The translations under genes were made by a program, and so were the position numbers. DNA of 64,000 nt, taken from an uncultured bacterium. GTDB lineage: Bacteria > Cyanobacteriota > Vampirovibrionia > Gastranaerophilales > Gastranaerophilaceae. Below, one piece after another: positions 1-64,000 of the stretch. The stretch is from positions 15,558 through 79,557 of the forward strand of contig CACYKP010000002.1 in NCBI GenBank assembly GCA_902775025.1, in the 5' to 3' direction. The notes under the pieces were generated by a model. That model made no database searches. It was not told where the DNA came from and worked only from the letters and a program-made list of their open reading frames with translations. The stretch's first letter is position 1. Every line of letters begins with the position of its first letter.

Positions 1-223
1 CAATATCGCTAACTGACAAACCCGTAACGCAAACACCGCTAACTGCAGTAAATAAAGCATCAATAAAAGACATTCTTCCTGAAATTGGAAGGAATAATAA
101 AATTCCTCCTAAAATACACAAGAATAAAAATGTAATAGGCAGTATCCTAACCGGTGATTTTACAACCTCTGAATATATATTATCTACAAATGAGCCGTAT
201 ATTTTTTTTAATAGTTTTAACAT
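1..223 (-). CDS. KtrB/TrkH-family potassium uptake membrane subunit (N-terminal part; runs off window)
   Basis: Manual translation from ATG at 223: MLKLLKK...SFIDALFTAVSGVCVTGLSVSDI, containing the Trk/Ktr pore motif FTAVS.VCVTGL. Confidence 0.85.
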   Translation of the reverse strand, partial: MLKLLKKIYGSFVDNIYSEVVKSPVRILPITFLFLCILGGILLFLPISGRMSFIDALFTAVSGVCVTGLSVSDI

Positions 224-280
224 TGTTATATAAGTATTTTATCACAAATAAATTGTCATATATTTGTTAAAAAACAATGT

Positions 281-1060
281 CTAATTATTAAATTCCAAAA
301 TCTCATTATCATCAGGTACAACAACATTATTTAGTTCTAGATTTTTTATATCCTCTCTTGTAACTGTTAAGTGGCTTACTGTGTCCATGTGGCTTGCGAT
401 AATTTTAGATGATTTTGCGTAATTTGATATTGCTTTTGTGTCCTCAATATCCATAATCAACCTTTCGCCTTCACCCACCAAAATAGTAGCACCGCAAGCG
501 TTTATAACAATTACTTCAGGGCTAAATTTATCAATAGCCGTTCTAACTTCATCGCACCAAATTGTGTCCCCTGCAACGTATAATGTTTTTTCTGTATCAG
601 CTTTAAACACTATTCCCATAGCATCATAAGGCATTCCGATTTGCTCGCACATCGGTTTTACAACTTCGCGTCTGCCGTGCTGACATTGTGTTTTATATAA
701 TTTAATCCCCTGAAAATCTGTTCCGCTTTCAGAAATAATACGAACATCGTTGAATCCAAAATTTTTAATAATATTCAAATCTGTTTCATTCTGAACAAAG
801 AACGGAATTTTCTTATCCAATGCTTTCACCGCAAATTCATCAAAATGGTCAGGATGAAAATGGGTTAAAATAATAGCATCTGCATTAACAATTTTATCAA
901 TAGCGATAGGTAATTCAACTCTCGGTTGCCTTATATCACTATTTACCGCACCTGTAAAACCGTCCATAAAATCCTTTGGCATAAGCCATGGGTCAATTAA
1001 AAACCTTTTATTATTGTAAGTTACAATTATTGTTGCATTTCTGATTTGATGAATTTTCAT
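281..1060 (-). CDS. MBL-fold metallo-hydrolase
   Basis: LIDPWL, THFHPDHFD (HxHxDH), YVAGDT and a late His motif (SHMD). Confidence 0.9.
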   Translation of the reverse strand: MKIHQIRNATIIVTYNNKRFLIDPWLMPKDFMDGFTGAVNSDIRQPRVELPIAIDKIVNADAIILTHFHPDHFDEFAVKALDKKIPFFVQNETDLNIIKNFGFNDVRIISESGTDFQGIKLYKTQCQHGRREVVKPMCEQIGMPYDAMGIVFKADTEKTLYVAGDTIWCDEVRTAIDKFSPEVIVINACGATILVGEGERLIMDIEDTKAISNYAKSSKIIASHMDTVSHLTVTREDIKNLELNNVVVPDDNEILEFNN

Positions 1061-1092
1061 AATTAAATTTCCGCTATATATTTAAATTTTAT

Positions 1093-1641
1093 TTACCCCT
1101 GATGGCAGTGTGCGTGATCGTGTCCTTCGCCGCCGCATGAGTTTTCACCTGTTTCAAGAGAATTAGCCATATATTTTTCCAAAACCTCTCTTATTGGTAA
1201 TTCAGGACAGCCTGCAACAACTTCAACTCCATTTTGAGCAAACATCATCATTGGACGTCCGCCCATTCCTCCGGCTAAAACTTTGCTTACACCTTGTTCT
1301 GATATCCAAGCAGCACTCTGGCAAGAAATTCCCTCTTCGGGTATTCTTTCTTCTATAGTTAAAATTTCTTTTGTTTCAGGGTTAATTTCAGCAAAAGTGA
1401 AAGAATCACAATGCCCAAAATGTCCGCATAATTTACCTTCACTTGTCGGAATACAAATTTTCATAACCATATCTCCTTTTAATTTTTCTATGTTGCTTTG
1501 TAATAAAATTGCACTTTCTAATGCTTCTGTGTCTGTGAGATTATGCCTTTTGGCGTAATCACGCAGAATATTTAAAATGTTTTCATTAATTCTTCTGTTG
1601 AACGGTACTTTTTTAAGACAGGTTTTCTTTCTTCCCGCCAT
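1093..1641 (-). CDS. NifB/NifX-family (dinitrogenase FeMo-cofactor biosynthesis-like) protein with possible N-terminal ribbon-helix-helix extension
   Basis: KICIPTSEGKLCGHFGHCDSF, VLAGGMGG and a His-rich tail. A second start at 1470 has a strong SD (AAGGAGA). Confidence 0.8.
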   Translation of the reverse strand: MAGRKKTCLKKVPFNRRINENILNILRDYAKRHNLTDTEALESAILLQSNIEKLKGDMVMKICIPTSEGKLCGHFGHCDSFTFAEINPETKEILTIEERIPEEGISCQSAAWISEQGVSKVLAGGMGGRPMMMFAQNGVEVVAGCPELPIREVLEKYMANSLETGENSCGGEGHDHAHCHQG

Positions 1642-1789
1642 CTCACGTTTCCCGCCCCAATTAGCTTTTTGACAACATTTCATAATAAAAAGTTAACATG
1701 TAAAATTGATTATGTCAATACATAATCAAGATATGATTTTTGTGATATTATCAGAGTGTTACAATCTGATAATTTGTTAAAATGGTTAT

Positions 1790-2668
1790 ATGAACGGTTT
1801 AGAAGATAATTCCAATAATGGCAAAGTAGCATTAGTCCTTGAAGGCGGAGCTATGAGGGGCTTATATACAGCGGCTGTTTTAGACGTATTTATGAAAAAT
1901 GATATTAAGATAGATATTGTCTTTGGTGTTTCCGCAGGTGCTTTATTTGGTATAAATTATAAATCCAAACAAATAGGCAGAGCTTTAAGATATAACCTTA
2001 AATATGCACACGATAAAAGATATATGGGTATGTATTCTCTGCTTACCACGGGTGATGTTATGAACAAAGAATTTTGCTTTAATAAACTTGTTTATGAATT
2101 AGACCCATTGGATTTTGAAACATTTGATAACTCAAATGTTGAATTTTATGCGGTTGTTACAAATGTTGAAACAGGTAAGGCTGAATACATAAAGGTTAAT
2201 GATGCAAAAAGGGATATGGAATATTTAAGAGCTTCAGGTTCTATGCCGTTTGTATCAAATTTAGTCGAAATTAACGGGAATAAATATTTAGACGGTGCTG
2301 TTAGTGATCCGATACCTTTTAAAAAAGCTCTTGATGAAGGGTACGATAAGATAATTGTTGTTCTGACAAGACCTGCTGACTATACTAAAGCAAAGTCTCG
2401 ACTACCGTTTGGTTTGGTGTATAAAAAATATCCTGAATTTGTAAAAACAGCTAAATTTGCTTACATTAATTATAACGAAACCCTAAATCTTATAAGAAAA
2501 TACGAAAAAGAAGATAAAATAATTGTTTTAAGACCAAGTGAAAAAATTAAAATGCGCAGAGTAGAAAAAAATCTAAGTAAATTACAAGCTATTTATGATG
2601 TTGGTATAAAAGATTGCATAGCAAATATTTCAAGAATAAAAGGGTATATTGGTGAAAGTATCAAATAA
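1790..2668 (+). CDS. Patatin-like phospholipase
   Basis: LVLEGGAMRG, GVSAG nucleophile elbow and DGA motif. Confidence 0.92.
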   Translation: MNGLEDNSNNGKVALVLEGGAMRGLYTAAVLDVFMKNDIKIDIVFGVSAGALFGINYKSKQIGRALRYNLKYAHDKRYMGMYSLLTTGDVMNKEFCFNKLVYELDPLDFETFDNSNVEFYAVVTNVETGKAEYIKVNDAKRDMEYLRASGSMPFVSNLVEINGNKYLDGAVSDPIPFKKALDEGYDKIIVVLTRPADYTKAKSRLPFGLVYKKYPEFVKTAKFAYINYNETLNLIRKYEKEDKIIVLRPSEKIKMRRVEKNLSKLQAIYDVGIKDCIANISRIKGYIGESIK

Positions 2669-2706
2669 AAAAAATATAATAATTAAGAAAGAAAAAGGAG
2701 AGTAAA

Positions 2707-3084
2707 ATGAGAGATGATATTAAAGAATATAATGCAGTAGAAGCTGTTGCAAGAAAATTTTGCGAAGCAGTAAAAGCCGGCAAAAGCGAAATAGTAAAAC
2801 CATATTTTTATGAAAAAGCTTGCTTTTTTGGTCAACTGAACGAGCAAACGTATCAATCAGGCCCGATTGAAGAATTTTATAAAACTATTGATACTTTTGG
2901 TGCTTGCGGTGATGATTACATTTCAAGAATTGATGTTTTGATGCTGGAAAAAACTATTGCAGTCGTTCAAGTTATTGAAGATAACTGGCATGGGTACAAG
3001 TTTACAGACATTTTGAACCTTAATAAAATAAACGGCGAATGGAAAATCGTCGCCAAGGTTTATGATACTTTATCAGGGAAATAA
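2707..3084 (+). CDS. NTF2-like / putative lumazine-binding family protein
   Basis: 125 aa with C-terminal FTDILNLNKINGEWKIVAKVY typical of this family. Confidence 0.75.
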   Translation: MRDDIKEYNAVEAVARKFCEAVKAGKSEIVKPYFYEKACFFGQLNEQTYQSGPIEEFYKTIDTFGACGDDYISRIDVLMLEKTIAVVQVIEDNWHGYKFTDILNLNKINGEWKIVAKVYDTLSGK

Positions 3085-3290
3085 TAATTAACAATTATTT
3101 TCCTTATTTCCCAATATAGAAATTGAGTTGCCATTTGTGTGTTTAACAGCTTTAATCTTAATTAAAAGAGCTTTAGGCTGTATAATAGCAAATTTTACTT
3201 TTACAGGTTTTGTAATATATAACATTATGTATGGCAAAATTGCTTAAGGCTTTAAGCAGAATATGTGGATTACAAATCAGGATATAATAT

Positions 3291-4784
3291 ATGGTATATC
3301 AAATAATAGGAAAAGATATAGAAACAAAATGTGGGACACTGGTTCGCAGATATCTTGAAAACGGAAAATTATATAAATCTGTTAGTTTTTATAACTCAAC
3401 CAATAAAATAGCTAAGCAAAAAGGATTATTGGAGCGAATAGTTACATATAATTCAGACCGCTTCCCTGTTGAATTTACCGATACATTCGAACGTAAGACT
3501 AATCTTCCGGCAAAAGAAAGACCAATAAAAAATACCAAAAGACTAAATCTGCCGGATGGAAAAGTCAGAGATACAAAAGAAACACCAAGCGGAACAAGAT
3601 ATTACAGATATATTAAAAACGGGTTACTATATAAACATTTTTGGTTTGTAGAATCAACCAACAAAATAGCTAAACAACAAGGATTACAATGGCGTGATGT
3701 TAAATATAATACAGACAGGAAACCTATTGAAGTTACTGACACTTTTAAACGTACAACCGTTTTACCTCCAAGAAAAGCTAAACCGCAAAATCATATATCT
3801 GCTCCTGCTTCCTCCGGTGCTAATATCCAATCTGACAATTCGTATTTTGGAACTCTTGGTGCAGACAGCAAAGAATCTGTTTTAGAAACATACCGTAAAA
3901 CTGACAGACGCTCTGTATTATATCAGGATTACGATTATTTTATATATAAAGTCAAAGCAAATTTAAAAAGATTTATAAACATTTTACCCAAAAAACTATA
4001 TGAAGGCATTTTAAATAGATACGGAACAGAAGAAAAATCAATTCGAAAAATCATTCAAGATATTGGTTTTGATATTGATAAAGTATCGATATTACCAAGT
4101 CAGGCATCACTTAAAACCAAATACAAAATTTTTATAAATAATACTGAAAAAAAAGAACAAGAATTTGCACAAATCAGACTTGTAAATAATAGTGAAAAAC
4201 TTTCTGTTGCATATACAAACGCATGGACAAACAGTAAATTAAGAGTTGATATGGGATATGAGTGCTCTAAACATAAAAGAGGAAATACTTGGAGTATCTT
4301 AAAAGAAGTGTGGCTTAAGCTTCTTAATCCCGACGAATCCAAATATAAAACTGAAAACTTAATTGATTCATATTTTGTTCAAATGTATAAAAACAGATAT
4401 CAAACAGGAATACTAAGTTATAATGGAGAAAACCCGCTTGCTAAAATAGCGGAAGATAAAGAAATGAGTAAAAAGAAAGTTCTTGCTTTAAAAATGATGT
4501 ATAGAGGTGTAAGGAACTTGAAGACATTGGACAAAAAAGTATTAAAAAATCCGGCATATCAAGAATTTAAAAAATCAGCCAATACCAATTCTATGGCAAA
4601 AACAATAGAAAATTTTGAAGAACATTATAAAAATGCTTTTTTAAAATATTTTTGGACAGATGCACGTAAGTTAAGATTTTCTGAAGCTTTGAGAAATGAG
4701 TATGAAGAATTTAATGAAAAAATTAATCTATCGAATGATATATATGAGGCATTAATTAAAAAAGAATTTATGAATTTAAATTAA
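3291..4784 (+). CDS. Hypothetical basic protein with tandem-duplicated N-terminal module
   Basis: 497-aa ORF; two modules sharing STNKIAKQ.GL...YN.DR.P.E.TDTF.R.T.LP at 86-aa spacing. Confidence 0.7.
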   Translation: MVYQIIGKDIETKCGTLVRRYLENGKLYKSVSFYNSTNKIAKQKGLLERIVTYNSDRFPVEFTDTFERKTNLPAKERPIKNTKRLNLPDGKVRDTKETPSGTRYYRYIKNGLLYKHFWFVESTNKIAKQQGLQWRDVKYNTDRKPIEVTDTFKRTTVLPPRKAKPQNHISAPASSGANIQSDNSYFGTLGADSKESVLETYRKTDRRSVLYQDYDYFIYKVKANLKRFINILPKKLYEGILNRYGTEEKSIRKIIQDIGFDIDKVSILPSQASLKTKYKIFINNTEKKEQEFAQIRLVNNSEKLSVAYTNAWTNSKLRVDMGYECSKHKRGNTWSILKEVWLKLLNPDESKYKTENLIDSYFVQMYKNRYQTGILSYNGENPLAKIAEDKEMSKKKVLALKMMYRGVRNLKTLDKKVLKNPAYQEFKKSANTNSMAKTIENFEEHYKNAFLKYFWTDARKLRFSEALRNEYEEFNEKINLSNDIYEALIKKEFMNLN

Positions 4785-4940
4785 TAATAACTTTAAATTC
4801 AAATTTTCAAATATGCAGCAGGTTTGTTGTTTTGCCATATATAATAAATTTAAAAAGAAATAGGCAAAAAGTCATTGAATCCCAAGACGGACTTAAAAAA
4901 TGGGATGAAAAATATATAGAGAAATAGGAATAAATTAACA

Positions 4941-5258
4941 ATGAGAAAATGTAAAATAACTGTTTTAAAAAGAAATTTTGATGAAGAATTAGCTAAAGAA
5001 TACGGAGTTGAAGGTTTGACAGCGTGTCCTATGTTAAAGGAAGGACAAGTTTTTTACGCTGATTGGGAATGTCCCGATGGTTTTTGCAACGAAGCTTGGA
5101 AAGCAATTTATCAATATGTTTTTACTCTTTCTCATGGCGGAGCTACAAAAGAATTATTTTATTACGGTGATTGGATAAGAAAACCCGGAGTTGCGATTTG
5201 TTCCTGTAACGACGGATTACGCCCTGTAATATTCAAGATTGAAGCTCAAAATAATTGA
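4941..5258 (+). CDS. TIGR04076-family protein
   Basis: CKITVLKR...CP...GQVF...P.GFC.EAW...CSCNDGLRPVIFKIE pattern. Confidence 0.85.
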   Translation: MRKCKITVLKRNFDEELAKEYGVEGLTACPMLKEGQVFYADWECPDGFCNEAWKAIYQYVFTLSHGGATKELFYYGDWIRKPGVAICSCNDGLRPVIFKIEAQNN

Positions 5259-5848
5259 GCCAGATGTTCTGCAATAATTTTATGAGAGTTTTCATCATAA
5301 TGTAATCCGTCAATATCGGATGGTTTTGCAATTTTATTTACATCAAAGAATTCACAATGATAAGTGTCGGCAAGCGTTTCATATATGCTTCCGACATCTT
5401 TTGATTTTGCTATACTCGTTTCATCAAATTGGCACCTGAAGTATCCGTCTAATATTTTTTCATCCAATACTACCGGAGGAATAATGATTATTCGTTCAGC
5501 TTTTGTTTTAGCTAATTTGATTAAATGTTCCAACCCTTTTTCTATTGCACTCAAACTTATATTATATAAAAATTGCAAATCATTTGTACCAATCCAAAGT
5601 ATTAATGTATACGGATTTTCAGATTTTGAAATAAATTTAGGAAAATGCTTCGGTGCAGAAAATAAAACCCCTTTCGGATTATTTACAAATCCCGTTCTAT
5701 CACACATTCCTTCGTTTATAACTTCATATTCCGTTCCTAGTTTATTTTGCAGGATAGAAGTCCAGCGAACATTTTCGCCATATCTTGAACCGTCTTTTGG
5801 GTTATATCCAAATGTATTTGAATCTCCGTAACATATAATCTTTTTCAT
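5246..5848 (-). CDS. SGNH/GDSL hydrolase (arylesterase-like)
   Basis: CYGDSNTFG, GTND and DGLH blocks. Confidence 0.92.
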   Translation of the reverse strand: MKKIICYGDSNTFGYNPKDGSRYGENVRWTSILQNKLGTEYEVINEGMCDRTGFVNNPKGVLFSAPKHFPKFISKSENPYTLILWIGTNDLQFLYNISLSAIEKGLEHLIKLAKTKAERIIIIPPVVLDEKILDGYFRCQFDETSIAKSKDVGSIYETLADTYHCEFFDVNKIAKPSDIDGLHYDENSHKIIAEHLAQLF

Positions 5849-5947
5849 CTTTTCTCCTGCTATTTTTTATCTTGTATTTTTTATAAAAAAATTATTCCAT
5901 TGAAACAAATCCTGATATGAAAGTTACATTATTCTGGTTTTCATTGT

Positions 5948-7378
5948 TTATGATGCATTGTTTTTATTATGCTTACCTCTTGTCATCCAAATATTTAATT
6001 TAGGCAATAGTACACCAAGCATTATAGCAGAATATGCAATTCCTGACATCTGTGCAATATTTAGTTTCCTTAAGTTAGCTTTTACATTACCGCCTTGTGC
6101 AATTATTTCTTTTTGAGATTTAAGTGAAACATTTTGGAGCCAATGTTTTATTCCTTTTCCCTGTTTTGAAATATTGAACAAGTTTTTTTGTTTCGGATCA
6201 AAAGCTTGCCCTACACCTTTTGCAACAAAACCGCCTAATACAAGCCAATTCAAAAACCCTAAATAATCTCTTACGTTTGTTTCTCTTAGTTCAGTTGAAT
6301 CTTTTGAAGCAAAAATTCTTCCTAAAATAAGGGTTCCATATATTGTTTTTATTGCATTACCACTTGTTGCAGGGCCGTCAAATTCTAATTTTTTAATAAA
6401 GTCTATAGGCTTTTTTACACCCATAACTTTGGTAAGCATCAATACAAAAATTCCTGCGGATAAAAGTTTTTTTAGCCAAAGACCTTTTTCTTTCTTCTTT
6501 TCGTTTTTGAATGCAACATTTTGTGCATAGTTATTTTCACCGACAAAATTATCAATACCTGTTCTTTTTTTGGTTAAATACCTGTTTAAATACTGATTTG
6601 TTATTGCCAAAGTCATAGATAAAGGTATAGCAATACCAATTCTTAAGTTATTCATTCTTTTTAATTTTGATATTATTTCACTTGGAGTATGTTTAGTTTC
6701 TGTGAAGAAAATATTTTTGCCAGAATCAACAATATCTCTCAGTGCGTGTGTAAGGTTTGAAGCAACTTCATGTTTTCCTGATTTAATCTTAATAGAGTTA
6801 TCCGCACCCAGAAGATTTATTATTTCATCTTGAACTTCTGTAAGAGTTTTTTTGTTTGCTTTTTTATCCAAAGATTTATCCGTGATTAAATTTGCCAATT
6901 TCTCAACGACGGGTTCTGTTTTGGATTTATCAACATCAGCAAAATTTTTTGTTTTGGTGCCAACTTGACCTGACATAGAATTAAGTACATTTTCAACATA
7001 GTTTTTTGGCGTTTTATCGGTTTTAGTATAAATATCAGAAAATACATTTAAACCGTTATTTGTAATCCAAGAGGCGGAATTAACTTTTACGTCAGGGGTT
7101 AACTTTTTTGAGATAAACTTAGACGCTATTATAGCAAAAACAGCAGCCGAAAATTCTGCAATAAAAGTTCCTGTATATTCCCTAAACCCCATCTCAATTC
7201 CTGCTTGTTTTCCTCTGTTTTTGGTTTCTACAATTGTTCTTGGGGTATCCATCGCAAAAACATCAACGAACGAGGCATTCAACATGTCATTATTGCTTAA
7301 TGTATAAAGTGATTTTGATAAAGTACCCATTGATGAATTAAAGTTAAGGGTATTATTGGTTAATTTATTTATTTTCAT
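5948..7378 (-). CDS. Lineage-specific multi-pass membrane protein, paralogue of 34488..36452
   Basis: Several hydrophobic helices; D..AM..PRT...G.E...RE..G motif; probable start ATG 7378 with GGAG SD (alternative 7393). Confidence 0.75.
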   Translation of the reverse strand: MKINKLTNNTLNFNSSMGTLSKSLYTLSNNDMLNASFVDVFAMDTPRTIVETKNRGKQAGIEMGFREYTGTFIAEFSAAVFAIIASKFISKKLTPDVKVNSASWITNNGLNVFSDIYTKTDKTPKNYVENVLNSMSGQVGTKTKNFADVDKSKTEPVVEKLANLITDKSLDKKANKKTLTEVQDEIINLLGADNSIKIKSGKHEVASNLTHALRDIVDSGKNIFFTETKHTPSEIISKLKRMNNLRIGIAIPLSMTLAITNQYLNRYLTKKRTGIDNFVGENNYAQNVAFKNEKKKEKGLWLKKLLSAGIFVLMLTKVMGVKKPIDFIKKLEFDGPATSGNAIKTIYGTLILGRIFASKDSTELRETNVRDYLGFLNWLVLGGFVAKGVGQAFDPKQKNLFNISKQGKGIKHWLQNVSLKSQKEIIAQGGNVKANLRKLNIAQMSGIAYSAIMLGVLLPKLNIWMTRGKHNKNNAS

Positions 7379-7720
7379 TTGTAATTTCTCCATAAAAAAA
7401 CAAGTTCTTAATAAAATAAGAACTTGTTTATAATATTTCTAACTAAAATCTGCGTGCAAAATTATAAGTAAGTTCTTAACAACAAGACTTACAGCAGCAA
7501 CAGATTAAATTGTTTACAAATGATTTGTTCATAACATATATAAAACATCTAAAAAAAATTTTTGTCAATTATACTTCAAATCATATTTATCAATAAATAA
7601 ATAATTTTTTAGATTTAGCTGAGAATTATAATTGCAATAAAATGTCGTCAACAAACTTGTGATGCAAAATACAATTTAAAAGAAATTGTTAAATATTGGG
7701 AAAAATATGTAAAATCAGCC

Positions 7721-7897
7721 TCATTTTAATTTAAGCAATTCACAAGTATTTCTCTTTGAACTTTTTGTAAAAGAATCTTTAGGTGCCATCTTTAAAATTT
7801 TGCAACCATGTGTTCTCTTTAAATCATTTCCAACTGTATTTTTGAATAATGATTTAGCATATATATCTAATGGCAATGTTAATTTAACTATTCTCAT
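7721..7897 (-). CDS. Possible small basic protein (58 aa, MRIVKLTLPLDIYAKSLFKN...)
   Basis: Open frame from ATG 7897 to TGA 7721 in an otherwise empty 670-bp gap; weak SD; below ORF-track cutoff. Confidence 0.25.
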   Translation of the reverse strand: MRIVKLTLPLDIYAKSLFKNTVGNDLKRTHGCKILKMAPKDSFTKSSKRNTCELLKLK

Positions 7898-8068
7898 ACC
7901 TATATGTTATATTTGTATTTCAAAATAATAAATAAACCATTTGGTTTAAATTTATGATATATATACTGTATAAAAAGTTTTTTATTTTGTTTTGCAATTC
8001 TTGAAATAATGCTTTTTTGTACTAAAATATATATGTTGTTGTATATAATATGTGTTGTATTAGGATAA

Positions 8069-9532
8069 GTGATGAAGATTAATAATATTAATCAGCAATT
8101 TTTGATGTTATCTAAAATAAATTATAATTCAACTCCAAACGAAAAAAAGTTTCATAATAGTTTATTAAGTTCTGCTGAGCAAATAAATTTTGGGATGCGT
8201 GTAAGTTATGGCGTTCCTGCAAGTTTATCAAAAGATTTGCAATTAAAAATTGAGAATATGCATTCAAATATGGATGTTATAAAGAATTTCTTTGCAAAAT
8301 ATAATGCTAAGAACCCACAGCTTAGTTCATTAATAAAAAAAGAGTATTCCGGGCTAGTTCCAAAACGTCAATCCGGTATTGTTTTCAAGCTGCCTGATAC
8401 GGAAAACACTATAGAAATTATGCGAAGCCAGACACGGCAAGATGTTTTATACATAAGTATTGATGACAAATCCGTCAACTATAACGGTATAATAATCAAA
8501 GGAAAAGATAAACTTATTGCAAATTATTTAAAGCTTCATCCGCATATGCTTCCAAGAGAATTAAAATATATGGACGAAGAAGCTATTCAAAAAGCGCAGC
8601 CAAAAAAATTCATTGATATAGCAAATGAATTACTTCAAAATTACTCAGATTATATTAGAAAACTTGAATCCGGAGAGTTACCGTTTCCTAAGCTTGTGCA
8701 GAGTTCTTCAAAAAAAACAAAATTAATAAAGAGTAATAATAGAGATGCGATATCTTCTGATAATAAAAAAGATGAGATATTGTCTCAAAAAGACATAAAA
8801 ATAGAAGAAAAAAAAGAAATTAATCCGGCTCGATTATCTGATGAAGAATTAAATGAATATATTACAAAAAAAAATAAAACAATAATAAATGATATTACAA
8901 AAATATTTAATTCCGAACCGCAGGACATCCCTAAACACTTATCACCAATACGCACTAAAAGTGGTAGTATGCTTGGATTTACTCTTCAAACAGAAGATGG
9001 CGGAAGCTTGAAAGTTACCAAAAAGGTTATAGGAGCTTATGGAGACGACATGCCATATCTGGCTTTCGAAATCACTAAGCCAAATAAAGCAATTAGTTAC
9101 ATGAATATAGATATTATTACGAACAAAGTTCTGCGAACAACAGATAAAGGCAAGCCGCATATATCATCAAGTCATGTTGTGTATGAACTTTCTCCTGCTG
9201 AGATTAAAAAAAGAAAAATTTTTGAAAAATTGGATTATTATATGTCGCAGATAAAAGGGGAACCTGTAAGCTCTTTTAAAAAAGAAAAAACTGCAAAAAA
9301 AAGCAATGCAAAAACTAAGATTAATGTTCAAACAGATATTCTTGAGAAGTGGTTTTTTAACTTGGAAGGACTTAATAGTATAAATGAGCAAGAACTTGGT
9401 AAAAATAACGGAACGGCAGCTGCTGCAGAGTATATTAATGCTTTTAAAGCGCAGTTTTTATCAGAACTTCAAACAAAAATGTCAGAATTTAATACTAAAG
9501 TTCAGAAGTTAATAGAATTCCTTTCGGAATAA
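8069..9532 (+). CDS. Lineage-specific hypothetical protein
   Basis: 487-aa ORF with MKINNIN... leader and QINFG motif; no family recognised. Confidence 0.7.
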   Translation: MMKINNINQQFLMLSKINYNSTPNEKKFHNSLLSSAEQINFGMRVSYGVPASLSKDLQLKIENMHSNMDVIKNFFAKYNAKNPQLSSLIKKEYSGLVPKRQSGIVFKLPDTENTIEIMRSQTRQDVLYISIDDKSVNYNGIIIKGKDKLIANYLKLHPHMLPRELKYMDEEAIQKAQPKKFIDIANELLQNYSDYIRKLESGELPFPKLVQSSSKKTKLIKSNNRDAISSDNKKDEILSQKDIKIEEKKEINPARLSDEELNEYITKKNKTIINDITKIFNSEPQDIPKHLSPIRTKSGSMLGFTLQTEDGGSLKVTKKVIGAYGDDMPYLAFEITKPNKAISYMNIDIITNKVLRTTDKGKPHISSSHVVYELSPAEIKKRKIFEKLDYYMSQIKGEPVSSFKKEKTAKKSNAKTKINVQTDILEKWFFNLEGLNSINEQELGKNNGTAAAAEYINAFKAQFLSELQTKMSEFNTKVQKLIEFLSE

Positions 9533-9549
9533 CAGTTTTACCTGAAATT

Positions 9550-10185
9550 TTACAGGTATAAAAGATCTTCATATTTTTTTATTCTAAAAAACAAATTATG
9601 TCGTGCATTTTGAACAAATTTGATTTTATTTTTGTAGAACTCTCTTTGGGCAGAAATGTCGAAAATTGTATCATTTTCACCAAATAATACTAGGTCATAA
9701 ATATCTTTAATATTTTCTTTCTCTTTTTGGTATATGTTTTTTAAGCAATCAAATTCAATGCGGCAGCTTTCCAATGTTCTTTTGGAGGGGTGAAATTCTT
9801 TGTACTCTTCATCTGTTTTTATAAGAAAATTTCTGGCAAATTCGTCTGCATTTTCTTCTGTTATATTGTAAAGAATATCTTGAATTTGCTTTGATAAACC
9901 GTATTTTTCATCAAACAAAAACGGATTACCGTCTGCTGCTATTTTTTTATTAATTTTAACCCCAAACTTAAATATAGAAGCTACAAAAACACCGGCTGAA
10001 AAAGCCAGCAAATTAATTTCATTGTATTTTGAAAAATCAAAATTTAAATATAAATCCGTATAATCGTACAAAATTAAAACATCGGATTTTGATTTTAAAT
10101 GTTCAAATTCGTATTCATCACAGCCCCAACCTGTGAAAAAAATTAAAAGGCTGTCTGATTTATTGTTGATATAATATTGCTTCAT
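9550..10185 (-). CDS. DUF452/BioG-like pimeloyl-ACP methyl esterase (alpha/beta hydrolase)
   Basis: LLIFFTGWG, LYDYTDL, AFSAG nucleophile and late HNLF; probable start 10185. Confidence 0.75.
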   Translation of the reverse strand: MKQYYINNKSDSLLIFFTGWGCDEYEFEHLKSKSDVLILYDYTDLYLNFDFSKYNEINLLAFSAGVFVASIFKFGVKINKKIAADGNPFLFDEKYGLSKQIQDILYNITEENADEFARNFLIKTDEEYKEFHPSKRTLESCRIEFDCLKNIYQKEKENIKDIYDLVLFGENDTIFDISAQREFYKNKIKFVQNARHNLFFRIKKYEDLLYL

Positions 10186-10248
10186 AATAGTATTATATAA
10201 AAAACACATTTATTGATAAGCCTGTTATTTTATAATAAATTTATAGTT

Positions 10249-12372
10249 ATGGAATTATCATTTGAAAATCCGACTCAGTTATTGGAATACTTAACTTCTG
10301 AAAATACAGATTATCAGGAGTTGACAAATAATGCTGTAAAACTTACCGAAAAAATTCCTGAACTTCATACTAATAAAGACGGAAGAAAGTTCCAAGCAAT
10401 AACACAAGGAATTTTAGAATGTTATAAAAGAATAAGAGGGTTTAATTCTACTAAATGGATATCCGAAAATAAACTGCAAAACGAACTTAAACCTAACGAA
10501 AAACCAATCATTTTTACAAGAATTAATGCAAAAGGCGAAGTTTGTGAATACAGAATTCTAAACTTTGATCAAATTGATTTTACAAAAGAACAAGAATATG
10601 CAGATGAGTTTGAAATAATTCATGAGGTTAAAAATAAAAATCTAACCCAAAATAAACTTGCCGCAGATTCTCACATAAAATCCGCCTCTAACCAAGATAG
10701 CGAAGAATACAAAAAAGTTCTTACATTATTAATGAACGGAGAAAACGTTTTCTTGACAGGGTACGCAGGAACAGGTAAAAGTTATATTCTTAATAAACTA
10801 AAAGAAAAATTAAAAAAGAAACTTACTATTACAAGCACCACAGGAATAGCAGCAGTTAATGTTAAAGGGCAAACTCTTCATTCTTGGGCAGGTGTAGGAT
10901 TATGTAAAAATCCTATCTATAAAACAGTTGAAAAAATAAGACAAAGGACCTCAACTTTAAAGCAGATATTAAATTGCAAAATATTGGCAATTGATGAAAT
11001 CTCAATGCTAAATATTGAAACTTTTGAATACGTTGACGAGGTTCTGAAGATTATAAGAGAATCCGTTGAACCCTTTGGAGGGATTCAAGTTTTGTTTATA
11101 GGTGATTTTTACCAATTACCACCCGTAGAAGGGGTAAATGAGGTTAATGGGGTAAATATAAGAAATAATCAAGAGTATTCTTTATTTGATGATGATACGT
11201 TCCCTGAACCTCAAAGACGATACTGTTTTGATTCTCATATTTGGGAGGATTTTAAACTTAAAAATGTTGTTCTTAAACAGAACTACAGACAAAGTGAAAC
11301 AAAGTTCATAAAAGCACTCTCAGATATGAGAACAAATTGCTTAGATGAAGATGATATAGAGCTTTTAAAAACTCGTGAAACAAATCTTGACACTTTTGAA
11401 ACAAATATGCTTCATATTTTTTCTACAAATTTTGAAGCTGACAGATATAATATGGCAAAGTTCAATATGATTGATGAACCTGTAAAAATTTTTGAAGCAG
11501 AAGATGGAGTTTATAGAGGAACAAAACCTGTATATAGCGGGTTTACGGAAAATGAAAACTACGTTCTTGATATATTTGGGAAAAATTGCAGAGCGGATAA
11601 ATCGCTTACCCTAAAACTCGGTGCAAAAGTGATGCTGCTCGTAAATATGGATTTTAATAGAGGACTTATTAACGGCTCCTGTGGTATGATACAGAGTTTT
11701 AACGGAAGTACTGTAACAATAAAATTTGATAACGGAGAAGTTGCAGATATTCCTAAACACAAGTTTGAGTATTATTATCACGATAAACTTTATGCTGAGC
11801 GAACCCAATTTCCGCTAAAACTTGCCTATGGTATAACAATCCATAAATCGCAAGGAATGACTTTGGATAAACTTGTTGTTGACTGTTCAAGAATATTTGA
11901 AAGAGGGCAGGCATATGTTGCAATGAGCCGTGTAAAAACACTTGAAGGATTATATCTTAGAAACTTCTCAAAAGATAAAGTTATGGTGGATAGCCGTGTT
12001 GCTGAATTTTATTCAAATTTGGAGGAAGTCGGAGAAGTTGAACCAATCGCTCAATTAGCATTCAATCTCGATGAAGAAGATGAAGAAAAACCAAAAATTA
12101 GTGATGAAGAAGCAAAAAAAATTATTGTTGATTGCGTAAGTGAATTTAGCGGAATGTACGGAAAAAGCGGGATAACAAAAATTCTTTTCGGAAGCAGAAC
12201 TATAGAAAATAATGATTTTCACTCAAACGCTGCAAACTCAAAATTCTTCGGCGCACTAAAAGGAAGACGTCAAAAAGCTATAAATGCACTTATTGATGAA
12301 CTCATAGAAAAAGGCAAATTCAAAATAAAACATGTAAGTTTTGGAAGACCTATATTGTGCATAAAAGATTAA
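10249..12372 (+). CDS. Pif1-family 5'-3' helicase with ArdC-N-like N-terminus and RQC-like C-terminus
   Basis: FLTGYAGTGKS, TSTTGIAA, IDEISM, GDFYQLPPV, LKLGAKVMLLVN..GLINGS, TIHKSQG and QAYVAMSR motifs. Confidence 0.9.
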   Translation: MELSFENPTQLLEYLTSENTDYQELTNNAVKLTEKIPELHTNKDGRKFQAITQGILECYKRIRGFNSTKWISENKLQNELKPNEKPIIFTRINAKGEVCEYRILNFDQIDFTKEQEYADEFEIIHEVKNKNLTQNKLAADSHIKSASNQDSEEYKKVLTLLMNGENVFLTGYAGTGKSYILNKLKEKLKKKLTITSTTGIAAVNVKGQTLHSWAGVGLCKNPIYKTVEKIRQRTSTLKQILNCKILAIDEISMLNIETFEYVDEVLKIIRESVEPFGGIQVLFIGDFYQLPPVEGVNEVNGVNIRNNQEYSLFDDDTFPEPQRRYCFDSHIWEDFKLKNVVLKQNYRQSETKFIKALSDMRTNCLDEDDIELLKTRETNLDTFETNMLHIFSTNFEADRYNMAKFNMIDEPVKIFEAEDGVYRGTKPVYSGFTENENYVLDIFGKNCRADKSLTLKLGAKVMLLVNMDFNRGLINGSCGMIQSFNGSTVTIKFDNGEVADIPKHKFEYYYHDKLYAERTQFPLKLAYGITIHKSQGMTLDKLVVDCSRIFERGQAYVAMSRVKTLEGLYLRNFSKDKVMVDSRVAEFYSNLEEVGEVEPIAQLAFNLDEEDEEKPKISDEEAKKIIVDCVSEFSGMYGKSGITKILFGSRTIENNDFHSNAANSKFFGALKGRRQKAINALIDELIEKGKFKIKHVSFGRPILCIKD

Positions 12373-12374
12373 AA

Positions 12375-12470
12375 GTTATTGTCAGGTGAAAACTGACATA
12401 CAGGGGCAAATATCTAATATTGAACATATTATAATTACTTAAAGTAAGTCAGGTTCCACCTGACTATAAC
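12375..12470. repeat. REPIN-like element (inverted pair of GTAG-type REP hairpins)
   Basis: GTTATTGTCAGGT...ACCTGACTATAAC inverted ends; closely related copy at 53297..53400. Confidence 0.8.
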
Positions 12471-12491
12471 TTTTTCTGTTATAATAAAATC

Positions 12492-14636
12492 ATGAAATAC
12501 GCAATCGTTCTTGTAAATATTAAGGGATTGGGAGTAAAGACTTTCAGTTATTCTATACCAGATGAGATGAAGGATATTATTCAGATTGGTCAGGCGGTTC
12601 TCGTTCCGTTTGGAAGGCAGGGGCTTATTAATGCTTTTATTGTAGGGTTCAGCGATTATATTTCGGGTGAATTTCGGGTTAAGAAGATAAATAGAATTTT
12701 AGATGAAACTCCGCTTTTTTCGCTTAAATATTTAAAGCTTTTAGAATGGGTTGCAAATTATTATTGCACGGATTTTGTAACTGTTCTTAATACAGCTTTA
12801 CCGATGAGGTTAATTGAAAAGAACGCTAAAATTGAACTTGCGGTTTCGTTTATCAAAGACGGTGAAGGATTAACCAAACGTCAGAAAGAGATTTTAGAGA
12901 TTTTAAAAGAACGTGGTAAATGCTCTCTTATAGAGTTTGAGGAAGTCGCAAAAACGACGAGAGCAACAATGAAGAAGCTTGCGGAGCAGGGGTTTGTTAA
13001 GATAGAAGAAGAATATATTTATAGAAATCCGCTTTCAATATTCAAGGATGTAGAAGTTGAGCCTTTGTTTGAACTTCAAGGTGAACAGATTGAAGCATAC
13101 GAGGGCATAAAAAACAAATTAAAATCTCCAAACCCGATATTGCTGCACGGGGTTACGGCTTCAGGTAAGACTGAGGTTTATTTTAAGCTTATAAAAGATG
13201 TTATTGATTCGGGTAAAAACGTTCTGTTTTTAGCTCCTGAGATTGCACTTGCTTCACAACTCACAAAGCGTCTGGCAAGAAAGTTTGGGATAAAAGATGT
13301 TGCAATTTGGCACAGTTCAATAGGTGAAGGTGAAAAATATGATGTTTGGCAAAGGCTTTATAAAAATGAGATTAGAATACTTGCAGGGGCAAGATCTGCA
13401 GTTTTTGCACCTTTGCAGAACATCGGTTTAATTATAATAGACGAAGAACACGAAGGAGCATATAAACAAACAAATCCCGCACCCAGATATGATGCAAGAG
13501 TAGTGGCAAGACGTTTGGCTCAATTCTATCAGGCACCGTTGATTTTAGGTTCTGCAACACCTGATGTTTCGACTTATTATTATGCAACAAATAACAACAA
13601 TTTGTTTGAAATGAAACACAGGTTTAACAATTCACCGCTTGCAAAACCTCAGGTTATAAATATGCAGGAATACGGAAAAGCTTCTGGTCAGCAGGTAATC
13701 TTACTTATGAACAGAAGGGGATATTCAACTTATACTCAGTGTAAAGCTTGCGGTACTGTTATTGAATGTCCTGATTGTTCTATACCAATGATTTGGCATA
13801 CGAGCATAAAACAGTTGAAGTGCCATTATTGTAATAAAGAGATGAGTTTTCCTGAATATTGTCCGACTTGCGGAAGTAATGCCCTCTCAACATCAGGTGT
13901 AGGAACGCAGAAAATAGAGCTTTTAATCAAAGAACTTTATCCAAACGCAAGAGTAGAAAGAATTGACAGCGATATCTTAACAAAGAAAAACGCTCACATT
14001 GAGTTGTTGGGTAAATTCCAACGTGGCGAGATTGATATTTTAGTCGGAACACAAATGATAGCAAAAGGATTGGATAATCCAAATGTTACGCTTGTTGGTG
14101 TTTTGAGCGCTGATTCAGGGTTCAATGTTCCTGATTACAGAGCCTCAGAAAGAGGATTTCAACTCCTTACACAGGTTGCAGGAAGAGCAGGAAGGGGTGA
14201 GTTTAAGGGGAAAGTTTTATTCCAAACATATAATCCTGAATACTATGCTTTTCAGACCGCTAAATCTCAAAATTACGAAAAATTTTTTGAAACAGAGATT
14301 AAATCAAGACAAGAATATGATTATCCGCCATTTAGCCAAATCGTGCGATTAATAATATCATCAGAAAACAATTTTCGTGCGGAAAAATCCTCAATGGAGA
14401 TTGCGATGAGGTTGAACACAATGACCGAGAAATTTGGATTTGGAGAATACGTTGAAGTTTTAGGGCCTACTCCTTGCGTAATAGAAAAAATCAACGGGTT
14501 TTATCGGTTCCAAATTCTTATAAAAAACAAACTTTCACAAAAAGGACACGATTTTATATCCAAGTTTTTACACGGAATAACAATGCCAAAAGACATCAGA
14601 TTAGCTATAGATGTTGATCCGCTGGATATTTTGTAG
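12492..14636 (+). CDS. priA: Primosomal protein N'
   Basis: LLHGVTASGKTE, DEEH, NRRGY, four CxxC pairs, GTQMIAKGLD and QVAGRAGR. Confidence 0.97.
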   Translation: MKYAIVLVNIKGLGVKTFSYSIPDEMKDIIQIGQAVLVPFGRQGLINAFIVGFSDYISGEFRVKKINRILDETPLFSLKYLKLLEWVANYYCTDFVTVLNTALPMRLIEKNAKIELAVSFIKDGEGLTKRQKEILEILKERGKCSLIEFEEVAKTTRATMKKLAEQGFVKIEEEYIYRNPLSIFKDVEVEPLFELQGEQIEAYEGIKNKLKSPNPILLHGVTASGKTEVYFKLIKDVIDSGKNVLFLAPEIALASQLTKRLARKFGIKDVAIWHSSIGEGEKYDVWQRLYKNEIRILAGARSAVFAPLQNIGLIIIDEEHEGAYKQTNPAPRYDARVVARRLAQFYQAPLILGSATPDVSTYYYATNNNNLFEMKHRFNNSPLAKPQVINMQEYGKASGQQVILLMNRRGYSTYTQCKACGTVIECPDCSIPMIWHTSIKQLKCHYCNKEMSFPEYCPTCGSNALSTSGVGTQKIELLIKELYPNARVERIDSDILTKKNAHIELLGKFQRGEIDILVGTQMIAKGLDNPNVTLVGVLSADSGFNVPDYRASERGFQLLTQVAGRAGRGEFKGKVLFQTYNPEYYAFQTAKSQNYEKFFETEIKSRQEYDYPPFSQIVRLIISSENNFRAEKSSMEIAMRLNTMTEKFGFGEYVEVLGPTPCVIEKINGFYRFQILIKNKLSQKGHDFISKFLHGITMPKDIRLAIDVDPLDIL

Positions 14637-14900
14637 ATAATTAGAGTTGATAAGTAAATAGTAAATATAATTTACACTAATAGCATAGGTGTACGTTGGT
14701 TCGTCATTCATGTATAAGTTGCATAATTCGATGACAAAAGTATAAAATTAAAGACTTGGTGTTGATACGTTAAATTGTCATACTGAGCAAATTGTCTTAT
14801 AGTTTTTAAGTCCGTTTGGACGAAGTGCGAAGTATCGCCATAATTGTTTCTTTGCAAAAAGTTATGGTGATTCATCGGGGCAAAACGGATATTTCCCCTC

Positions 14901-15008
14901 TGAATGACGGTTGGGCGTGCAAGTTTCATGATAATCGTGATTTATATTTACCCCTGAATGACGTTTGGGCGTGCTAATTTCACGATTATCGTAATTTATA
15001 TTTACCCC
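14901..15008. repeat. Two tandem 54-bp repeats, each with an internal palindrome
   Basis: TGAATGACG.TTGGGCGTGC...TTTATATTTACCCC begins at 14901 and 14955; internal consensus TCACGATWATCGTGA. Confidence 0.85.
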
Positions 15009-15014
15009 AGTTAT

Positions 15015-15041
15015 GTAGGTCAGGTTTTACCTGACAAAAAC
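15015..15041 (+). repeat. Single GTAG-type REP
   Basis: GTAG-GTCAGG-TTTTA-CCTGAC-AAAAAC; same family as 12375 and 53297. Confidence 0.75.
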
Positions 15042-15128
15042 TGCATGTTGCCATAAGTTGTAACATTTCTGTCTTGGTCAAATAGACATGCAAATTTTAT
15101 AATTAACGTATTTTATGTTTACCCCCCC

Positions 15129-16502
15129 CTATATTCTATCTATCATATCCGTTGTAACGACAAAGTTTTTTACTTCTGCCCAAAATGGCCGTTTTAATTC
15201 TTTATTTCCTGTGTTTAATTTAATATCCGTAGGAATAATAGAATAATTGTCGTACATAAATACTTTGCCGTCAGAGTTAATCATCTTTAGCATAGCTAAA
15301 TCCATAGAGGATAATTTTTCGGTATTAATCAATTTTCTGTAGTTATTTTCAGTTTTCTCTCTCGATTCGTCAATTTTATCTATTCCTTCCAAAGAACCTT
15401 GGTGCTTTGTTTTATAGAACTTTTCCATTCTGCCTGAGCTAAACAAAAAATCCGTATTTCTGTTAAACAGTTTTAAGTATCCGTTTATAGCTTTATCCAG
15501 CATCTTTTTATTCTTTATAATTTTTTGCTCGCCGGCTAAATCAAGCTGATACTCTAATTGAAGCTGCCCTAAAATATTACTCAAAGTTATTGAATAATCT
15601 TCCAAATAACAACCGTCCATATTTGTAATACTTTTATCTAACCCTCTTATTATTGTTCCCAACTTGCCTTCCAAAAGCAAAGGCGTAAAAGTAAATAAGG
15701 TATTTGCTTCATTCTTTATGTATTCTCGATAGTCATTTTCTGCTTTTTGAAGTTTAGCATCTTTAGTTACAATGTTTGGTTTATCTAACCTTACTTTTAT
15801 ATACGGTGAGTATTTTTCCGGTTTATATCCGTCTTTTAACGCTCTTACATATTTTGGATTAAACGGATTAAGAGAAATATTAATTTGATAAAAATGTTTT
15901 GAATTTTTATCATCAAGAAGTTTTTGCACATAATCTTCCGCTATTTGCTGCCGTTCTTTGTCATTTCTGTCCCAGCCGTTTGTGTCAAAAACAGCTTTCA
16001 TACCTGTTGATTCGTGGATTAATTTTCCGAGTTCAATGGCATCGTGTTTTTTACCGTCTTTATCAAATAAATGCATATCAATTCCGTCTGAGTCAAAATA
16101 ACAATCTACATACTTTTGCCCTCTGTGAGAAACGGGATTAATCCCGATTCTCTTTTTTAATGACAAAATATCATCCATTATCTGTTTAAAACTCTCAAAC
16201 GGCGCTCTCGATATAAACGGTTGTGCGTTTGCGTAGCAGTGCACACAATGATTTATACACCCTCTTATCATATTGATTGAATGTAAATCCGTTAAAGCAA
16301 ATGCTATTTGCTTCATTGACATTCCCTCAAAAGTCTTTAACCCCTCTTGTATCCCTTCAAGTTTATTAAGATTGCAATTGTATAAATGTTTGTTAATAAA
16401 TCTGTTATAAAACCTTGTGCAATTAGCATAAGTTTTAGCCTCTTTATACCCTAAGAAAGACAAATTATTGTATTTATAGCTATAGTCAGATGCAATCTTC
16501 AT
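15129..16502 (-). CDS. Lineage-specific radical-SAM-like protein
   Basis: RGCINHCVHC (CxxxCxxC) and FDTNG; N-terminal MKI...NNLSFLG leader. Confidence 0.7.
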   Translation of the reverse strand: MKIASDYSYKYNNLSFLGYKEAKTYANCTRFYNRFINKHLYNCNLNKLEGIQEGLKTFEGMSMKQIAFALTDLHSINMIRGCINHCVHCYANAQPFISRAPFESFKQIMDDILSLKKRIGINPVSHRGQKYVDCYFDSDGIDMHLFDKDGKKHDAIELGKLIHESTGMKAVFDTNGWDRNDKERQQIAEDYVQKLLDDKNSKHFYQINISLNPFNPKYVRALKDGYKPEKYSPYIKVRLDKPNIVTKDAKLQKAENDYREYIKNEANTLFTFTPLLLEGKLGTIIRGLDKSITNMDGCYLEDYSITLSNILGQLQLEYQLDLAGEQKIIKNKKMLDKAINGYLKLFNRNTDFLFSSGRMEKFYKTKHQGSLEGIDKIDESREKTENNYRKLINTEKLSSMDLAMLKMINSDGKVFMYDNYSIIPTDIKLNTGNKELKRPFWAEVKNFVVTTDMIDRI

Positions 16503-16635
16503 GTTTTTTTTAAAACCCGTAAAAAAAAATTTTGCTACCTAAAATAAAATATCCTACTTTTATATGAGGTGAGCCTTAAAAACATGATGTAAAGTAATAA
16601 AGGTACTATTAGTACTCTTGGATGAGGTAGGTAAA

Positions 16636-17079
16636 TTGAAAAAGTTTAGGTTCCGTATGCAAGTTGTGCTTGACATGCGTGAAAAAGAGCTTGAAGAAAG
16701 ACAAATGGAAATGGCTAAAATTCTTTCTGCATTAAATGCTCAAAAAGATAAACTTCAATCAATATTCCAAGCTCAAGAGGAAAATAAAGCCAGATTGGAG
16801 AGAATGAGTACTTCAGAAGAACTTGATATTGTTCAGGTTCAAATGCATCAAAATTATGCGGTTAGACTTACAACGGATGGCATTAATCAAGAAAGAATTA
16901 TTGCAAATACAGAAAATATTCTGAAAATGAAACAAAAAGAAGTGTTGGAAGCTCACCAAAAAGTAGAAGTTTTAAAAAAACTCAAAGAAAAGCAAGAGAA
17001 AGAGTATTACAAAGAATTTCTTCAAACAGAAGCAAAAGAAATAGATGATTTAACATCGGCAAGGTTTAGGTTTCAATGA
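16636..17079 (+). CDS. fliJ: Flagellar export chaperone FliJ
   Basis: KKFRFRMQVVLDMR start, EAKEIDD end, coiled coil, upstream of fliK-flgD-flgE; TTG start with GAGG SD. Confidence 0.85.
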   Translation: MKKFRFRMQVVLDMREKELEERQMEMAKILSALNAQKDKLQSIFQAQEENKARLERMSTSEELDIVQVQMHQNYAVRLTTDGINQERIIANTENILKMKQKEVLEAHQKVEVLKKLKEKQEKEYYKEFLQTEAKEIDDLTSARFRFQ

Positions 17080-18419
17080 CACAAGCACTATTAAACAAAC
17101 TTAATGTAACAATTGAAAAAACTGTTAATTTGGCAGAAAAAATGCCAAAAGCAGAAGGCTTTGACTTTGGTAAATTATTTGATTCAAAAACAAATAATTT
17201 GAATAAACAATTTAATAACAAGCAAAAAATGGAAGAACATTCTAACAAAGTTTCAAACATAACTGATAATAAAGATAAATTAAAAGAAAATTTAAAAGAT
17301 GCAACAAGTACATTAAATGATACAAATGATAAAAAACAAGTTAAACAGGATTTTAAAAAAGACAACAAATCAGAAGATGATTTAAATATAAAAAAAACAA
17401 CAGAAACAGAAGCTGATTTGAATGTAAATAATGACACAGTAAATGATACAGAAAATTCTACATCTGAGGAAGAAACAAGTATTACAGATGATGAAACAAC
17501 TATTACAGAAGAGGTCCCAACTATGTACAATGAGCTAAATACCCTGGAAGATCCGACTACAATTCTGCTTTTGCAGACACAAATTCAAAAAAACATTAAA
17601 AATTGCTTAGAAAATGAGCTGACGGAAGATTTTCAAGAAAACAATCTTCCTCTTAAAACAGAAGAAAATACGTTGACTAACAACGTAATATTTAAACAAT
17701 TTGATTCTGTTATTTCTAAAGATGCAGGTGTAAGTCAATTTGCACAAAATATTACACCAAAAGAAACTGCGCAGTCAAAAAGTACAAGTTCTAAATTGTC
17801 AGATGTAATAAATGAGAACATTTTAAAAGAATTAAATGTAGAGGTTGTAAGTTCTCAATCTGCAGAAGCAGAAACATCATTTGGTGATTTAATGCAAAAT
17901 CAATCTCCGCAAGAACAGGCAGCAAGGGTAATGATACAAGGTGATGTAAAGTATGATGCAGTTGCAAGCAAGACTTTAGAAAATATTCAAGTAAAACCTG
18001 CAGTAATTACACCAAGCAAGATTATTGAACAAATATCAAAACAACTTGATGGGATGGTAAATAATTCAAAATTAAATATGGTACTTAATCCTGAAAATTT
18101 AGGAAAAGTAAATGTTCAACTAATGAATACTAAAGAAGGATTATTGGCACAATTTACCGTAACAACTCAAGATGTCAGAGATATCCTGCTTAAAGGTTTG
18201 GACGGCTTAAAAGAAAGTCTTCTTGCACAAGGTATCAATGTTGATAATGTATCTGTAAAACTTGAAGAAACAGATAACGAATATAATACTGATTATACAG
18301 AACAAGAAGGCTCAAAAGGCGGCAACAAACAACAAGGTGCAAAACAGCAAAAGGAAAATGAAAAAACCTTTGAAGAATTGATTGGGGCAAATATAGAAGA
18401 AGAAACTAACGAAGTATAG
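17076..18419 (+). CDS. fliK: Flagellar hook-length control protein
   Basis: Low-complexity N-terminus; C-terminal LNPENLGKVNVQL...LKESLLAQGI domain. Confidence 0.9.
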   Translation: MTQALLNKLNVTIEKTVNLAEKMPKAEGFDFGKLFDSKTNNLNKQFNNKQKMEEHSNKVSNITDNKDKLKENLKDATSTLNDTNDKKQVKQDFKKDNKSEDDLNIKKTTETEADLNVNNDTVNDTENSTSEEETSITDDETTITEEVPTMYNELNTLEDPTTILLLQTQIQKNIKNCLENELTEDFQENNLPLKTEENTLTNNVIFKQFDSVISKDAGVSQFAQNITPKETAQSKSTSSKLSDVINENILKELNVEVVSSQSAEAETSFGDLMQNQSPQEQAARVMIQGDVKYDAVASKTLENIQVKPAVITPSKIIEQISKQLDGMVNNSKLNMVLNPENLGKVNVQLMNTKEGLLAQFTVTTQDVRDILLKGLDGLKESLLAQGINVDNVSVKLEETDNEYNTDYTEQEGSKGGNKQQGAKQQKENEKTFEELIGANIEEETNEV

Positions 18420-18451
18420 TTACGTTTTAAAAGAGGAATGGAGAAAAGGTA

Positions 18452-18928
18452 ATGTCAACAATATCAAGTCAAATAACAGCGATGAAAAACGAAACAGCGT
18501 ATGCTCAAAACCAGCAAGAACGCACTACGGGAATGAAAAATGACAGTAATGTATTCTTAACGCTTATGCTTAAACAACTTGAAAATCAAGATCCTACAGA
18601 GCCTATGGATAACACTCAATGGCTATCTCAACTTGCTCAATATTCTTCATTGGAACAAATGACTCAAATGAACAGCGGTCTTGAAAATTGTGCTAAATAC
18701 ATCAACGCAATGTATGACGATATGATGTTGAATTCAGAGATATCTCAAACACTATCAATGATAGGAAAAGATGTTACTATTCAAATTCCGAATGAAGCAG
18801 ATCCAAAGAATCCGACTGTAGTAACCGGAAACGTAACAGAAGCAAGTTTTGAAAGCGGAAGCGGACAAATTAAAGTAAACGGAAATTATTATTCAATAGA
18901 AAATGTAATATCAATTAGAGAGAAATAA
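18452..18928 (+). CDS. flgD: Flagellar hook capping protein
   Basis: FLTLMLKQLENQDPTEPMDNTQWLSQLAQYSSLEQ. Confidence 0.95.
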   Translation: MSTISSQITAMKNETAYAQNQQERTTGMKNDSNVFLTLMLKQLENQDPTEPMDNTQWLSQLAQYSSLEQMTQMNSGLENCAKYINAMYDDMMLNSEISQTLSMIGKDVTIQIPNEADPKNPTVVTGNVTEASFESGSGQIKVNGNYYSIENVISIREK

Positions 18929-18973
18929 AATAAATAAAAATATAAAACCCAGATTGAGAGAGGAATATAAAAG

Positions 18974-20302
18974 ATGTCACAAGCATTACACACATCAAGT
19001 ACCGGTATTAATGCCGGACAATCGCAAATTAACGTAATTGCACATAACGTAGCAAATATTAATACTGTTGCATACAAAAGTGCAAATATGACTTTTGAGA
19101 CACTGCATTCTCATAATTTATCCTATGGCAGTGCCGCAACAAAAGATGGCGGTGGTACAAATCCAAAGCAAATTGGTCTTGGTGTAAAAGTTGCAGGTAT
19201 TACAAGAAACTTTTCGCCCGGAACGTTTGTTTCTACGGGCCGAGATTTGGATACAATGATCTCAGGTACAGGATTTTATGTTGTTCAAGATGCAGCAAAG
19301 CATACATATTTCACTCGTGATGGGGTTTTTAATGTTGATTCTGCTGGCAACCTCGTAACACAGAACGGTATGAAAGTTATGGGTGCTAAGTCTATATACT
19401 CAAATGCAGGTTCAGACAAAACTGTAAAAATTCCTAAAAACTTGCGTGCAATTGTAAGTGGCGACCCAAATATATCTTCAAGAAAAATTCAGGATTTGAA
19501 TAATGCAAGTATTACAACGGGAAAGGTTTCAGTTGATTTAACTGATTCCAGCGGAAATACGACAAATGTTCTGGTTGATATTCCCGAAGGTACAAGTACT
19601 GTTGGTAATATTGTAAGTAATTTTAATTCGGCTTTGGGTTCTTATGGTATAAACTTCAGTGCATCAGATGGTAAAATATCTTATACGAACTCAGGAAGTT
19701 ACACTATGAAGTTTTCATCTGAAGGTACAACAAGTAACTTTTTGGGGGAAACCGGTTTAGCTAATAGTACAACTTCTAATATGCTTAGTGAAACTGTAAA
19801 GTTGCAAGATATGATTAATTATAACGATAAAAATGCAATATCGCTAAAAAGTGTTGCAATCGATGAAAACGGAATTTTAATCGGTACATACAATGACGGT
19901 TCTGTTTTAACTCAATATATTGATGATGCTGAAACTTTACAATGGAAATATACAACGCCTGAAGGTGTTACAATCCTCGGTGCTGATGTTGCTGCGGAGG
20001 GTTCTGCAATTGCGAATTCAAATTTTGCTCTTGAACTTGCAACAATGGTAAACGAAGAAGGTCTTGTTTCCTTGAATAACAATTTATGGGAATGGGGACC
20101 TGATGTTGGTGATATATATTATGGTGTAGCAGGCGAAATGGCATTTGGTTCCATTGAATCCGGAGGGTATGAAGAATCTAATGTTGATATCGCACATGAA
20201 CTTTCAAGTATGATATCTGCGCAACGAATGATACAGATGAATTCAAGAGTATTCAACACGGCAAGTGAAGTAATGCAAACGCTTTCATATCTTGGACAAT
20301 AA
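18974..20302 (+). CDS. flgE: Flagellar hook protein
   Basis: NVIAHNVANINT, FTRDGVF, ESNVDIAHELSSMISAQR; follows flgD. Confidence 0.9.
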   Translation: MSQALHTSSTGINAGQSQINVIAHNVANINTVAYKSANMTFETLHSHNLSYGSAATKDGGGTNPKQIGLGVKVAGITRNFSPGTFVSTGRDLDTMISGTGFYVVQDAAKHTYFTRDGVFNVDSAGNLVTQNGMKVMGAKSIYSNAGSDKTVKIPKNLRAIVSGDPNISSRKIQDLNNASITTGKVSVDLTDSSGNTTNVLVDIPEGTSTVGNIVSNFNSALGSYGINFSASDGKISYTNSGSYTMKFSSEGTTSNFLGETGLANSTTSNMLSETVKLQDMINYNDKNAISLKSVAIDENGILIGTYNDGSVLTQYIDDAETLQWKYTTPEGVTILGADVAAEGSAIANSNFALELATMVNEEGLVSLNNNLWEWGPDVGDIYYGVAGEMAFGSIESGGYEESNVDIAHELSSMISAQRMIQMNSRVFNTASEVMQTLSYLGQ

Positions 20303-20363
20303 ATTAGTAGTATAAGGGCATCCTAAAAATGGGATGCCCAAGGATGCCAAAATGACAATTTTT

Positions 20364-20409
20364 TTGTCAAATCCTTAACAAAAGTTGTCAAAGTTTACAA
20401 AACTTAACA
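20364..20409. promoter_or_regulatory. Phased array of TT(G/A/T)(T/A)CA hexamers (putative regulator site)
   Basis: Hexamers at 20364, 20375, 20385, 20394 and 20404; the first two also form a Rex-like TTGTCAA-N4-TTAACAA. Confidence 0.4.
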
Positions 20410-20540
20410 ATTGTATATAAGGCAAAATGCATGTAAATCATGGGTTTTAGCATGATTTGAGAAAAACAAAAAGTTGTTACAAACAAACATTTGTACAGCT
20501 CATGATATGTAGTATATAATTAGATTGAGGTTGAGGGGAA

Positions 20541-21245
20541 ATGTTAATACCATCACAAAACTGGGGCGAAGATATATCAATTGATAGCTCATTTGTAAAA
20601 TTGAACCTTGACTCAATAAAAGAAAGTATCGCACATTATAACGTTAAAATAATCGCAGTTACAAAATATTTCGGTCTCAATGCAATTAAGGCCGGATATG
20701 AGGCGGGAATCAGGGATTTTGCAGAATCGAGAGCTATTGAGGCAATAGAAAAGATAGAACAATTGCCGCAAGAAATCAGAAAGAAGTCAACCTTCCACTT
20801 TATAGGTCATCTTCAGTCCAATAAGGCAGAAAAGGTTACTCGGTATTTTGATGTTATTCATTCGGTAGATTCTGTGAAGATAGCTTCGGCGATATCCAAG
20901 GCAGCCTGTTCGTTAAATAAGAGAGAGAGAATTTTGCTGCAGGTCAATAATGCAGGAGAAGAACAAAAGTCAGGATATACAAAAGAACAGTTGCGCAAAG
21001 AATTAAGAGATATTTTGAATCTTGAGGGGATCAAAGTCATAGGTCTTATGAATATGGCGCCTTTGGGGGCTGATGAAGGGTGTCTGAGACGATTGTTTGG
21101 CGATATTAGAAAGTTCAGAGATGAACTTGAAAAGGAATTTGGTGTTACTATTCCTGAGCTATCAATGGGAATGAGTGATGATTATAAAGTTGCAGTAGAA
21201 GAAGGCGCAACGATGGTTAGAATAGGCAGAAAATTATTTACGTAG
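20541..21245 (+). CDS. yggS: PLP homeostasis protein YggS
   Basis: IAVTKY, HFIGHLQSNK, LSMGMS.DY..A...GATMVRIG; adjacent to sepF; exact start uncertain. Confidence 0.95.
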   Translation: MLIPSQNWGEDISIDSSFVKLNLDSIKESIAHYNVKIIAVTKYFGLNAIKAGYEAGIRDFAESRAIEAIEKIEQLPQEIRKKSTFHFIGHLQSNKAEKVTRYFDVIHSVDSVKIASAISKAACSLNKRERILLQVNNAGEEQKSGYTKEQLRKELRDILNLEGIKVIGLMNMAPLGADEGCLRRLFGDIRKFRDELEKEFGVTIPELSMGMSDDYKVAVEEGATMVRIGRKLFT

Positions 21246-21264
21246 AAAATATATTGGAGGAGCA

Positions 21265-21792
21265 ATGGCATTATCAGAAGGATTTAAAGGGTTTGTAGAC
21301 ATGTTAAAAGGCACATTTAGTGCAGACACAGAAGAGTATGACGAGGGAGATGTATTCACTGTTGGTGAAGATTATCCGGTAGAAGATAATTTAGCACGCA
21401 AACCGTTGGAGGATTTATACCCGACAACAACAGTACCTTCGGGAATAACAAGACGTTTCGGCAGAAAAGATACAAATGTAGCTCCGCTGCCAAATTCTTA
21501 TAAATCAAATGAAGTTATGGTAATTGAGCCTCGTTCATTCTCTGAATCAGCTCAAATAGTAAGAAAGTTAATTGAAAAGAAAACAGTAATTTTGCATTTG
21601 GATCTTTTAGATAAAGAACAATCACAAAGAACAATAGATTTTGTTTGTGGTGCATCTCATGCGTTGGAAGGTTCTGTACAAAAAATCAGTGATGCAGTTG
21701 TTATTTTTACACCAAATACAGTTGCTTTGTCAGTAGAAAATGCTCCTACTCAAAGTAAGTTTGTAGAATCACTTTGGAATAAACCTCTATAA
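21265..21792 (+). CDS. sepF: Cell division protein SepF
   Basis: VIEPRSFSE...QRTIDFVCGASHALEG...IFTP. Confidence 0.93.
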   Translation: MALSEGFKGFVDMLKGTFSADTEEYDEGDVFTVGEDYPVEDNLARKPLEDLYPTTTVPSGITRRFGRKDTNVAPLPNSYKSNEVMVIEPRSFSESAQIVRKLIEKKTVILHLDLLDKEQSQRTIDFVCGASHALEGSVQKISDAVVIFTPNTVALSVENAPTQSKFVESLWNKPL

Positions 21793-21911
21793 GGTTTGAA
21801 GGGAAGAGAAGAGAGGGAATCGGTACTTTATAACACACCGAGTATGTTTATCCCAAACCCCAGAAGTATGAAATTTTATTTAATATATTGATTTGTGATA
21901 GTTGGATTTTC

Positions 21912-21938
21912 AGGGTGCTTTTGCACCCTTTATTTTTT
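21912..21938 (+). terminator. Intrinsic terminator after sepF
   Basis: AGGGTGC-TTTT-GCACCCT followed by a T-rich tract. Confidence 0.7.
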
Positions 21939-21966
21939 TCTGAGTAAGTTGTTTTATAATAAATGT

Positions 21967-22437
21967 ATGAAGATTAAAATTATTGCATTAGGAAAAATAA
22001 AAGAAAAGTTTTTAAAAGACGGAATTGATGAATTTTTAAAGCGCCTTATACCTTATGCATCTCTTGAAATAGTTGAGCTTAATCCTGTAGAGATAAAAGA
22101 TGAGAACTTAATTCAAAAGGCACTTGATGAAGAGGGGAAGAATATACTTTCACACATCAAAGATGATTCTTTTGTTATAACAATGGAAATTCAAGGGAAA
22201 CAGTTATCATCAGAGGAGTTTGCTCAAAAAATAAATGACATTACAATGAACGGAATCTCAGAGCTTATTTTTATAATAGGTTCTTCTTACGGAATTTCCG
22301 ATGAAGTTTCTAAAAGGTCTGATTTTAAATTAAGTATGTCAAAAATGACATTTTTGCATCAGTTTGCAAGATTAATTCTGGTGGAGCAAATCTACAGGGC
22401 TTTTAAAATTTTAAAAGGTGAAAAATATCATAAATAG
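21967..22437 (+). CDS. rlmH: 23S rRNA m3-pseudouridine-1915 methyltransferase
   Basis: MKIKIIALGK, FIIGSSYG, MTFLHQFARLILVEQIYRAFKI...YHK. Confidence 0.96.
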   Translation: MKIKIIALGKIKEKFLKDGIDEFLKRLIPYASLEIVELNPVEIKDENLIQKALDEEGKNILSHIKDDSFVITMEIQGKQLSSEEFAQKINDITMNGISELIFIIGSSYGISDEVSKRSDFKLSMSKMTFLHQFARLILVEQIYRAFKILKGEKYHK

Positions 22438-22536
22438 TTTTTTGTAAATTTTTGTAAATAAAAACCATAGTAATTAGCAAATAATTTTTTTTTACTATTT
22501 TAGTTATAGTACAAGTAACGTAAAAAGGTTATTTTC

Positions 22537-22941
22537 ATGAAAGTAAATTCCATAAACAGTATAAATTTCCAAGCACACATTCTACCCTCCAGAGCGTTAA
22601 CGTCTGCTTTAGAATTAGCACAAAGTGAAGCAAGAATCGGAACTAAAGAAGGAGTAAAGCGAGCATCACAATTTTATAACAACTTGAGAACAATAGAAAA
22701 AGATAAAGATACAGCTACATTCTTCATTGATAGCAATCCGCAAAAATTGTATCCTTATATGAGATTGGGCAATGTTACAAGGCTTTTAGAATTTTTTAAA
22801 TATAAAGAGAATATGCTGCCAAATGCTATTATAGATGGTGTTAACAAGCTTGTTGAAAGCAAGTATCTTATGTCAGAAAGAGCAAATGAAGCTAAGGATG
22901 TTGATTTAACCAAAGCTTTTAATAAGTGGGCAAAAGTATAA
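22537..22941 (+). CDS. Lineage-specific hypothetical protein
   Basis: 134 aa with MKVNSINSINFQA leader. Confidence 0.7.
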   Translation: MKVNSINSINFQAHILPSRALTSALELAQSEARIGTKEGVKRASQFYNNLRTIEKDKDTATFFIDSNPQKLYPYMRLGNVTRLLEFFKYKENMLPNAIIDGVNKLVESKYLMSERANEAKDVDLTKAFNKWAKV

Positions 22942-22943
22942 AT

Positions 22944-22975
22944 AAAGAGGCTTGTACATTGTTTAAGCCTTTTTT
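22944..22975 (+). terminator. Intrinsic terminator
   Basis: AGGCTT...AAGCCT stem followed by TTTTT. Confidence 0.55.
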
Positions 22976-23042
22976 GTTGCGTTTTTAATTTCTTTAGATT
23001 AAAATTATTAAGCAAGACATACAGTATAAGGGGATATAAGAT

Positions 23043-23801
23043 ATGAGCGGACACTCAAAATGGTCAACAATAAAACATAAAAAAGCAAAAACAGACTCAC
23101 TTAGAGCTGCAGAATTTCAAAAATATTCAAGAGAACTAATTGTTGCATCAAAACTCGGCGGTCCGGATCCAGCAGGCAACTTTCGTTTAAGAACAGCAAT
23201 AGAAAAAGCAAAAGCTGCAGGACTTCCAAATGACAATATTAAGCGTGCAATCGAAAAAGGTTCGGGAGCCGGTAATAATGAAAATTATGAAGAAATGACT
23301 TACGAAGGATATGCAGCAGGCGGTGTTGCAGTTGTTATTGAGGCTATGACTGATAACAGAAACAGAACTGCAGGTGATATTAGAAGTTATTTTACAAAAT
23401 TCAACGGTAATCTTGGTGAAACAGGGTGTGTCGGATATATGTTTGATAAAAAAGGATGCATAACATTTAATAAAGATGATGTTGATTTTGATGCACTTTT
23501 TGAAGCCGCAATTAATCTTGATGCAGAAGACATAATTGAAGAGGAAGATGAATATAAGGTTTATACATCAATTCCTAATCTTCAACCGATAGCTGAAGGG
23601 CTTGAAAAAGAGGGTTTTAAATCTGTTACGGCAGAATTTACAAGAGTACCGCAAAATACAATCGAAGTAACTGATGAAAAAACTGCCATTAATATAATGA
23701 GATTGTTAGGCAGATTAGAAGAACATGATGATGTTCAAAATGTATATGCAAACTTTGATATTGATGACGATTTAATGTCAAAAATAGAAGAACAACTGTA
23801 A
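23043..23801 (+). CDS. yebC: YebC/PmpR-family DNA-binding regulator
   Basis: MSGHSKWSTIKHKK, YEGY, TDNRNRT, DDVQNVY. Confidence 0.97.
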   Translation: MSGHSKWSTIKHKKAKTDSLRAAEFQKYSRELIVASKLGGPDPAGNFRLRTAIEKAKAAGLPNDNIKRAIEKGSGAGNNENYEEMTYEGYAAGGVAVVIEAMTDNRNRTAGDIRSYFTKFNGNLGETGCVGYMFDKKGCITFNKDDVDFDALFEAAINLDAEDIIEEEDEYKVYTSIPNLQPIAEGLEKEGFKSVTAEFTRVPQNTIEVTDEKTAINIMRLLGRLEEHDDVQNVYANFDIDDDLMSKIEEQL

Positions 23802-23817
23802 TAAGTACATAAAATTA

Positions 23818-23858
23818 TTACCCTCGCCCTGCAGGAGAGGGATAAGATGAGGGGGTAA
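23818..23858. repeat. C-rich/G-rich palindromic repeat
   Basis: TTACCCTCGCCC...GGAGAGGG...TGAGGGGGTAA; relatives at 24254, 50339, 58094 and 61383. Confidence 0.7.
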
Positions 23859-23884
23859 CTTCTTATCGGAAATGGAGAATAATT

Positions 23885-24220
23885 ATGATGAATATGATGA
23901 ATATGATGAAACAGGCACAAAATATTCAAAAAAAGTTGAAAGAAACACAAGATGAACTGAATAAGATGGAGATATCAGGCGAAGCAGGCAGTGGTGCTGT
24001 AAAAGTTATATGCGACGGTAAAGGTTTATTCAAATCAATCAAGCTTTCTGCAGAAGCAATAAATCCTGAGAATCCGTCTTCCGTCTCCGAAGATAGCATT
24101 GAAATGCTTGAAGATTTGATTACAAGCGCAATCAATATGACAACAGAAAAAGCGCAAAAAGGTATGGAAGAAAAAATGAAAGCAGTAACAGGCGGTATCT
24201 CAATTCCGGGGTTATTTTAA
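23885..24220 (+). CDS. ybaB: YbaB/EbfC nucleoid-associated protein
   Basis: MMKQAQNIQKKL...GSGAVKV...EMLEDLI..A..GG.SIPGLF; upstream of recR. Confidence 0.93.
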   Translation: MMNMMNMMKQAQNIQKKLKETQDELNKMEISGEAGSGAVKVICDGKGLFKSIKLSAEAINPENPSSVSEDSIEMLEDLITSAINMTTEKAQKGMEEKMKAVTGGISIPGLF

Positions 24221-24253
24221 TAATATAAAATAGGTGAGATATATTGTTTAACA

Positions 24254-24285
24254 CCTCACCCCAACCCTCTCCTCAAGGAGAGGGA
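24254..24285. repeat. C-rich/G-rich palindromic repeat overlapping the recR SD
   Basis: CCTCACCCCAACCCTCTCCTCAAGGAGAGGGA. Confidence 0.75.
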
Positions 24286-24294
24286 GGAGATTTT

Positions 24295-24891
24295 ATGATT
24301 TATCCAAAGTCTATAGCAGCATTAATAGAACAATTTCAAAAGTTTCCGTCTGTTGGTCCAAAGTCGGCACAACGGATGGCTTTTCAAGTGCTAAAAATGC
24401 CGATATCAGAGGTTGAAAAATTTGCTAATGCAATAATTATGGCAAAAAGAAGCGCCAAGACTTGTGAGATTTGTTATAATATTTCAACTCAAAGTCCTTG
24501 CGAGATTTGTTCTTCAAACAACCGTAATAAATCTGTGATATGTGTTGTTGCAGAAACAAAAGATTTAATAGCTATAGAAAAAACAAATGAGTATAAAGGT
24601 TTGTACCACGTTTTACAAGGCCTAATATCCCCTATAGACGGAATTGGTGCAGAAGATATAAGGATAAAAGAGTTATTAACAAGACTTACTGATGAAACTG
24701 TTCAGGAAGTTATTTTGGCATTATCGCCTTCAGTTGAAGGTGAAGCAACAAGCCTTTATCTTACAAAACTTATAAAACCGTTTGGAATAAAAATTTCTCG
24801 TATTGCTTTCGGACTGCCTGTAGGTGCGGATTTAGAATATGCGGATGAAGTTACTCTTGCTCGTGCAATTGAAGGACGCAGGGAATTATAA
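24295..24891 (+). CDS. recR: Recombination mediator RecR
   Basis: FPSVGPKSAQRMAF, C4 zinc finger, YHVLQG, EGEAT, YADEVTL; true start is ATG 24295. Confidence 0.97.
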   Translation: MIYPKSIAALIEQFQKFPSVGPKSAQRMAFQVLKMPISEVEKFANAIIMAKRSAKTCEICYNISTQSPCEICSSNNRNKSVICVVAETKDLIAIEKTNEYKGLYHVLQGLISPIDGIGAEDIRIKELLTRLTDETVQEVILALSPSVEGEATSLYLTKLIKPFGIKISRIAFGLPVGADLEYADEVTLARAIEGRREL

Positions 24892-24904
24892 AGGAGGAAA
24901 TTAA

Positions 24905-25276
24905 ATGAAGGTTTCTTTAAATAGTAATGTATCAAATTCAGCACTGCGAATTACTTTTGATGGGACAAAAGGCAGGGAATTTATTAATAGAAATATTACA
25001 AAACAAAAATATATAGATAAAACAGATACTTTAGTTGGTAAAATTAAAACGGAATTTAAATTAAATACTGAAAATTCGACAGATATATTGGAAGCTCTGG
25101 TTGACGAGATTAAAATATTAAAAAGGACGCTATTTATGGCTGAAGATGAAATAACAAAACTTTCAAAAACCAATTCAAAGCTTAAATATATAAATAGTGT
25201 TAATTTGATTAACTTGGAAAACAAAGATAAAGAAATCCGGAGTTTACGTTATCGGAATCATATGTTAAGACGATAA
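24905..25276 (+). CDS. Lineage-specific coiled-coil hypothetical protein
   Basis: 123 aa, SD AGGAGG, MKVSLNSN...ITFDG leader. Confidence 0.65.
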   Translation: MKVSLNSNVSNSALRITFDGTKGREFINRNITKQKYIDKTDTLVGKIKTEFKLNTENSTDILEALVDEIKILKRTLFMAEDEITKLSKTNSKLKYINSVNLINLENKDKEIRSLRYRNHMLRR

Positions 25277-25314
25277 TATTTTGATTTTTATTAAATCATC
25301 ACTATAATAATATT

Positions 25315-25956
25315 ATGAAAAAGTTAGTTGCATTATTCATAATATTAAGTTTTACTTTGCCTGCAAATGCATTCTTTTGGAACAAAAAAAATAAGGCTTT
25401 GGAAAAAGAACTGCAGGGTAAAGGTTATGCGGGTGATTTACCTCAGATTGAAGAAAAAGAAAAACCTAAAACGAAAGTTGCAGAGCCGATATTTGGTCCG
25501 CAAGAGTTTGATAATCCAGCAGAGCTAAAGCCTGTTCCAAGAGATAATCCTGCTTTTATAGATATTATTCAAAAACAAGATAAAACTTCCCAGTATGTCA
25601 ATGATGTTAATACGATAATTCCCATGCTGGAAAAATTGCATGATTGTATAGAAGATAATGAAAGTTTGCAGTTATTTGTATCAAAGGGGAATTTACTAAC
25701 CTCCAATATTGATTATTTAATACAAAAATATGACGGTAAACCGGAAAGTTATTTTGAATCTTTTAAAAAATTAACCGAAGTGAACAGATATACAAAAACA
25801 TTAATGACATTAAGACGTGAAGCAGCACAATATCAGCGTTATCTTGCATATTCAGAAAGCGGTTCAATTTATAGCCCTGAAAACATTGAACAACAGTTGG
25901 ATTATTTAAAAGAAGAAATCAACTCTGCGATTTTATTATTAAGAGAGGAAGGCTAA
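25315..25956 (+). CDS. Exported hypothetical protein
   Basis: Sec-type signal MKKLVALFIILSFTLPANA. Confidence 0.75.
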   Translation: MKKLVALFIILSFTLPANAFFWNKKNKALEKELQGKGYAGDLPQIEEKEKPKTKVAEPIFGPQEFDNPAELKPVPRDNPAFIDIIQKQDKTSQYVNDVNTIIPMLEKLHDCIEDNESLQLFVSKGNLLTSNIDYLIQKYDGKPESYFESFKKLTEVNRYTKTLMTLRREAAQYQRYLAYSESGSIYSPENIEQQLDYLKEEINSAILLLREEG

Positions 25957-26115
25957 AAAAAAGGGATTAGGATAAATGTATTTACCCCTACCCCTTGGAA
26001 TTAAGAATAGCTGGAAGTATGAAAAAGATTTAATAATTATATTTAAGCTAAAATGCTATTTTTTTTATATCGGTAACGTGGCTAATTTTTAAGGGTAATT
26101 ATTTTTAAAATAGTG

Positions 26116-26144
26116 TTGCATTTAATTTTTGAGCATGATAATAT
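26116..26144 (+). promoter_or_regulatory. Sigma70-type promoter for rpsH-rplF-rplR
   Basis: TTGCAT-N17-TAATAT with an extended -10 TG; about 150-nt leader to rpsH. Confidence 0.5.
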
Positions 26145-26299
26145 CATTCTGTCAGACTACTGAAAAACGCTTTTTAATGAGCACAAATTAGTTCAGCAAG
26201 TGACGGGTACTCGGAGCAAGTAAATAATACAAGTAAAAGTTTCTCACGCTTTTATACACAATTTATTTAAACTACTCCATAACAGTAAAGGAAAACAGA

Positions 26300-26695
26300 A
26301 TGAACACAGATCCTATAGCAGATATGCTAACAAGAATCAGAAACGCTAATGTTGTTTCTCATCCATCAGTAGAAATGCCATCATCAAAGTTAAAAGTAGC
26401 TTTAGCTAAACTTTTAAAAGAAGAAGGTTACATCGTAGATTATTCTGAAAAAGTTGACGGTCATTTCAAGACTTTGTCTATTGAATTAAAATATGACGAA
26501 GCTAACAAGCCTGTAATCACAAGCTTAAAGAGAGTTTCTAAACCGGGTTTAAGAAGTTATTCAAAGGCTAAAAACTTACCGCAGGTTATGGGTGGTATGG
26601 GTATAGCAATTGTATCAACAAGCAAAGGTTTATTGACTGACCGTAAAGCAAGAAAAGAAAACCTTGGCGGCGAAGTTCTTTGCTATATCTACTAG
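26300..26695 (+). CDS. rpsH: 30S ribosomal protein S8
   Basis: [14 protein letters not shown]...SKPGLR.Y...GGEVLCYI. Confidence 0.99.
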
Positions 26696-26696
26696 T

Positions 26697-26777
26697 AAAT
26701 GTAAAATGTAAAATGGAAAATGGAAAATTATTTATAAAATTATCAATTATCAATTATCAATTTCCAATTTTTCATTG
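26697..26777. repeat. Heptamer tandem repeats (AAATG(T/G)A x4, then AATT(A/T)(T/C)C x4)
   Basis: Read directly between rpsH and rplF; related TTTTCCA x4 at 61512..61539. Confidence 0.8.
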
Positions 26778-26821
26778 TAGAAACAGGTCATTGACAGAAA
26801 GCCTGTAGAAAGGAAAACAAA

Positions 26822-27361
26822 ATGTCACGTATTGGTAAAAAACCTATTGATATCCCATCAGGGGTAGAAGTTAAAATAGATGGTAATGTTATTACCGTTA
26901 AAGGTCCTAAAGGTACTGAATCAGTTACTTTTAGAGATGAAGTAAAAGTTTCTCAAAAAGAAAACCAAATCATTGTTGAACAAAATTCAGATGACAGAAA
27001 AGCAGGTGCACTGCACGGTTTATTCAGAACTCTTATTGCAAACGCTGTAACAGGTGTTTCAAAAGGTTTTGAAAAGAAACTTGAGATCGTTGGTGTAGGT
27101 TATCGTGCAGCTATGGAAGGCAAAAATCTTAACATGGCACTCGGTTATTCACACCCTGTACTTATTGAAGCTCCGGAAGGAATCACTTTCGCAGTTGAAG
27201 CTAACACTAAAATCACTGTTAGCGGTTCAAACAAACAAGCTGTAGGCGATATCGCAGCATTCATAAGAGGAAAGAGACCGCCTGAAGTATACAAAGGAAA
27301 AGGTGTTAAGTACGAAGGTGAATACATCAGACGCAAAGCCGGTAAAGCTGGTAAGAAATAG
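26822..27361 (+). CDS. rplF: 50S ribosomal protein L6
   Basis: MSRIGKKPI...[13 protein letters not shown]. Confidence 0.99.
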
Positions 27362-27432
27362 GATGTAAAAGTGAATAAGGTAATTACATGTGAAGGGCTT
27401 TAGCCCGCTAAAGCAGTAAGAAAGAAGGAAAA

Positions 27433-27801
27433 ATGATTAAACAAGAAATTAGAAAACCAAAAGTTCAAAAAAGACATCAATCTATCAGAGTTAAAATTGC
27501 AGGAACAACAGAATTCCCGCGTTTAGCTGTATATAGAAGTACAAAACACATTTATGCTCAACTTATTGATGATGAAAAACATGTTACAATCGCTTCAGCA
27601 TCATCTGTTGACAAAGACCTTAAAGAAAAATTAGCTCACGGTGGTAACATCGAAGCAGCTAAGGTTGTCGGTGAAGCTATCGCTAAGAAAGCTAAAGCAG
27701 CTGGTATCGAATGTGTTGTATTTGATAGAGGCGGTTTCTTATATCACGGACGTGTTGCAGCATTAGCTGATGCAGCAAGAGAAGCAGGCTTGATGTTCTA
27801 A
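27433..27801 (+). CDS. rplR: 50S ribosomal protein L18
   Basis: [14 protein letters not shown]...[24 protein letters not shown]. Confidence 0.99.
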
Positions 27802-27822
27802 TAAAAACATTAATAAATATGT

Positions 27823-27859
27823 AAACAGTGGTATCAAAACAGGTACCACTGTTTTTTTT
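27823..27859 (+). terminator. Intrinsic terminator after rplR
   Basis: AAACAGTGGTA...TACCACTGTTT followed by a T run. Confidence 0.8.
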
Positions 27860-27899
27860 GTGTTATAATTTCTCTATAGATAGGAAGGTAAAAAAGGAT

Positions 27900-28904
27900 A
27901 TGAGTTTAGATGTATATTTAGGTATAGATGTAGGTTCTGTTACTACAAAATTAGCTTTGATTGATGAAAAGGGTAAATATGTTGATTCTTATATGCTAAA
28001 AACAGCAGGACGCCCCGTTGATGCAGTGCAAGACGGTATGCGTCATATAATTAGTCAAGCTCTTTGTGAGTACAATGTTCAAGGTGTCGGGACAACAGGT
28101 TCCGGTAGAAACCTCGCAGGAGCTTTAGTTGGTGCTGATGTCGTTAAGAACGAGATTACTGCTCACGCAGTTGCAGCAAGTACTAACATCCCCGGGGTTC
28201 AAACAATTTTAGAAATTGGCGGTCAGGACAGTAAAATTATTATCCTCAGAGATGGTATTGTTACGGATTTTGCGATGAATACTGTTTGTGCGGCAGGAAC
28301 CGGAAGCTTTTTGGATCACCAAGCACAAAGACTTAATGTACCTATAGAAAAATTTGGTGAAACAGCTCTTCGTTCAGAAAATCCTGCTCGTATCGCAGGA
28401 AGATGCGGAGTATTTGCAGAATCTGACTTAATCCATAAACAACAATTGGGTTATCCTGTTGAAGACCTTCTTTATGGTCTTTGTCAGGCTCTTGTCAGAA
28501 ACTATTTAAGCAACTTGGCTTTAGGAAAAGAATTACTTCCTGTATTTTCTTTCCAAGGCGGTGTTGCCTCTAATACAGGCATGGTTAAGGCTTTTGAAGA
28601 AGCTCTGAATGCTAAAGTTATTGTTCCCGATCATCACCAAACAATGGGTGCAATCGGTGCTGCACTTTTAGCGATGGAAAATCATCAATACACAGAAACA
28701 CCTACTAAGTTTAAAGGATGGGAAGTAGGTGATATGAGCTTCCAATCAGTAACTTGCCAATGTACAGGCTGTTCAAATAACTGCGAAGTTATTACTATTT
28801 TGGAAGGCTCTGAACCTATCGGACATGTTCAAAAAATCGGTGATATAAAAGGTAATATTATCGCACGCTGGGGCGGTACATGCGGAAGATGGGATATCGG
28901 ATAA
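27900..28904 (+). CDS. 2-hydroxyacyl-CoA dehydratase activator (BadF/BadG/BcrA/BcrD ATPase)
   Basis: GIDVGSVTTK, EIGGQDSK, MNTVCAAGTG, GRCGVFAESD and C-terminal CxxCxNxC. Confidence 0.92.
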   Translation: MSLDVYLGIDVGSVTTKLALIDEKGKYVDSYMLKTAGRPVDAVQDGMRHIISQALCEYNVQGVGTTGSGRNLAGALVGADVVKNEITAHAVAASTNIPGVQTILEIGGQDSKIIILRDGIVTDFAMNTVCAAGTGSFLDHQAQRLNVPIEKFGETALRSENPARIAGRCGVFAESDLIHKQQLGYPVEDLLYGLCQALVRNYLSNLALGKELLPVFSFQGGVASNTGMVKAFEEALNAKVIVPDHHQTMGAIGAALLAMENHQYTETPTKFKGWEVGDMSFQSVTCQCTGCSNNCEVITILEGSEPIGHVQKIGDIKGNIIARWGGTCGRWDIG

Positions 28905-28927
28905 GAATTATAAAAAGGATAAAAATT

Positions 28928-28958
28928 GTTCCTTTTGGGCAAAAGGAACCGAAAACCT
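28928..28958 (-). repeat. Hairpin-ended repeat (TTTT.GGTTCYTTTT...AAAAGRAAC family)
   Basis: GTTCCTTTTG-GG-CAAAAGGAAC-CGAAAACC; same pattern at 53575..53606 and at the 58150/58774 ends. Confidence 0.55.
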
Positions 28959-29075
28959 TTTAATAAAGGTTGGCGGTGTTAGAAGAAATACGATAAAGGC
29001 AGAACTTATATAACCTGCCTCTTGAACACTTAAGAAGTTGGTTGATAAAAATTTTAATATATTAAAAATATTAAC

Positions 29076-29106
29076 GGCGGCGAGGAATTTTCCTCGCCGC
29101 CTTATT
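29076..29106 (+). terminator. GC-rich hairpin, probable terminator
   Basis: GGCGGCGAGGAA-TT-TTCCTCGCCGCC-TTATTT. Confidence 0.6.
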
Positions 29107-29240
29107 TGTATATTGTTCATTCTTATACAAAATTGCACCCTGCTTTCTATTTTGGTATAATCAATGTGGATTAGGTTTTACTTTACAAAAACTGACAAAG
29201 TAGGTTGGATGAAACCCAAGAAAAAGTAATAAGGAATTAT

Positions 29241-30050
29241 ATGAGCATTAATTTAAGAAATTTTGAAATCGGTGGTAACAAACTGACAATCCTTGCAGGA
29301 CCTTGTGCAGTTGAGAGTTTGGAAATTATGAGAGAGACTGCGGAAGGTTTAAAAAAAGTTTGTGAGAAACTGGATATTAATTATGTATTCAAATGCTCTT
29401 ATGACAAAGCTAACCGTTCTTCAATAAATTCTTATCGTGGTTTAGGAATGGAAAAAGGTCTGGAATACCTTGCGGCTATTAAGAAAGAATTTGATTTACC
29501 TATAGTTACTGATATTCATACTCCTGAACAAGCTCCTATAGCGGCAGAAGTTGCTGATATTATACAAATTCCGGCATTCCTTTGCAGACAAACAGATTTG
29601 CTTGTTGCGGCTGCTAAGACAGGTAAAATTGTTAATATTAAAAAAGGTCAGTTTCTTGCACCGGAACAAATGAAAAGCTTAGTTAAAAAAGTTGAAGATA
29701 GCGGAAATACTCAAATTATGCTGACTGATAGAGGTGTAACATTTGGGTATAACAACCTTGTTTCGGATTTTCGTGCAATTCCTATAATGAAAGAATTTGG
29801 GTATCCTGTCGTGTTTGATGCAACACATAGCGTTCAAATGCCCGGTTCTAACGGAGATTCGACAGGCGGAGACAGAAGATTTGTTCCTGTTCTTGCAAAA
29901 TGTGCTATGGCAGCAGGAGCTGATGTTTTATTCTTTGAAGTTCACCCGAATCCTGACAAAGCACTTTGCGACGGACCTAATATGTTATTCCTAAAAGATG
30001 CGGCAAAAGTTTTCTCTAAATGCAAAGAAATTTTTGAAATCGTACGATAA
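29241..30050 (+). CDS. kdsA: KDO-8-phosphate synthase
   Basis: AGPCAVES, YDKANRSS, QIPAFLCRQTDLL, KKGQFLAP, DATHSVQ.PG. Confidence 0.98.
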   Translation: MSINLRNFEIGGNKLTILAGPCAVESLEIMRETAEGLKKVCEKLDINYVFKCSYDKANRSSINSYRGLGMEKGLEYLAAIKKEFDLPIVTDIHTPEQAPIAAEVADIIQIPAFLCRQTDLLVAAAKTGKIVNIKKGQFLAPEQMKSLVKKVEDSGNTQIMLTDRGVTFGYNNLVSDFRAIPIMKEFGYPVVFDATHSVQMPGSNGDSTGGDRRFVPVLAKCAMAAGADVLFFEVHPNPDKALCDGPNMLFLKDAAKVFSKCKEIFEIVR

Positions 30051-30172
30051 TTCGGGTTTAATGTATGCGGTAGGCTAAAGTCTACCATTGCTACAAGGCT
30101 AAAAGAACTTGGTTACACACCTAAAGTTGCATAAATATTCCATGTGCAAATTTTTTTAAATCGACTATTGGT

Positions 30173-30577
30173 TTATAATTTATTATTTCGTTTCTTTTTA
30201 TTGTTAAGTTTATTGTTTCCTTGTTTCATTTGTATAGCAAGAAATATTTGTTCGCCCAATATCTTTGCACCTTTTGTAGTATTAGGGTATAATTCAGGGT
30301 TATTTTCAATTCTTTTATCTTTTTTCTTTTTTAATATTTTTTCCTGTTCACCTCTTGTTACAGTCAAGAATTTGGAAGTTACAGTCGTTTGATATTCCAT
30401 TTCTTTTAGTTCAAGCTCATGCAACTTTTGTTTATCAGCAGATTTACTTCCTGTTGATTGAATACCATACTTGTACCAAAGCCTTAAGATTATCCTTTTC
30501 CACTCTTCATCAGGAGCTTTGGATACAGAGAAAAATGCATTGTACAAACTATCTACTTTTATTGACACTTTACACAC
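30173..30577 (-). CDS. Hypothetical protein under a sigma28-type promoter
   Basis: 134-aa ORF with a consensus sigma28 promoter directly upstream. Confidence 0.7.
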   Translation of the reverse strand: MCKVSIKVDSLYNAFFSVSKAPDEEWKRIILRLWYKYGIQSTGSKSADKQKLHELELKEMEYQTTVTSKFLTVTRGEQEKILKKKKDKRIENNPELYPNTTKGAKILGEQIFLAIQMKQGNNKLNNKKKRNNKL

Positions 30578-30603
30578 CCCTAAGTCTTTTCTTTATACTC
30601 TTT

Positions 30604-30630
30604 TTATCGGCATAAATTTAAAAAACTTTA
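30604..30630 (-). promoter_or_regulatory. Sigma28 (FliA) promoter
   Basis: Minus strand TAAA-N15-GCCGATAA, a perfect consensus match. Confidence 0.8.
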
Positions 30631-30693
30631 GGGGTAAATGTAAAAATTAATGTTTTTGTTACAAAATTGTTACAAATATGGTAAAATTATCCT

Positions 30694-31974
30694 ATGCTAA
30701 AAAAAGTTTCAAAACTAAATAAAGGTTTAAAGGGAGAAATCATAATTCCTGCGGATAAGTCTGTTTCACACAGAGCCGTAATGTTTTCTTCTATCGCAAG
30801 GGGTAAATGTATAATAAAAAATTTTTCAAGCGGAGCAGACTGTCATTCTACCTTGAATATTTTTAGGCAATTAGGTGTAAATATAGAGTTTATTGACGCA
30901 AAAACTTTATCCATAAACTCTGACGGTATATTAAAACCGTCATTTACATCGCTTGATGCAGGAAATTCCGGTACTACAACAAGATTAATTTCAGGAATTC
31001 TTGCCGGACAAAATTTTGATTCTGTAATAATAGGTGATGAAAGCCTTTCAAAACGCCCTATGAAAAGAATTATAGAGCCGCTTACTCTTATGGGTGCCGA
31101 GATTGACTCTGTTGACGGGCACGCACCACTTACAATAAAAGGCAGAAAACTGCATGGCATTAATTATTCATCAAAACTCGCATCGGCTCAGGTTAAATCT
31201 TGTATTCTTCTTGCAGGATTAAAAGCGGAAGGCGAAACAACTTTTACAGAACCTTATGTATCACGAAATCATACAGAATTGTTACTTGATTATCTTGGGG
31301 CAAATATTAAAACCGATAAAAATTCTGTTACGGTAAAACCGTCTATTTTGGAAGCAAAAGACATAAATATTGTCGGCGACATATCTTCTGCAGCATTTTT
31401 TATCGTAGCAGGCTTAATTGTTCCAAATTCAGACTTTGTAATCAAAAATGTAGGTTTAAATCCTACAAGAACAGGTATTCTTGATGTTGTAAAACGTATG
31501 AACGGCAATGTAAGTATAATAAATAAACATACTGATTCTGGAGAATACGTCGGTGATATAAGAGTTCAATACAACGACAGTCTAAAAGGATGTATAATTG
31601 AAGGAGAGGATATTCCTCGTTTAATAGATGAACTTCCCGTAATAGCGGTTTTAGCTTCGCAAGCGGAAGATCAAACAATAGTTAAAAACGCTGAAGACTT
31701 AAGGAATAAAGAGTCAGACAGAATAAAATGCCTTGTATCTGAACTTACAAAAATCGAGGTAAATATAAAAGAAACCTCTGATGGTTTTATTATAAATGGT
31801 AAAACTAAAATTAAAGGCGGAGCAGAGCTTGAAAGCTATCACGATCACAGACTCGCAATGAGCTTTTATACCGCAGGATTGATTGCAGACCAAGAAATAG
31901 GCATAAACGGCTTTGAATGGACAAAAATATCTTTCCCGGAATTTGAAGAATTAGTCCAAAGACTTAACGGTTGA
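30694..31974 (+). CDS. aroA: EPSP synthase
   Basis: PADKSVSHR, GNSGTTTR, SAQVKS, DELP, KESDR, HDHRLAM. Confidence 0.98.
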   Translation: MLKKVSKLNKGLKGEIIIPADKSVSHRAVMFSSIARGKCIIKNFSSGADCHSTLNIFRQLGVNIEFIDAKTLSINSDGILKPSFTSLDAGNSGTTTRLISGILAGQNFDSVIIGDESLSKRPMKRIIEPLTLMGAEIDSVDGHAPLTIKGRKLHGINYSSKLASAQVKSCILLAGLKAEGETTFTEPYVSRNHTELLLDYLGANIKTDKNSVTVKPSILEAKDINIVGDISSAAFFIVAGLIVPNSDFVIKNVGLNPTRTGILDVVKRMNGNVSIINKHTDSGEYVGDIRVQYNDSLKGCIIEGEDIPRLIDELPVIAVLASQAEDQTIVKNAEDLRNKESDRIKCLVSELTKIEVNIKETSDGFIINGKTKIKGGAELESYHDHRLAMSFYTAGLIADQEIGINGFEWTKISFPEFEELVQRLNG

Positions 31975-32589
31975 AACGATTTTGCCGATTAGTATCAGAT
32001 CTGATAATGATTTTTGCGGTATTGTACGAACTCTGTATTCAGGATTATCTGATTTAATAATAATTTCGTCTATATTTTTGGATAATCGTTTCACAAAAAA
32101 TTCATTGTTATAACAAAATACATAAATCTTGTTATCTTGAATTTGATCCCCATTCCAATGCTCAACAATAAGTTTGTCGCCATTTTCTATAGTTGGGGAC
32201 ATACTGTTTCCTGTTGCATTTATGATAGAATAAAGTTTATTTTTTGAATATCCGCTTATCATAGAAGTGGAAATCGGAAGTTTTGTTTTTTCGCTGGAAA
32301 ATATAATGCTTCCGTTACCGCAGCTGGCAAATACATCTGTATAGTAATCTATATAAGTGATATCAGGATTTGAAGTAATTGTATCAAAAAGCTTTATATT
32401 AAAAAACTCTTCAGCTTTTTTTAATTCGCTTACAGTAACTTCACTCTCATTCTTTATGCGATTGCATACCGTTTGCCTTGTAATATTGAGACTCTCAGCA
32501 AGCATTGATTGGTTCACCGTGCTTCTTAATCGTGAAGATATTAAAGACATTAATTCATCAAGTTTCATCATCTCACCATAAAATAACAC
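31951..32589 (-). CDS. Phage CI/LexA-like repressor (HTH + S24 peptidase)
   Basis: N-terminal HTH (QSMLAESLNITRQTV), ASCG cleavage-site region, GNSMSP catalytic Ser and VKRL catalytic Lys; start may be about 32568. Confidence 0.88.
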   Translation of the reverse strand: MLFYGEMMKLDELMSLISSRLRSTVNQSMLAESLNITRQTVCNRIKNESEVTVSELKKAEEFFNIKLFDTITSNPDITYIDYYTDVFASCGNGSIIFSSEKTKLPISTSMISGYSKNKLYSIINATGNSMSPTIENGDKLIVEHWNGDQIQDNKIYVFCYNNEFFVKRLSKNIDEIIIKSDNPEYRVRTIPQKSLSDLILIGKIVSTVKSLD

Positions 32590-32718
32590 TTGACATTTGT
32601 ATCATATTATCTTACAATTAATATACAATTGTCAGTTTATACCTTATATTTAAGCATAAATTTAATACTTTGTCAAATATATTATCACAAATTATGAAGA
32701 AAAGGGAGCAAATACTAT

Positions 32719-32949
32719 ATGACATACAGATATAATGTATCATGCTGTGAAACAACGAGTAAAATTTGGACACCTACTGCAATAGAATGTTATGAACTCG
32801 GATGCAGGTGTTCTAAGTGTAATTTATATAAAATTTATTTTTCACACAGTTCTTTTCAATGCAAAATGAAAGAAACTGTTATTGAATTAGTGCGAAAAAT
32901 AGGTGCACCAAAAGCAGAGGAGGAAATTTTTTATGAAGAACTTATCTAA
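32719..32949 (+). CDS. Small Cys-rich hypothetical protein divergent from the repressor
   Basis: 76 aa, ECYELGCRCSKC...C, SD GGGAG. Confidence 0.7.
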   Translation: MTYRYNVSCCETTSKIWTPTAIECYELGCRCSKCNLYKIYFSHSSFQCKMKETVIELVRKIGAPKAEEEIFYEELI

Positions 32950-33235
32950 AAATAGTGCAAAAAATGGCAAAAAAGGCGGACGCCCAAGTATAGATAACAG
33001 TATTACTGCAATAACCATATCGGGTATAAATACGGTAATATTGACAGAAAATCAGTATTATACTTTAATTGAACGCTTTGGCAAACCTCTTTTTGAAAAA
33101 GCACTGAATATATTAGAGGAATGGCTCAATACAAGTTATACAGGAAGTAAATATAAAGGCAAAAATAATTACGCTCACTTTCGTTCTGACGGTTGGGTTA
33201 TAAACGAAGCAAAGAATTCTATACCGCAAATCTAA
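32933..33235 (+). CDS. Phage replication/replisome-organiser-like small protein
   Basis: NGKKGGRP plus V.LT..QY..L..RFG...LEEW...KY..NNYA...WV; SD GGAGG before ATG 32933. Confidence 0.55.
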   Translation: MKNLSKNSAKNGKKGGRPSIDNSITAITISGINTVILTENQYYTLIERFGKPLFEKALNILEEWLNTSYTGSKYKGKNNYAHFRSDGWVINEAKNSIPQI

Positions 33236-34316
33236 AGTGAACGATATCTCCGTCTTGTACTATATAATCTTTACCTTCAAGACGAGTTACGCCTTTATCT
33301 TTGCATGCAGTATATGAACCGTTTTCTACAAAGTCTTTATAACTTGTAACCTCTGCTCTTATAAAACCTTTTTCAAAATCTGTATGAATTACGCCGGCTG
33401 CTTGAGGAGCTTTTGTGCCGTTAGCGCAAGTCCAAGCACGGGTTTCTTTTTCGCCTGCAGTAATAAAAGTTATTAGGTTTAGAAGTGAATAAACAGATTT
33501 AATCATTTTATCGATGCCGCTATCAGATATTCCTAACTCGGCAAGGTATTCTTTAGCACCGTCTTCTCCGAGTTCAACAAGTTCTTCTTCTATTCTGGCA
33601 CAGATTATAACAGTTTCTGCGCCTTGTTTTTTAGCGTATTCTTCAACTCTTTTTGTGTAATCATTTCCGTCTTTTAAATCAAATTCAGAAACATTAGCAC
33701 AATAAATTACAGGTTTAACTGACATTAAATTGAGCGGCTTTATTACTTCTATTTCATCCTCGTTAAAATGGTCTTTTAAGTTTATAAAATGACCTTCTTG
33801 AAGAAGTTCATTAAGTTTAGTCAGAGCATTATTTTCAAGAACGGCTTCTTTATCACCGCCTTTAGCTTGTTTGGATATTCTTGCAAGTCGTCTTTCAATT
33901 GAAGCGATGTCAGCGAGCGCAAGTTCGGTATTAATAGTTTCGATATCCGATATCGGATCAACTTTGCCTTCTACGTGAATAGTATTTTCATCATCAAAAC
34001 ATCTTACAACTTGAATAATTGCATCCACTTCTCTTATGTTATGCAAGAATTGGTTTCCCAAACCTTCACCTTGGCTTGCACCTTTTACCAATCCTGCAAT
34101 ATCAACAAACTCGATAACTGTAGGTATAATTTCTTTAGATTTACATAAATCGGCAAGAATTTTTAATCTTTCGTCAGGTACAGTAACGACACCAACATTT
34201 GGTTCTATTGTACAAAACGGATAATTTGCACTTTGAGCGTTTTTTGTAGCTGTTAGCGCATTAAATAAAGTTGATTTTCCGACATTCGGAAGTCCTACTA
34301 TTCCGGCTCTTAACAT
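33219..34316 (-). CDS. ychF: Redox-regulated ATPase YchF
   Basis: GIVGLPNVGKSTLFN, NYPFCTIEPN, DIAGLV, C-terminal TGS ...DGDIVHFRF. Confidence 0.98.
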   Translation of the reverse strand: MLRAGIVGLPNVGKSTLFNALTATKNAQSANYPFCTIEPNVGVVTVPDERLKILADLCKSKEIIPTVIEFVDIAGLVKGASQGEGLGNQFLHNIREVDAIIQVVRCFDDENTIHVEGKVDPISDIETINTELALADIASIERRLARISKQAKGGDKEAVLENNALTKLNELLQEGHFINLKDHFNEDEIEVIKPLNLMSVKPVIYCANVSEFDLKDGNDYTKRVEEYAKKQGAETVIICARIEEELVELGEDGAKEYLAELGISDSGIDKMIKSVYSLLNLITFITAGEKETRAWTCANGTKAPQAAGVIHTDFEKGFIRAEVTSYKDFVENGSYTACKDKGVTRLEGKDYIVQDGDIVHFRFAV

Positions 34317-34487
34317 TTTTATTTCCTCTCAAATTTAATCTTTAAACCAATTATAACACGAAGGGGTAAACGAAGAGAAAATTAATTTGTAACAATTTGT
34401 TAATATGGCATGGGTTTTGTGTCAAATTTTTCCGGTTAGAAAACTTTATTAAATATATAGGATGTATTGTGAAAAGGTTTAATTATT

Positions 34488-36452
34488 TTGGAAGTAAATA
34501 ATAATCAAAATATAATAATTTCAAAAGCTCCGTTTAATAACACTCAAACTGGCGGAGAAAATAATCAAACAAAAAATTATACACCTGCTTTTAAGGGTTC
34601 ATTAGATAATTTTTTGAATAAGTCAGGTTATGTAATGAATAAAATTGAAAGCGGAGGTTTTCTTGTATTATTTTTAATACAGGATTTTCTGGGGATGACG
34701 CTTCCGAGAACTTGTGCAGGCTTTTTAAGAGATAAAGAAGTTACCGGTGAATACAATATTCAGGAAGGTTTCGAGGTGCTGGGCAGAGAAGGTCTTACCG
34801 GACCTTGTATGATGGCAGTTGCTCCTCTTTCGCTTTGGCTTGCTTCAAAAACTTTTGGGCAATCAACAAGCATTAATACTGAGCTTATTAAAAGATACGG
34901 AAATAGCTTAAAAGAAATATTATCGGCGCCTGATTTTAATAAAGAATTGCTTAAAGACGGTAATAAATTTAAGTCAGAGTTTTATAGAAAAAATGTAGAA
35001 AATATTTTAAAAGAAACCCTTGGAGAAAGAACTGCAGAAGAAACAAAAGCTTCTGTTGATTACATAATGAAACAGCTTGAAAATTGTGAAAACATTCCTA
35101 AAGATGTTAAAATTAAAAAGTTTATGGGCAAATCAAGGTACAGAGAAGAATGTTTAAACAATATTTCAGACCACATTAATGATATCAAATACCGCACAAG
35201 TGAAGATTTGAACATGTTAAAAAAAGTTAAACTAAGTTCAATAGGTGCAAAAGATACAAAGGTATTTGATGTAAAAAAAGCGTTTGACGGTTTAATAAAG
35301 TATTCAAATGATGCTATAAAATTTAATAAAAATTTAGACAAACTTGACAGTACTGTTGCTGAAAGCCTGAAACACAGCGCATTGGGTAAACGTGTTATTA
35401 TGAACGTTGCTATGATAGCGGCAACATTAGGTATGCTATCTGTATTGCCAAAATTGTATTTGAGAAGTAATACTGCTCCGGGAGCTAGGAAAAAGGCTAA
35501 GACTGATGAAAATTCTAATAATGAAAATATAGCATTTAAGGGTAAAAATAATCTAATTGAAAAACTCGGTAAAGCTGTTGAAAAGAACAACAAAGACTTT
35601 GTGTCATCAGAACTTGAATATAACGGACATAACTTTACTAATACATTAATGGCCGGTTTATCGTTATTCGGTTTAATTACTCCAAGATGCATGAGAGCAT
35701 ATTCAAGGGCACAAGTTGATGAACATACAGGTAAAAAAGATAAAACGGAACTTTGGGAAATTATAATCAGAGATATTACATCATCGCTTGCCGTCGTATT
35801 TGCAGTTCCTATGATGACAAGAGCATTAGTAACATCATACGAAAAGAATTCAGGTTATGTATTAATGCAAAAAGATAGGTCAATGAGTAAACTTAAAACT
35901 GTATTAGACTTGTTAAATCCTTATAGCAAAGCTCATGTTTTATCAAATGCCGAGATTACCGCTTTATATGAAAAAGTAGATTCTAAAGAAAAAATGGTTA
36001 ACTTCTGTAAATATATAGACAAAAATGGTGGAGATTTACAAAAGATTCTATCAAAATCTGAGAATTTGAATGAAATATTCAATGAAAAAACGAAAACGCT
36101 AGATGCATTAAAGAAAATGAACAAAACGGATGCAAATAAAGAAATAACATCTATTATTGAAAATATTGAATCACATGCGAAAAAGCTTGGAAAATCGGTT
36201 GATAAAAAATCAATAGATGGTATGATAACTAAATTGATGAAGGGCGCTTCAAAAGGTGGGAATAGTAAGATTACTGCTATTGCAAGAGGGTTGAACTCTG
36301 TTCCGGGACTTCTTACAACCTTATTTATATCACCATATATTTTGGGATGGTTTATTCCTCGTTTGACATATTGGAATACTAGACGTATTCATGCAAATGA
36401 AGACAGAGAACGCGAAGCACAAGAGCAAAATAAACTAAAGACTACAGTATAG
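34488..36452 (+). CDS. Lineage-specific multi-pass membrane protein, paralogue of 5948..7378
   Basis: TTG start; two halves each preceded by AFKG; QD.LGM..PRT...EG.EV..RE motif. Confidence 0.75.
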   Translation: MEVNNNQNIIISKAPFNNTQTGGENNQTKNYTPAFKGSLDNFLNKSGYVMNKIESGGFLVLFLIQDFLGMTLPRTCAGFLRDKEVTGEYNIQEGFEVLGREGLTGPCMMAVAPLSLWLASKTFGQSTSINTELIKRYGNSLKEILSAPDFNKELLKDGNKFKSEFYRKNVENILKETLGERTAEETKASVDYIMKQLENCENIPKDVKIKKFMGKSRYREECLNNISDHINDIKYRTSEDLNMLKKVKLSSIGAKDTKVFDVKKAFDGLIKYSNDAIKFNKNLDKLDSTVAESLKHSALGKRVIMNVAMIAATLGMLSVLPKLYLRSNTAPGARKKAKTDENSNNENIAFKGKNNLIEKLGKAVEKNNKDFVSSELEYNGHNFTNTLMAGLSLFGLITPRCMRAYSRAQVDEHTGKKDKTELWEIIIRDITSSLAVVFAVPMMTRALVTSYEKNSGYVLMQKDRSMSKLKTVLDLLNPYSKAHVLSNAEITALYEKVDSKEKMVNFCKYIDKNGGDLQKILSKSENLNEIFNEKTKTLDALKKMNKTDANKEITSIIENIESHAKKLGKSVDKKSIDGMITKLMKGASKGGNSKITAIARGLNSVPGLLTTLFISPYILGWFIPRLTYWNTRRIHANEDREREAQEQNKLKTTV

Positions 36453-36469
36453 ATTTTGATTTTCTTTTA

Positions 36470-37141
36470 TTATAGATAGTTTGAAAGAATTGATTTTACA
36501 TAGTTTTGAGTTTCTTTGTAAGGAGGAACTCCGTCATATTTATCAACGGCTCCTGGGCCGGCATTGTACGCCGCAAGAGCAAGTATGATGTTTCCGTTGT
36601 ATTTATTAAGCATGGATTTTAAGTATTTAATTCCGCCTTCTACATTTTGCTCAGGATCCATCGGGTTTGTTACACCAAGACCTTTAGCGGTTGAAGGCAT
36701 CAATTGCATTAATCCCATTGCACCTACTTTTGATTTTGCATTAGGGTTGAAGCCGGACTCTTGTTTTATAAGTGCATTTACAAGTTTCTCGTCAACACCG
36801 TGTTTTTTTGACATTCTTGATACAATATCTTGAATTTTTTGTCTTACGCTGATTTTGTCTTGAGCAGTACTTGCAGTTGCCGTATATAATTGAGCATTAA
36901 CCTTTGTCGTCGGGTTTGTAAGCAAATCACCAAATTTTACCGTTGTTGAATTTTTTAATACAGAATCAAAAGATTGAATTTGGCTGGTGCTTCCGTTTGT
37001 TTGCTGCATAGCACTATTTGTGTTTACAGGAGTCCATTGGTCATTATATTTATTGACATAATTATTCATCTGAACCGCTCTTTGCATAGCATTAGCTTGT
37101 CCTGATGATGATAATAAGCTTTGTAACATTGATGAAAACAT
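36470..37141 (-). CDS. Lytic transglycosylase (SLT domain)
   Basis: [42 protein letters not shown]. Confidence 0.95.
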
Positions 37142-37162
37142 ATAACTATCCTTTCATTATAT

Positions 37163-37189
37163 TGTTCGGATGATATTGATAAAACTTTA
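37163..37189 (-). promoter_or_regulatory. Sigma28-like promoter variant
   Basis: TAAA-N15-TCCGAACA upstream of the lytic transglycosylase. Confidence 0.55.
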
Positions 37190-37323
37190 GATTAAAAACC
37201 AAATATCCACTATATGGTTTAATAATACTTTTGATTAAGTCAATATACATATTAAGTTATGCAAAATTATAGATTTTTTTTACTTAATATGGTATTATAG
37301 ATACGAGCATGGGAGAGTGTTAG

Positions 37324-38904
37324 GTGGATACGGAAAATATAACTATATTTGAAGATGATTTATTATTAGCGCAAGAATTATGCGCATCCATATCGGATTC
37401 AAATATTCGAAATAGGGCAGTGGCTAATATTGTCGCTGCAAAAATTGCATCAAGATTTTTTAATAAGGATTATCAAACGGATATAGAAACCGGATTGCAT
37501 AATGTACCAAGTATTTTGGAAAAGTTTGACATATCGGATATTTATGTAAATAATTCATACATAGATGTTAGAGTTTATTTTACGTGTGATGAACTAAGTG
37601 TTCCTAAATCACAATTTGATTTAGGGATGCTGCCTGTATTATACATGTTTATAAAAATTAAACCTGACTTGTCAGGTGGTGCAGTTGTCGGATTTATAAA
37701 GCCGGAAAATGTTGATAAAGAACATTTAATGCAGGATTATTATTATATTAGTGAGAATTCATTAGAGTCTTTTTACAATGTTGAATCTAACTTGAAATTT
37801 GCTTTAGATGTGGTTGATGTTCCGTCTGAACTTATTTATCGGTACATTGACGGAAGTTTGGATGATGAAGCTCAAGTCAGATTTTTGCAAGAATTAATTA
37901 AATCAAAATCTTCGAGAATAAAACTTGCAAAAATAATAAAAGCTCAAACAGTTTTTAATTCTGTATTATTTTCTGATTCTGCGGTATCTGAACCAAACGA
38001 AAACGACCTTGGTGTTGCTGAAACGCAGCAAGAGGAAGTGTCAACCGAGAATTCGCAAGATACAGATTCTTCGGAAGCGGTTTTAAAAACAGAAGAAGAG
38101 GAACTGTTAGAGGCGTTAGATTATACAACAGAGGTAACTCCGAGTAATGCAGAGTTATTAGCAGAAGATGCTGAACATGATGCACAAACTGACGAAACCT
38201 CCGAAGCGGCTTCTGCTAATGAAGAGATAGAAGCTCTGTTTAACGGGGAGCAAGAAGGAGTGCCTGCAGCAAAGAAGAAAAATTCAAATGCTTTTGTTGT
38301 TTTGCTCCTTTTATTGATGCTCTTAGCCGGAGGTTATTTTGCATATACAAATTATGCAAAAATGCAAGATAGCTATTCTCAAAATGCATTACCTGAGTTG
38401 TCTGAAGAAGTTGTTTCCGAACCTGTATCAAATCCTGCTCAAGAAGAAGCGATGCCGGTAGAAACCGTTGAAGCTGTTTCTAGTGATAAAAATAAGCAAG
38501 AAGAGGCTGTTGCTGTTGCTATTCCCGCAATAGAAAAACATTTGGATGCTTCCGTGCTGGTATCAAATTTGAGGGTAGAATGGGAAATTCCGGCAGGTTA
38601 TACAAACAATTCCGCAGCAAAAAGATATTTGTATAAATTAGGCAAGATAATTCAATTGAATTTAAGATCTGATTTGCTTCTGTTGAGTAAACCGCCTTTG
38701 GCAAATAGAATTACTGTGGAGTTAAGGTTTAATTCTGACGCTTCAAGGTTTGAATTTGTAGGTATTAAGGATTCAAGCGGAGAGAGAACTGTAGATGCAA
38801 CAATTACGGATACTGTTAAGAATGCTTTAAATTCTCATATTAATTCAAATACTGATACATTTGGAAAATTGCAGGGAAATCCGATATTAATAATACGTTT
38901 GTAA
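37324..38904 (+). CDS. DUF1822-like / anti-sigma-like membrane protein with C-terminal TonB-C-like domain
   Basis: N-terminal DISDIYV...IDVR...YMFIKI...VVGF; ELIYRYIDGSL helix; one TM (FVVLLLLLMLLAGGYF); C-terminal YLYKL..IIQ...VELRF...SSG...D. Confidence 0.55.
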   Translation: MDTENITIFEDDLLLAQELCASISDSNIRNRAVANIVAAKIASRFFNKDYQTDIETGLHNVPSILEKFDISDIYVNNSYIDVRVYFTCDELSVPKSQFDLGMLPVLYMFIKIKPDLSGGAVVGFIKPENVDKEHLMQDYYYISENSLESFYNVESNLKFALDVVDVPSELIYRYIDGSLDDEAQVRFLQELIKSKSSRIKLAKIIKAQTVFNSVLFSDSAVSEPNENDLGVAETQQEEVSTENSQDTDSSEAVLKTEEEELLEALDYTTEVTPSNAELLAEDAEHDAQTDETSEAASANEEIEALFNGEQEGVPAAKKKNSNAFVVLLLLLMLLAGGYFAYTNYAKMQDSYSQNALPELSEEVVSEPVSNPAQEEAMPVETVEAVSSDKNKQEEAVAVAIPAIEKHLDASVLVSNLRVEWEIPAGYTNNSAAKRYLYKLGKIIQLNLRSDLLLLSKPPLANRITVELRFNSDASRFEFVGIKDSSGERTVDATITDTVKNALNSHINSNTDTFGKLQGNPILIIRL

Positions 38905-38921
38905 CGAAGAAGAGAGCATAA

Positions 38922-40538
38922 ATGGATAAAAATAATAAATATTACGGAATAATCGAAAATTTAGTAAGAAATCACAGGAAATTCCTCGGATTGGAAGCGA
39001 TTCTTGACGATATTATAGATGATGTTTATAATCATTCTAAATCAATTATTGGCACGATAAAAGATGATAACGTAATAGAGGGGTATTTAAATAAAGTAGT
39101 TTCTACATCAATAATAACAGTACCCAAAAAAATGAATTATCAAAATGTGCATCGACAACATATACCCTCAGAGTATGAATCAGTCAAAGCAAAAATAGAT
39201 GCTGAATTGAAATATGAAATTAAACCAAAAGAGCAAAAAACAGATAATGCCGCTCAAGTCAATGTTTTAACGGCTGATGTTAAAGAACTTAGCAATGTAA
39301 AAACCGAAGAACAGCATGAAGATTTAATCGATGATAGCGAATTAGAAAATATTTTAACGGAAGAAAATATAATATCAGGTCAAGGTGAAGTTGATTATGA
39401 AGAGTTAGAAATAGAATCAGAAAAACCAAATACCGAGTTTGTTGACAAAATGATTAATTCTATAACGGAGGATACATTAAAGGAAAATGGTTTATCCGAA
39501 GAAGAAATCGATGATGACGATGCAGTTTCTGAAGATGTTGTAGGAATAGAGGATAGTGCAGATAACAGTCTTGATGGCTTTTTAGAAGATGAAACGGAAA
39601 ATGTTGTAGAAATAGCTGATGAACAATTAATTCAGGAAGATAATATTAAAGAAGAGGAACTTGTTAGCTATTCAGATGTCTCTGATATAGAAAATTTAAG
39701 CGAACTTAATGTTGAAGAGAAAACAGAAACAGAAACAGAAACAGAAAAGCTAATTCTTACTGATGATACAACTGAGCTTGACGCAGATTCTTATTCAGAA
39801 CCCGAAACTTTTTCAGCAGAAGAGAATGACGATATATTGTCTGCGGAGGAAGATTTTATAATTGAAAGTCCTAATGAAGTTGATACGGAAGAATTAGAAG
39901 TTATAGAGCCGGAAACAGGCAAAATTGAGCTGTCTCAAAAAACTGGTTTCTCAGATGATTCTTCAAATTTTGAAGACGTAGAGATGTTAGAGCTGGAGAA
40001 TACAGAATCAGAACAAGAAAAAATAGACTTATCAGATGATGGATTATTCGAGAATGAGGTTGAAGACTCTTTATTAATGCAGGAAAATAATGATGCACCT
40101 GTATTGATAGACGGCTTGCAAGATGATATAGAAGAATTAGGCTCACAGGAAACATTCGATTTAAGTGGTGAAGATAGTGAAACAATTTTAGAATTAAATG
40201 AAGATGATAGTATTGAACCTTTTGAAGATAATACTGAATCGGATTTAGTTGTATTTGAAGATAATAAAGAAGATGATATTTCTGAAAATAAAGAATTTAA
40301 GCCGGCAGATTACTCTGCATTTGATTATAGTCCGCAAGAAAAAGAAACAAAGTATGACAGTGGTGAAATTGTTTCAAAATTGCTGGATGTTGAGCAACAA
40401 GAACCGGATTTAAATATTTTGAAGATTTTTGATTTAAAATATAAGCAGAATTTAACAATTGAAGAAATTATGGCAGAATTAAATCTTGACAAACAAGAGG
40501 TTATCGCTGCATTGGATAAAATGGTGGATTTGATATAG
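38922..40538 (+). CDS. ECF-sigma-like protein with a very long acidic linker
   Basis: N-terminal sigma2-like LDDIIDDVY...YLNKVVSTSII; C-terminal sigma4-like IFDLKYKQNLTIEEIMAELNL..QEV; D/E-rich middle. Confidence 0.55.
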   Translation: MDKNNKYYGIIENLVRNHRKFLGLEAILDDIIDDVYNHSKSIIGTIKDDNVIEGYLNKVVSTSIITVPKKMNYQNVHRQHIPSEYESVKAKIDAELKYEIKPKEQKTDNAAQVNVLTADVKELSNVKTEEQHEDLIDDSELENILTEENIISGQGEVDYEELEIESEKPNTEFVDKMINSITEDTLKENGLSEEEIDDDDAVSEDVVGIEDSADNSLDGFLEDETENVVEIADEQLIQEDNIKEEELVSYSDVSDIENLSELNVEEKTETETETEKLILTDDTTELDADSYSEPETFSAEENDDILSAEEDFIIESPNEVDTEELEVIEPETGKIELSQKTGFSDDSSNFEDVEMLELENTESEQEKIDLSDDGLFENEVEDSLLMQENNDAPVLIDGLQDDIEELGSQETFDLSGEDSETILELNEDDSIEPFEDNTESDLVVFEDNKEDDISENKEFKPADYSAFDYSPQEKETKYDSGEIVSKLLDVEQQEPDLNILKIFDLKYKQNLTIEEIMAELNLDKQEVIAALDKMVDLI

Positions 40539-40547
40539 GTTGATTAT

Positions 40548-43520
40548 ATGCAATGTCCCAAATGTAAAACGGAAATAGATGAAAAATCCTTAAAATGCAA
40601 AAAGTGCGGAACAAGGGTAGCATCTGTATGCAAAAATTGCGGGACTGTAAATCCGATAAGGGCAATAGAGTGTTCTTGTTGTCATAAAGTTCTTTTGAAA
40701 ATTTGTGCAGAATGCGGCAGTGCAAATTTACCGGAGGCAAAAAATTGTCGTAAATGCGGAACAATATTTGATGATGAAGAAAAAAAATCTTCAAAAACAG
40801 TTAATAACTTGAAAGCTGAATATTCAGCAGAACTTTTTTCACAGCAAAAGGCTAAAATAAGCTTGTTAGAGGCAATCAAGGAAGCCGATACTTCTATAAT
40901 TACACTAAACGGAGAAAGCGGTGTAGGTAAAAATTTAATTATACGATATATAATTAATGATTTAAAAAATGCAAAACTAATTTGGTTATCCGGAGCTTGC
41001 ACACAGATATCTCAGTTATCTCCGTTCGGATATTTTCAGGATGTATTATTAAACTTTTTTAATATTAATAATTTTTGTCCTGATACTTTGCAATTAAAGA
41101 AAAATTCAATACGTTTTTTTAAACAGGATTTTCCGTCTCTTTCTCATTCGGAGATATTGGATTTATTAAATGTTTTGTACCCAGAAAATGTTGATAAGTT
41201 TGAAAATATTTATCGTAATAAAGCAAAAATGTTTATTATGATGAAAAAAGTTTTTTTAACAATAGTAGAAAAAGTAAAAGCTGTTTTTGTAATTGACAAT
41301 TTTGAAAATATTGACGGTATGTCATTTGATTTTCTGCAAGAGCTTTTAAAAGATGAATATATACTTCAAAGATGTAAGTTTATAATAGTATCTAGGGAAG
41401 TAAAACCAGGAATGGGAAGGATTACATCACCGATATTACGTCCCGAAAATTATAAAGATATTACGGTTGCACCTTTTACCGAAAGTCAAATAGAGACTCT
41501 TATAACTCAATATAGAGATGTTAATATAGGTTCTGATTTTATAAAACTTGCAGCAAAATTTTCCGGAGGGAATCCTGCATTTGCTGAACAAATGGTTATG
41601 ATGTATAAGGATTTAAAACGGAATAGTTTAAAATATGTTAATTATAGTTCTATAGAAGATTTAATCGAAGCCCGTTTAAATATACTAAAGCAAGAGGATT
41701 TGCAGTCTTTTAGAGTGTTAACGGCAATGTCTGTTTTGGGGGCAAAGTTTTATCCGGCTATGTTGGAGAATTTTGATAATAATTCTCCTCAAGAATTTGA
41801 AAGAATTATAGATGATTTGGTAAATAAGGGCTTTATTAACCAAATAAATAATTTATCATTTGAGTTTAAAAGTCATGATGTATGGAAAGCAATTGTTTCA
41901 ATAGTAAAAAATGACGAAAATTTTGAAGAGATTATTAATATACTTTATGACATATTGAGTATTTATAAACAATCTTCAATTGCATTGTTGGGGTATATTG
42001 TACAAAAATTAAGTAATAATGATCAATCATTTGAAATATGGACTATCCTTATGAAACAAGCATCATATATAGGCGACATTGGTCTTTATATTATTTCTCA
42101 AAAACAGGCATTGAAGCTTATAGAACATAAGACCGGTCCTTATTTTATGAAAATTAAGAAAAATATTTATACACGTGTAGGAAAACTCTTAGAACCAATA
42201 GATCATGTTGCGGCATTTGATTATTTACAAAAAGCTGCAATGATGCTTGATGACAATGAAGAATATGAACATGTCGATTTGTTGGGATATTTAGCATCTG
42301 CATCAATGAAGATGGGCAATTATTGGGGAGTAATAGAGTGCGCGCAAAGTGTGTTAGAAAAAATTCCAGAAGATATGGAACTTGAGCGAGCATTAGTCAA
42401 GTCTCGTGAAGTTCGTCCTATGGTAAAATTAGGAAATTACGGTCAAGCTGTTAATTTTATTGATAATGAGATTATGCCGGTTATACAAAAATATCTTTCA
42501 AAAGGGAAAAATTATTCTGTTATTAGTTCAAACGAACTTTATGAAATATGGTTGGAGATATATTTTGATTTAGCAGAGGCTCTGACTTTCCAAGGCGATA
42601 GCAGAATGTTTGATATTGTAAAACTAATCTTTGATATAATCGAAAAAAATAAAATAACAGAGCCTACTATTTTATGCAGAGTGCATTTGGCACTGGCTCT
42701 TGCTAATACTGTTAAAGGTGATTTGCAAACTTCTGAAAAAATACTCGATGATATAATAAAAGAATTTTCTCTTGAAAGTATGGATTCTTTTATTGTTTCA
42801 AGATGGAATTTCATAGATATTATTAACAAATTTATAAGAAAAGATTATGATAACTTGATGGTTGAATTATTTAACGTTGTTGCATATGCTAATAACGTAA
42901 ATGATAATTTTACAAAGAATATATTAAAAACACTTCTTGCAAAAATAATGCGAGATAAAAATGAAACAAAACGTGCATTAGAGATTTTAGATGAGCAGGT
43001 TACGCATTTTGCAAAAGAAAAAGTTGCAACAGGTGTGTTACTTTCTTGGTTTCTCATAGCAGAATTGCGCCTTGTTACAAAAGGGACTCAATTTGCACTT
43101 GATATTGCAACAAAGGCATTAGACATTGCTCAGGGACCAAATATTAATAACTATTATTTTATAGCATTGTTTAACAGATTAATTGGTGAAATATATATTG
43201 CAAAGCAGGATTTTGAATCAGCAAAAGTTTATATAGAGAAATCAATTTTTGTAGCGAAACAATTTGATTTACAGGATATTTTAGTCAAAGATTATCTTCA
43301 ATATGCAAAATATTTTCAGGAGCTGGCAATTCCAAAATCTACACTCAGACCTATGTATATTAAACAAGCATTAAAAATGTACCAAATGGCTAAAAATGTT
43401 TCTATAGTATCAAATCATCCTCATTTGATGCGCAAGATTAAAGAGGATTTGTCTATCTTAACTTCTTTTTGTAAATTAAACGGAATTATATTGAAAAAAG
43501 GCTCTGTAAAAGAGGGGTAA
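40548..43520 (+). CDS. Zinc-ribbon + STAND-type AAA NTPase + TPR-like protein
   Basis: Six CxxC pairs, Walker A LNGESGVGKN, Walker B FVIDN, GGNP motif and a helical C-terminal repeat region. Confidence 0.8.
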   Translation: MQCPKCKTEIDEKSLKCKKCGTRVASVCKNCGTVNPIRAIECSCCHKVLLKICAECGSANLPEAKNCRKCGTIFDDEEKKSSKTVNNLKAEYSAELFSQQKAKISLLEAIKEADTSIITLNGESGVGKNLIIRYIINDLKNAKLIWLSGACTQISQLSPFGYFQDVLLNFFNINNFCPDTLQLKKNSIRFFKQDFPSLSHSEILDLLNVLYPENVDKFENIYRNKAKMFIMMKKVFLTIVEKVKAVFVIDNFENIDGMSFDFLQELLKDEYILQRCKFIIVSREVKPGMGRITSPILRPENYKDITVAPFTESQIETLITQYRDVNIGSDFIKLAAKFSGGNPAFAEQMVMMYKDLKRNSLKYVNYSSIEDLIEARLNILKQEDLQSFRVLTAMSVLGAKFYPAMLENFDNNSPQEFERIIDDLVNKGFINQINNLSFEFKSHDVWKAIVSIVKNDENFEEIINILYDILSIYKQSSIALLGYIVQKLSNNDQSFEIWTILMKQASYIGDIGLYIISQKQALKLIEHKTGPYFMKIKKNIYTRVGKLLEPIDHVAAFDYLQKAAMMLDDNEEYEHVDLLGYLASASMKMGNYWGVIECAQSVLEKIPEDMELERALVKSREVRPMVKLGNYGQAVNFIDNEIMPVIQKYLSKGKNYSVISSNELYEIWLEIYFDLAEALTFQGDSRMFDIVKLIFDIIEKNKITEPTILCRVHLALALANTVKGDLQTSEKILDDIIKEFSLESMDSFIVSRWNFIDIINKFIRKDYDNLMVELFNVVAYANNVNDNFTKNILKTLLAKIMRDKNETKRALEILDEQVTHFAKEKVATGVLLSWFLIAELRLVTKGTQFALDIATKALDIAQGPNINNYYFIALFNRLIGEIYIAKQDFESAKVYIEKSIFVAKQFDLQDILVKDYLQYAKYFQELAIPKSTLRPMYIKQALKMYQMAKNVSIVSNHPHLMRKIKEDLSILTSFCKLNGIILKKGSVKEG

Positions 43521-43570
43521 ATTTTGGGGGCAAATTTTGAGGCAAATTTACCGAAGTAAGTCTTACCGGT

Positions 43571-44176
43571 TTAACCTGTGTAATCTTCAATATTTCCTGA
43601 GTAATCAGCAATAACACCTTCTTCTATAGGTGCGTTTCCTTCCAGCGGTACTTCCTCGTAATCATTTACGGAATTTTTAAAAGCAATAGCACGTCTGCTA
43701 ATCTCTTCTATTGCCATCGGTCCGGTCAAAACTTCTATTACTTCTCCATTTGTATCGTAAACTTTGAGTCTTGGAATCTCAACACCGGTTGGAGTTTTAA
43801 ATCCCATAAGAGAAATTTTCCCGTATTCGCCAAAACCATCTTTAATTTCAAAATATGCTTCTTTTAGATTTTCATTTTCCAAACAGCTAATAGCGACATT
43901 GTTACATGTTTCACGTTGAACCCAATCTTGAACAGTTTGAGTTTCTTCCATCAACTCCATTAGTTGTTCTTTTGTAGCCCTTATTCTTCTAAATAATGGA
44001 TCTCCTCCTCTGCCAACGGCAGTTGGTCCTTTTTCTCTTGGTGCTCTGATTTTATAATCCGCTTCATCAATCACTTTTCCTGCTTGATTTTTCGGTTGTT
44101 CTTGTTCGTTGTTCTGTTCACATCCCTGTTCTTGTGTGTTTTCTTTGACGATTTCAAATTCTTCTGATTCTGACAT
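43571..44176 (-). CDS. Hypothetical protein under a sigma28 promoter
   Basis: 201 aa, SD AAGGAG, sigma28 promoter upstream. Confidence 0.75.
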   Translation of the reverse strand: MSESEEFEIVKENTQEQGCEQNNEQEQPKNQAGKVIDEADYKIRAPREKGPTAVGRGGDPLFRRIRATKEQLMELMEETQTVQDWVQRETCNNVAISCLENENLKEAYFEIKDGFGEYGKISLMGFKTPTGVEIPRLKVYDTNGEVIEVLTGPMAIEEISRRAIAFKNSVNDYEEVPLEGNAPIEEGVIADYSGNIEDYTG

Positions 44177-44200
44177 TTACTAATTCTCCTTATGTAATAT

Positions 44201-44227
44201 GTATCGGCATTTTTTTGAAAAACTTTA
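44201..44227 (-). promoter_or_regulatory. Sigma28 (FliA) promoter
   Basis: Minus strand TAAA-N15-GCCGATAC. Confidence 0.78.
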
Positions 44228-44300
44228 GTTATAAACATTAGAAAATGAAAAATTGTTACATTTGTTTACACATATACGAATGTTATAGTATGATTTTAAT

Positions 44301-44645
44301 ATGTTACCAAAGGAATATCGATTAAAAAAACGCTCAGCTTTTTCAGCAACATACAGAACAGGAAGAACCCTTTATAAAGATGGCGTAACGGTTTTTATAG
44401 GGAAAGAAAAACGTAATGATTTTCCGACCAGAGTCGGGTTTGTGGTAAGTAAAAAAATTCATAAACGTGCTGTTAAAAGAAATCGAATAAAAAGGCTTAT
44501 GAGAGAAAGTTATAGACTTTTGATAAAAGAGGGTGCAGTATCTGATAAATACATATCGCTAATTTTTGTTGCATCGTCAAAGCTTTTGGGCAAAAATTTT
44601 AAAGAAATAGATAACGCAATAAGAAAATTGGTGTATAAGTTATGA
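44301..44645 (+). CDS. rnpA: RNase P protein component
   Basis: RVGFVVSKKIHKRAVKRNRIKRLMRE (RNR motif). Confidence 0.96.
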   Translation: MLPKEYRLKKRSAFSATYRTGRTLYKDGVTVFIGKEKRNDFPTRVGFVVSKKIHKRAVKRNRIKRLMRESYRLLIKEGAVSDKYISLIFVASSKLLGKNFKEIDNAIRKLVYKL

Positions 44646-45190
44646 TTGATGGTATTGTTACACCTGCGCTTAGAGATATTGATTATTTAGCACCTGCTGC
44701 ACCGTATCCTGTAATCCCCTCAGGAATTACTGTTCATGAAAATTCTATATACAGGTATTCAATTCCTACAGATGAGCAGCCTACTCTTTTGATTGCGGAT
44801 TATATTCCTGACCATAACGGAAATTTTATAGTGCCGGGGTATTATCAACTTGCACTTTCTGACGATAGAGAGTTTTTATATCTAATTGAATCAAAAGAAC
44901 TCCGAGCGGTCATTCCTGTATTTAAACTTGCAGAAAATAAAAGTGAAGTGGAAAAATTGTATAAATCAAAAAAGGAACTTACGAAGAAACAAAAACAGGA
45001 GATGGCTAAGAAAAAACGTAAAGATAAAATCCAAAAAATTATTGAGAAAAAATACGCCGTAACAGGAGCTACCCCGCCTCAAGAATATGAACATATGGAA
45101 GCGACGATTGAATATATTAAAGAGGGCGGTTACTATCTTATTATGTATGAAAAAGGCTATATTCGTGCTTGGGGAGCAATAAAACGTTGA
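44642..45190 (+). CDS. Hypothetical protein translationally coupled to rnpA
   Basis: ATGA overlap with the rnpA stop; 182 aa. Confidence 0.7.
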   Translation: MIDGIVTPALRDIDYLAPAAPYPVIPSGITVHENSIYRYSIPTDEQPTLLIADYIPDHNGNFIVPGYYQLALSDDREFLYLIESKELRAVIPVFKLAENKSEVEKLYKSKKELTKKQKQEMAKKKRKDKIQKIIEKKYAVTGATPPQEYEHMEATIEYIKEGGYYLIMYEKGYIRAWGAIKR

Positions 45191-45194
45191 TGAT

Positions 45195-46022
45195 TTATAT
45201 TAACTGTAAAGCGATTGCAGGCATTTGATTTGCAGTCGCAAGCAAGGTTGCACAGGCTTGTTGTAATATCTGATATCTTATTAAATCACTTGAAGCCTTT
45301 GCTATGTCAGCATCTCGTATTGTTGAAATTGATGAGGTCAAGTTATTCATATTTACTTCAGCTAACTCTAAAGCACATTCAAGCCTGTTATGAGAAGCGC
45401 CAATTCTTACTTGATATGCTGAAACTTCATCAAGCATTTTATCTAATTTATCTAAGCAGCAAGAATCTGTAATATCCCAATTTTCTATATCGTTTATTCC
45501 GCTTAAATCTACTGATGTATCAATACTTATTCTTGAACTTTCGGAACTGTTTATCCCAACTTGAATATTAATAGGTTTCGATTTTAGTTGACCGTCTTTA
45601 TCGTATTCTCCAAAGAGTTTTATATCATTAAATTCAGCGTTATCTTTAATTCTGATTATTTCATCATATCTGGCTTGAATTTCCTGTTTTATTGCTTTAA
45701 TTGATGCTTCACCATAAGTTCCGTTAGATGCTTGCTGGCATAAATCTCTGATTCTTGATAAATGTGTTGCTATTAATTCTGCATTACTATCAGCAGTTTC
45801 AAGCAAGTTTTGCCCGATAGAAATGTTGTCCGTTGCAACATTCCAAGCACTTAATTTAGTTTCCATTTGTTTCATTACAGCATAGTCGGCAGGATTGTCT
45901 TTTGCACGGTTAATTTTATATCCCGTGGTTAATTGTTCTAATGCAAGATTCAATCCCTTCGTTGCGTTGGAGAGATTGCGCTGCACCATTAAACTTGATA
46001 AGTTTGTTCTTAAACTAATCAT
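45195..46022 (-). CDS. Flagellin (short, D0/D1 only)
   Basis: LEQLTTGYKINRAKDNPA, QVGINS, S.IRDADIAK...QILQQA..LLATANQ.P...LQL. Confidence 0.93.
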   Translation of the reverse strand: MISLRTNLSSLMVQRNLSNATKGLNLALEQLTTGYKINRAKDNPADYAVMKQMETKLSAWNVATDNISIGQNLLETADSNAELIATHLSRIRDLCQQASNGTYGEASIKAIKQEIQARYDEIIRIKDNAEFNDIKLFGEYDKDGQLKSKPINIQVGINSSESSRISIDTSVDLSGINDIENWDITDSCCLDKLDKMLDEVSAYQVRIGASHNRLECALELAEVNMNNLTSSISTIRDADIAKASSDLIRYQILQQACATLLATANQMPAIALQLI

Positions 46023-46197
46023 TTAGACACACATATCCGTATAATAAATAGTAAACAATTAGAGAAGTCCGTATTCTCCAATTATATGTTCCACTTTTTT
46101 ATCTGTTCTTAACAAAAAAATCAGTATTATTTAAAAATCTTAACAAAGTTAACAAGAGAAAATATAGGTATTTAAAAGAAATAACAGAGTAAAAAAT

Positions 46198-47244
46198 TTA
46201 ATTTTTTGTATTAGAATTTTTTTCTATGAATTTAATTATGTCCATAACATTGTATTTTCCAAAGGAAAATAATTTTAATGAGGCTTCGCAGCCTAAGCAC
46301 GAAGTTAATACTATTGATGCGCCGCTTTCTGCAATGTTATTATGCTTGGCTGCAAATAATTTTGAAAATGTTTTATATTCGGATAATTTTGTAATTCCGT
46401 TTAATCCGCAGCATTTGTCAAAATCTTTCATCTCAAGATATTCAAGGTTTTTTGTGTTTTCTAAAATCCATTTTATATCTTCAAAATTATCAAGGTTGCA
46501 GGGCTTGTGGAAGGTTACTTTTTGAAGGTTATTTAATTCTAATCTTAAATTATTTTCTCTTATGTATTGAAAAATGTTTTTAATATTAACAATTTTTCCG
46601 CCGTATTTTTGGTATGATTTTAGAGTTTTTTCACAAGTAGCGCAATTTGTAACAATGTCGTAATTGCTATACTTTTCAAGTATAAAATAAAATTTATCCA
46701 TATACTTTTTAAAACTGCTCATATCACCTCTTACGAAAAGAGGAAAACCGCAGCAGCTAAAATTTGGCGATATTACTTCAATATTCATTGAATTAAGCAG
46801 TTTGATGACACTATTTTGAACTCCGCCGCACCCTGCAAAATATACAACTTTTTTATCATAGACTTTGCTTTTTGGTTTAAAAATATTTATATTATGTATA
46901 AAATGCAGTATATTTAATAAAATTTTTATAACAGTTGTCTTTAATTTTTCTGTTTTATGAAGTTTAAAATATTCAGCTTTTGCAAGAGCAACAATATCAA
47001 CCACATCAATTCCGCTTGGACAGAATTTTGTACACGCACCGCATTTAAGGCATAAATCAAGATAGCGGTTGATTGTTTTGGACATTTTTAATTCGCCTTT
47101 AATTATGCCTTGAAGCATAATAAATTGCCCGCGAGAAACCGTGCAGTCATTTCCCGTAATTTTATATATAGGACAAACAGACTGACATAATCCGCATTTT
47201 GAGCAGGAATGTAATTCGTCTTTATAATCAGCTAATCTTTTCAT
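46198..47244 (-). CDS. Fe-S oxidoreductase (GlcF/CCG-domain family)
   Basis: Two CxxCxxCxxxCP motifs and two CCG motifs; probable start 47244. Confidence 0.88.
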   Translation of the reverse strand: MKRLADYKDELHSCSKCGLCQSVCPIYKITGNDCTVSRGQFIMLQGIIKGELKMSKTINRYLDLCLKCGACTKFCPSGIDVVDIVALAKAEYFKLHKTEKLKTTVIKILLNILHFIHNINIFKPKSKVYDKKVVYFAGCGGVQNSVIKLLNSMNIEVISPNFSCCGFPLFVRGDMSSFKKYMDKFYFILEKYSNYDIVTNCATCEKTLKSYQKYGGKIVNIKNIFQYIRENNLRLELNNLQKVTFHKPCNLDNFEDIKWILENTKNLEYLEMKDFDKCCGLNGITKLSEYKTFSKLFAAKHNNIAESGASIVLTSCLGCEASLKLFSFGKYNVMDIIKFIEKNSNTKN

Positions 47245-47347
47245 ACTAAATATTGTAAAAGGAATAGTTTTCAAATACAACTTTTCTCTTTGTGATAAAA
47301 TAATATTTGTACTATCATTAAACGGAAATTTAGAGGATATATAGATT

Positions 47348-49090
47348 ATGAAAATGTCAAAATTGTTTGTACAGACTTTAAGAGAGTTTCCTTCGGATGC
47401 TGAGGTTATCTCTCATAAATTACTTGTAAGAGCAGGTTACATAAGAAAACTATCTATGGGTATTTATAATTATTTACCCCTTATGTGGAGAGTTATAAAA
47501 AAAGTTGAAAATATTATTCGTGAAGAAATGGATAAAGCAGGTGCTCAAGAACTTCTTATGCCGTTTGTACAACCTAAAGAACTCTGGGAAGAATCAGGAA
47601 GATGGGGAGCATACGGCGGCGAGCTTATGAGATTAAAAGACCGCCACGGAAGAGAAATGTGTCTCGGACCAACGCACGAAGAAATTATTACTGCTATTGC
47701 CCGTGACGGACTAAAATCTTACAAACAATTACCTGTAAATTTATACCAAATTCAATCTAAATTCCGTGATGAAAGGCGTCCTCGTTTCGGCTTATTAAGA
47801 GGTCGTGAATTTATTATGAAAGATGCTTATTCTTTTGATGTTGACCAAGAAGGTTTGGAAAAAGAATACAAAAATATGTGGGATGCTTATACAAGAATTT
47901 TCAAACGTTGCGGACTTGATACAAAAGCCGTTCAATCTGATTCAGGTGCAATAGGCGGAAGTGTAAGCCATGAATTTATGGTAATTACAGACCAAGATTC
48001 AGGCGAAAATGATGTATTTTATTGTGATTGTGATTACGCAGCAAATTCTAACCATGCAGTATCAAAGTTACCGGCTGCTAAAATTGTTGGTGATTGGAAC
48101 GAGGCTAAAATTATAGATACTCCAAATACTCATTCTATTGAAGAATTAACTGAGTTTTTGAATATACCTGCAACAGTTATTGTTAAAACTCTTGTTTATA
48201 TTGTTGATAAAGCACCTGTTTTAGCTTTGATTAGAGCAGATAGAACAGTCGAAGAAACAAAGCTTATGAACGCAGTAGGCGGAACAGATATCAGAATTGC
48301 AACCGCAGGCGAAATCGAAGAAATGATGGGAGTAAACGGATTTGACTCTGAAAAAGGGTTTATAGGTCCAAAAGGTTTAAAAGAATATAACGGATACAAG
48401 ATTAAAGTTGTAGCAGATGAAACCGTTAAAGATATGAAAAACTTTGTTATCGGTATTAATAAAAAAGATGTTCACGGTGTAGGTTACAATTGGGGAGTGG
48501 ATGTTGATTTACCGCAAACTGTTACTGATATAAGATTAGTTGAAGCAGGAGATATTTGTCCTGAATGCGGAAAACCATTAAAAGTAACAAGAGGAATTGA
48601 GGTTGGTAACATCTTCCAATTAGGTACAAAGTATTCTAAGCCTATGAACGCAGTTTTCTTAGACCAAAACGGAAAAACACAGCCTTATGTAATGGGCTGT
48701 TACGGTATCGGCGTTACAAGAACCGCCGCAGCTGCCGTTGAAGCACACCACGATGACCACGGTATTATTTGGCCGCTTGCTATTGCACCTTATCACGTTG
48801 TTGTAATTCCTGTAAGTACAAAAGATGAGCAGCAAATGAAGGTTGCAAATGACATCTATCAAACTTTGATTAAGCACGGAGTTGAAGCAGTTCTTGATGA
48901 CAGAGATGAAAGAGCTGGGGTAAAATTTAAAGATGCAGACCTAATCGGTTTCCCTTATAGAATTACAGTCGGAAAAGGAATTGCAGACGGTGTTGTAGAA
49001 TTTAAAGCAAGAGAAAGTGAAGATCTTTCCAATATTAAACCGGAAGAAGCTTGCGAGATTGTTGTTACAGCAGTTCACGAGATAAAATAG
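47348..49090 (+). CDS. proS: Prolyl-tRNA synthetase with insertion domain
   Basis: LGPTHEE, FRDERRPRFGLLRGREF, GIEVGNIF, MGCYGIGVTR. Confidence 0.99.
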   Translation: MKMSKLFVQTLREFPSDAEVISHKLLVRAGYIRKLSMGIYNYLPLMWRVIKKVENIIREEMDKAGAQELLMPFVQPKELWEESGRWGAYGGELMRLKDRHGREMCLGPTHEEIITAIARDGLKSYKQLPVNLYQIQSKFRDERRPRFGLLRGREFIMKDAYSFDVDQEGLEKEYKNMWDAYTRIFKRCGLDTKAVQSDSGAIGGSVSHEFMVITDQDSGENDVFYCDCDYAANSNHAVSKLPAAKIVGDWNEAKIIDTPNTHSIEELTEFLNIPATVIVKTLVYIVDKAPVLALIRADRTVEETKLMNAVGGTDIRIATAGEIEEMMGVNGFDSEKGFIGPKGLKEYNGYKIKVVADETVKDMKNFVIGINKKDVHGVGYNWGVDVDLPQTVTDIRLVEAGDICPECGKPLKVTRGIEVGNIFQLGTKYSKPMNAVFLDQNGKTQPYVMGCYGIGVTRTAAAAVEAHHDDHGIIWPLAIAPYHVVVIPVSTKDEQQMKVANDIYQTLIKHGVEAVLDDRDERAGVKFKDADLIGFPYRITVGKGIADGVVEFKARESEDLSNIKPEEACEIVVTAVHEIK

Positions 49091-49097
49091 GATTAAA

Positions 49098-49574
49098 ATG
49101 TTTATAAAACCTGATTATAATCTTAAAAATATTTATGAGATAAATTTTGAAGAGCTTAAGAGGCAAGGAATAAAGTGCATAATGTTTGACCTTGATTCAA
49201 CCGTAATGCGTTCTAAATCAGCAACATTTGAGCCTGAAACAATAAATTGGTTCAATACTTTTATAAATGATTTTGAAGTTGCAATAATCTCAAATAATCC
49301 AAATAAAGATTATATAGAAAACGCATCAAAACTGGCACCTTGCAGAGTTATCGGACACGCAAAAAAACCAAATCCTGAGGTTGCAAAAAAATATCTTGAT
49401 GAAGTAGGAATAAAACCGGAACAAGCAGTTATGGTAGGTGATAGACCGCTAACAGACATTCTTGTAGGTAAAAGACTCGGCTCAAAAACAATTCTTGTCG
49501 GCTCAATTAACCCTAGTGAAAACCTCCTGACAAAACTCGTGAGAGCGTTAGAAAGAAGTACAATTAAGAGGTAA
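49098..49574 (+). CDS. yqeG: YqeG-family HAD IIIA phosphatase
   Basis: FDLDST, ISNN, AKKP, MVGDRPLTD. Confidence 0.9.
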   Translation: MFIKPDYNLKNIYEINFEELKRQGIKCIMFDLDSTVMRSKSATFEPETINWFNTFINDFEVAIISNNPNKDYIENASKLAPCRVIGHAKKPNPEVAKKYLDEVGIKPEQAVMVGDRPLTDILVGKRLGSKTILVGSINPSENLLTKLVRALERSTIKR

Positions 49575-49707
49575 ATATAATTGACGATTTTCGCAAAGGT
49601 GAACATTAATCTGTCATTCAAAGCGGGTTATTGAAATAATCATTATTGTTTGATTAAAGCAAAAGCGAAAAATCGCCATAACTTTTGTAAAAAACAATAA
49701 TAATTCC

Positions 49708-51063
49708 TTACACCCCTAAAATCCAAATTCCAATGAGTGCAAACAGGATTAAAGCTGTATTAAAATGCAAGAAAGTCGGGATGCAGGTATCAAAAATATG
49801 GTTATGCTGACCGTCTGCGTTTAAGCCTGATGTAGGTCCGAGAGTAGTATCGGAAGCCGGTGAGCCTGCATCACCTAAAGCAGCTGCTGCCGCAATAAGA
49901 ACGATAATTTGCTGCGGATTAAATCCCATTTTGACACATATCGGGACAAACAAAACCGCTATAATAGGAATTGTACCGAAGGAGGTTCCGATACCGATTG
50001 TTATAAAAAGACCTAAAATCAAGATTATAAACGAAGTCAGAATTATGTTTTGAGGTAAATAATTTAGAACAAGGTTTACGAGAGTTTCGATAGAGCCTGT
50101 TTCCTTAAGCACTGATGCAAATCCTGCAGCCACAAGCATTACAAAAGCGACATATCCCATAAGATAAATACCTTCGTTCATCATATGGTCCATTTTTTCC
50201 TGAGGAATAACTCGGCAGGTAAAAATTATACCCAAGCCAACCAATGCTCCTAAAGGCAAAGATTTTGTAATTAATTGAACTATAAAAGTCGCAATCGCTG
50301 CAAATATAATTATCCAATGTGATTTTTTAAAGATGTTACCCTCACCCGCATTCGTAAGGCTCACTTCATTCGCCAACGACTGCTCCCTCTCCCCTACAGG
50401 GTGAGGGGTATACTCGCGAGGTTTTCTATAAGATATAAATACCGCAACCAGAAGCCCCGCCAGCATTCCGACTCCAAGGATAAGAGTGGATTTCCAAATA
50501 TCACCTCTTAAAACATTTACTCCATTTTGAATCATATTATCAGCTATAAGGTTTTGGAAGATTAAGCCGAAGCCGACAGGTATAGCAATATAAGGCATTT
50601 TTAATCCAAAAGCCAAAACACAAGAAACTGCACGTCTATCCAATTTCATATTATTCATAACGCTTAGAAGCGGAGGAATAATAATAGGAATAAATGCAAT
50701 ATGAATAGGTATGATATTTTGTGAAGCCATCGCAATAAGAGCGAGAACAGAAAGCAAAACAAGTTTTTTCCCTGAAACAAACTTTGCGATCTTATTTGAT
50801 ATAACATCAGTAAACCCTGAATGTGCCATTGTTGCCGCAAAAGCACCAAGCAGAATATAACTCAATGCGGTTTCGGAATTTCCGCCCATACCCTGAATGA
50901 ATACGTCCATAACGTGTTTAACATTCATACCTGATAATAATCCTGCACAAAGAGTTGAAATAATTATTGATAGAAGAACATTAACACCTTTCACACACAA
51001 AATACACAAAAGTATAACAGATAAAAGGGCAGGATTAGTAATGAATTGAACTAAACTTCCCAT
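49708..51063 (-). CDS. YuiF/NhaC-like Na+/H+ antiporter-family transporter
   Basis: GMGGNSETALSY, PIHIAFIP, GTSFGTIPI, GDAGSPASDTTLGPT.GLNADGQH.HI.DTC.PTF.H.N. Confidence 0.9.
   Translation of the reverse strand: MGSLVQFITNPALLSVILLCILCVKGVNVLLSIIISTLCAGLLSGMNVKHVMDVFIQGMGGNSETALSYILLGAFAATMAHSGFTDVISNKIAKFVSGKKLVLLSVLALIAMASQNIIPIHIAFIPIIIPPLLSVMNNMKLDRRAVSCVLAFGLKMPYIAIPVGFGLIFQNLIADNMIQNGVNVLRGDIWKSTLILGVGMLAGLLVAVFISYRKPREYTPHPVGEREQSLANEVSLTNAGEGNIFKKSHWIIIFAAIATFIVQLITKSLPLGALVGLGIIFTCRVIPQEKMDHMMNEGIYLMGYVAFVMLVAAGFASVLKETGSIETLVNLVLNYLPQNIILTSFIILILGLFITIGIGTSFGTIPIIAVLFVPICVKMGFNPQQIIVLIAAAAALGDAGSPASDTTLGPTSGLNADGQHNHIFDTCIPTFLHFNTALILFALIGIWILGV
50339..50408. repeat. Palindromic C/G-rich repeat lying in frame inside the transporter gene
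   Basis: CCCTCACCCG...CTCCCTCTCCCCTACAGGGTGAGGGG, encoding TPHPVGEREQSLANEVSLTNAGEG. Confidence 0.7.
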
Positions 51064-51066
51064 ATT

Positions 51067-51369
51067 CTAGCTAGCTTCTTCTACCTGTAAAAGGTTAATT
51101 ATATCTAAAGCTACAGATTTTTGAATTTCTATCGGCAAAAGTTTTAAGTATTCAAAAGACTCTGCAATCTTTTGGTCAGTATCATACCAGCGTCTTAAAA
51201 CATAGGTAAATGCATCTGTTAAAATATTTTCTGATAAATCAATTCCGTTGTCTTTTGATGTCTTAATAATTAAATCGGCACATTTATATTGAGTAAGAAT
51301 ATTAGCATTACGCATCAAACTTACTGCCAAACTTACTGTAGGATCAACATCATACCAACGCTTATACAT
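51067..51369 (-). CDS. Hypothetical protein with duplicated RWYD motif
   Basis: KRWYDVD...RRWYDTD. Confidence 0.7.
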   Translation of the reverse strand: MYKRWYDVDPTVSLAVSLMRNANILTQYKCADLIIKTSKDNGIDLSENILTDAFTYVLRRWYDTDQKIAESFEYLKLLPIEIQKSVALDIINLLQVEEAS

Positions 51370-51447
51370 ATTTTAAACACCTTTTCTTATTTAATAGTAT
51401 ATTTTTTTTAGTCCTTTGTCAACAAATATGCTCTACTTTAGTGATAG

Positions 51448-51735
51448 TTATCCTCCCAACCCTTTTTTTATAGACTCAATTTTTTCTTCGTCAGTAGTCT
51501 TAAAAAACAAAGTCTTTTCTTTATTTGTTTCTCCCTTAACAATCTCTATGCTTGTTTTAGGAATTTTGAACTTCTTGGATAAAAATTCAATCAGAGCCTT
51601 ATTAGCTTTACCTTCAATCGGCTGAGCGGTAATCTTAACCTTAACAAACTCTTCTTCTAAAACTATCTCGTTTTTTGAAGAATTAGGAACAATCTTTATA
51701 TTAACCAAAATTCCTTCATCTGTTTGTTTAATCAT
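51448..51735 (-). CDS. DUF167/YggU-family protein
   Basis: KIVPNSSK...KITAQPIEGKANKALI...GETNKEK. Confidence 0.9.
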   Translation of the reverse strand: MIKQTDEGILVNIKIVPNSSKNEIVLEEEFVKVKITAQPIEGKANKALIEFLSKKFKIPKTSIEIVKGETNKEKTLFFKTTDEEKIESIKKGLGG

Positions 51736-51806
51736 AATAATTTTTCTATTTATTGTTGTTATGCTTCACCCAACCTGCTTAATACCTTCTTAATGCCTTA
51801 TTGCCT

Positions 51807-52682
51807 TCATGCTTTCTGAAATATCATAACGTATTCGTGCTTAAATATGTAAAATCCTCCTGCTAACGCACGGTATCTCCATAGGTTAGCAGTCTTACCT
51901 TTAGCTCTTTCGTTACCTTGTATGTCTTTAACAATAATACCTTTAAGCTTAAATCCAAGATTCATCATACGAGCCATACACATAAAACCTAAAGGCTGAA
52001 CCTCTGAATTTTTATAGCTGTCGCCGATAATTAAACAAGCAAATCTGCCTTTTTCCAAAAGGTCATACCCGTTTTTTGCAACTTTTTCAAACAAATCATA
52101 GAATTCTTCTGTCGAAGAACAATTTGATAAATCTTCTTTTTTATCAGAAAACTTGATAATATCATCATAAGGCGGGTGAAGCATCAAAAATTGTGCCTGT
52201 TTTCTGCCCATAATATCCAAACGTGCCTGAACTTTTTCTTTAGCTAATTCACTTGCTGAATCAGCACAAATTATATTAACATCGGTTACCAATTGCTTTG
52301 GCGTAAACTTTTCCGAAACTTTTTCTGCAAGTTCGTCTTTAAGTTCAACTCCGATACATCTGCGCTTCATATTAATAGCTTCTATTCCTGAGGTACCTGA
52401 ACCGAAAAACAAATCTAAAACGATATCATCTTCTTTGGTAAATCTTTCATAAACCTGCTGAGCAATTTGCGGTATATAATTCCCGTGATATTCATTTGAA
52501 TGTCCGCCTTCTTTTAATCTTGCCGGAAACTCCCACAACGTATCAGTCTTAACGTGGCCGTAATCTTTCCACTTATTAAGATTAATATCACTATACTTTG
52601 TAGTCTTAATATCAGGTTTGGTAACAACTTTAAGGTTGTTTTTCTTCTCAGCCGGTTTTAACTTTAAATTCGATTTAGCCAT
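51807..52682 (-). CDS. Orphan amino-DNA methyltransferase (N4/N6 type)
   Basis: Motif I VLDLFFGSGT, motif IV variant HPPY, and HEY near the C-terminus; start 52682 with GGGAG SD. Confidence 0.8.
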   Translation of the reverse strand: MAKSNLKLKPAEKKNNLKVVTKPDIKTTKYSDINLNKWKDYGHVKTDTLWEFPARLKEGGHSNEYHGNYIPQIAQQVYERFTKEDDIVLDLFFGSGTSGIEAINMKRRCIGVELKDELAEKVSEKFTPKQLVTDVNIICADSASELAKEKVQARLDIMGRKQAQFLMLHPPYDDIIKFSDKKEDLSNCSSTEEFYDLFEKVAKNGYDLLEKGRFACLIIGDSYKNSEVQPLGFMCMARMMNLGFKLKGIIVKDIQGNERAKGKTANLWRYRALAGGFYIFKHEYVMIFQKA

Positions 52683-52762
52683 ATCTCTCCCCATAATAAT
52701 TTGCATTATAAGTTTAGAAGATTTTTCCATCCTTGTAATCACACATATAGAGGAGATTACTA

Positions 52763-52945
52763 TCATTCAGCGAAACCAATATTATTAACACCAAATTTTA
52801 AAAGTTCTCGGTATATAAATTCATTCAACGCTGCTATCTGTTCTTGATAAATAGTATCATTTTCTTGTAACCGCTTAGATGCCAAAATTGAAACAGAAAA
52901 CATATCCAGTAACCTATAGTATTCTTTAATTTTTTCTTCTGTCAT
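52763..52945 (-). CDS. Small hypothetical protein
   Basis: 60 aa, SD AAGGAG, co-oriented with the MTase. Confidence 0.55.
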   Translation of the reverse strand: MTEEKIKEYYRLLDMFSVSILASKRLQENDTIYQEQIAALNEFIYRELLKFGVNNIGFAE

Positions 52946-53076
52946 AGCTGACTCCTTTGTAAAGTTTTGATAGCCTGCGAATATTATTATTAATATTATA
53001 TTATCATCAATAGTAATTTATATTATCTGGAATTATCATATTTGTCAAGAAAATATTAAATTTATATAATGTATGT

Positions 53077-53295
53077 ATGAAGTTGAATGCAAAAGAGTTA
53101 ATACAATTACTTCTCACAAAAGAAGGAATGACACAAAAAGACATTGCCAGAATGCTTACAAATAGAACGGGTAAAACTTTAGCACCCTCAGGATTATCAC
53201 GCAAATTATCACAAGGTACAATAACTTATAACGAAGTTCTGATGATTGCAGATATATTAGGGTATGATTTAACTCCGATAAAGAGAGAAGGCTAA
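53077..53295 (+). CDS. Small XRE/Cro-like HTH protein
   Basis: GMTQKDIARML...SGLSRKL...ITYNEVLMIADILGY; divergent from the MTase pair. Confidence 0.78.
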   Translation: MKLNAKELIQLLLTKEGMTQKDIARMLTNRTGKTLAPSGLSRKLSQGTITYNEVLMIADILGYDLTPIKREG

Positions 53296-53296
53296 A

Positions 53297-53400
53297 GTTA
53301 TTGTCAGGTAAAACCTGACCTACAGGGTAAAAAAAATATATATTCAATAATGAACATATTACACTTTTTAAAAGTAGGTCAGGTTCCACCTGACAATAAC
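53297..53400. repeat. REPIN-like element
   Basis: GTTATTGTCAGGTAAAACCTGACCTAC...GTAGGTCAGGTTCCACCTGACAATAAC. Confidence 0.85.
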
Positions 53401-53422
53401 TTCCCATATTCAATAATCAAAT

Positions 53423-53457
53423 AAAAAACGTCGGCGAGCAAATTTTGCTCGCCGACG
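53423..53457 (-). terminator. Intrinsic terminator downstream of pnp
   Basis: CGTCGGCGAGCAAA/TTTGCTCGCCGACG stem with a 6-T tract on the minus strand. Confidence 0.75.
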
Positions 53458-53574
53458 CTATTACTTTATTTAAATTTTAAACTGAACCAATCATCTTTCA
53501 AAGTCGTTCAAGAGGCGGACAATCAAGTCTTGTACTTAACTTGTAGTTCGTTCAAGGAGCCGACCAAATATGAA

Positions 53575-53606
53575 AAGTCTTTTGGTTCTTTTCTTCAGAA
53601 AAGAAC
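53575..53606 (+). repeat. Hairpin-ended repeat
   Basis: AGTCTTTTG-GTTCTTTTCT-TC-AGAAAAGAAC. Confidence 0.55.
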
Positions 53607-53620
53607 ACCCTTTCCCTTTC

Positions 53621-55765
53621 CTATTGTACCTTAGCCTTATCTTCCTCGGTTACACCTTTGATTGTAAGGTTAATTCTGCCTTTATCGTCGATTTTGATAA
53701 CCTTAACGATTACTTCATCGCCGATATTAACGTGAGGTTCTATTGTTTCAATTCTTTCTTGGCAGATTTGAGAAATGTGAACCATACCGTCTTTTCCGCC
53801 ACCGAGTTCAACAAACGCACCAATCGGAATTATTCTAACAACCTTACCTTTGATAACCATACCTACTTCAGGCTTGAAGGTTAAATCGTTAATCATTTTC
53901 TTAGCGATTGCAGCACCTTCTTGGTCGTTAGAAGTGATTGTAACGATACCGTTATCTTGGATGTCGATTTCAGCACCTGATGCATCAATGATTGCTCTAA
54001 TTTGTTTACCGCCCGGTCCGATTACTGTTCCTATGTCTTCAACAGGAATGTTCATAGTAGTAATTGCAGGTGCGAATGGTGATAAGTGGTCAGCAGGTTT
54101 AGTGATAACCTTTCTCATTTCGCCTAAGATGTGCAATCTGCCTTCTTTAGCTTGAGCAAGTGCACGTCTGAGTGTATCGTTTGCAATACCTTTAGCTTTC
54201 ATATCCATTTGAAGAGCCGTGATACCATCATCGTTACCTGTAACCTTGAAGTCCATATCGCCTAAGAAGTCTTCAATACCTTGGATATCAGTTAGTACAA
54301 CAGGTTCTCTGCCCGGTTCCGTAATCATACCCATTGCAACACCGCCTATCATACATTTAACAGGAACACCTGCATTCATCAAAGCCATTGAAGAACCGCA
54401 AGTTGAACCCATAGAAGTTGAACCGTTTGATTCAAGAACATCTGATGTTACACGGATTGTATAACCGAATTCTTCTTGGCTTGGAAGAGCCGGAACATTA
54501 GCACGTTCTGCTAAGTTACCGTGACCAACTTCTCTTCTTCCAGGGCCTCTAAGAGGTTTAACTTCACCAACTGAGAATCCCGGGAATATGTATTTGTGCA
54601 TATAAGTTTTTTCTGTTTCAGGATCAACGCCGTCAAGCTCTTGTTTCATTCCGGGCCCTGCAAGAGTTGCAACTGAAAGAATTTGTGTTTGACCTCTTGT
54701 AAACACTGCTGAACCGTGAGCACGAGGAATAACACCAACTTCGCACCATATAGGACGAACTTCGGTTGGTTTTCTTCCGTCTGCACGAACGCCTTCATCA
54801 AGAATCATTGCACGCATGATGTGTTTTTCTGCATTCTTAAATTCTTCTGCAACAAAGTCAATTCCTGTTTCTTCAATAATTTGTTTAATATAGTGATCGT
54901 CCGGAAGTGCTTCAACTTTTTCTTTAACAAGTTTTTTAGCTTCTTCTAATTTATCTTGTCTGTATTTTCTGTCAAAGTTGTGATAAGCATCAAATATCAT
55001 ATCGTGAGCAGTTTCTTCTATAATCTGCTTAAGCTCTGTAGTGTCATAAGGATTAACAAATTCTTCTTTTTCTACACCGCAAGCCTTAGCGAATTCTAAT
55101 TGAGCCTCACATTGTTTTCTGATTTCTACTTGAGCGAATTCGACAGCGTTCATGATATCGTCTTCTGTTACGAACTTGCAACCTGCTTCAACCATAATAA
55201 CAGAATCGTGAGTACCTGCTACAACGATATCAAGATCTGATTTATCAGCTTGAGCGTGAGTAGGGTTAGCAATCATATTGCCGTTTTCGTCTTTAGAAAC
55301 TCTAACTGCACCGATCGGACCTTCGAAAGGTGCGCCTGATAACATCAATGCACAAGAAGCACCCAACATAGCAAGTGTGTCAGGTTGGTTTTCTTGGTCA
55401 TAGCTGAATAATTGAGCTACGATTTGTATGTCGTTTCTGTAACCTTTTGGGAACAGAGGTCTTATAGGTCTGTCAATCAAACGTGAAATAAGGATAGCTT
55501 TATCGCTTGCCTTACCTTCCGAGCGGTTGTATCCTCCGGGGATACGTCCGATTGCAGACATTCTTTCTTCATAATCAATAAGTAAAGGGAAGAAGTCTAT
55601 ACCGACTCTTGGTTCTTTACTAACACAGCAGTGAACAAACAACATTGTGTCGCCGCATCTTACTGTTACACTTCCGTTGGTTGACTGTGCATACTTACCT
55701 GTTTCAACGGTAACGGTCTTGCCGCCAATCTCTAACTGAAAACTTTTTGTTTCCGGTACTGTCAT
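53621..55765 (-). CDS. pnp: Polyribonucleotide nucleotidyltransferase
   Basis: FFPLLIDYEE, RLIDRPIRPLF, RAHGSAVFTRGQTQ, GDMDFKV, plus KH and S1 domains. Confidence 0.99.
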   Translation of the reverse strand: MTVPETKSFQLEIGGKTVTVETGKYAQSTNGSVTVRCGDTMLFVHCCVSKEPRVGIDFFPLLIDYEERMSAIGRIPGGYNRSEGKASDKAILISRLIDRPIRPLFPKGYRNDIQIVAQLFSYDQENQPDTLAMLGASCALMLSGAPFEGPIGAVRVSKDENGNMIANPTHAQADKSDLDIVVAGTHDSVIMVEAGCKFVTEDDIMNAVEFAQVEIRKQCEAQLEFAKACGVEKEEFVNPYDTTELKQIIEETAHDMIFDAYHNFDRKYRQDKLEEAKKLVKEKVEALPDDHYIKQIIEETGIDFVAEEFKNAEKHIMRAMILDEGVRADGRKPTEVRPIWCEVGVIPRAHGSAVFTRGQTQILSVATLAGPGMKQELDGVDPETEKTYMHKYIFPGFSVGEVKPLRGPGRREVGHGNLAERANVPALPSQEEFGYTIRVTSDVLESNGSTSMGSTCGSSMALMNAGVPVKCMIGGVAMGMITEPGREPVVLTDIQGIEDFLGDMDFKVTGNDDGITALQMDMKAKGIANDTLRRALAQAKEGRLHILGEMRKVITKPADHLSPFAPAITTMNIPVEDIGTVIGPGGKQIRAIIDASGAEIDIQDNGIVTITSNDQEGAAIAKKMINDLTFKPEVGMVIKGKVVRIIPIGAFVELGGGKDGMVHISQICQERIETIEPHVNIGDEVIVKVIKIDDKGRINLTIKGVTEEDKAKVQ

Positions 55766-55863
55766 TTTTCCTTCTTTCTCCCGATTACTCGAAAATCGGG
55801 CGCTTCCATTAAATTTTATTATTCTTATAATAATAAATTATAATATAAACATGTTTTTTTCAC

Positions 55864-55903
55864 AAAAAAAGACCTTTTGACAAATATCCAAAAGGTCTTT
55901 TTT
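55864..55903. terminator. Bidirectional terminator-like hairpin
   Basis: AAAAAAAGACCTTTTG...CAAAAGGTCTTTTTT. Confidence 0.7.
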
Positions 55904-56056
55904 ATTATTTTATTTATTTTTAATGGAAGAGTAAAACATTTTTCTCAATCATTGGTTTTTAGCATTTATGTTATTATATACTGCGTTTTTTTTGTGTGTA
56001 AAATTGTAAATAAAATCGTCATTGAGGATAACGTGCCTATTGAGCATAAATGTGCT

Positions 56057-56085
56057 TGTCATCCTGAGCGTAAGCGAAGGATTTC
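56057..56085 (+). repeat. TGTCATCCTGAGC...GCGAAGGAT-type palindromic repeat
   Basis: TGTCATCCTGAGCGTAAGCGAAGGATTTC resembles a widespread bacterial intergenic repeat. Confidence 0.55.
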
Positions 56086-56125
56086 TGTTAAAATTCAGCC
56101 TCAATATATTTAATAATAAACAATT

Positions 56126-56626
56126 TTATGCCTGTTCATCTAAAATCGGCTGAATATCAAGGGTTGATAGTGTGCGTGTCGCTTTTGCAAATTCCAGAGA
56201 ACCGGGGGGTGTTGTTACTGCTAAAGATGCTACAAATCCAGCCGATAGTCCTGCGACTATTCCTGCTACGGCACCTAAAATCTTTTTTGTTACAGAAATT
56301 GATTTTCTTAAAATTATCATAGGAATAGCTAATCCTACAATCCCGCTCGATACAACAATTCCTTGTGCCAATCTTCTGCGTTTATTCATTGATTCCAGTG
56401 AAGAATTTGCGTTAACAAAAGCCTGAATTTTTGGGGCAGTATCTAAGATTTTTTTATATGATGCTTCAAAGGTGTCAACTTGCTCTTTAGGGAGTGAGAG
56501 CTTACCGGCTTTGTTACCGTCGGAGTCGATTACTTCGTATATTGCTCTGCCGTTAGGTAAATACCCCGCGCGCAATACGTTACCGTATGAATTAGGTTTT
56601 AAATTAGCTGATAAACTATTTACCAT
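56126..56626 (-). CDS. Lineage-specific membrane protein (2 TM)
   Basis: MVNSLSANLKPNSYG leader, two hydrophobic helices, SD AAGG. Confidence 0.75.
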   Translation of the reverse strand: MVNSLSANLKPNSYGNVLRAGYLPNGRAIYEVIDSDGNKAGKLSLPKEQVDTFEASYKKILDTAPKIQAFVNANSSLESMNKRRRLAQGIVVSSGIVGLAIPMIILRKSISVTKKILGAVAGIVAGLSAGFVASLAVTTPPGSLEFAKATRTLSTLDIQPILDEQA

Positions 56627-56743
56627 ATAAACGCCTTTTCCTTTGATAATTATATAATTTTTGTGAAAAAAATTCAATATTTTTGTATGATTATTTTTAT
56701 AATTTATAGAAACAAATTTAAGATTTTGAATTTTTATAAAATT

Positions 56744-58042
56744 TTATCCCTTTAGTCTCCAATAGTATTCGACTAAATAACTTATTGCATCAAACGGGTG
56801 TTCGAGAAATTTATATTCACGGTTTGATTTAATTTGGATATGTGTGGGAACATCTACGATAGAAGTTCCTTCTTTGAAAGACAGGTTGTAAATATTGTAT
56901 AAAATCCATTTACATCTTCTGGGATCAATAAAAACGTGTCTTTCGCCTTTTGAATTTCGGACTCTTGCGTTAAAGGCGGAGATGCGGTTCATTATAGGCG
57001 GGTTGTAGTTTCTTAGTCGGAATTTTACATCTTCATAACCGTGTTCTTTTAGGGCATTTTTTATTATTGCATAGTTTGTGTATTCGCTCTGTGTACTTCT
57101 ATTGTCGCCAGAAGCATCACCATTTATTATAATTTCGGATTTATGATTTGGGTATCTTTTTATAAATTCTTCAATACATTGTTGAGTTGAAGTATTTTCA
57201 ATTACTATTTCGTCAAAAAAATAGACATCTTCTTTGTCTTTGTGAGCAACAGCCCAGCACATAGGATCTACGTTAAAATCACAGGTAAGGTGTAGTGGTA
57301 AATTAGGGTTGTATTTGAGATGAAGCTTATTTTCTTCATCAAATCCTTTTACAACAAGTCCTGATGTATAGTTTCCAAATTCACCGAGAACATTAATCCT
57401 ATAGTATTCTTCGTCAAAGCTTTCCTTCATAGACTGAATAAAGTGCGGGGGCAAATAAATATTGTTAGTCGTGGGGGCAATAATTAGTCGGTAGTTTTCC
57501 TTAGAGTGTTCTACGAATCTTTGATATATCCAGCCTTTATCGCCTTGCGGATTTGTGTGCCCAAAGAGGCGGTAGCGAAAATCCACCCAGTTATTGCCTC
57601 TATAAGTATTTCTTAATCTTCCTAAAAGTTGTTTAAAAGAACTGTCAGAGATTTGTGAAGCTTCTTCAATTTCAGCCCAATGAAGGTTTAGTGATTTGAA
57701 TTTTTCCGGATCATCTAACGCTGTAAAAAGAATTTCAGAGCCGTTAGAGAATTTTATTATTTTATCTATTTTATTATAGGTGTAATCTTTGTTTTGAATA
57801 AACCCAAAGTTTTCGAGGTGGTCCAAGTATGATACAAGAGTTGTTTTACGAACGAGTTCATACTCTTTAGCACCGACCATTCCTTTAGAGTTTGGATATT
57901 TCATAGCGAGCAGGATGCCCAAAAGTGAACCGCACCAAGTTTTACCGCTTCCATAGCCGCCTTGATAAATAGCGACATCGAGTGCATTATTATGCGGAAT
58001 TTCAATAAATTCTTTTTGTTTATCCAGTAGTTTATAAATCAA
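56744..58042 (-). CDS. Phage terminase large subunit (PBSX-type)
   Basis: YQGGYGSGKT Walker A, AEIEEAS Walker B, GRLR, TNP, CDFNVDP and HPFDAISY nuclease motifs; SD AAGGAGG. Confidence 0.93.
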   Translation of the reverse strand: MIYKLLDKQKEFIEIPHNNALDVAIYQGGYGSGKTWCGSLLGILLAMKYPNSKGMVGAKEYELVRKTTLVSYLDHLENFGFIQNKDYTYNKIDKIIKFSNGSEILFTALDDPEKFKSLNLHWAEIEEASQISDSSFKQLLGRLRNTYRGNNWVDFRYRLFGHTNPQGDKGWIYQRFVEHSKENYRLIIAPTTNNIYLPPHFIQSMKESFDEEYYRINVLGEFGNYTSGLVVKGFDEENKLHLKYNPNLPLHLTCDFNVDPMCWAVAHKDKEDVYFFDEIVIENTSTQQCIEEFIKRYPNHKSEIIINGDASGDNRSTQSEYTNYAIIKNALKEHGYEDVKFRLRNYNPPIMNRISAFNARVRNSKGERHVFIDPRRCKWILYNIYNLSFKEGTSIVDVPTHIQIKSNREYKFLEHPFDAISYLVEYYWRLKG

Positions 58043-58093
58043 AATTTCCTCCTTATATATTCAACAAAATATGTATTTTGATGTAAAACAATA

Positions 58094-58136
58094 AAACCCT
58101 CGCCCCTTGGGGGAGAGGGGTAGGGTGAGGGGTTTT
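58094..58136. repeat. C-rich/G-rich palindromic repeat
   Basis: AAAACCCTCGCCCCTTGGGGGAGAGGGGTAGGGTGAGGGGTTTT. Confidence 0.75.
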
Positions 58137-58149
58137 AATTAATTTTTAT

Positions 58150-58774
58150 ATGTCATTTTCTTTGACCGCAAAGAAAATGACGAAAAGAAACTCCCCAAGC
58201 TGAACTACGTTCACTAATCAATTGTACAGTTCGACCTGAGCAACTTAACTCGGGATTTTCAGGGATAAATGGCTATGGAAATTAAAAACCAGAAGAAAAA
58301 ATGTATTCTTCCATTTATCAACCTGCCAATCCCTCAAACAGAAGTTGCTTTGTAGTTGTCTCACTAACATTGATTGTTCACTTCGTAAAGCTTGGGTCTC
58401 TGCTTGTTTCATCAACGCAAGAAAAAAATTTATTAACTAAAACATAGAGGGGTTTGGGGCATTACGGAATGAGCAAACAATCTAGGTGAAGCAACAACAA
58501 AGAGAGTGTTGTTTGAAGGGCAGGCGGGTTGGTAAATGTCTGCTTGTAAAAAACTCCAAGTTATACTTTCCAGAGTACATTTACCCCCGAAAGTCCTGAG
58601 TTCACTCGATTAGGCTGAGCCGTAGAATTGTTTAGCGAATGTAGTGTCAGCCCGTCTTGGATTATTCGGGGTGTCGGCAGAGTAACGTCTGACCGACACC
58701 TTACGGGCTTACGCCCTACCGAAAATCCGCCAAGAGTTTCTTTTTCCACTTTCTTTACGGCTAAAGAAAGTGGA
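58150..58774. repeat. About 625-bp foldback element of two diverged inverted arms with hairpin ends
   Basis: 58199-58389 aligns to the reverse complement of about 58463-58651; terminal hairpins match; AT/TA-rich flanks. Confidence 0.8.
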
Positions 58775-58851
58775 TATAATATAAGATAACAAAATTACAC
58801 TAAATTAATAATAAATGTTTTACATCAAAATACATAAAATGGTGTATAAAT

Positions 58852-58885
58852 AAAAAGCAAGGTTTGAAAACAAACCTTGCTTTTT
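58852..58885. terminator. Bidirectional terminator separating tail genes from terL
   Basis: AAAAAGCAAGGTTTG-AAAA-CAAACCTTGCTTTTT. Confidence 0.8.
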
Positions 58886-58892
58886 ATATCCC

Positions 58893-59351
58893 CTACGCCC
58901 ACTTACAAAATATTGTCTGAAAGCACGCTACTGAATTTTTCATCAAAAACCTTTTAAATCTGTTTACTCCGCTTGTTTCCAGAAGCGTGTTAAAAACAAC
59001 AGTAGAAAAACTTCTGTCGTTATCAATATATTCGTGATGCTCACACAAGATATCGTGGATTAATGCAGGAATTAAAAACCTGTTATCAGTATTAGCACCT
59101 ATAATACGCCAAAAAATACGTGGAATAGATGCCCCGTCATAACAGTATCCTTTTGGAATAGAAAATTCATACTGCTTATTTTTTCTGTAGTCGTTCAATT
59201 GGACTTTCAATTCTTTTTTACAAATAAAAGGGTATTTTTCAATAGATTTTTTTTCATCTTTTGTCATAGAAGGAATATAATATCTTATTCCGACGGAGGG
59301 ATTTTCGTTGAAGAAAATTCCGACATTTTTATTTTTACACCAGCAAATCAT
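58893..59351 (-). CDS. DUF1353-family phage protein
   Basis: IPKGYCYDGASIPRIFW...ALIHDILC; start 59351 with GGAGG SD. Confidence 0.85.
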   Translation of the reverse strand: MICWCKNKNVGIFFNENPSVGIRYYIPSMTKDEKKSIEKYPFICKKELKVQLNDYRKNKQYEFSIPKGYCYDGASIPRIFWRIIGANTDNRFLIPALIHDILCEHHEYIDNDRSFSTVVFNTLLETSGVNRFKRFLMKNSVACFQTIFCKWA

Positions 59352-59352
59352 T

Positions 59353-59817
59353 TTATTCCTCCGATATTCCGTTTGCAGGTAATTCTTTATTTTCAAACAG
59401 GTAATCCATGTCATCAGATGTGTAGCCTAAAAGCAATCCAATCATATCGACTGTTCTGTTTCCGTCTTTATCAGTTGCCCCTCTGTAGAAGTTGTTTGCT
59501 CTAAATTCTATTGCTAAAGCTTTCAAATCAATTTGAGGTGCTTGTTGTGCAATTAAATTTTTGAGGTCATCAAAGTCCATTCCCAAACCGTAATACAATG
59601 CTCTTTCAACATCTGAAGGAGTAAGGGTTAAGCTATCAAGTCTTTGACGTTCTTTTACTTCTATTTCTTCAGGTGTAAGGTATTCACCATTATATAACTG
59701 ATAATCAATATCAGTTTCTTCAATAGAAGTATAAACCATAAATTTAAGAGCTTGTTCAAGTTCTTCTCTTGTATCTTTTGCTAATATTATTAAATTATTA
59801 TTCTTTGCTATAAACAT
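59353..59817 (-). CDS. Putative tail-fibre assembly/chaperone-like protein
   Basis: Directly downstream of and overlapping the fibre gene; YQLYNGEYLTPEE..E pattern. Confidence 0.45.
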   Translation of the reverse strand: MFIAKNNNLIILAKDTREELEQALKFMVYTSIEETDIDYQLYNGEYLTPEEIEVKERQRLDSLTLTPSDVERALYYGLGMDFDDLKNLIAQQAPQIDLKALAIEFRANNFYRGATDKDGNRTVDMIGLLLGYTSDDMDYLFENKELPANGISEE

Positions 59818-60986
59818 TATGATACCTCACTTTCCGAACCTTTTGCATAGATAAATCTAAAAGCATTTAGCGTACCTGCTAAGGTATAGTTAATTTGGAT
59901 AACATCATTTTTAAAAACAGGTAATATGTCGGAATATGCACCTCCATTCCCAACATAAGCAGCATTAGAAGTCATTCCGTTTGTTGTGTTTATAATTTCT
60001 CCCCATTGAGCGTTTGCAGTTGCTTTTTTTGATATATAAAACCATCCATTTGCAGGGGCAGTATAAGTCGAACCACTTGCACCTAGAGTTAAATTAACAT
60101 AAGCATCACTAGGCATACCCATTCCACTCATAAGGATTTTTGCTTGGTTTGTTGTATTTGTTAAATCAATATCAGCCTTACCGTTTAAGTCGGTTGCGAT
60201 ATTATCTATATCAACCTGAATATCTGTCTTAACGCTAGTGCCAATTACAATATAGTAAAGAACTTTTATTGTCTGTGGCTGAACAGTTGTGGAGTTGCCA
60301 TAGATAGAGTTGCTATCGGAAGCATCGAAATTAACAGTTCCCCTAGTAGAGTATGTACCGTTACCGAAATCTTTCGTGTTAGATATTGTTGATTTCGAGA
60401 ATGCTTGAGTTGCTGATGAATATCGGCCAGCACTTGAAGAGGCAAGCCAATTTAATGTACCAGTTATATTAGGCAATCCTGCTTCAACCAAATCGCCTAA
60501 AGCAACTACATCAGTTGTACCCTCTATAATACCTGTTATTTTTGGTAGTCTTACTGTGTTATTAGTTGAATTGTAAACAAATTTACCACACACACCGTAT
60601 TGCGTTACTGCGCTTTGCCAATCACTTTCGGTTGTGAATAAGCTGGAGTATTGTGTTCTTAGCCCTGCAATATAAGTAACAAATGCACTATATACTCCGC
60701 TACCTGAAATTAACGTTCCATCAAGCAAGTGTAGCCCTGCATCAGTAAGAGGAATAGTTGAAGCAACTATCTCACCGATGTTACGAGATGATAAATCAAA
60801 GTCTATTGTTGTATTAGAGCTTTGGTTAGCAGAAAAACTTCCTTTTTGCTGTCCATTTTGAGTAAAAGATACAATCCCGTTACCGACAGACGGAATGTTT
60901 ATACTATTTACTGTATCAATTATTTCATTAATTTTATCAACCTCTGACAAAGGTTGTATATCATTAGTTAATTTATTTAATGTCAT
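59817..60986 (-). CDS. Phage tail fibre/collar-domain protein
   Basis: IGEIV..TIP...HLLDG, VRLPKI, EAGLPNITG, TVQPQTIKVLYYI and C-terminal YTAPANGW. Confidence 0.8.
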   Translation of the reverse strand: MTLNKLTNDIQPLSEVDKINEIIDTVNSINIPSVGNGIVSFTQNGQQKGSFSANQSSNTTIDFDLSSRNIGEIVASTIPLTDAGLHLLDGTLISGSGVYSAFVTYIAGLRTQYSSLFTTESDWQSAVTQYGVCGKFVYNSTNNTVRLPKITGIIEGTTDVVALGDLVEAGLPNITGTLNWLASSSAGRYSSATQAFSKSTISNTKDFGNGTYSTRGTVNFDASDSNSIYGNSTTVQPQTIKVLYYIVIGTSVKTDIQVDIDNIATDLNGKADIDLTNTTNQAKILMSGMGMPSDAYVNLTLGASGSTYTAPANGWFYISKKATANAQWGEIINTTNGMTSNAAYVGNGGAYSDILPVFKNDVIQINYTLAGTLNAFRFIYAKGSESEVS

Positions 60987-60988
60987 AT

Positions 60989-61312
60989 TCAGACTCCTAT
61001 AATTACTATTTTGTGCGAACCTGAAGATACCGTAGAACTTGATTTAAATTCTATTTTAACTTGATTTGCAGATAAAATATTAGTATTTTTTATTATTTCT
61101 TTTCCTGAAGAATTGTACAAACGGCAGGTGACATTTTGAGTTCCGAGGTTATGAGTAATATTCCAGGAACAGAGCCCGCTTTGAGGTGTTAAGGTCGAAC
61201 AAGATGCAGTATATTGCTTTAATCCTGTACGGTTTAACTGTTCTTCAAGATAGCTGAAATTTTGGTTAATTGTATTAAAAGCAGTATTTGCTTTATTAAT
61301 TGCTGTTGTCAT
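60989..61312 (-). CDS. Small phage structural-like protein
   Basis: ITHNLGTQNVTCRLY motif seen in tail-associated proteins. Confidence 0.55.
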   Translation of the reverse strand: MTTAINKANTAFNTINQNFSYLEEQLNRTGLKQYTASCSTLTPQSGLCSWNITHNLGTQNVTCRLYNSSGKEIIKNTNILSANQVKIEFKSSSTVSSGSHKIVIIGV

Positions 61313-61382
61313 AATATTTCTCCGATAATTTTGAATTAGGTAGTAGTTTTTTGGAATTAAGAATTGTTCCTATAGACTGATT

Positions 61383-61470
61383 CACCCCACCCTACCCCTC
61401 CCCATAAGGGGAGGGAATTCCTTCCCCTCACGGGGAAGTGAGTTTGCAGGTCAGACACAGCCTGACATAC
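61383..61470. repeat. C/G-rich palindrome followed by a degenerate REP
   Basis: CACCCCACCCTACCCCTCCCCATAAGGGGAGGG; then GCAGGTCAGACACAGCCTGACATAC. Confidence 0.65.
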
Positions 61471-61510
61471 AAACTATAGAATTATATGAGCGTAGCGAAT
61501 TAATTAATTA

Positions 61511-61541
<31 letters not shown>

Positions 61542-61553
61542 ATTCAATTACCT

Positions 61554-62324
61554 CTATGCACTTGTACCCAAAGGTGTAATTGTTGTATTAAAACAACTGT
61601 TTAGATATGCATCTACTTCTGTTTTTGTATAAGCATCAGTTATTCCGTATCCTGCAAGGGTTGTTGATTTGTCAGCTTTACCGTTTACTGCAGAAAAGAC
61701 TCCGCCTGATTTAACAGGATTGTTAGAATTTTCAGTAGGAATGTTGTCAAAAGTTAATGCATTTTGTTTTGCATTCCAATTAGATTTATCTGCTTCAGTA
61801 ACGTGGACAGTTGAATTTGCAATATGAGTATCATAAGATGATGTATCAATAAAACCCATCATAACATCCCATTTATAAGAACTTCCGCTTTGTACTACAT
61901 ACACGTTAGTGCCGGCAGGATATTTTTTCCCGCTTCCTTCAATAAAGCTTGATGTTGTAGTAAACGCATCTGTTACGTTATACAAATATCCGAGATTTGA
62001 AGCGGAAGGTGTAGGTAGAGATGCAAAAGCTATACTTCCAGATGGTGTTATAGCTGATGCTATTTCTGACTTTAGTGCATAATTCGAAGCATCTGATAGT
62101 TCTGCAACAGTTGTAGGAACGGATATGTTCACCGTAACAGGTGATGTAGCATTTGCGGTAAATGTTCCGACTGTTGTATTATTCTTTTTTATTGTTAATT
62201 GACCATTACCGATTGATGATGATAAAGCCCTTTTTTTAACTTCTGTATCTAAATAGCTAAAATTCTCATTTATTGTTTGTGCATCTGTTTGTGCTTTTGT
62301 TATTACTTCTTGTTGTGTTGCCAT
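61554..62324 (-). CDS. Tail-fibre-like protein
   Basis: GNGQLTIKKN..TVGTF.AN, VPTTVAELSD, HIANSTVH, KQNALTFD, TTLAGYGITDAYTKTEVD repeats. Confidence 0.72.
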   Translation of the reverse strand: MATQQEVITKAQTDAQTINENFSYLDTEVKKRALSSSIGNGQLTIKKNNTTVGTFTANATSPVTVNISVPTTVAELSDASNYALKSEIASAITPSGSIAFASLPTPSASNLGYLYNVTDAFTTTSSFIEGSGKKYPAGTNVYVVQSGSSYKWDVMMGFIDTSSYDTHIANSTVHVTEADKSNWNAKQNALTFDNIPTENSNNPVKSGGVFSAVNGKADKSTTLAGYGITDAYTKTEVDAYLNSCFNTTITPLGTSA

Positions 62325-62337
62325 AAATTTAATCTCC

Positions 62338-62883
62338 TTATTCTGTTATATTCATAATACTTACATCTAACATCGCATCTAAAATTTCTAAAGTGTTCAT
62401 AACATCACTTTCAGTTTCTACTATTACTTTTGAGCCTAAGACATATCCATTAAAGGATTCCGTTGAATAAATAACTGTTTTGGAATCTGTTATTGTCATA
62501 TCGGCATTAATAAGATGCTTGTTTTGCCAAGTTCCTTTGAAAACACCGGTTACGGCAAGCAAATTCTTAATTTCAAGCTTATATCTGGTATTATCAATTT
62601 TCCAGTCATTTTGCTTAAATTCAATCCAAGCCATACCAATTTGGCATTGGTCAGCAAGTTCTTTTATTTTTTGAGCGTAGTATTTTGACGAATAATCTAA
62701 GTTTTGAACTTTTCCGTCCATCTTGACTGCCCAATCTTTAGCGAGTTCTGTATAATAATCTGCACCGATAGAAGAATTTGCATCAATACTGTCATTCACC
62801 GATGTTGCTTCCGCAGAGCCGGAACTGCCTTTTGAGAAAATCTCTGCGGAAGTATTGAATTTAATCTTTTCTACTTCAGGCAT
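62338..62883 (-). CDS. Phage-associated hypothetical protein
   Basis: AKDWA.K...DYSSKYYA motif; co-oriented in the cluster. Confidence 0.6.
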   Translation of the reverse strand: MPEVEKIKFNTSAEIFSKGSSGSAEATSVNDSIDANSSIGADYYTELAKDWAVKMDGKVQNLDYSSKYYAQKIKELADQCQIGMAWIEFKQNDWKIDNTRYKLEIKNLLAVTGVFKGTWQNKHLINADMTITDSKTVIYSTESFNGYVLGSKVIVETESDVMNTLEILDAMLDVSIMNITE

Positions 62884-62885
62884 AA

Positions 62886-63257
62886 TTAAACTCCTTCAAC
62901 CTTTTTCGGGTAAACAGTTATGGTATTAATATCACCGATATTTCCTGATGCAAAAGTCAAAGTATCTTCAATATTGCTTTCTTCATCACAAATCTTGACA
63001 CCGTAAAAATACACAGCACATGATTCATCTTTAGGTACGGTTAAAAGATTAGTGAAATCACCTGTTAAGTAAAACAATACCTTTGAAGAAAAATTACTGT
63101 TAACAGAAAGTTCATTCCCTATTGGCTTTCTGTTAATATCCTGAACTGCAAAATATACGGTATAGTTTTTATCTGTAGGAATACCGCTTACTGTAAAAGT
63201 TCCGCTATCCCCCTGTACAAGAGAGATATCCGCATTTTTGTCAACTATAAAAGCCAT
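62886..63257 (-). CDS. BppU-N-like baseplate/tail protein
   Basis: LVQGDSGTF...YTVYFAV...LT...T..L...YFYGVKI pattern. Confidence 0.5.
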   Translation of the reverse strand: MAFIVDKNADISLVQGDSGTFTVSGIPTDKNYTVYFAVQDINRKPIGNELSVNSNFSSKVLFYLTGDFTNLLTVPKDESCAVYFYGVKICDEESNIEDTLTFASGNIGDINTITVYPKKVEGV

Positions 63258-63266
63258 TTTTCCTCC

Positions 63267-63734
63267 TTATATTCCAAAATCGCTAACTGTTTGCATAAGA
63301 CATTCCTGAACAAAATCAGGAGTTGCAGTTTTTCTTTCTTGTAAAGACACCATATAATTTTCAGTTAATTCCTGATAAAAATCCGGTAATTTGTATGTAA
63401 TTATTTCAACATTCTGTCCTAATTCAATTCCTGCTTTGATAGGGATTAACAAATCAGAGAGAAAATCTCGTGTTGAACCGTCTTTCATGTTTACTTTTCT
63501 TCTTATAAAACCTAAAGAAGTGGAGAAAAAATCTTTTTCAAACTGTTCCTGCCTTCTTTTCGCCAAAACATCATCAAGATTGGGTATTAACTCTATTTCA
63601 CCGTTTTTGACCGTATAATTATCACGATTTTTTTCAAATTCAGCCATTGTGCACAAATCTGTGTACATACATTTTTCTGAATACTTATAATCAGCACAAT
63701 CATAAATTTGCTCGTCTTTTATTCTGTAAAACAT
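63267..63734 (-). CDS. Putative tail-fibre chaperone-like protein
   Basis: Immediately downstream of a fibre C-terminus, the same arrangement as 59353. Confidence 0.45.
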   Translation of the reverse strand: MFYRIKDEQIYDCADYKYSEKCMYTDLCTMAEFEKNRDNYTVKNGEIELIPNLDDVLAKRRQEQFEKDFFSTSLGFIRRKVNMKDGSTRDFLSDLLIPIKAGIELGQNVEIITYKLPDFYQELTENYMVSLQERKTATPDFVQECLMQTVSDFGI

Positions 63735-63736
63735 AA

Positions 63737-64000
63737 CTAATTATCTCCTTTCATAGGATAAAAATAATACGCTCCCATTTTCCTGCTTACTGAAACGACA
63801 TCTCCTTCACAAACCCTAAAAAGCGAACCTGAATAAACCGATTTTCCGCCTGAATAACCGCAATGTCCATGCACAACTTTTCCGTTTACATAAACGTATT
63901 GAGTACTATCTACACCGTCAATACCGGCATATACATACCCGTTTGCCCCTACGGTATATGGCATTGTTATTGAAATTCCTTTAGAATAATCAGGAGCGTT
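63737..64000 (-). CDS. C-terminal end of a tail-fibre-like protein (starts off window)
   Basis: Frame stays open beyond 63964: NAPDYSKGISITMPYTVGANGYVY..., similar to the TYTAPANGW C-terminus of 59817. Confidence 0.6.
   Translation of the reverse strand, partial: NAPDYSKGISITMPYTVGANGYVYAGIDGVDSTQYVYVNGKVVHGHCGYSGGKSVYSGSLFRVCEGDVVSVSRKMGAYYFYPMKGDN

Follow-up and report, generated by a model that had tools for sequence, protein, structure and literature searches.

A three-gene operon in the genome of an uncultured gut Melainabacteria member (CAG-196-like genus; 96.5% complete) is best explained, with a probability of roughly 0.7, as the form taken in Gastranaerophilales by an ancient Cyanobacteriota sigma/DUF1822 module, which comprises an anti-sigma factor (gene 1), its cognate ECF-type sigma factor (gene 2) and a zinc-ribbon STAND-TPR protein (gene 3) and has been remodelled in this genus. 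Because its nearest kin are the cyanobacterial sigma/DUF1822/CHAT-protease modules, the operon is classed as a sigma/anti-sigma system and not as a new category. The evidence presented here demonstrates the domain identities, the order-wide synteny, the kinship with these cyanobacterial modules and, in other genera, an ECF-type, apparently autoregulatory promoter ahead of the operon. The initial annotation had put the combination forward as a candidate undescribed system, which holds for the three-gene set of Gastranaerophilales, conserved as it is across the order; however, in cyanobacteria a sigma gene linked to DUF1822 and to a third, sensor-encoding gene had already been noted (PMC8195603).

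The signal, the targets and the role of the STAND protein are what we infer. The sigma factor would be held at the inner membrane by the head and the anti-sigma domain (ASD) of the gene 1 protein, and it would be released either by an envelope cue acting through the periplasmic domain of that protein or by a cytoplasmic cue acting through the STAND-TPR protein, which may fill the slot of the CHAT protease-sensor in cyanobacteria.

Layout and domain architecture of the operon

In the window (the whole 64,000-nucleotide stretch of DNA analysed here), gene 1 (37,324-38,904; 526 aa, GTG start), gene 2 (38,922-40,538; 538 aa) and gene 3 (40,548-43,520; 990 aa) all lie on the forward strand and are separated by gaps of 17 and 9 bp, respectively, confirming the three co-oriented reading frames that had been listed initially. 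These genes are predicted to be co-transcribed. The GTG start of gene 1 is supported by a conserved Shine-Dalgarno sequence, GGGAGAG (37,311-37,317, forward strand), which lies 7 nt upstream of the GTG and does not vary among the upstream regions from the genus. Genes 1 and 2 of the window themselves gave zero Pfam or NCBIfam matches, and all assignments for these two genes were made through a chain of orthologues and through predicted folds.

The gene 1 product is a predicted membrane anti-sigma factor. Its cytoplasmic alpha/beta head (residues 1-165; 37,324-37,818; AF2 pLDDT >93) is a homologue of the first half of DUF1822 (PF08852): comparison with cyanobacterial DUF1822 by hhalign gave a probability of 90.5% and an E-value of 1.4e-6 over residues 1-154, the homology being limited to the first ~155 of the 370 positions in the model, at its N-terminal end. 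PF08852 also matched 8 of 18 gene 1 orthologues and is found in precomputed annotations of close relatives, while the PDB fold matches of the head were weak and pointed to PD-(D/E)XK nucleases. The head is followed by three helices with the ASD motif ELIYRYIDGSL (residues 166-219; 37,819-37,980; pLDDT ~96), and orthologues outside the genus match zf-HC2 above its cut-off. Next come an acidic disordered cytoplasmic spacer (residues 220-322; 37,981-38,289; pLDDT <50), a single TM helix, NAFVVLLLLLMLLAGGYFAYTNY, seen in the sequence and as an AF2 helix (residues 323-349; 38,290-38,370), with its N-terminus inside and KKK on the N-terminal side, and a disordered periplasmic linker (residues 350-401; 38,371-38,526; pLDDT <50). 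The protein ends in a periplasmic TolA-III/TonB-CTD-like domain (residues 402-526; 38,527-38,904), which Foldseek matched to TolA III (6s3w, probability 0.91; 1lr0) and to the Helicobacter pylori TonB-CTD (6sly, TMt 0.58), with E-values above 0.05 for the gene 1 and gene 2 models alike. No other part of the protein is as well conserved as this domain, and TonB_C/TonB_2 matches lie above the cut-off in gene 1 orthologues.

The gene 2 product consists of a sigma2-like four-helix domain (residues 1-95; 38,922-39,206; AF2 pLDDT ~95 over residues 1-75), a polyacidic disordered insert within the sigma2-sigma4 linker (residues 96-479; 39,207-40,358; pLDDT <50; ~35% D+E, 5% K+R) and a sigma4-like helix-turn-helix (residues 480-538; 40,359-40,538; pLDDT 90-97). 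The fold matches of the first domain had weak E-values yet were dominated by sigmaE region 2, SigH and sigma28, and those of the last one were to region 4 of sigmaE, SigR, SigD and SigW (TMt 0.56-0.66). The orthologue profile matched SigW (full length, E-value 3e-5) and the sigma2 of SigE; furthermore, a short orthologue (L085) scored 74 bits against TIGR02937 (sigma-70/ECF, NCBI), whose cut-off is 42.9 bits. NCBI names the orthologues sigma-70 family or sigma-24.

The gene 3 product, a predicted cytoplasmic protein, starts with a double zinc ribbon and a third ribbon (residues 1-75; 40,548-40,772; Pfam DZR, E-value 4.3e-9, above the cut-off), the Cys pairs of which are kept in the orthologues. 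Its STAND/AAA_16 NTPase domain (residues ~100-330; 40,845-41,537) scored 31.9 bits against AAA_16, just below the cut-off of 32.6 bits that the orthologues exceed, and carries a Walker A motif, GESGVGKN (40,911-40,934), and a Walker B motif, VFVIDNFE (41,283-41,306). The remainder is a helical sensor arm with MalT-like TPRs (residues ~331-990; 41,538-43,520), in which the TPR_MalT, TPR_8 and TPR_1 matches are weak here and stronger in the orthologues.

These findings agree with the domains first proposed from the letters of the DNA. The sequence does contain the ELIYRYIDGSL motif, the single TM helix and an acidic middle region in gene 2. The DUF1822-like head of gene 1, its anti-sigma helix and its TonB-C-like end were recovered by way of orthologues, comparison of profiles and fold prediction, the ECF-like character of gene 2 through the TIGR02937, SigW and fold matches, and the identity of gene 3 as a zinc-ribbon STAND-TPR protein through the DZR match and the stronger matches of its orthologues.

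Remodelling within the genus and the function of gene 2

The sigma protein measures 183-221 aa in every other genus examined versus 407-653 aa within this genus, and its insert of about 390 residues is genus-specific. Conversely, the acidic spacer of gene 1 is ~100 aa long here compared with several hundred residues outside the genus. The lengths of the gene 1 and gene 2 products are 640 + 497 in the genus versus 1001 + 196 outside it, and they are anticorrelated within the genus (Spearman -0.49, kinship ignored). Most of the polyacidic spacer has been shifted from the anti-sigma factor to the sigma2-sigma4 linker of the sigma factor in this genus.

The alignments also differ at functional sites. 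The ASD reads HLxxCxxC outside the genus versus LIKSKSSR in the window, the H-x3-C-x2-C zinc ligands being replaced in the genus. The sigma4 recognition helix, SEVSKRLFKL outside the genus, where the K/R residues are kept, reads KQEVIAALDKM here. In gene 3, the GKN of Walker A is genus-specific, as opposed to GK[ST] in other genera, whereas the DN variant of Walker B is common to some genera and replaced by DD in others. The promoter has changed as well: other genera have an ECF-type promoter, GGAATA-N13-TG-N3-TCT (consensus from 66 of 72 loci), which is apparently autoregulatory and, in its strict form, essentially unique to the operon even in the genomes of these relatives. The in-genus loci have at the same position TAGA-T8-ACTTAATA-TGGTATTAT (37,270-37,298, forward strand; conserved in 11 in-genus loci), a consensus-like extended -10 of housekeeping type that occurs once in the whole genome. 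Taken together, the remodelling comprises loss of the ASD zinc site, a recognition helix stripped of basic residues, a Ser/Thr-to-Asn change in Walker A and a housekeeping-type extended -10 in place of the GGAATA-type promoter, pointing to either a sigma factor with a new promoter specificity or a regulator that does not read a -35 box.

The in-genus gene 2, which has lost the basic residues of its -35-reading recognition helix and whose operon has lost the ECF-type promoter, may or may not still work as a sigma factor. A tentative alternative, to which we assign an appreciable minority of the probability, is that gene 2 is no longer a sigma factor but a polyanionic protein derived from one, which might for instance bind RNA polymerase as a decoy, mimic DNA or serve as a tether, with the operon being transcribed by the primary sigma factor. 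The recognition helix indeed holds 0.05 K+R on average in 115 in-genus proteins versus 1.94 in 79 out-of-genus proteins; a whole-genome PWM scan for the GGAATA-type promoter found none (best score 18 versus a training median of 37), TGnTATTAT standing in its place; no sigma HMM detects the protein, including TIGR02937 in a search of the genome; and the linker contains 32-35% D+E, with a pI of ~4. On the other hand, proteins of the genus share 65-77% identity over the sigma2-like N-terminus and the pLDDT of the predicted sigma4 fold exceeds 90, indicating that both domains are under constraint. Promoter specificity may also change without basic residues at equal positions, and the in-genus promoter, which has no second copy in the genome and is kept across the genus, could be a new autoregulated target of gene 2.

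Distribution of the module and the weaker alternatives

Essentially all genomes of Gastranaerophilales carry a single copy of the module, which lies here among the housekeeping genes aroA, ychF and rnpA, with no effector gene of its own. This distribution argues against a conflict or anti-phage system in which the STAND-TPR protein senses an invader in the manner of Avs and turns on the sigma factor, by analogy with ECF-DUF1822-caspase conflict systems and with the protease/anti-sigma/sigma cascades of type III-E CRISPR. Such a role is improbable, although STAND NTPases with TPR arms often serve as immune sensors, the cyanobacterial cousins were classed among conflict systems by Kaur et al. 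(PMC8195603), and the CAS_III-E sigma model gave weak matches in cyanobacterial and short orthologues: PADLOC gave zero matches, and among the three proteins conservation is highest in the STAND one (59-78% identity within the genus), unlike fast-evolving immune sensors.

The TolA/TonB-like periplasmic domain of the anti-sigma factor, together with the name 'sigma-24 (FecI-like)' that one source gives to an orthologous sigma, would fit cell-surface signalling of the FecI/FecR/FecA type, in which the TonB-C-like end contacts an outer-membrane TonB-dependent transducer and signals to the sigma factor that a ligand is bound. We consider this very unlikely: neither the PF00593 barrel nor the PF07715 Plug was found in the 96.5% complete genome, in which the controls were detected, gene 1 has no FecR domain, and the His of the TonB SHLS motif is absent from its TM helix. 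Since no TonB-dependent receptor was found in this genome, the TonB-dependent side of the initial trans-envelope interpretation is weakened for want of a partner; its domains and its synteny were borne out.

A synteny survey of relatives had been set beforehand as a test, and it showed that, of 80 Gastranaerophilales loci, at least 62, from many genera, have the genes in the order 1-2-3, on the same strand and with gaps of 9-100 bp. These three are the only genes conserved across the loci, the flanks being different, and all three occur together in 40 of 41 genomes. Both domain matches and synteny, the absence of which was to count against the proposal, were thus found. The synteny is far above chance, so that three functionally unrelated neighbours are scarcely credible, even though the STAND homologue lies elsewhere in the genome in 12-14 of the 80 loci (~15%), which indicates that STAND coupling in cis is not obligatory.

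Comparison with known systems

The closest known systems are the cyanobacterial neighbourhoods of an ECF sigma factor, DUF1822 and an EACC2-caspase (CHAT), which were described computationally by Kaur, Burroughs, Iyer and Aravind (eLife 2021, PMC8195603). We confirmed such neighbourhoods, with a sensor as the third gene, in Nostocales genomes, and when two of these were searched with the Gastranaerophilales sigma profile, the top matches genome-wide were exactly the DUF1822-adjacent sigmas. As in our operon, the sigma gene is accompanied by one for a DUF1822-type protein and by a large third gene that encodes a sensor or switch. However, the order is sigma, DUF1822 and CHAT+CHASE2/PBP there but anti-sigma, sigma and third gene here; of DUF1822, the protein here has the N-half alone, which continues into an ASD motif, a TM helix and a domain resembling TolA/TonB; and the third gene is a protease-free zinc-ribbon STAND-TPR instead of CHAT, which was found in only 2 of 61 Gastranaerophilales genomes. 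The sigmas differ too, being ~390 aa with structured insertions in cyanobacteria and ~190 aa in Gastranaerophilales, except for the 407-653 aa in-genus forms with their disordered acidic insert.

The operon also resembles SigW-RsiW of Bacillus subtilis and sigmaE-RseA of Escherichia coli, in which a sigma2+sigma4 sigma factor of the ECF type is co-transcribed with a single-pass anti-sigma factor of class I (ZAS). The gene 1 family shares the cytoplasmic YxDGxL...HxxxCxxC motif of ZAS proteins, the promoter in the relatives is sigmaE-like and apparently autoregulatory, and a site-2 protease is encoded in the genome. Unlike those systems, it has a 165-residue DUF1822-type domain before the ASD, a long polyacidic spacer after it, a TolA/TonB-like periplasmic domain and a STAND ATPase as a conserved third member, and the window lacks the zinc ligands, the basic residues of sigma4 and an ECF-type promoter. 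Gene 3, for its part, combines an AAA_16 NTPase with MalT-like TPRs as MalT-clade STAND NTPases do, but it has an N-terminal triple zinc ribbon, no recognisable effector or DNA-binding domain, and the in-genus GKN and DN variants of Walker A and Walker B.

A worked example of a protease that releases a sigma factor comes from Anabaena PCC 7120, in which the ECF-derived sigma-HetZ, carrying large insertions, is inhibited by PatU3, an anti-sigma factor that is encoded downstream and removed by the CHAT protease HetF (PMC13342950, PMC9457339). The insertions of HetZ are folded, DNA-reading domains, in contrast to the disordered acidic insert of gene 2. The DUF1822-adjacent sigmas that were examined had neither DIF1 (TCCGGA) promoters nor PDB matches; by analogy, the HetZ/PatU3/HetF logic would be expected to apply to the cyanobacterial sigma-DUF1822-CHAT cousins.

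Locus and conservation of a three-gene operon

Gastranaerophilales are common, uncultured gut bacteria of humans and animals, and to our knowledge next to nothing is known of how they regulate their genes. The window's genome (2.29 Mb, 32% G+C, 96.5% complete), closest among named relatives to 'Gastranaerophilales bacterium HUM_3' and 'CAG:196', carries three co-oriented genes on the plus strand, namely gene 1 (37324-38904, 526 aa), gene 2 (38922-40538, 538 aa), and gene 3 (40548-43520, 990 aa). The gaps between genes 1 and 2 and between genes 2 and 3 are 17 and 9 bp, respectively. Gene 1 begins with a GTG start, which is supported by an invariant GGGAGAG 7 bases upstream. The genes around the operon (aroA, an S24 repressor, ychF, a divergent SLT transglycosylase, rnpA, and flagellin) are of housekeeping type or unrelated to it. 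A 654-aa ORF without Pfam match is also found at 34488-36452.

The first homology search, which used a giant orthologue as the query, was dominated by low-complexity words and gave 13 matches. For the synteny survey, a profile of eight short gene 2 orthologues was searched against species-representative genomes, yielding 300 loci, and the best 80 were analysed. The order gene 1-2-3 on one strand was found in at least 62 of these best 80 loci, while another 12-14 of them had genes 1 and 2 together with the STAND gene (the gene 3 orthologue) elsewhere in the genome. Whole-genome searches showed that genes 1 and 2 are adjacent in 23 of the 24 genomes of the genus (CAG-196-like), as well as in the majority of the families sampled in the order. 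The synteny in relatives, on which the initial annotation had made its proposal of an operon depend, is thus established. No conservation of other window genes was found in the surveyed loci beyond genes 1-3, indicating that the three genes travel together as a unit; the SLT gene divergent from gene 1 was rejected as a member, because its conservation is confined to the genus and does not extend to the whole order. The sigma profile was present in all 32 genomes of the window's family and in both genomes of one further family, with no match in 116 genomes from other families of the class. The operon is core and single-copy in the order Gastranaerophilales.

Domain make-up of the three proteins

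Taken alone, the window's genes 1 and 2 gave none of the sigma2/sigma4, DUF1822, or TonB-C matches that the initial annotation had expected, but their orthologues show otherwise. The window's gene 2 had no match in Pfam or NCBIfam, including TIGR02937 and Sigma70_r2/r4, and the in-genus gene 2 proteins (407-653 aa) are all annotated as 'hypothetical' and carry no Pfam domain. The orthologues outside the genus are only 183-221 aa long. Orthologues are named 'sigma-70 family RNA polymerase sigma factor' in their sources, and a positional orthologue from a neighbouring genus (L085) scored 74 bits against the TIGR02937 sigma-70/ECF model (cut-off 42.9 bits). In addition, the short-orthologue profile matched Bacillus subtilis SigW over its full length (E 3e-5), region 4 of SigF, and region 2 of SigE. 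The AlphaFold2 (AF2) model of the window's protein has a four-helix N-domain (1-95) and a four-helix helix-turn-helix C-domain (480-537), both with pLDDT >90, parted by 385 disordered acidic residues. Its Foldseek list consisted mostly of sigmaE region 2, region 4 of sigmaE, SigR, SigD, and SigW, sigma28, and SigH, with weak E-values (>0.8). Sigma2 and sigma4 folds are the only ones in the model, which is the ECF architecture; the short linker and the basic -35 recognition helix of ECF sigmas are absent from the window's protein. The in-genus linkers contain 32% D+E and 3% K+R, and a tandem-repeat origin of the acidic insert was not supported, as just a 27-bp AAACAG run was found. In another genome of the genus, the gene 2 orthologue lies in two ORFs (locus L011, G008:C12, 158-982 and 988-1761), one with sigma2 and an acidic part (257 aa) and the other with an acidic part and sigma4 (274 aa), reflecting either an assembly or frameshift error in a low-complexity region or a natural split sigma.

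Gene 1 was examined in the same way. The window's protein had no match in Pfam or NCBIfam, and none to DUF1822 (PF08852) even at E<=1. Nevertheless, PF08852 matched 8 of 18 orthologues, with the out-of-genus ones passing the Pfam threshold (best E 1e-12), and many relatives about 50% identical to the window's gene 1 carry precomputed PF08852 annotations. An hhalign comparison with 14 cyanobacterial DUF1822 proteins gave a probability of 90.5% (E 1.4e-6) for residues 1-154 only, spanning positions 7-171 of the 370-position family model. The DUF1822-like N-terminus of the initial annotation hence stands through the orthologues and hhalign, but covers only the N-terminal half of the family and is not detectable in the window's own protein directly. 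In the AF2 model, built on 80 sequences, residues 1-220 (pLDDT >93) form an alpha/beta domain packed on three helices carrying ELIYRYIDGSL. This is followed by a disordered acidic stretch (222-322), one helix (323-349), a disordered segment (350-401), and a confident domain (402-526). The N-terminus is cytoplasmic, because KKK precedes the transmembrane (TM) helix, and this topology can be considered established. The head also had PD-(D/E)XK-nuclease-like Foldseek matches, which were weak and on which we place no weight.

The out-of-genus orthologues of gene 1 also exceeded the Pfam cut-offs for zf-HC2 (PF13490) and TonB_C/TonB_2. The alignment showed a classical YxDGxL...HLxxCxxC sequence, with its H-x3-C-x2-C zinc motif, in orthologues of other families; across the window's genus, the three ligands are replaced (QELIKSKSS in the window) and the YIDGSL helix is retained. 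Gene 1 has a cytoplasmic anti-sigma domain (ASD), one TM helix, an extracytoplasmic sensor domain, and an adjoining sigma gene, which together make up the class I anti-sigma layout. Unlike in class I ZAS anti-sigmas, the ASD of gene 1 is not N-terminal and comes after a 165-residue domain. The C-terminal domain resembles TolA domain III (Foldseek probability 0.91 and 0.60) and the TonB C-terminal domain (TMt 0.58). These Foldseek values range over probabilities of 0.6-0.9 and TMt of 0.4-0.58, and the window's own protein is below the TonB HMM threshold; together with the orthologue matches, they bear out the TonB-C-like end predicted initially. As a predicted part of an anti-sigma, DUF1822, a domain of unknown function, gains a concrete and testable role.

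Gene 3 is the best conserved of the three, with 59-78% identity in the genus. Pfam detected a double zinc ribbon (E 4e-9) and MalT-like TPRs (TPR_MalT and TPR). The AAA_16 match (E 2.4e-7, 31.9 bits) falls just short of the 32.6-bit cut-off, which orthologues exceed with 42 bits. Gene 3 has a P-loop NTPase with a C-terminal TPR arm, the layout of the AAA_16/MalT clade of STAND proteins, and the assignment of gene 3 as a STAND protein is well supported. Its nucleotide-binding motifs deviate from canonical Walker A (GxxxxGK[ST]) and Walker B (hhhhD[DE]): Walker A reads GESG[VI]GKN in the window's genus compared with GK[ST] in other genera, and Walker B reads IDNF in the window and its genus compared with DD or DN elsewhere. 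Orthologues outside the family are longer (1100-1345 aa), owing to 200-350 extra residues between the ribbons and the NTPase, in which no cyclase (including degenerate ones) or other domain was detected. A second large ORF (1147 aa) on contig C14 of the window's genome (G000:C14:27428-27634) opens with a similar double zinc ribbon and may encode a paralogous STAND-type protein; several genomes of the genus have a comparable second copy.

Promoter exchange and remodelling in the genus

A consensus promoter and terminator scan of the window was uninformative in this AT-rich DNA. The upstream region was compared among loci. In 66 of 72 out-of-genus loci, TTGGAATA(T/A)TTTT-N8-TG-N3-TCT is located about 60 nt upstream of gene 1, with a sigmaE-like -35/-10 arrangement. 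In three of the four out-of-genus genomes scanned, the only copy of the strict pattern was that at the operon; the fourth had one extra site inside an oppositely oriented shikimate-dehydrogenase-like gene, which is probably due to chance. This near-uniqueness fits positive autoregulation together with a very small or divergent regulon. While the pattern is established outside the genus, no ECF-type operon promoter was found in the whole genome of the window (best PWM score 18.4 versus a training median of 36.8), and an autoregulated ECF-type promoter with a GGAAC/T-like -35 and a conserved -10 is absent upstream of the operon. It is replaced in the window by TGGTATTAT, and all in-genus loci have TAGA-T8-N8-TG(G)TATTAT, a housekeeping-type extended -10 that is unique in the window's genome, at the homologous place. 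A near-palindrome, ATATCCACTATATGGTTTAAT (37204-37225), about 100 bp upstream of gene 1, is kept at every in-genus locus and might serve as an operator; it lies in the intergenic region between gene 1 and the divergently oriented SLT lytic-transglycosylase gene (36470-37141, minus strand).

Five changes coincide in the genus: the shift of the acidic spacer, the loss of the ASD zinc ligands, the loss of K+R from the recognition helix, the loss of the ECF promoter, and the GKN form of Walker A. The recognition helix contains 0-1 K+R per protein (mean 0.05 in 115 in-genus proteins) versus a mean of 1.94 outside the genus. Within the genus, gene 1 has a short spacer and gene 2 a long one. The mean lengths of genes 1 and 2 sum to 640 + 497 = 1137 aa in the genus versus 1001 + 196 = 1197 aa outside it, and their in-genus lengths are inversely correlated (Spearman -0.49, n=23, uncorrected for relatedness). 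In the tentative reading proposed below, the conserved sum of the spacer lengths of the pair would mean that the acidic spacer works on sigma and anti-sigma jointly, as one complex. Both sigma domains of gene 2 are conserved (N-domain identity of 65-77% within the genus) despite these changes, suggesting that the protein is functional, although probably not in the ancestral way.

The sigma2-sigma4 linker ordinarily threads the RNA polymerase (RNAP) cleft. Tentatively, with a probability of roughly one in four, we propose that the ECF sigma of this genus has turned into a regulator of another kind, derived from a sigma, that binds RNAP without reading a -35 box. In this proposal, about 400 residues of polyacidic, DNA-mimic-like spacer would have moved in function from the anti-sigma to the sigma2-sigma4 linker, and the -35-reading residues and the autoregulatory promoter would have been discarded. 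The coordinated remodelling of the five features listed above is what the window adds to the picture of the module. The genus represents a natural experiment in which domains, spacer, and promoter were altered together, and which can show what ECF sigma features are dispensable as well as what very long polyacidic spacers do.

Putative signalling mechanism and kinship with cyanobacterial modules

Gene 1 would sequester gene 2 at the membrane via its head and ASD, and an envelope or cytoplasmic cue would lead to the release of gene 2. As a cytoplasmic switch, the STAND-TPR protein would stand in for the CHAT sensor of cyanobacteria, perhaps as a non-proteolytic partner binding the DUF1822 head or the spacer. 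The single M50 site-2 protease in the genome could serve classical regulated proteolysis. For the periplasmic domain, contact of the TolA type with a different envelope protein is likelier than a TonB-dependent transducer. Features of a functional TonB are missing from gene 1, whose TM helix lacks His and whose periplasmic linker is not Pro-rich. No TonB-dependent receptor barrel (PF00593) or Plug (PF07715) was found in the window's genome (96.5% complete); as none is encoded, such a receptor was rejected as the partner, and a TonB-dependent transducer is an improbable counterpart of the domain. Five further TonB_C proteins and a pair of ExbD proteins are encoded in the genome, the ExbD genes adjoining other TonB_C genes away from the operon. 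Two TonB_C-domain genes and two ExbD genes cluster at G000:C7:22541-24833 in this genome without detectable TonB-dependent receptor or Plug, and may encode a Tol-like or other envelope motor. FecI/FecR/FecA cell-surface signalling is likewise unlikely, since FecR had no match in gene 1 or its orthologues and the genome lacks the receptor barrel and Plug, and a defence-system reading was dismissed because the three window proteins had no PADLOC matches.

The initial annotation knew of no described system with this combination. In full-text searches, DUF1822 appeared in just two papers and no description of the operon was found, so this claim holds for the operon; however, the operon is a cousin of a computationally noted cyanobacterial module, the sigma/DUF1822/CHAT neighbourhood touched on in a single paragraph of Kaur et al. 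2021 (PMC8195603). It is a variant of the ECF sigma/anti-sigma kind and not a new category. Of 73 genomes in the window's family, 63 have a single copy of DUF1822, compared with up to ten copies in photosynthetic cyanobacteria. In Nostocales, each examined copy is behind a sigma-like gene; most of these sigma-like proteins are about 390 aa, belong to the sigma-70 family, and pass TIGR02937 with an insert, and in two loci the adjacent proteins (222-234 aa) have no family match. In Anabaena azotica (G060; L148-L151), the module, a sigma-like gene with DUF1822 behind it, is present in at least four paralogous copies. Among the four examined, with sigma-like proteins of 222-403 aa, three adjoin a CHAT protease fused to a CHASE2 or periplasmic-binding domain, and the fourth adjoins a CHASE2 protein without CHAT match. 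In two Nostocales genomes, the best genome-wide matches of the Gastranaerophilales sigma profile were exactly the DUF1822-adjacent sigmas.

These cyanobacterial modules share their logic with HetZ/PatU3/HetF, a set studied by experiment, in which HetZ is an ECF sigma with three insertions, PatU3 is the HetZ inhibitor, and HetF is a CHAT protease degrading PatU3 (PMC13342950, PMC9457339). Equating PatU3 with DUF1822 and HetZ with the DUF1822-adjacent sigma was unsupported, as the cyanobacterial sigma and DUF1822 proteins had no PDB match and the 34 cyanobacterial loci had no DIF1 promoters (TCCGGA-N16-17-TGNA) except for one intragenic site. A trans-encoded CHAT protease as a conserved partner was also rejected, because CHAT turned up in no more than 2 of 61 genomes in the order. 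The window's genome has a single CHAT (caspase-like) match, just above the Pfam cut-off, in a 996-aa ORF unlinked to the operon (G000:C53:7199-7903, L158).

Overall, the module ties a non-photosynthetic lineage to the sigma-DUF1822 modules that filamentous cyanobacteria have in multiple copies. This link suggests a regulatory device that is ancestral to the phylum. In the cyanobacterial modules the third gene encodes a CHAT/caspase protease-sensor, whereas in the window it encodes a STAND-TPR protein. Since CHAT is nearly absent from Gastranaerophilales, the STAND protein holds the third place there, and a STAND ATPase as the third partner of a sigma/anti-sigma pair would be a new kind of partner.

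Follow-up and report, generated by a model that had tools for sequence, protein, structure and literature searches.

Gene transfer agents (GTAs) have, to our knowledge, been proven in few lineages only, and we know of none in the phylum of the Gastranaerophilales, gut relatives of the Cyanobacteria. The RcGTA-type agents of Alphaproteobacteria are phage-derived clusters of head, tail and packaging genes, vertically inherited under purifying selection and free of integrase and replication genes. RcGTA is of the siphovirus type: its cluster opens with terS-terL-portal, its reduced T=3 head packages about 4 kb, and it has host regulators (CtrA etc.). PBSX/skin of Bacillus subtilis is a chromosomal defective phage; PBSX packages host DNA, has a contractile tail, its own repressor and late sigma-like control, and kills non-lysogens. 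FpGTA of Faecalibacterium prausnitzii, reported in 2026 as the first gut and first podovirus-like GTA, forms 40-nm particles with host fragments of ~8.5 kb, supported by proteomics, and is encoded in two operons of 10.5 and 5.5 kb, 125 kb apart (Borodovich et al., Nat Commun 2026, PMC12946183).

The window analyzed here is a stretch of 64,000 nucleotides from the genome of an uncultured member of the Gastranaerophilales (G000). By gene content, its right end is the distal third, the fibre/packaging end, of a chromosomal element of about 22 kb (~17-22 kb), which on the same grounds consists solely of the entire late operon of a temperate P22/T7-type podophage. We favor, with some reserve, the reading that this is an inherited late operon, kept by selection, that still builds particles packaging host DNA. 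The element and FpGTA are both podovirus-like gut chromosomal clusters with TerS-like, TerL, portal, scaffold, capsid, short-tail, fibre and lysis genes and no prophage maintenance genes, and FpGTA was present in all species and strains examined; FpGTA is shown by experiment, whereas the element is a candidate, likened to it by description. Unlike FpGTA, the element is one operon of ~17-22 kb, its host belongs to a different phylum, and nothing hints at a small head. In contrast to RcGTA it is podovirus-like with terL last, and its capsid genes are sized as in the parent phage. With PBSX it shares a chromosomal location and the retention of packaging and structural genes in a defective phage, while the TerL likeness between the two is at the family level only (PF04466), homologues being named "PBSX family" in the sources.

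On the minus strand the fibre-like ORFs are followed by DUF1353, TerL, the 183-aa ORF and pnp (Table 1). The order proposed by the sequence-only reading, fibres, DUF1353, terminator, terL and a host-type gene, was confirmed, the terminator being a perfect 17-bp hairpin with a T-run directly 3' of the DUF1353 stop. The large terminase matched PF04466 (Terminase_3, 1.2e-23) and phrog_2 (5e-36), and its gene has a TTG start and, as that reading held, its own Shine-Dalgarno sequence (AAGGAGG) and intact motifs, read by eye: a Walker A GGYGSGKT, a Walker-B-like LHWAEIEE, and the Asp motifs CDFN, GDASG and FDAI where the nuclease expects them. The DUF1353 gene, found in all related elements and phages, matched PF07087 (3.2e-14) and phrog_1158, "tail assembly chaperone" (2.3e-20), with pN/pS 0.34. 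Among the fibre-module proteins, the 154-aa one had no family match in Pfam-type and PHROG profile searches; the fibre f476 of the related genome G001 matches tail-fibre PHROGs. We assign the 183-aa ORF to the host and not to the element, because its usual home is next to pnp without terL: at 18 of 29 further loci of the genus, pnp has a homologue (35-77%) upstream, and terL adjoins it in only two of those 18 (G334 and, with a two-gene insertion, G168). It is not homologous to the ORF that follows terL in related phages.

Table 1. Features at the right end of the window and on the contigs that continue the element
Feature	Position	Strand	Remarks
183-aa ORF, outside element	56126..56677	-	fast-evolving host gene, usual pnp neighbour
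terL, large terminase, 432 aa	56744..58042	-	last gene of element
DUF1353-terL spacer, 850 bp, dispersed genomic repeat	58043..58892	.	hairpin/terminator 58850-58887; GC-rich palindrome unit 58112-58130
DUF1353 protein, 173 aa	58893..59414	-	conserved partner just upstream of terL
f154-family fibre-module protein, 154 aa	59353..59817	-	39-47% identical homologues, same position, in G120/G157/G113
variable tail-fibre protein, 389 aa	59817..60986	-	weak similarity to f476; 36-44% to G120 and G113 fibres
107-aa protein	60989..61312	-	C-terminus like virion structural/decoration proteins (phrog_2647 1.1e-6, phrog_2824)
intergenic gap with host-type repeats	61313..61553	.	GC-rich palindrome unit 61385-61403; ATTTTCC heptamer tandems 61511-61545
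fibre-like protein, 256 aa	61554..62324	-	phrog_38190 7e-21; phrog_3285 minor tail
181-aa protein, fibre N-terminal (attachment) segment	62338..62883	-	61% over 33 aa to N-terminus of G001 fibre f476
f123-family fibre-module protein, 123 aa, conserved	62886..63257	-	45-61% orthologues in 9 genomes; pN/pS 0.40
f158-family fibre-module protein, 155 aa, conserved	63267..63734	-	63% to G001 f158; orthologues in 7 genomes; pN/pS 0.45
f183-family fibre-like protein, 169 aa, 3' part only in window	63737..64000	-	continues past window end
C83 content	upstream, outside window		small TM protein, 202-aa N/S-rich protein, nozzle
C78 content	upstream, outside window		adaptor, lysozyme, capsid (broken), scaffold, cargo
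C70 content	upstream, outside window		portal, M48 peptidase cargo, u127, u101, u120, boundary at ADH (alcohol-dehydrogenase-like gene)

The contig of the window stops 800 bp beyond it, and the cluster, split across four contigs in the assembly, continues on C83 (99-nt overlap), C78 and C70. The complete order is u120 (Cys-rich), u101 (possible TerS), u127, portal, scaffold, major capsid, head protein, lysozyme, adaptor, nozzle, N/S-rich protein, small TM protein, fibres, DUF1353 and TerL. Two earlier claims thus fell: the lack of a portal adjacent to terL was a truncation artefact, since portal and capsid were found on C70 and C78, and the genes supposedly split over loci form one block that the assembly split. 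The portal (phrog_332, 6e-36), the capsid (phrog_267, 6e-20), the lysozyme and the tail protein had PHROG matches, and the portal resembles that of cyanophage A4 (9k09). The AF2 model of the 514-aa nozzle (pLDDT 83, pTM 0.84) matched Pa223 best (E 2e-18, TM 0.72) and also the VP1, Pan3, P22 gp10, Sf6 and T7 gp12 nozzles, so that the predicted beta-propeller nozzle fold and the portal-adaptor-nozzle short tail point to a particle of the P22/T7 podovirus type. Two candidate regulators were seen by position, the Cys-rich u120 at the operon head and a divergent small ORF, r113, before the nozzle gene.

The gene order, read previously as aberrant for a phage, is native to a family of temperate podophages of the Gastranaerophilales (the prophage G157:C6; IMG/VR UViG_3300028805_000209, 43.2 kb). 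G157:C6 is a full prophage with the late-operon order of the element and an integrase (5e-32), Peptidase_S24, RecT, YqaJ and DnaB_C; integrase-bearing viral contigs of 39-48 kb likewise end in DUF1353-TerL, followed by int. Identities of these phages to the element are 70-85% for TerL, 61% for the capsid, 56% for the portal and 55% for the nozzle. Unlike the element, they carry an integrase, an S24 repressor, RecT/YqaJ, DnaB and a giant protein of 940-3100 aa (DarB-like methylase/helicase), and they are sporadic (about 9 of 60 genomes of the genus) where the element is near-universal. It is the leftward early module of this parental type (integrase, S24 repressor, RecT/YqaJ, DnaB) that is missing from the element. 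The capsid is 297 aa in the element and 304 aa in the full prophage, and the scaffold of about 200 aa has the size found in full phages of ~30-48 kb, giving no sign of the reduced head of classical GTAs.

The distribution was examined in MAGs, species representatives only. TerL was detected in 197 of the 301 species of the order, all or none per genus, and in 56 of the 60 sampled species of the genus as single-copy orthologues 84-92% identical; it is therefore not patchy. The capsid gene was present in 55 of the 60, almost always as one intact copy, and the frames were intact for TerL in 56 of 57 cases and for the capsid in 55 of 56, the exceptions being a TerL stop in G335 and the split capsid of G000. 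The 31 elements of the genus were monophyletic in the TerL tree (99/97), and the TerL and PNPase trees agreed on the supported splits (an 8-genome clade, 98/97 and 100/99; G309+G323; G271+G327+G338). The left junction between ADH and u120 was the same in the five species whose assemblies reach it (G000, G001, G315, G333 and G336), and the 1.5 kb downstream of terL groups by host clade, the right flanks differing between clades. Deeper than the genus, the TerL and host phylogenies conflict for G164 and G006, and the vertical-inheritance test across genera gave AU p=0.33. For all 18 cluster genes pN/pS, computed at pS 0.65-0.80 where synonymous sites are saturated, lay between 0.10 (TerL) and 0.54 (fibre), with 0.11 for the capsid and 0.19 for the portal; the non-neutral TerL value is comparable to that of the host ADH gene (0.11).

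The distribution, the agreement of the TerL and PNPase trees, the junction, the flanks and pN/pS together support the domestication suggested in the sequence-only reading, and the late operon is very probably inherited vertically within the genus and maintained by selection. We count the M48 peptidase cargo gene and the dispersed host repeats within the cluster as signs of long residence. The properties expected of a GTA, namely the lack of integration, lysogeny and replication genes, vertical inheritance at a conserved locus within the genus and purifying selection, are found in the gene content and comparisons. [quoted passage not shown]

As to its function, the host would retain the element since DNA-filled short-tailed particles are presumably still built. 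TerL and the portal would load DNA into HK97-type capsids by the headful mechanism, and the adaptor, nozzle and variable fibres would be joined to these. Release of the particles would fall to the lysozyme and the small TM protein. The packaged DNA would be the host chromosome, as the element appears unable to excise or replicate, which would amount to GTA-like or PBSX-like behavior. This particle-making, host-DNA-packaging function, proposed from the gene set, we put at slightly under an even chance. In G000 itself, where the capsid gene is disrupted and terL is cut off from the rest of the operon by a repeat carrying a terminator, the copy may be inactive, its activity perhaps recently lost.

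The alternative that survives best is a defective prophage linked to helpers, in which related temperate phages (the sporadic prophages with 71% TerL and the L130/L004 type) switch the late operon on or swap modules with it, so that the operon would act as an interference/decoy system against those phages or as a store of fibre and packaging genes rather than as an autonomous gene transfer agent. Full relatives do share the genus with it and at times a single genome (G157, G271; about 9 of 60 genomes), and it is integrase-bearing phages that come closest in TerL to the genus clade (79-85% identity), indicating that the element is not isolated from the living phage gene pool and that exchange is possible. 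The fibre genes are the most variable part and mosaic with phage fibres, and the late operon starts with the Cys-rich u120 in both the element and the full prophage. However, the monophyletic elements of the genus follow the host and give no indication that phage alleles replaced them recently, selection acts on all head genes and not on the fibres alone, and most genomes hold the element without a second phage copy. We regard this explanation as rather unlikely.

An inert prophage remnant, fixed in the ancestor of the genus and slowly decaying while kept by chance or linkage, would leave damage of the kind found in some copies, such as the terL stop in G335, cargo insertions at three hot spots and, in G000, the broken capsid gene and the repeat inserted before terL. 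Chromosomal repeats inside the cluster had been noticed from the sequence, and the comparison bore this out. The 850-bp spacer, with 52-nt inverted arms, belongs to a repeat of which the genome has at least 12 further copies (86-97% identity), frequently where contigs end, while in G001 DUF1353 and terL are only 4 nt apart; the ATTTTCC heptamer tandem was found at 17 sites spread over 12 contigs. The capsid gene of G000 has an out-of-frame deletion of about 46 nt and a 10-codon deletion, and the 3' end of its portal gene is unassembled. Against decay throughout the genus, TerL, capsid, nozzle and other frames are full-length in nearly all species despite saturated synonymous sites, over which divergence a neutral 1.3-kb frame would be lost, and pN/pS is 0.10-0.54; an inert remnant is thus very improbable.

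Less probable still is that the prophage is intact and inducible, with the integrase and the early half merely missing from a fragmented MAG. The cluster does lie on four contigs with the C70-C78 gap open, and several integrases are found on small contigs of the genome (e.g., C84, C85). The gap, however, lies within the interval from portal to scaffold, where relatives have cargo and nothing else, and at the left edge (C27 to C70) the host ADH gene lies directly left of u120 in G000, as in the four other species. In G001 the homologue is contiguous (C21:36893-53645) and host genes close it off at both ends, ADH at one and a 784-aa/TPS/LptCD block at the other. It contains no integrase, repressor or replication gene; no PF00589 match was detected within 440 kb of it, the only integrase of the contig being 440 kb off. 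At the element itself we found no integrase, tRNA, att or boundary repeat above chance, in line with the unmarked boundary reported earlier, and the related elements of G113 and G198 have gmk, glyS, rpsP and rnpA as neighbours. An intact temperate prophage was rejected since no integrase, att, repressor or replication genes are contiguous with the late genes. The tailocin (tail-only bacteriocin) half of the earlier suggestion, for which the variable fibres and the chaperone-like DUF1353 gene might speak, has a negligible probability and was excluded because selection has preserved the terminase, portal, scaffold and capsid genes and the nozzle is that of a podovirus, neither contractile nor a flexible tube. 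A capsid-forming satellite was also rejected: cf-PICIs have their own integrase with replication, capsid and packaging genes and no tail genes, whereas the element has an adaptor, nozzle and fibres and no integrase or replication genes.

Other genera of the Gastranaerophilales carry a compact mini-podovirus cassette, which resembles the element in TerL (55-59%), portal (33%), nozzle (25-29%) and the small TM protein, and likewise has no maintenance genes and one copy per genome. It differs in its length of ~10 kb, its order (nozzle-coat...portal-TerL-TM), the missing fibre/DUF1353 module and a TerL on a long branch separate from that of the element. The two architectures, the ~20-kb late-operon form and the ~10-kb compact form, were not seen to co-occur in the sampled genomes of the genus, where no TerL copy at 55-59% identity was detected.

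We tentatively propose that the genus-wide, selection-kept podovirus particle cassettes of the Gastranaerophilales, in two architectures and alongside active temperate parents, may form a series of GTA birth. With a domesticated operon, full temperate relatives and a more reduced cassette in one order, each step of domestication can be compared: how the early arm was lost, how the operon became fixed at one locus, how host repeats and cargo invaded it and how the fibres diversified. If the particle-operon reading is true, a second, unrelated gut lineage would carry such an operon, which would suggest that uncultured gut bacteria commonly exchange DNA through capsids, and the order would offer a natural series from prophage to gene transfer agent.

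We found that the terminase locus of the window is the distal end of a podophage late operon of about 17-22 kb. On the minus strand of 56744-64000, nine co-directional ORFs that have no Pfam name match fibre or virion PHROGs. An 850-bp gap separates the DUF1353 gene from terL, and beyond terL lie a 183-aa ORF, polynucleotide phosphorylase (pnp) and further host genes. TerL starts with TTG, preceded by AAGGAGG, and reading by eye showed the Walker A motif GGYGSGKT, a stretch like Walker B (LHWAEIEE) and, where the nuclease would have them, three Asp motifs. A perfect 17-bp hairpin and T-run lie directly 3' of the DUF1353 stop. The literal observations of the sequence-only reading hold, since ORF order, the start and motifs of TerL, and the hairpin were all re-found. 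The 183-aa ORF was rejected as an element member: it accompanies pnp in 18 of the 29 other genus loci and has terL adjacent in only two, and only the closest relatives, G334 and G168, share the terL-orf183-pnp arrangement seen in the window.

The window covers positions 15558-79557 of contig C2 of G000, which ends 800 bp further on and overlaps contig C83 by 99 nt. The operon continuation on C83, C78 and C70 was traced by homology to the contiguous element of a relative, G001. The apparent lack of a portal or capsid gene nearby is thus a window artefact, because the operon continues on these contigs, with the capsid gene on C78 and the portal gene on C70.

Features of the element and related sequences (G000, this genome; G001, contiguous relative)
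Feature	Location	Strand	Assignment or basis
TerL, large terminase	56744-58042	-	Terminase_3/PBSX-family
Spacer repeat	58043-58892		between DUF1353 gene and terL
DUF1353 protein	58893-59414	-	3' of the fibre-like ORFs
511-aa protein, 202-aa N/S-rich protein	G000:C83		homology to contiguous relative
Adaptor-like 219 aa, lysozyme-like 166 aa, 130-aa head protein, capsid, scaffold, inserted cargo	G000:C78		homology
Portal N-terminal part, M48 peptidase, u127, u101, u120, then host ADH running onto C27	G000:C70		homology
M48 metallopeptidase	G000:C70:2244-3524		signal peptide, TPR repeats
Second copy of r113-nozzle intergenic region	G000:C60:13340-13753
Portal, 621 aa	G001:C21:36893-53645 element		phrog_332 6e-36; PDB 9k09 portal 5e-9
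Major head protein, 297 aa	G001 element		phrog_267 6e-20
Lysozyme-like, 166 aa	G001 element
Tail protein, 232 aa	G001 element

The AlphaFold model (pLDDT 83) of a 514-aa protein matches podovirus nozzles, the best being Pa223 (TM 0.72), followed by VP1, Pan3, P22 gp10, Sf6 and T7 gp12. What these genes encode is a fibre-bearing, short-tailed phage head. The nameless proteins u120, u127 and u404, the scaffold and the N/S-rich protein had no match in Pfam or PHROG, and u101 had a single weak one, to an unnamed PHROG.

The terL-last gene order, read earlier as aberrant, proved to be native to related phages. A full prophage of G157 has another TerL type, of sporadic occurrence (71% identity), with a leftward arm of integrase, S24 repressor, RecT, YqaJ and DnaB and a rightward late operon u120-u101-portal-scaffold-capsid-head protein-adaptor-nozzle-u127-N/S protein-large proteins-fibre-DUF1353-TerL; its capsid (61% identity), portal and nozzle can be told apart from those of the element. 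In IMG/VR and ENA contigs (39-48 kb), the late genes close with fibres, DUF1353, a small TM protein, TerL and a ~165-aa ORF, and next come an integrase in convergent orientation and early genes. The window element is the late operon of such phages, alone. Just upstream of the fibres, the viral contigs L004, L131 and L139 encode a protein of 1479-3100 aa that combines Eco57I-type methylase with SNF2/helicase domains, which we take to be reminiscent of phage P1 DarB, and the L004 early arm carries a Tad3 (anti-Thoeris) gene; the domesticated element lacks both. In another family, the G006:C17 cluster (L039/L040) has the canonical order u101-147 aa-TerL-portal-scaffold-capsid-adaptor-nozzle with a block of small leftward genes in front; this cluster is probably a true prophage and could serve well as outgroup.

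The element does not qualify as an intact prophage. Its G001 copy is flanked by an alcohol-dehydrogenase-like host gene (ADH) on one side and by host genes (784 aa, TPS, ATP-grasp, LptC/LptD) on the other, and all integrases on the 517-kb contig are far from it. Related elements in G113 and G198 adjoin gmk, glyS, rpsP, rnpA and flagellar genes. The G000 boundaries carry no tRNA and no att repeat above chance, their longest common word being 11 nt (shuffle mean 9.9, maximum 13). These flanks and boundaries agree with the initial view that no integrase or att site marks the boundary. The phage L004 was rejected as proof of an ordinary prophage, the terL-adjacent integrase belonging to genuine 39-48 kb phages and not to the conserved element.

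Of 301 species genomes of the order Gastranaerophilales, 197 have TerL, usually in one copy, and its presence is all-or-none by genus (e.g., 19/20, 36/36, 38/38 and 11/11 vs 0/8, 0/15 and 0/17). Among 60 species sampled from the genus, 56 carry an 84-92% identical TerL (one with an internal stop, G335) and 55 a full-length capsid gene; TerL or capsid is present in every sampled genome but one (83% complete), and the 71-74% TerL of full phages occurs in only about 9. A patchy distribution of terL, named earlier as a refuting observation, was therefore not seen. A TerL protein tree and a PNPase DNA tree, PNPase serving as the host marker, were compared for 19 genomes. Both recover an 8-genome clade including G000 (98/97 and 100/99), G309+G323, and G271+G327+G338, and only weakly supported groupings conflict. 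The 31 genus elements form one clade (99/97), next to which the integrase-bearing phages L004, L130 and L131 branch as sister group (92/81). Position is conserved as well: the ADH|u120-u101-u127 junction was found in G000, G001, G315, G333 and G336, and the 1.5 kb downstream of terL groups by host clade.

Between species, synonymous sites are saturated, host genes included. All 18 element genes keep their lengths, portal and nozzle intactness being judged from fetched loci, and pN/pS is 0.10 for TerL, 0.11 for capsid, 0.19 for portal, 0.25 for nozzle and up to 0.54 in fibres (0.11 for the neighbouring host ADH gene). Neutral decay, for terL as for the set, is excluded by the kept lengths and by pN/pS of 0.10-0.54 despite the saturation. 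An argument for horizontal replacement, from saturated TerL dS vs unsaturated PNPase, was dropped, as methylase, antiporter and DUF167 genes are equally saturated (pS about 0.67).

Dispersed repeats and cargo are signs of long residence. The spacer is a dispersed, MITE-like genomic repeat of ~800-850 bp with 52-nt inverted ends and at least 12 further copies (86-97% identity), located on C27, C29, C8, C59, C55, C11, C16, C44, C32, C41 and C17; with many copies at contig ends, it accounts for much of the fragmentation of this MAG. The intergenic gaps of the cluster hold a GC-rich palindrome unit and tandems of the ATTTTCC heptamer, which occurs genome-wide, in line with the chromosomal repeats noticed at first inspection. 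Three cargo hot spots were detected (u127/portal, portal/scaffold and DUF1353/terL); the M48 metallopeptidase lies in the first, and the same insertion is found in G319 (65% identity). Only in G000 has the capsid gene lost 10 codons and, in a second, frameshifting deletion, ~46 nt, and as read from the assembled sequence this would be local decay; no intact same-species capsid protein is on record, the best protein-database match being 86% identical.

The C78/C83 assembly break is due to a duplicate of ~260 bp (99% identity) on C60, which repeats the divergent region lying between r113, a small reverse ORF, and the nozzle gene, as at the C83 and C78 starts; at C60, r113 has shrunk to a frame-shifted 46-aa remnant beside a 652-aa gene. 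The duplication also explains why most genus assemblies break at this point, ~200 bp upstream of the nozzle gene, and might also mark a shared promoter. Outside the window, the two ends of C61 (7061 bp) overlap by 99 nt, so this contig represents a circle of 7 kb, a plasmid or small phage that was binned with G000. Eight tandem opposite-strand ORFs (126-157 aa) lie between the adaptor and nozzle genes of G198 (L035/L036, genus g26), their similar sizes suggesting a paralogue array. One protein family, which has a conserved C-terminal 'YYDF...NAY.QQ' domain but matches nothing in the databases, is met repeatedly within and near elements, sometimes several per locus (G001 u404; 415 aa after terL in G113; five copies in G258; a 59-aa fragment on G000:C78).

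The TerL of a compact ~10-kb cassette in other genera is 55-59% identical and forms a long branch of its own, and the PNPase of G000 is equally close to that of these genera and to that of genera carrying the late-operon form. Both the compact cassette (G105, g3) and the G001 element have LptC/LptD and a d273-like gene as neighbours within 5-9 kb, and the two forms may occupy the same chromosomal neighbourhood. The elements of g19 and g26/g34 fall in a polytomy with true phages, and the AU test does not reject a single clade of all late-operon elements (p=0.33); there may have been one domestication or several. The phage family moves horizontally too, as the TerL of G164 and G006 disagrees with host phylogeny.

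The conserved gene set is complete for head, packaging, short-tail, fibre and lysis-type functions, and maintenance genes are absent. Our literature search returned no paper linking Gastranaerophilales to 'gene transfer agent' or describing their prophages. As an alternative to host-DNA packaging, the operon could work together with, or against, related temperate phages. Under host-DNA packaging, the cell would make DNA-filled podovirus-like particles, filled by headful packaging and released by lysis; their content would be host DNA, the element being unable to excise or replicate. Capsid and scaffold match those of full phages in length, which gives no evidence for a reduced head, and in this the element differs from RcGTA and from FpGTA (PMC12946183), its closest analogue. 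Such packaging would amount to GTA- or PBSX-like behaviour.

Follow-up and report, generated by a model that had tools for sequence, protein, structure and literature searches.

The window, a stretch of 64,000 nucleotides from the genome of an uncultured bacterium of the family Gastranaerophilaceae, includes a gene for the large terminase subunit (terL) and a DUF1353 gene that, in relatives, lies immediately upstream of terL. Here the two genes are 850 nt apart, compared to 73 nt or less (mostly, 4 to 60 nt), without the element described below, in 20 of the 25 relatives compared; in the closest relatives, the gap holds just a hairpin and a ribosome-binding site. Approximately 800 nt are inserted between the hairpin 3' of the DUF1353 gene and the terL ribosome-binding site, and there is no open reading frame of at least 100 aa within this copy of the element. 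The first-pass annotation had described a foldback of 625 bp; the foldback is indeed there, but the true element is longer, extending from a palindromic box at approximately 58059-58086 to the inverted copy of this box at approximately 58820-58847, so that almost the whole DUF1353-terL gap is occupied. The features of the locus, in window positions, are the following.

56744-58042, reverse strand: terL (context), large terminase subunit, 3' of arm B (Pfam Terminase_3, 1.2e-23)
58059-58086: left terminal box, a 28-bp near-palindrome with 11-6-11 layout that abuts the terL ribosome-binding site
58097-58132, forward strand: nested G/C-rich repeat CCCTCGCCCCTTGGGGGAGAGGGGTAGGGTGAGGGG, from a separate repeat family
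58152-58401, reverse strand: arm B, consisting of a rod hairpin, the linker TTTCTTTT and a 3' hairpin (58152-58181), reading toward terL
58221-58248, reverse strand: promoter-like motif in arm B, directed outward toward terL, conserved in the family
58402-58448: AT-rich centre between the heads of the arms
58449-58774, forward strand: arm A (whole), with a 77-nt nested insertion
58449-58653, forward strand: rod hairpin of arm A, beginning with GGGGTTTGGGGC
58601-58628, forward strand: promoter-like motif in arm A, directed outward (TTCACT, 16 nt, TAGAAT)
58654-58730, forward strand: nested insertion of 77 nt that interrupts the closing helix of arm A in its 3' strand
58731-58774, forward strand: linker of arm A (AGAGTTTCTTTTT) and its 3' hairpin (TCCACTTTCTTT acggct AAAGAAAGTGGA, 58745-58774)
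58775-58847: AT-rich tail of arm A and right terminal box
58850-58887: perfect 17-bp hairpin just 3' of the DUF1353 gene, in the host flank outside the element
58893-59414, reverse strand: DUF1353 gene (context; Pfam DUF1353, 3.2e-14)

The element is a dimer in which two homologous, diverged arms are arranged head to head. Arms B and A, in inverted orientation, are 68.5% identical in a MAFFT alignment of 58150-58440 (forward strand) with 58480-58774 (reverse strand), with 148 identical positions, 41 transitions, 27 transversions and the insertion of approximately 77 nt in the right arm; the excess of transitions between two inverted arms, noticed on initial inspection, is thus confirmed. All the stems quoted at that stage were located in the sequence at 58150-58774. 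The internal stem of the left arm, GATAAATGG (58264-58272) paired with CCATTTATC (58311-58319), has its right-arm counterpart in GGTAAATGT (58531-58539) paired with ACATTTACC (58577-58585), and the terminal stems are formed by GTCATTTTCTTT (58152-58163) with AAAGAAAATGAC (58170-58181) on the left and by TCCACTTTCTTT (58745-58756) with AAAGAAAGTGGA (58763-58774) on the right; the latter strand, originally given as AAAGAA-GTGGA, is in fact ungapped. The extra GC stem of the right arm is present as well (GGTGTCGG, 58670-58677, with CCGACACC, 58693-58700), and belongs to the 77-nt insertion, which folds as a separate domain. In canonical copies of the arm, 58653 is joined straight to 58731, and the copies on contigs C8 and C55 share the insertion.

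An arm generally consists of an irregular rod hairpin of 170 to 250 nt, then a pyrimidine linker, and lastly a 3' hairpin of 13 bp. Both arms are recognized by the same covariance model (R1), arm B with 250.3 bits (E 7.5e-71) and the rod of arm A with 199.3 bits (E 5.6e-56). The predicted folds are far more stable than those of shuffled sequences (z-scores of -6.4 and -6.7, the latter being -6.69 for arm B; no shuffle was as good). Among 33 arms of the genus, double compensatory changes occur in 40 of the 57 pairs, 97.6% of cells are paired compared to 83.1% in shuffles (none of the 500 as high) and 33 to 50% with slid partners, and the covariation score is 0.46 compared to 0.19. The rod was predicted again from a structure-blind alignment of 29 arms from other genera, with 31 pairs, 27 of them covarying. 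Thus, the fold is kept by compensatory substitutions, in agreement with the earlier proposal that selection acts on each arm as a structured unit. That proposal had been tied to a test in which a lack of covariation would go together with MITE-like scatter of the copies; the scatter is observed, yet the covariation is very strong. Conservation extends to loop bases and to a central internal loop. The covariation support is as strong as that for accepted large RNA classes, yet the family is absent from Rfam: Rfam 15 gave no match at the gathering score over the whole window, and over the region of the element at E values up to 10, all matches were implausible (best E 0.12) and 6S RNA was not matched.

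The fold is strand-specific. The forward (centre-outward) strand is the more stable one in 31 of the 33 arms of the genus and in all 29 arms from other genera (60 of 62 altogether), the consensus energies being -62.0 kcal/mol for the forward strand and -43.3 kcal/mol for the reverse strand; among the 51 pairs predicted on both strands, there are 29 G-U cells versus 7 A-C cells. Because the fold favours the centre-outward strand, arm A is the 'right' way round on one DNA strand and arm B on the other.

The 3' part of the arm shows a further regularity, in that the linker and the purine strand of the 3' hairpin match each other in parallel (Hoogsteen, triplex-type) register; in arm A, the pyrimidine linker is a mirror of the 5' hairpin strand. 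The module order, TTTCTTTC, 5 nt, CTTTCTTT, 4-6 nt, AAAGAAAG, agrees with the sequence definition of the class IV (pyrimidine) intrastrand triplex motif, that is, a Hoogsteen pyrimidine, a Watson-Crick pyrimidine and a purine segment on one strand, with stems of 6 to 15 nt, loops of 1 to 6 nt, and T-A-T and C-G-C triplets in parallel register (PMC4666352). A full-length parallel linker match is found in 78 of the 153 arms (the copies being related) compared to a mean of 54 and a maximum of 64 after permutation, and the rare purine variants AAAGAAAA and AAGAAAA are matched by the linkers TTTCTTTT and TTCTTTT. Some variants carry G where C is expected, and the bases of the 5-nt 'spacer' are themselves paired, with covariation, so that the triplex and the full hairpin may be alternatives. 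Among the intrastrand triplex motifs known as PIT elements, TMECO, or BoxC (Holder et al. 2015, PMC4666352), is a stand-alone, G/C-rich purine motif (class II) of 34 to 37 nt that forms inverted pairs of types A and B, like the arms of the element. Unlike TMECO, the motif of the arms, which has the class IV order, is AT-rich, of the pyrimidine type and only the 3' module of a far larger rod. A true TMECO-like sequence is nested inside the element at 58097-58132, where it matches the TMECO/BoxC consensus CCCTCNCCC-N3-6-GGGNGAGGG-N3-GGGNGAGGG (PMC4666352); it is inserted between the 3' hairpin of arm B and the left box and is absent from the otherwise ~89% identical B arm of the G076:C5 copy.

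Arm A is the amplified arm type in this genome, where at least 13 arm copies are present on other contigs; counted with fragments, at least 13 are spread over 12 contigs. Identity to these copies is 86 to 96% (C27, with two copies, C29, C8, C59, C11, C16, C44, C32, C41, C55 and others), and the rod of arm A in particular is 88 to 93% identical to the copies on C27, C29, C8, C59, C11, C16 and C44. The neighbours in this genome are the housekeeping genes fabG, acpP, fabF and uvrB, and members of the family adjoin fab genes, uvrB, secY and others. The dimer itself recurs in other genomes at unrelated sites: positions 58134-58653 of the window are 89% identical to G076:C5 over 528 nt, and the same dimer is found in G102:C201 at 84% identity, in both cases with unrelated flanks. 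Both in this genome and in many others of the family, unrelated loci harbour dimers, monomers and short variants, in elements of 370 to 830 nt; the copies carry nested insertions and deletions. The covariance model matches 59 of the 116 sampled genomes of the family, in 16 of the 44 genera, with up to at least 13 matches per genome; blastn matches are found in 28 of the 97 species of the genus, and more than 114 contig stretches contain a 20-mer from the 3' hairpin, almost all of these stretches belonging to Gastranaerophilales or Melainabacteria MAGs. The repeat is therefore abundant, being present in half of the sampled genomes of one bacterial family, often in a dozen or more copies. The suggestion of a MITE-like element is supported by this scatter over intergenic regions that are unrelated to one another, here and in many other genomes, and orthologous sites (the terL, G000:C11 and G000:C58 loci) differ between genomes in the presence or absence of the element. 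The fabD-fabG, C16 and terL loci are occupied in several species by differing forms (dimer, monomer or short arm); such shared loci look inherited rather than newly acquired by insertion, so that part of the spread appears to reflect vertical descent with rearrangement.

Gut and rumen Melainabacteria are uncultured, and to our knowledge, their non-coding DNA is essentially undescribed; a literature search for MITEs or non-coding RNAs of Melainabacteria yielded nothing specific. The repeat is undescribed. The foldback at the terL locus is probably a full copy of an interspersed A/B repeat that encodes no protein and is found in Melainabacteria (Gastranaerophilales) of the gut and rumen, the best interpretation being a non-autonomous, MITE-like mobile element that acts as a folded single strand. 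Under this interpretation, the element would be selfish, non-autonomous, MITE-type DNA that some enzyme mobilises in trans, and its arms would act as folded single strands. There is a nearly even chance that the folded strand is RNA, that is, the outward transcripts, in which case the arms would represent a new structured RNA class on mobile DNA; quite possibly, it is single-stranded DNA during movement or replication, in which case they would represent a new kind of strand-specific signal. The near-random orientation of the copies fits DNA parasitism and is equally compatible with RNA and single-stranded DNA: in this genome, 7 of the 10 monomers are antisense to their neighbours, and in a wider set, 28 of the 42 monomers share the strand of their upstream gene, so a rule of orientation relative to neighbouring genes was dropped. 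A fold this conserved across 16 genera exceeds what is seen in most MITEs, and the element could have a host function.

The ends of the element bear on how it moves. The terminal inverted repeats are boxes of 22 to 28 nt that are exact or near-exact reverse complements (22 of 22 positions in C27b, 28 of 28 in C16). Each box measures 28 bp in an 11-6-11 layout, and its 6-bp centre is asymmetric (TATGTA, TGTATA, TATGCA and similar) and inverted between the two boxes in every element examined; in the window, the left box (core CAACAAAATATGTATTTTGATG at 58062-58083, central TATGTA) repeats, in inverted orientation, the right box (core CATCAAAATACATAAAATGGTG at 58823-58844, central TACATA). Genomes with elements contain 5 to 33 boxes compared to 1 to 6 in those for which blastn gave no hit. 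As a candidate target-site duplication, AT is found on either side of most copies, although this dinucleotide is self-complementary and could be part of the repeat; the empty sites show one whole box instead of a clean target.

Dif (pdif) modules of Acinetobacter plasmids exploit Xer recombination, and the element resembles them in being a short module with inverted 28-bp 11-6-11 sites and a single site at unoccupied loci. The boxes could be Xer/dif-type tyrosine recombinase sites, with the element a site-bounded module that integrates, excises or inverts, an interpretation that, judged from the layout of the sequence, we regard as unlikely but the most serious of the alternatives. It would account for the asymmetric centre inverted between the ends, for the presence of exactly one box at the empty loci G000:C11 (~23.8 kb) and G000:C58:12243 where G101 and G076 have box-element-box, and for the arrays of G076:C13 in which elements share boxes. 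Simple integration of a circle, however, would give direct rather than inverted sites, no recombinase gene adjoins the elements among the flanking open reading frames, and deletion between two near-palindromic boxes could equally leave a single box. The terminal repeats of other genera differ in sequence, and, beyond the layout and the TGTATA-like centre, the boxes, with their symmetric arms, show no resemblance to known dif sites; unlike pdif modules, the element is gene-free and has no linked recombinase. The recombinase-site reading competes with the MITE reading solely over the mode of movement. Somewhat more doubtful still is a combined view in which a new class of functional, strand-specific nucleic-acid fold, consisting of a rod with an embedded promoter-like duplex and then a pyrimidine-motif triplex hairpin, is arranged as an A/B heterodimer and is moved or inverted via the 28-bp Xer-like sites rather than by a transposase. 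In such a heterodimer, each DNA strand, or each direction of transcription, would present one working copy. If true, the element would amount to a mobile module bounded by recombinase sites and carrying nothing but a structured RNA or a single-stranded DNA signal, such as a triplex-stabilised RNA, or a promoter or origin of the single-strand type.

No mobilising enzyme or parent insertion sequence with matching ends was found in a search that covered few transposase families and genomes. An omegaRNA associated with TnpB was discounted since the genome contains no Cas12f1-like_TNB domain, and an IS630-type parent since DDE_3 is missing from five genomes. RAYT genes were considered too; none of the eight Y1_Tnp genes in five genomes has an arm, box or hairpin motif within 1.5 kb. 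An IS4-like element (G000:C39) is single-copy, has its own unrelated 24-nt ends and shares just a 10-mer with the box. The matches to rve, all except one (G076:C1), are under the Pfam cut-off, within long open reading frames. A composite transposon formed by the two C27 copies was rejected because the intervening DNA encodes fabG, acpP and fabF, as was an autonomous element in G199:C14, where arms surround a 347-aa open reading frame that is coiled-coil-like and has no transposase signature. Among 147 open reading frames flanking the elements, no protein family recurs.

The element shares features with several known systems. The Correia/NEMIS elements of Neisseria and ERIC/IRU elements of enterobacteria are single hairpins of 100 to 160 bp in which the left half pairs with the right half. 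Like these, the element is protein-less, intergenic and multi-copy, with terminal inverted repeats, long hairpins and size variants that result from internal insertions and deletions, and such elements can carry outward promoters; unlike in Correia and ERIC, each arm of 170 to 250 nt is a rod in its own right, the two arms are of diverged types with the best folds on opposite strands, and no parent insertion sequence was found. PATEs, which derive from IS200/IS605, have no terminal inverted repeats, and both their hairpins act on the same strand. The element resembles them as hairpin-ended, protein-less DNA with a strand-specific fold in a genome with Y1 transposase genes, but its ends are true inverted repeats and its arms favour opposite strands. 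With its dif-like palindromic ends, a 3' module of the triplex type and two diverged rods optimised on opposite strands, the element differs in architecture from described bacterial MITEs. REP units are 20 to 40 nt long and REPINs approximately 100 nt, the doublets being moved by RAYT (Y1 HUH) transposases (PMC3116915), and GTAG-tagged REPs have been described (PMC3733652). The likeness to REP, BIME and REPIN lies in the inverted doublets of hairpin units, the compensatory evolution and the presence of Y1 transposase genes in these genomes; furthermore, the 5' module of the monomers carries a GTAG-tagged REP-like hairpin, a 17-nt palindrome with GTAG+GTCAGGTTCCACCTGAC on the other strand. Unlike in REPINs, the units are rods of 170 to 250 nt, the arms themselves have no GTAG tag, and the Y1 genes are not flanked by elements.

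The properties of the arms also evoke structured promoter mimics. Frpo/ssi, the sso of rolling-circle plasmids and 6S RNA are rod-like imperfect hairpins of 150 to 300 nt that function on one strand and in which the stem presents or mimics the -35 and -10 promoter elements. The arm rods likewise contain a conserved TTnnnn-16/17-TAcAAT motif with a bulged -10; in arm B, the motif is TTAAGT (58248-58243), 16 nt and TACAAT (58226-58221), and sits in paired positions, so that a promoter function would be conjectural. Whereas the arms are multi-copy, each of these look-alikes is either one host gene or a component present once in a plasmid or phage, and the Rfam search gave no similarity. It appears improbable that the arms are functional small RNA genes, encoding a 6S-like rod that binds RNA polymerase or another regulatory RNA, in divergent pairs for which dispersal is secondary. 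The very strong covariation in a strand-specific fold, the persistence of the family across 16 of the 44 genera, the conserved loop bases and central internal loop, and the promoter motif embedded in the rod are all compatible with such genes, and a pyrimidine-motif triplex is possible in RNA (PMC4666352). Conversely, the number of copies in a genome ranges from 0 to at least 13, blastn matches are confined to a minority of the species of the genus, and the copies bear nested insertions and deletions. There is no conserved upstream promoter, the head-to-head spacing goes down to 0 nt, and neither an intrinsic terminator after the arms nor an Rfam match was found. A central bidirectional promoter was rejected for related reasons: a consensus scan detected no excess of promoter-like sites over shuffles, and 0-nt spacers leave no room for it.

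It is very unlikely that the foldback arose by accident, through two independent insertions of monomeric MITEs head to head. This genome contains many A monomers and a single B arm, which would fit such an accident, but the same A/B dimer, centre included, is found at 84 to 89% identity in other species, and head-to-head pairs of A-like and B-like arms recur across genera with gaps of 0 to 51 nt. Such pairs occur at 17 loci of the genus and at 9 of the 19 loci from other genera; among 85 classified elements, 19 are head-to-head and 3 tail-to-tail.

The interspersed repeat has no specific link to terL. The least credible reading, a terL-specific leader, regulatory RNA or phage packaging (pac/cos) site, as contemplated in the first-pass annotation, draws on the position directly upstream of terL with arm B reading toward it, on a related unit at the same place in G076 (preceded by a hairpin like that at 58850-58887) and on one IMG/VR contig with an arm between phage-like genes, but is contradicted by the emptiness of this position in almost all relatives compared, though terL is present in 75 of the 80 genomes of the genus (84 to 92% amino-acid identity), and by the presence of the same element at many loci unrelated to phage genes. 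In a blastn search of a phage GenBank collection, the sole match was 36 nt to the nested G/C-rich motif. The repeat is easily mistaken for a regulatory leader, as happened at terL. Here it separates co-transcribed genes of a conserved phage-derived module and possibly re-wires the expression of terL, which may receive from arm B both a promoter directed outward and a long structured leader; any such effect at this locus would be incidental. The repeat family also breaks assemblies: eight contig ends of this MAG fall inside the repeat.

The foldback upstream of terL was inserted there and belongs to a dispersed repeat family. The two inverted arms described in the first-pass annotation are confirmed by alignment: 58150-58440 and the reverse-complemented stretch 58480-58774 agree at 148 positions (68.5% identity) and differ by 41 transitions and 27 transversions, the right arm being longer by a block of ~77 nt; all the stems quoted there are found in the window sequence, and single arms fold far more stably than dinucleotide shuffles (z of -6.4 and -6.7). 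Beyond the arms, there is an inverted repeat of 52 nt (58039-58090 with 58816-58867), with one 28-bp near-palindromic box per end.

56744-58042, minus strand: terL (Pfam Terminase_3, 1.2e-23)
58043-58892: non-coding gap between the DUF1353 gene and terL, 850 nt
58152-58401, minus strand: arm B (left)
58449-58774, plus strand: arm A (right)
58893-59414, minus strand: DUF1353 gene

Both genes fall within the fetched locus in 25 relatives, and in 20 of these the spacing between the DUF1353 gene and terL is at most 73 nt, mostly 4-60 nt, compared to 850 nt in the window. In the closest relatives, this gap holds a hairpin and a ribosome-binding site, and nothing more; in another Gastranaerophilales genome, G076, a single related short unit occupies the same position. 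terL was found in 75 of 80 genus genomes (84-92% amino-acid identity); with the DUF1353 gene, it seems to form a phage-derived module that has been domesticated and conserved, not a prophage. Within the genus, terL is single-copy and usually follows the DUF1353 gene at a distance of 4-60 nt (window 56744-59414, loci L040-L068).

In the 2.29-Mb assembly that contains the window (G000), copies of the type A arm with 86-96% identity are present on contigs C27 (two), C29, C8, C59, C11, C16, C44, C32, C41, C55 and others, a count that is a lower bound because eight contig ends fall inside the repeat; the type B arm in the window is the sole one in this genome. The copies elsewhere in the genome occupy ordinary intergenic regions (for example, fabG-acpP-fabF beside uvrB is flanked by two of them), which excludes the earlier suggestions of a terL leader or a packaging site. 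A full monomer in this genome, with one arm, consists of the following parts, in order:

box
REP-like hairpin GTCAGGTGGAACCTGAC, then CTAC (GTAG on the opposite strand)
~60 nt, AT-rich
rod hairpin
linker and 3' hairpin
AT-rich tail and inverted box

The window copy differs from the monomers in having two arms head to head and in the absence of the 5' modules. Just upstream of one monomer, C27b, the frame of fabD (malonyl-CoA-ACP transacylase) appears to be split into two ORFs that overlap (206 and 130 aa; L038:1260-2166; G000:C27:29259-30165), possibly through a frameshift or through an error in the assembly.

The repeat family was detected by blastn in 28 of the 97 other species of the genus. 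Of the 116 genomes sampled from the bacterial family, 59 have matches to a covariance model of the arms (R1), which was positive for 16 of the 44 genera of the order, with at least 13 matches in some genomes and arm lengths of 165-220 nt. Searching the species-representative collection for a 20-mer from the 3' hairpin gave more than 114 contig stretches, which with few exceptions are labeled as Gastranaerophilales, Melainabacteria or rumen/gut MAGs; the few contigs with full arms that are binned to other phyla are probably mis-binned. In one IMG/VR contig, an arm lies between co-directional phage-like genes. A search of Rfam 15 yielded no match to the element, and neither Rfam nor the literature searched contains a description of the repeat family.

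The arm fold is real and strand-specific. RNAalifold analysis of an alignment of 33 genus arms (A2) gives a consensus of 57 pairs, namely a long irregular rod of eight helices and a separate 13-bp 3' hairpin, with double compensatory changes at 40 of the 57 pairs; in the closing helix, for instance, A arms have TTGGGGC/GCCCCAA and B arms CCCAAGC/GCTTGGG. Paired cells amount to 97.6%, against 83.1% in shuffles (0/500 as high) and 33-50% when partners are slid by 1-3 columns, and the covariation score is 0.46 compared to 0.19 in the control. The compensatory changes and the dispersed copies support the initial reading of each arm as a MITE-like structured unit under selection. The consensus energy is -62.0 kcal/mol for the forward strand and -43.3 kcal/mol for the reverse complement, 31 of the 33 arms fold more stably on the forward strand, and the 51 pairs that the predictions for the two strands share include 29 G-U cells versus 7 A-C cells. 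The rod was also recovered when 29 arms from other genera were aligned without regard to structure, with 31 pairs, 27 of them covarying, and 29/29 of these arms are more stable on the forward strand. Forward here means reading outward from the dimer center, so that arms A and B have their optimum on opposite DNA strands. The strand preference does not tell RNA from single-stranded DNA because the G-T wobble is also the mildest DNA mismatch, and could also stem from transcription-linked mutation bias.

The linker that precedes the 3' hairpin reads GAG-TTTCTTTC, the mirror image of the hairpin 5' strand CTTTCTTT; it could thus pair with the purine strand AAAGAAAG in the parallel Hoogsteen mode (T-A-T, C-G-C). 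The 3' module accordingly looks, by its sequence, like a pyrimidine-motif intrastrand triplex, with the order and loop sizes that Holder et al. (PMC4666352) give for their 'class IV' motif; according to that paper, the motif can form in RNA too. Variant purine strands are accompanied by matching linkers (AAAGAAAA with TTTCTTTT in 3/3 arms, AAGAAAA with TTCTTTT in 2/2, AAAAAA with TTTTTT in 3/3), and the bases flanking the linker fit the parallel register, not the alternative Watson-Crick pairing. The linker matches over its full length in 78 of 153 distinct arms, compared to a mean of 54 (maximum 64) with linkers permuted, although the copies are related and their independence is overstated. 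Some variants have G in place of the expected C. The 5-nt 'spacer' of the module is itself base-paired, with covariation, so the triplex and the full hairpin may be alternative states.

Chance joining of arms head to head can be rejected given that the A/B dimer recurs in other species and genera. The dimer on G076:C5 matches window 58134-58653 (both arms and the center) at 89% identity over 528 nt, and that on G102:C201 matches it at 84%; in both, similarity ends at the element, and the flanks have no match. A head-to-head pair of one A-like and one B-like arm is the commonest form across the genus and is also found at 9 of 19 loci in other genera. The 85 classified elements comprise 63 monomers, 19 head-to-head (gaps of 0-51 nt) and 3 tail-to-tail forms. 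The G076 and G102 dimers occupy the locus of monomer C27b in this genome, and the C16 locus is filled in four species, with differing forms; therefore, occupied loci are partly inherited and then remodeled. Arrays occur as well: three boxes spaced by 462-463 nt (G076:C13:15422-16368) and three arms in direct tandem (G153:C2:218582-219544).

The boxes have an 11-6-11 layout (e.g., ATACAACAAAA-TTTATA-TTTTGTTGTAT), and the asymmetric 6-bp center is in opposite orientation in the two boxes of every copy checked. Five element-bearing genomes contain 18, 33, 14, 5 and 8 boxes, and five genomes without blastn matches contain 1, 6, 2, 1 and 2; with the pattern reversed as a control, the counts are 0-1. 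Terminal repeats of elements in other genera differ in sequence, yet are again AT-rich palindromes. Two sites in this genome (G000:C11, ~23.8 kb, and G000:C58:12243) have exactly one box and no element, where G101:C1 and G076:C8, respectively, have box-element-box. Such sites fit site-specific recombination or an insertion into palindromes that were already there, and equally deletion between two near-palindromic boxes; they are not the trace that a classical DDE transposon would leave. The best explanation is a non-autonomous, structure-constrained family of foldback repeats, which either a transposase or a recombinase may move. No TnpB was found in a profile search of this genome, no IS630-type DDE in the five genomes searched, and no recurring protein among the ORFs flanking elements. 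The one IS4-like insertion sequence (G000:C39:4473-6046; L123:1130-2703; 1574 bp, single-copy), which encodes a DDE_Tnp_1 transposase of 481 aa and has inverted ends of 24 nt (TTTGTTCTTTCAAAATATGATTCA), was rejected as the mover, its ends being unrelated. A 347-aa ORF in G199:C14 (L263:1086-2129), between secY and a nucleotidyl-transferase gene and flanked by two outward-facing arms, is not a transposase; it belongs to no Pfam family, begins with MGMSASQARFLSLTARK and has a C-terminal coiled-coil. Eight Y1 (HUH) transposase genes in five genomes have no element motif within 1.5 kb. Three IS200-like Y1 genes of 174-185 aa in this genome (G000:C6:1751-2113, G000:C6:15879-16223 and G000:C20:69475-69846) are not flanked by the element and may be RAYT-type partners of one of the REP-like families.

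The 3' half of the rod contains an outward-reading TTnnnn-16/17-TAcAAT in 29/33 genus arms and 19/29 arms from other genera. In the window, the arm B motif (TTAAGT-16-TACAAT) points at terL and the arm A motif (TTCACT-16-TAGAAT) outward, so arm B may supply terL with a promoter and a structured leader. The hexamers are in paired positions, and hence their conservation may be structural; promoter-like sites were no more frequent than expected in a consensus scan.

The extra 77-nt block of arm A (58654-58730) is a nested insertion that folds as a separate domain. With its own GC hairpin, it sits at the identical point of arm A in three copies (window; G000:C8:68810-68922; G000:C55:1-116); the C8 copy has an additional ~100-nt insertion, and a stretch 76% identical to the block stands alone at G000:C17:13464-13549. 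Another nested repeat, the G/C-rich CCCTCGCCCCTTGGGGGAGAGGGGTAGGGTGAGGGG at 58097-58132, is a near-exact fit, in a Melainabacteria genome, to the TMECO/BoxC intrastrand-triplex consensus of E. coli (PMC4666352) and explains the only match in the phage collection (36 nt at 91.7%). The GTCAGGTGGAACCTGAC hairpin with CTAC of the monomers (e.g., G000:C27:33880-33900), which is also present at L026:547-563 and 1515-1531, in L087 and in L093, behaves as an independent REP-like repeat: it is present without arms in other genomes, and on G016:C41 lies on either side of two small ORFs. A different, GC-richer and structured-looking block (…tggcggcgtcctcccgagc…gggtttacccg…, with flanking AAGAAGAAAA tracts) occurs in L102 (G076:C8:121800-123300), L087 and L093. 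This block is placed between the same boxes or beside the same REP-like hairpin, and the element ends seem to be common to more than one kind of cargo.
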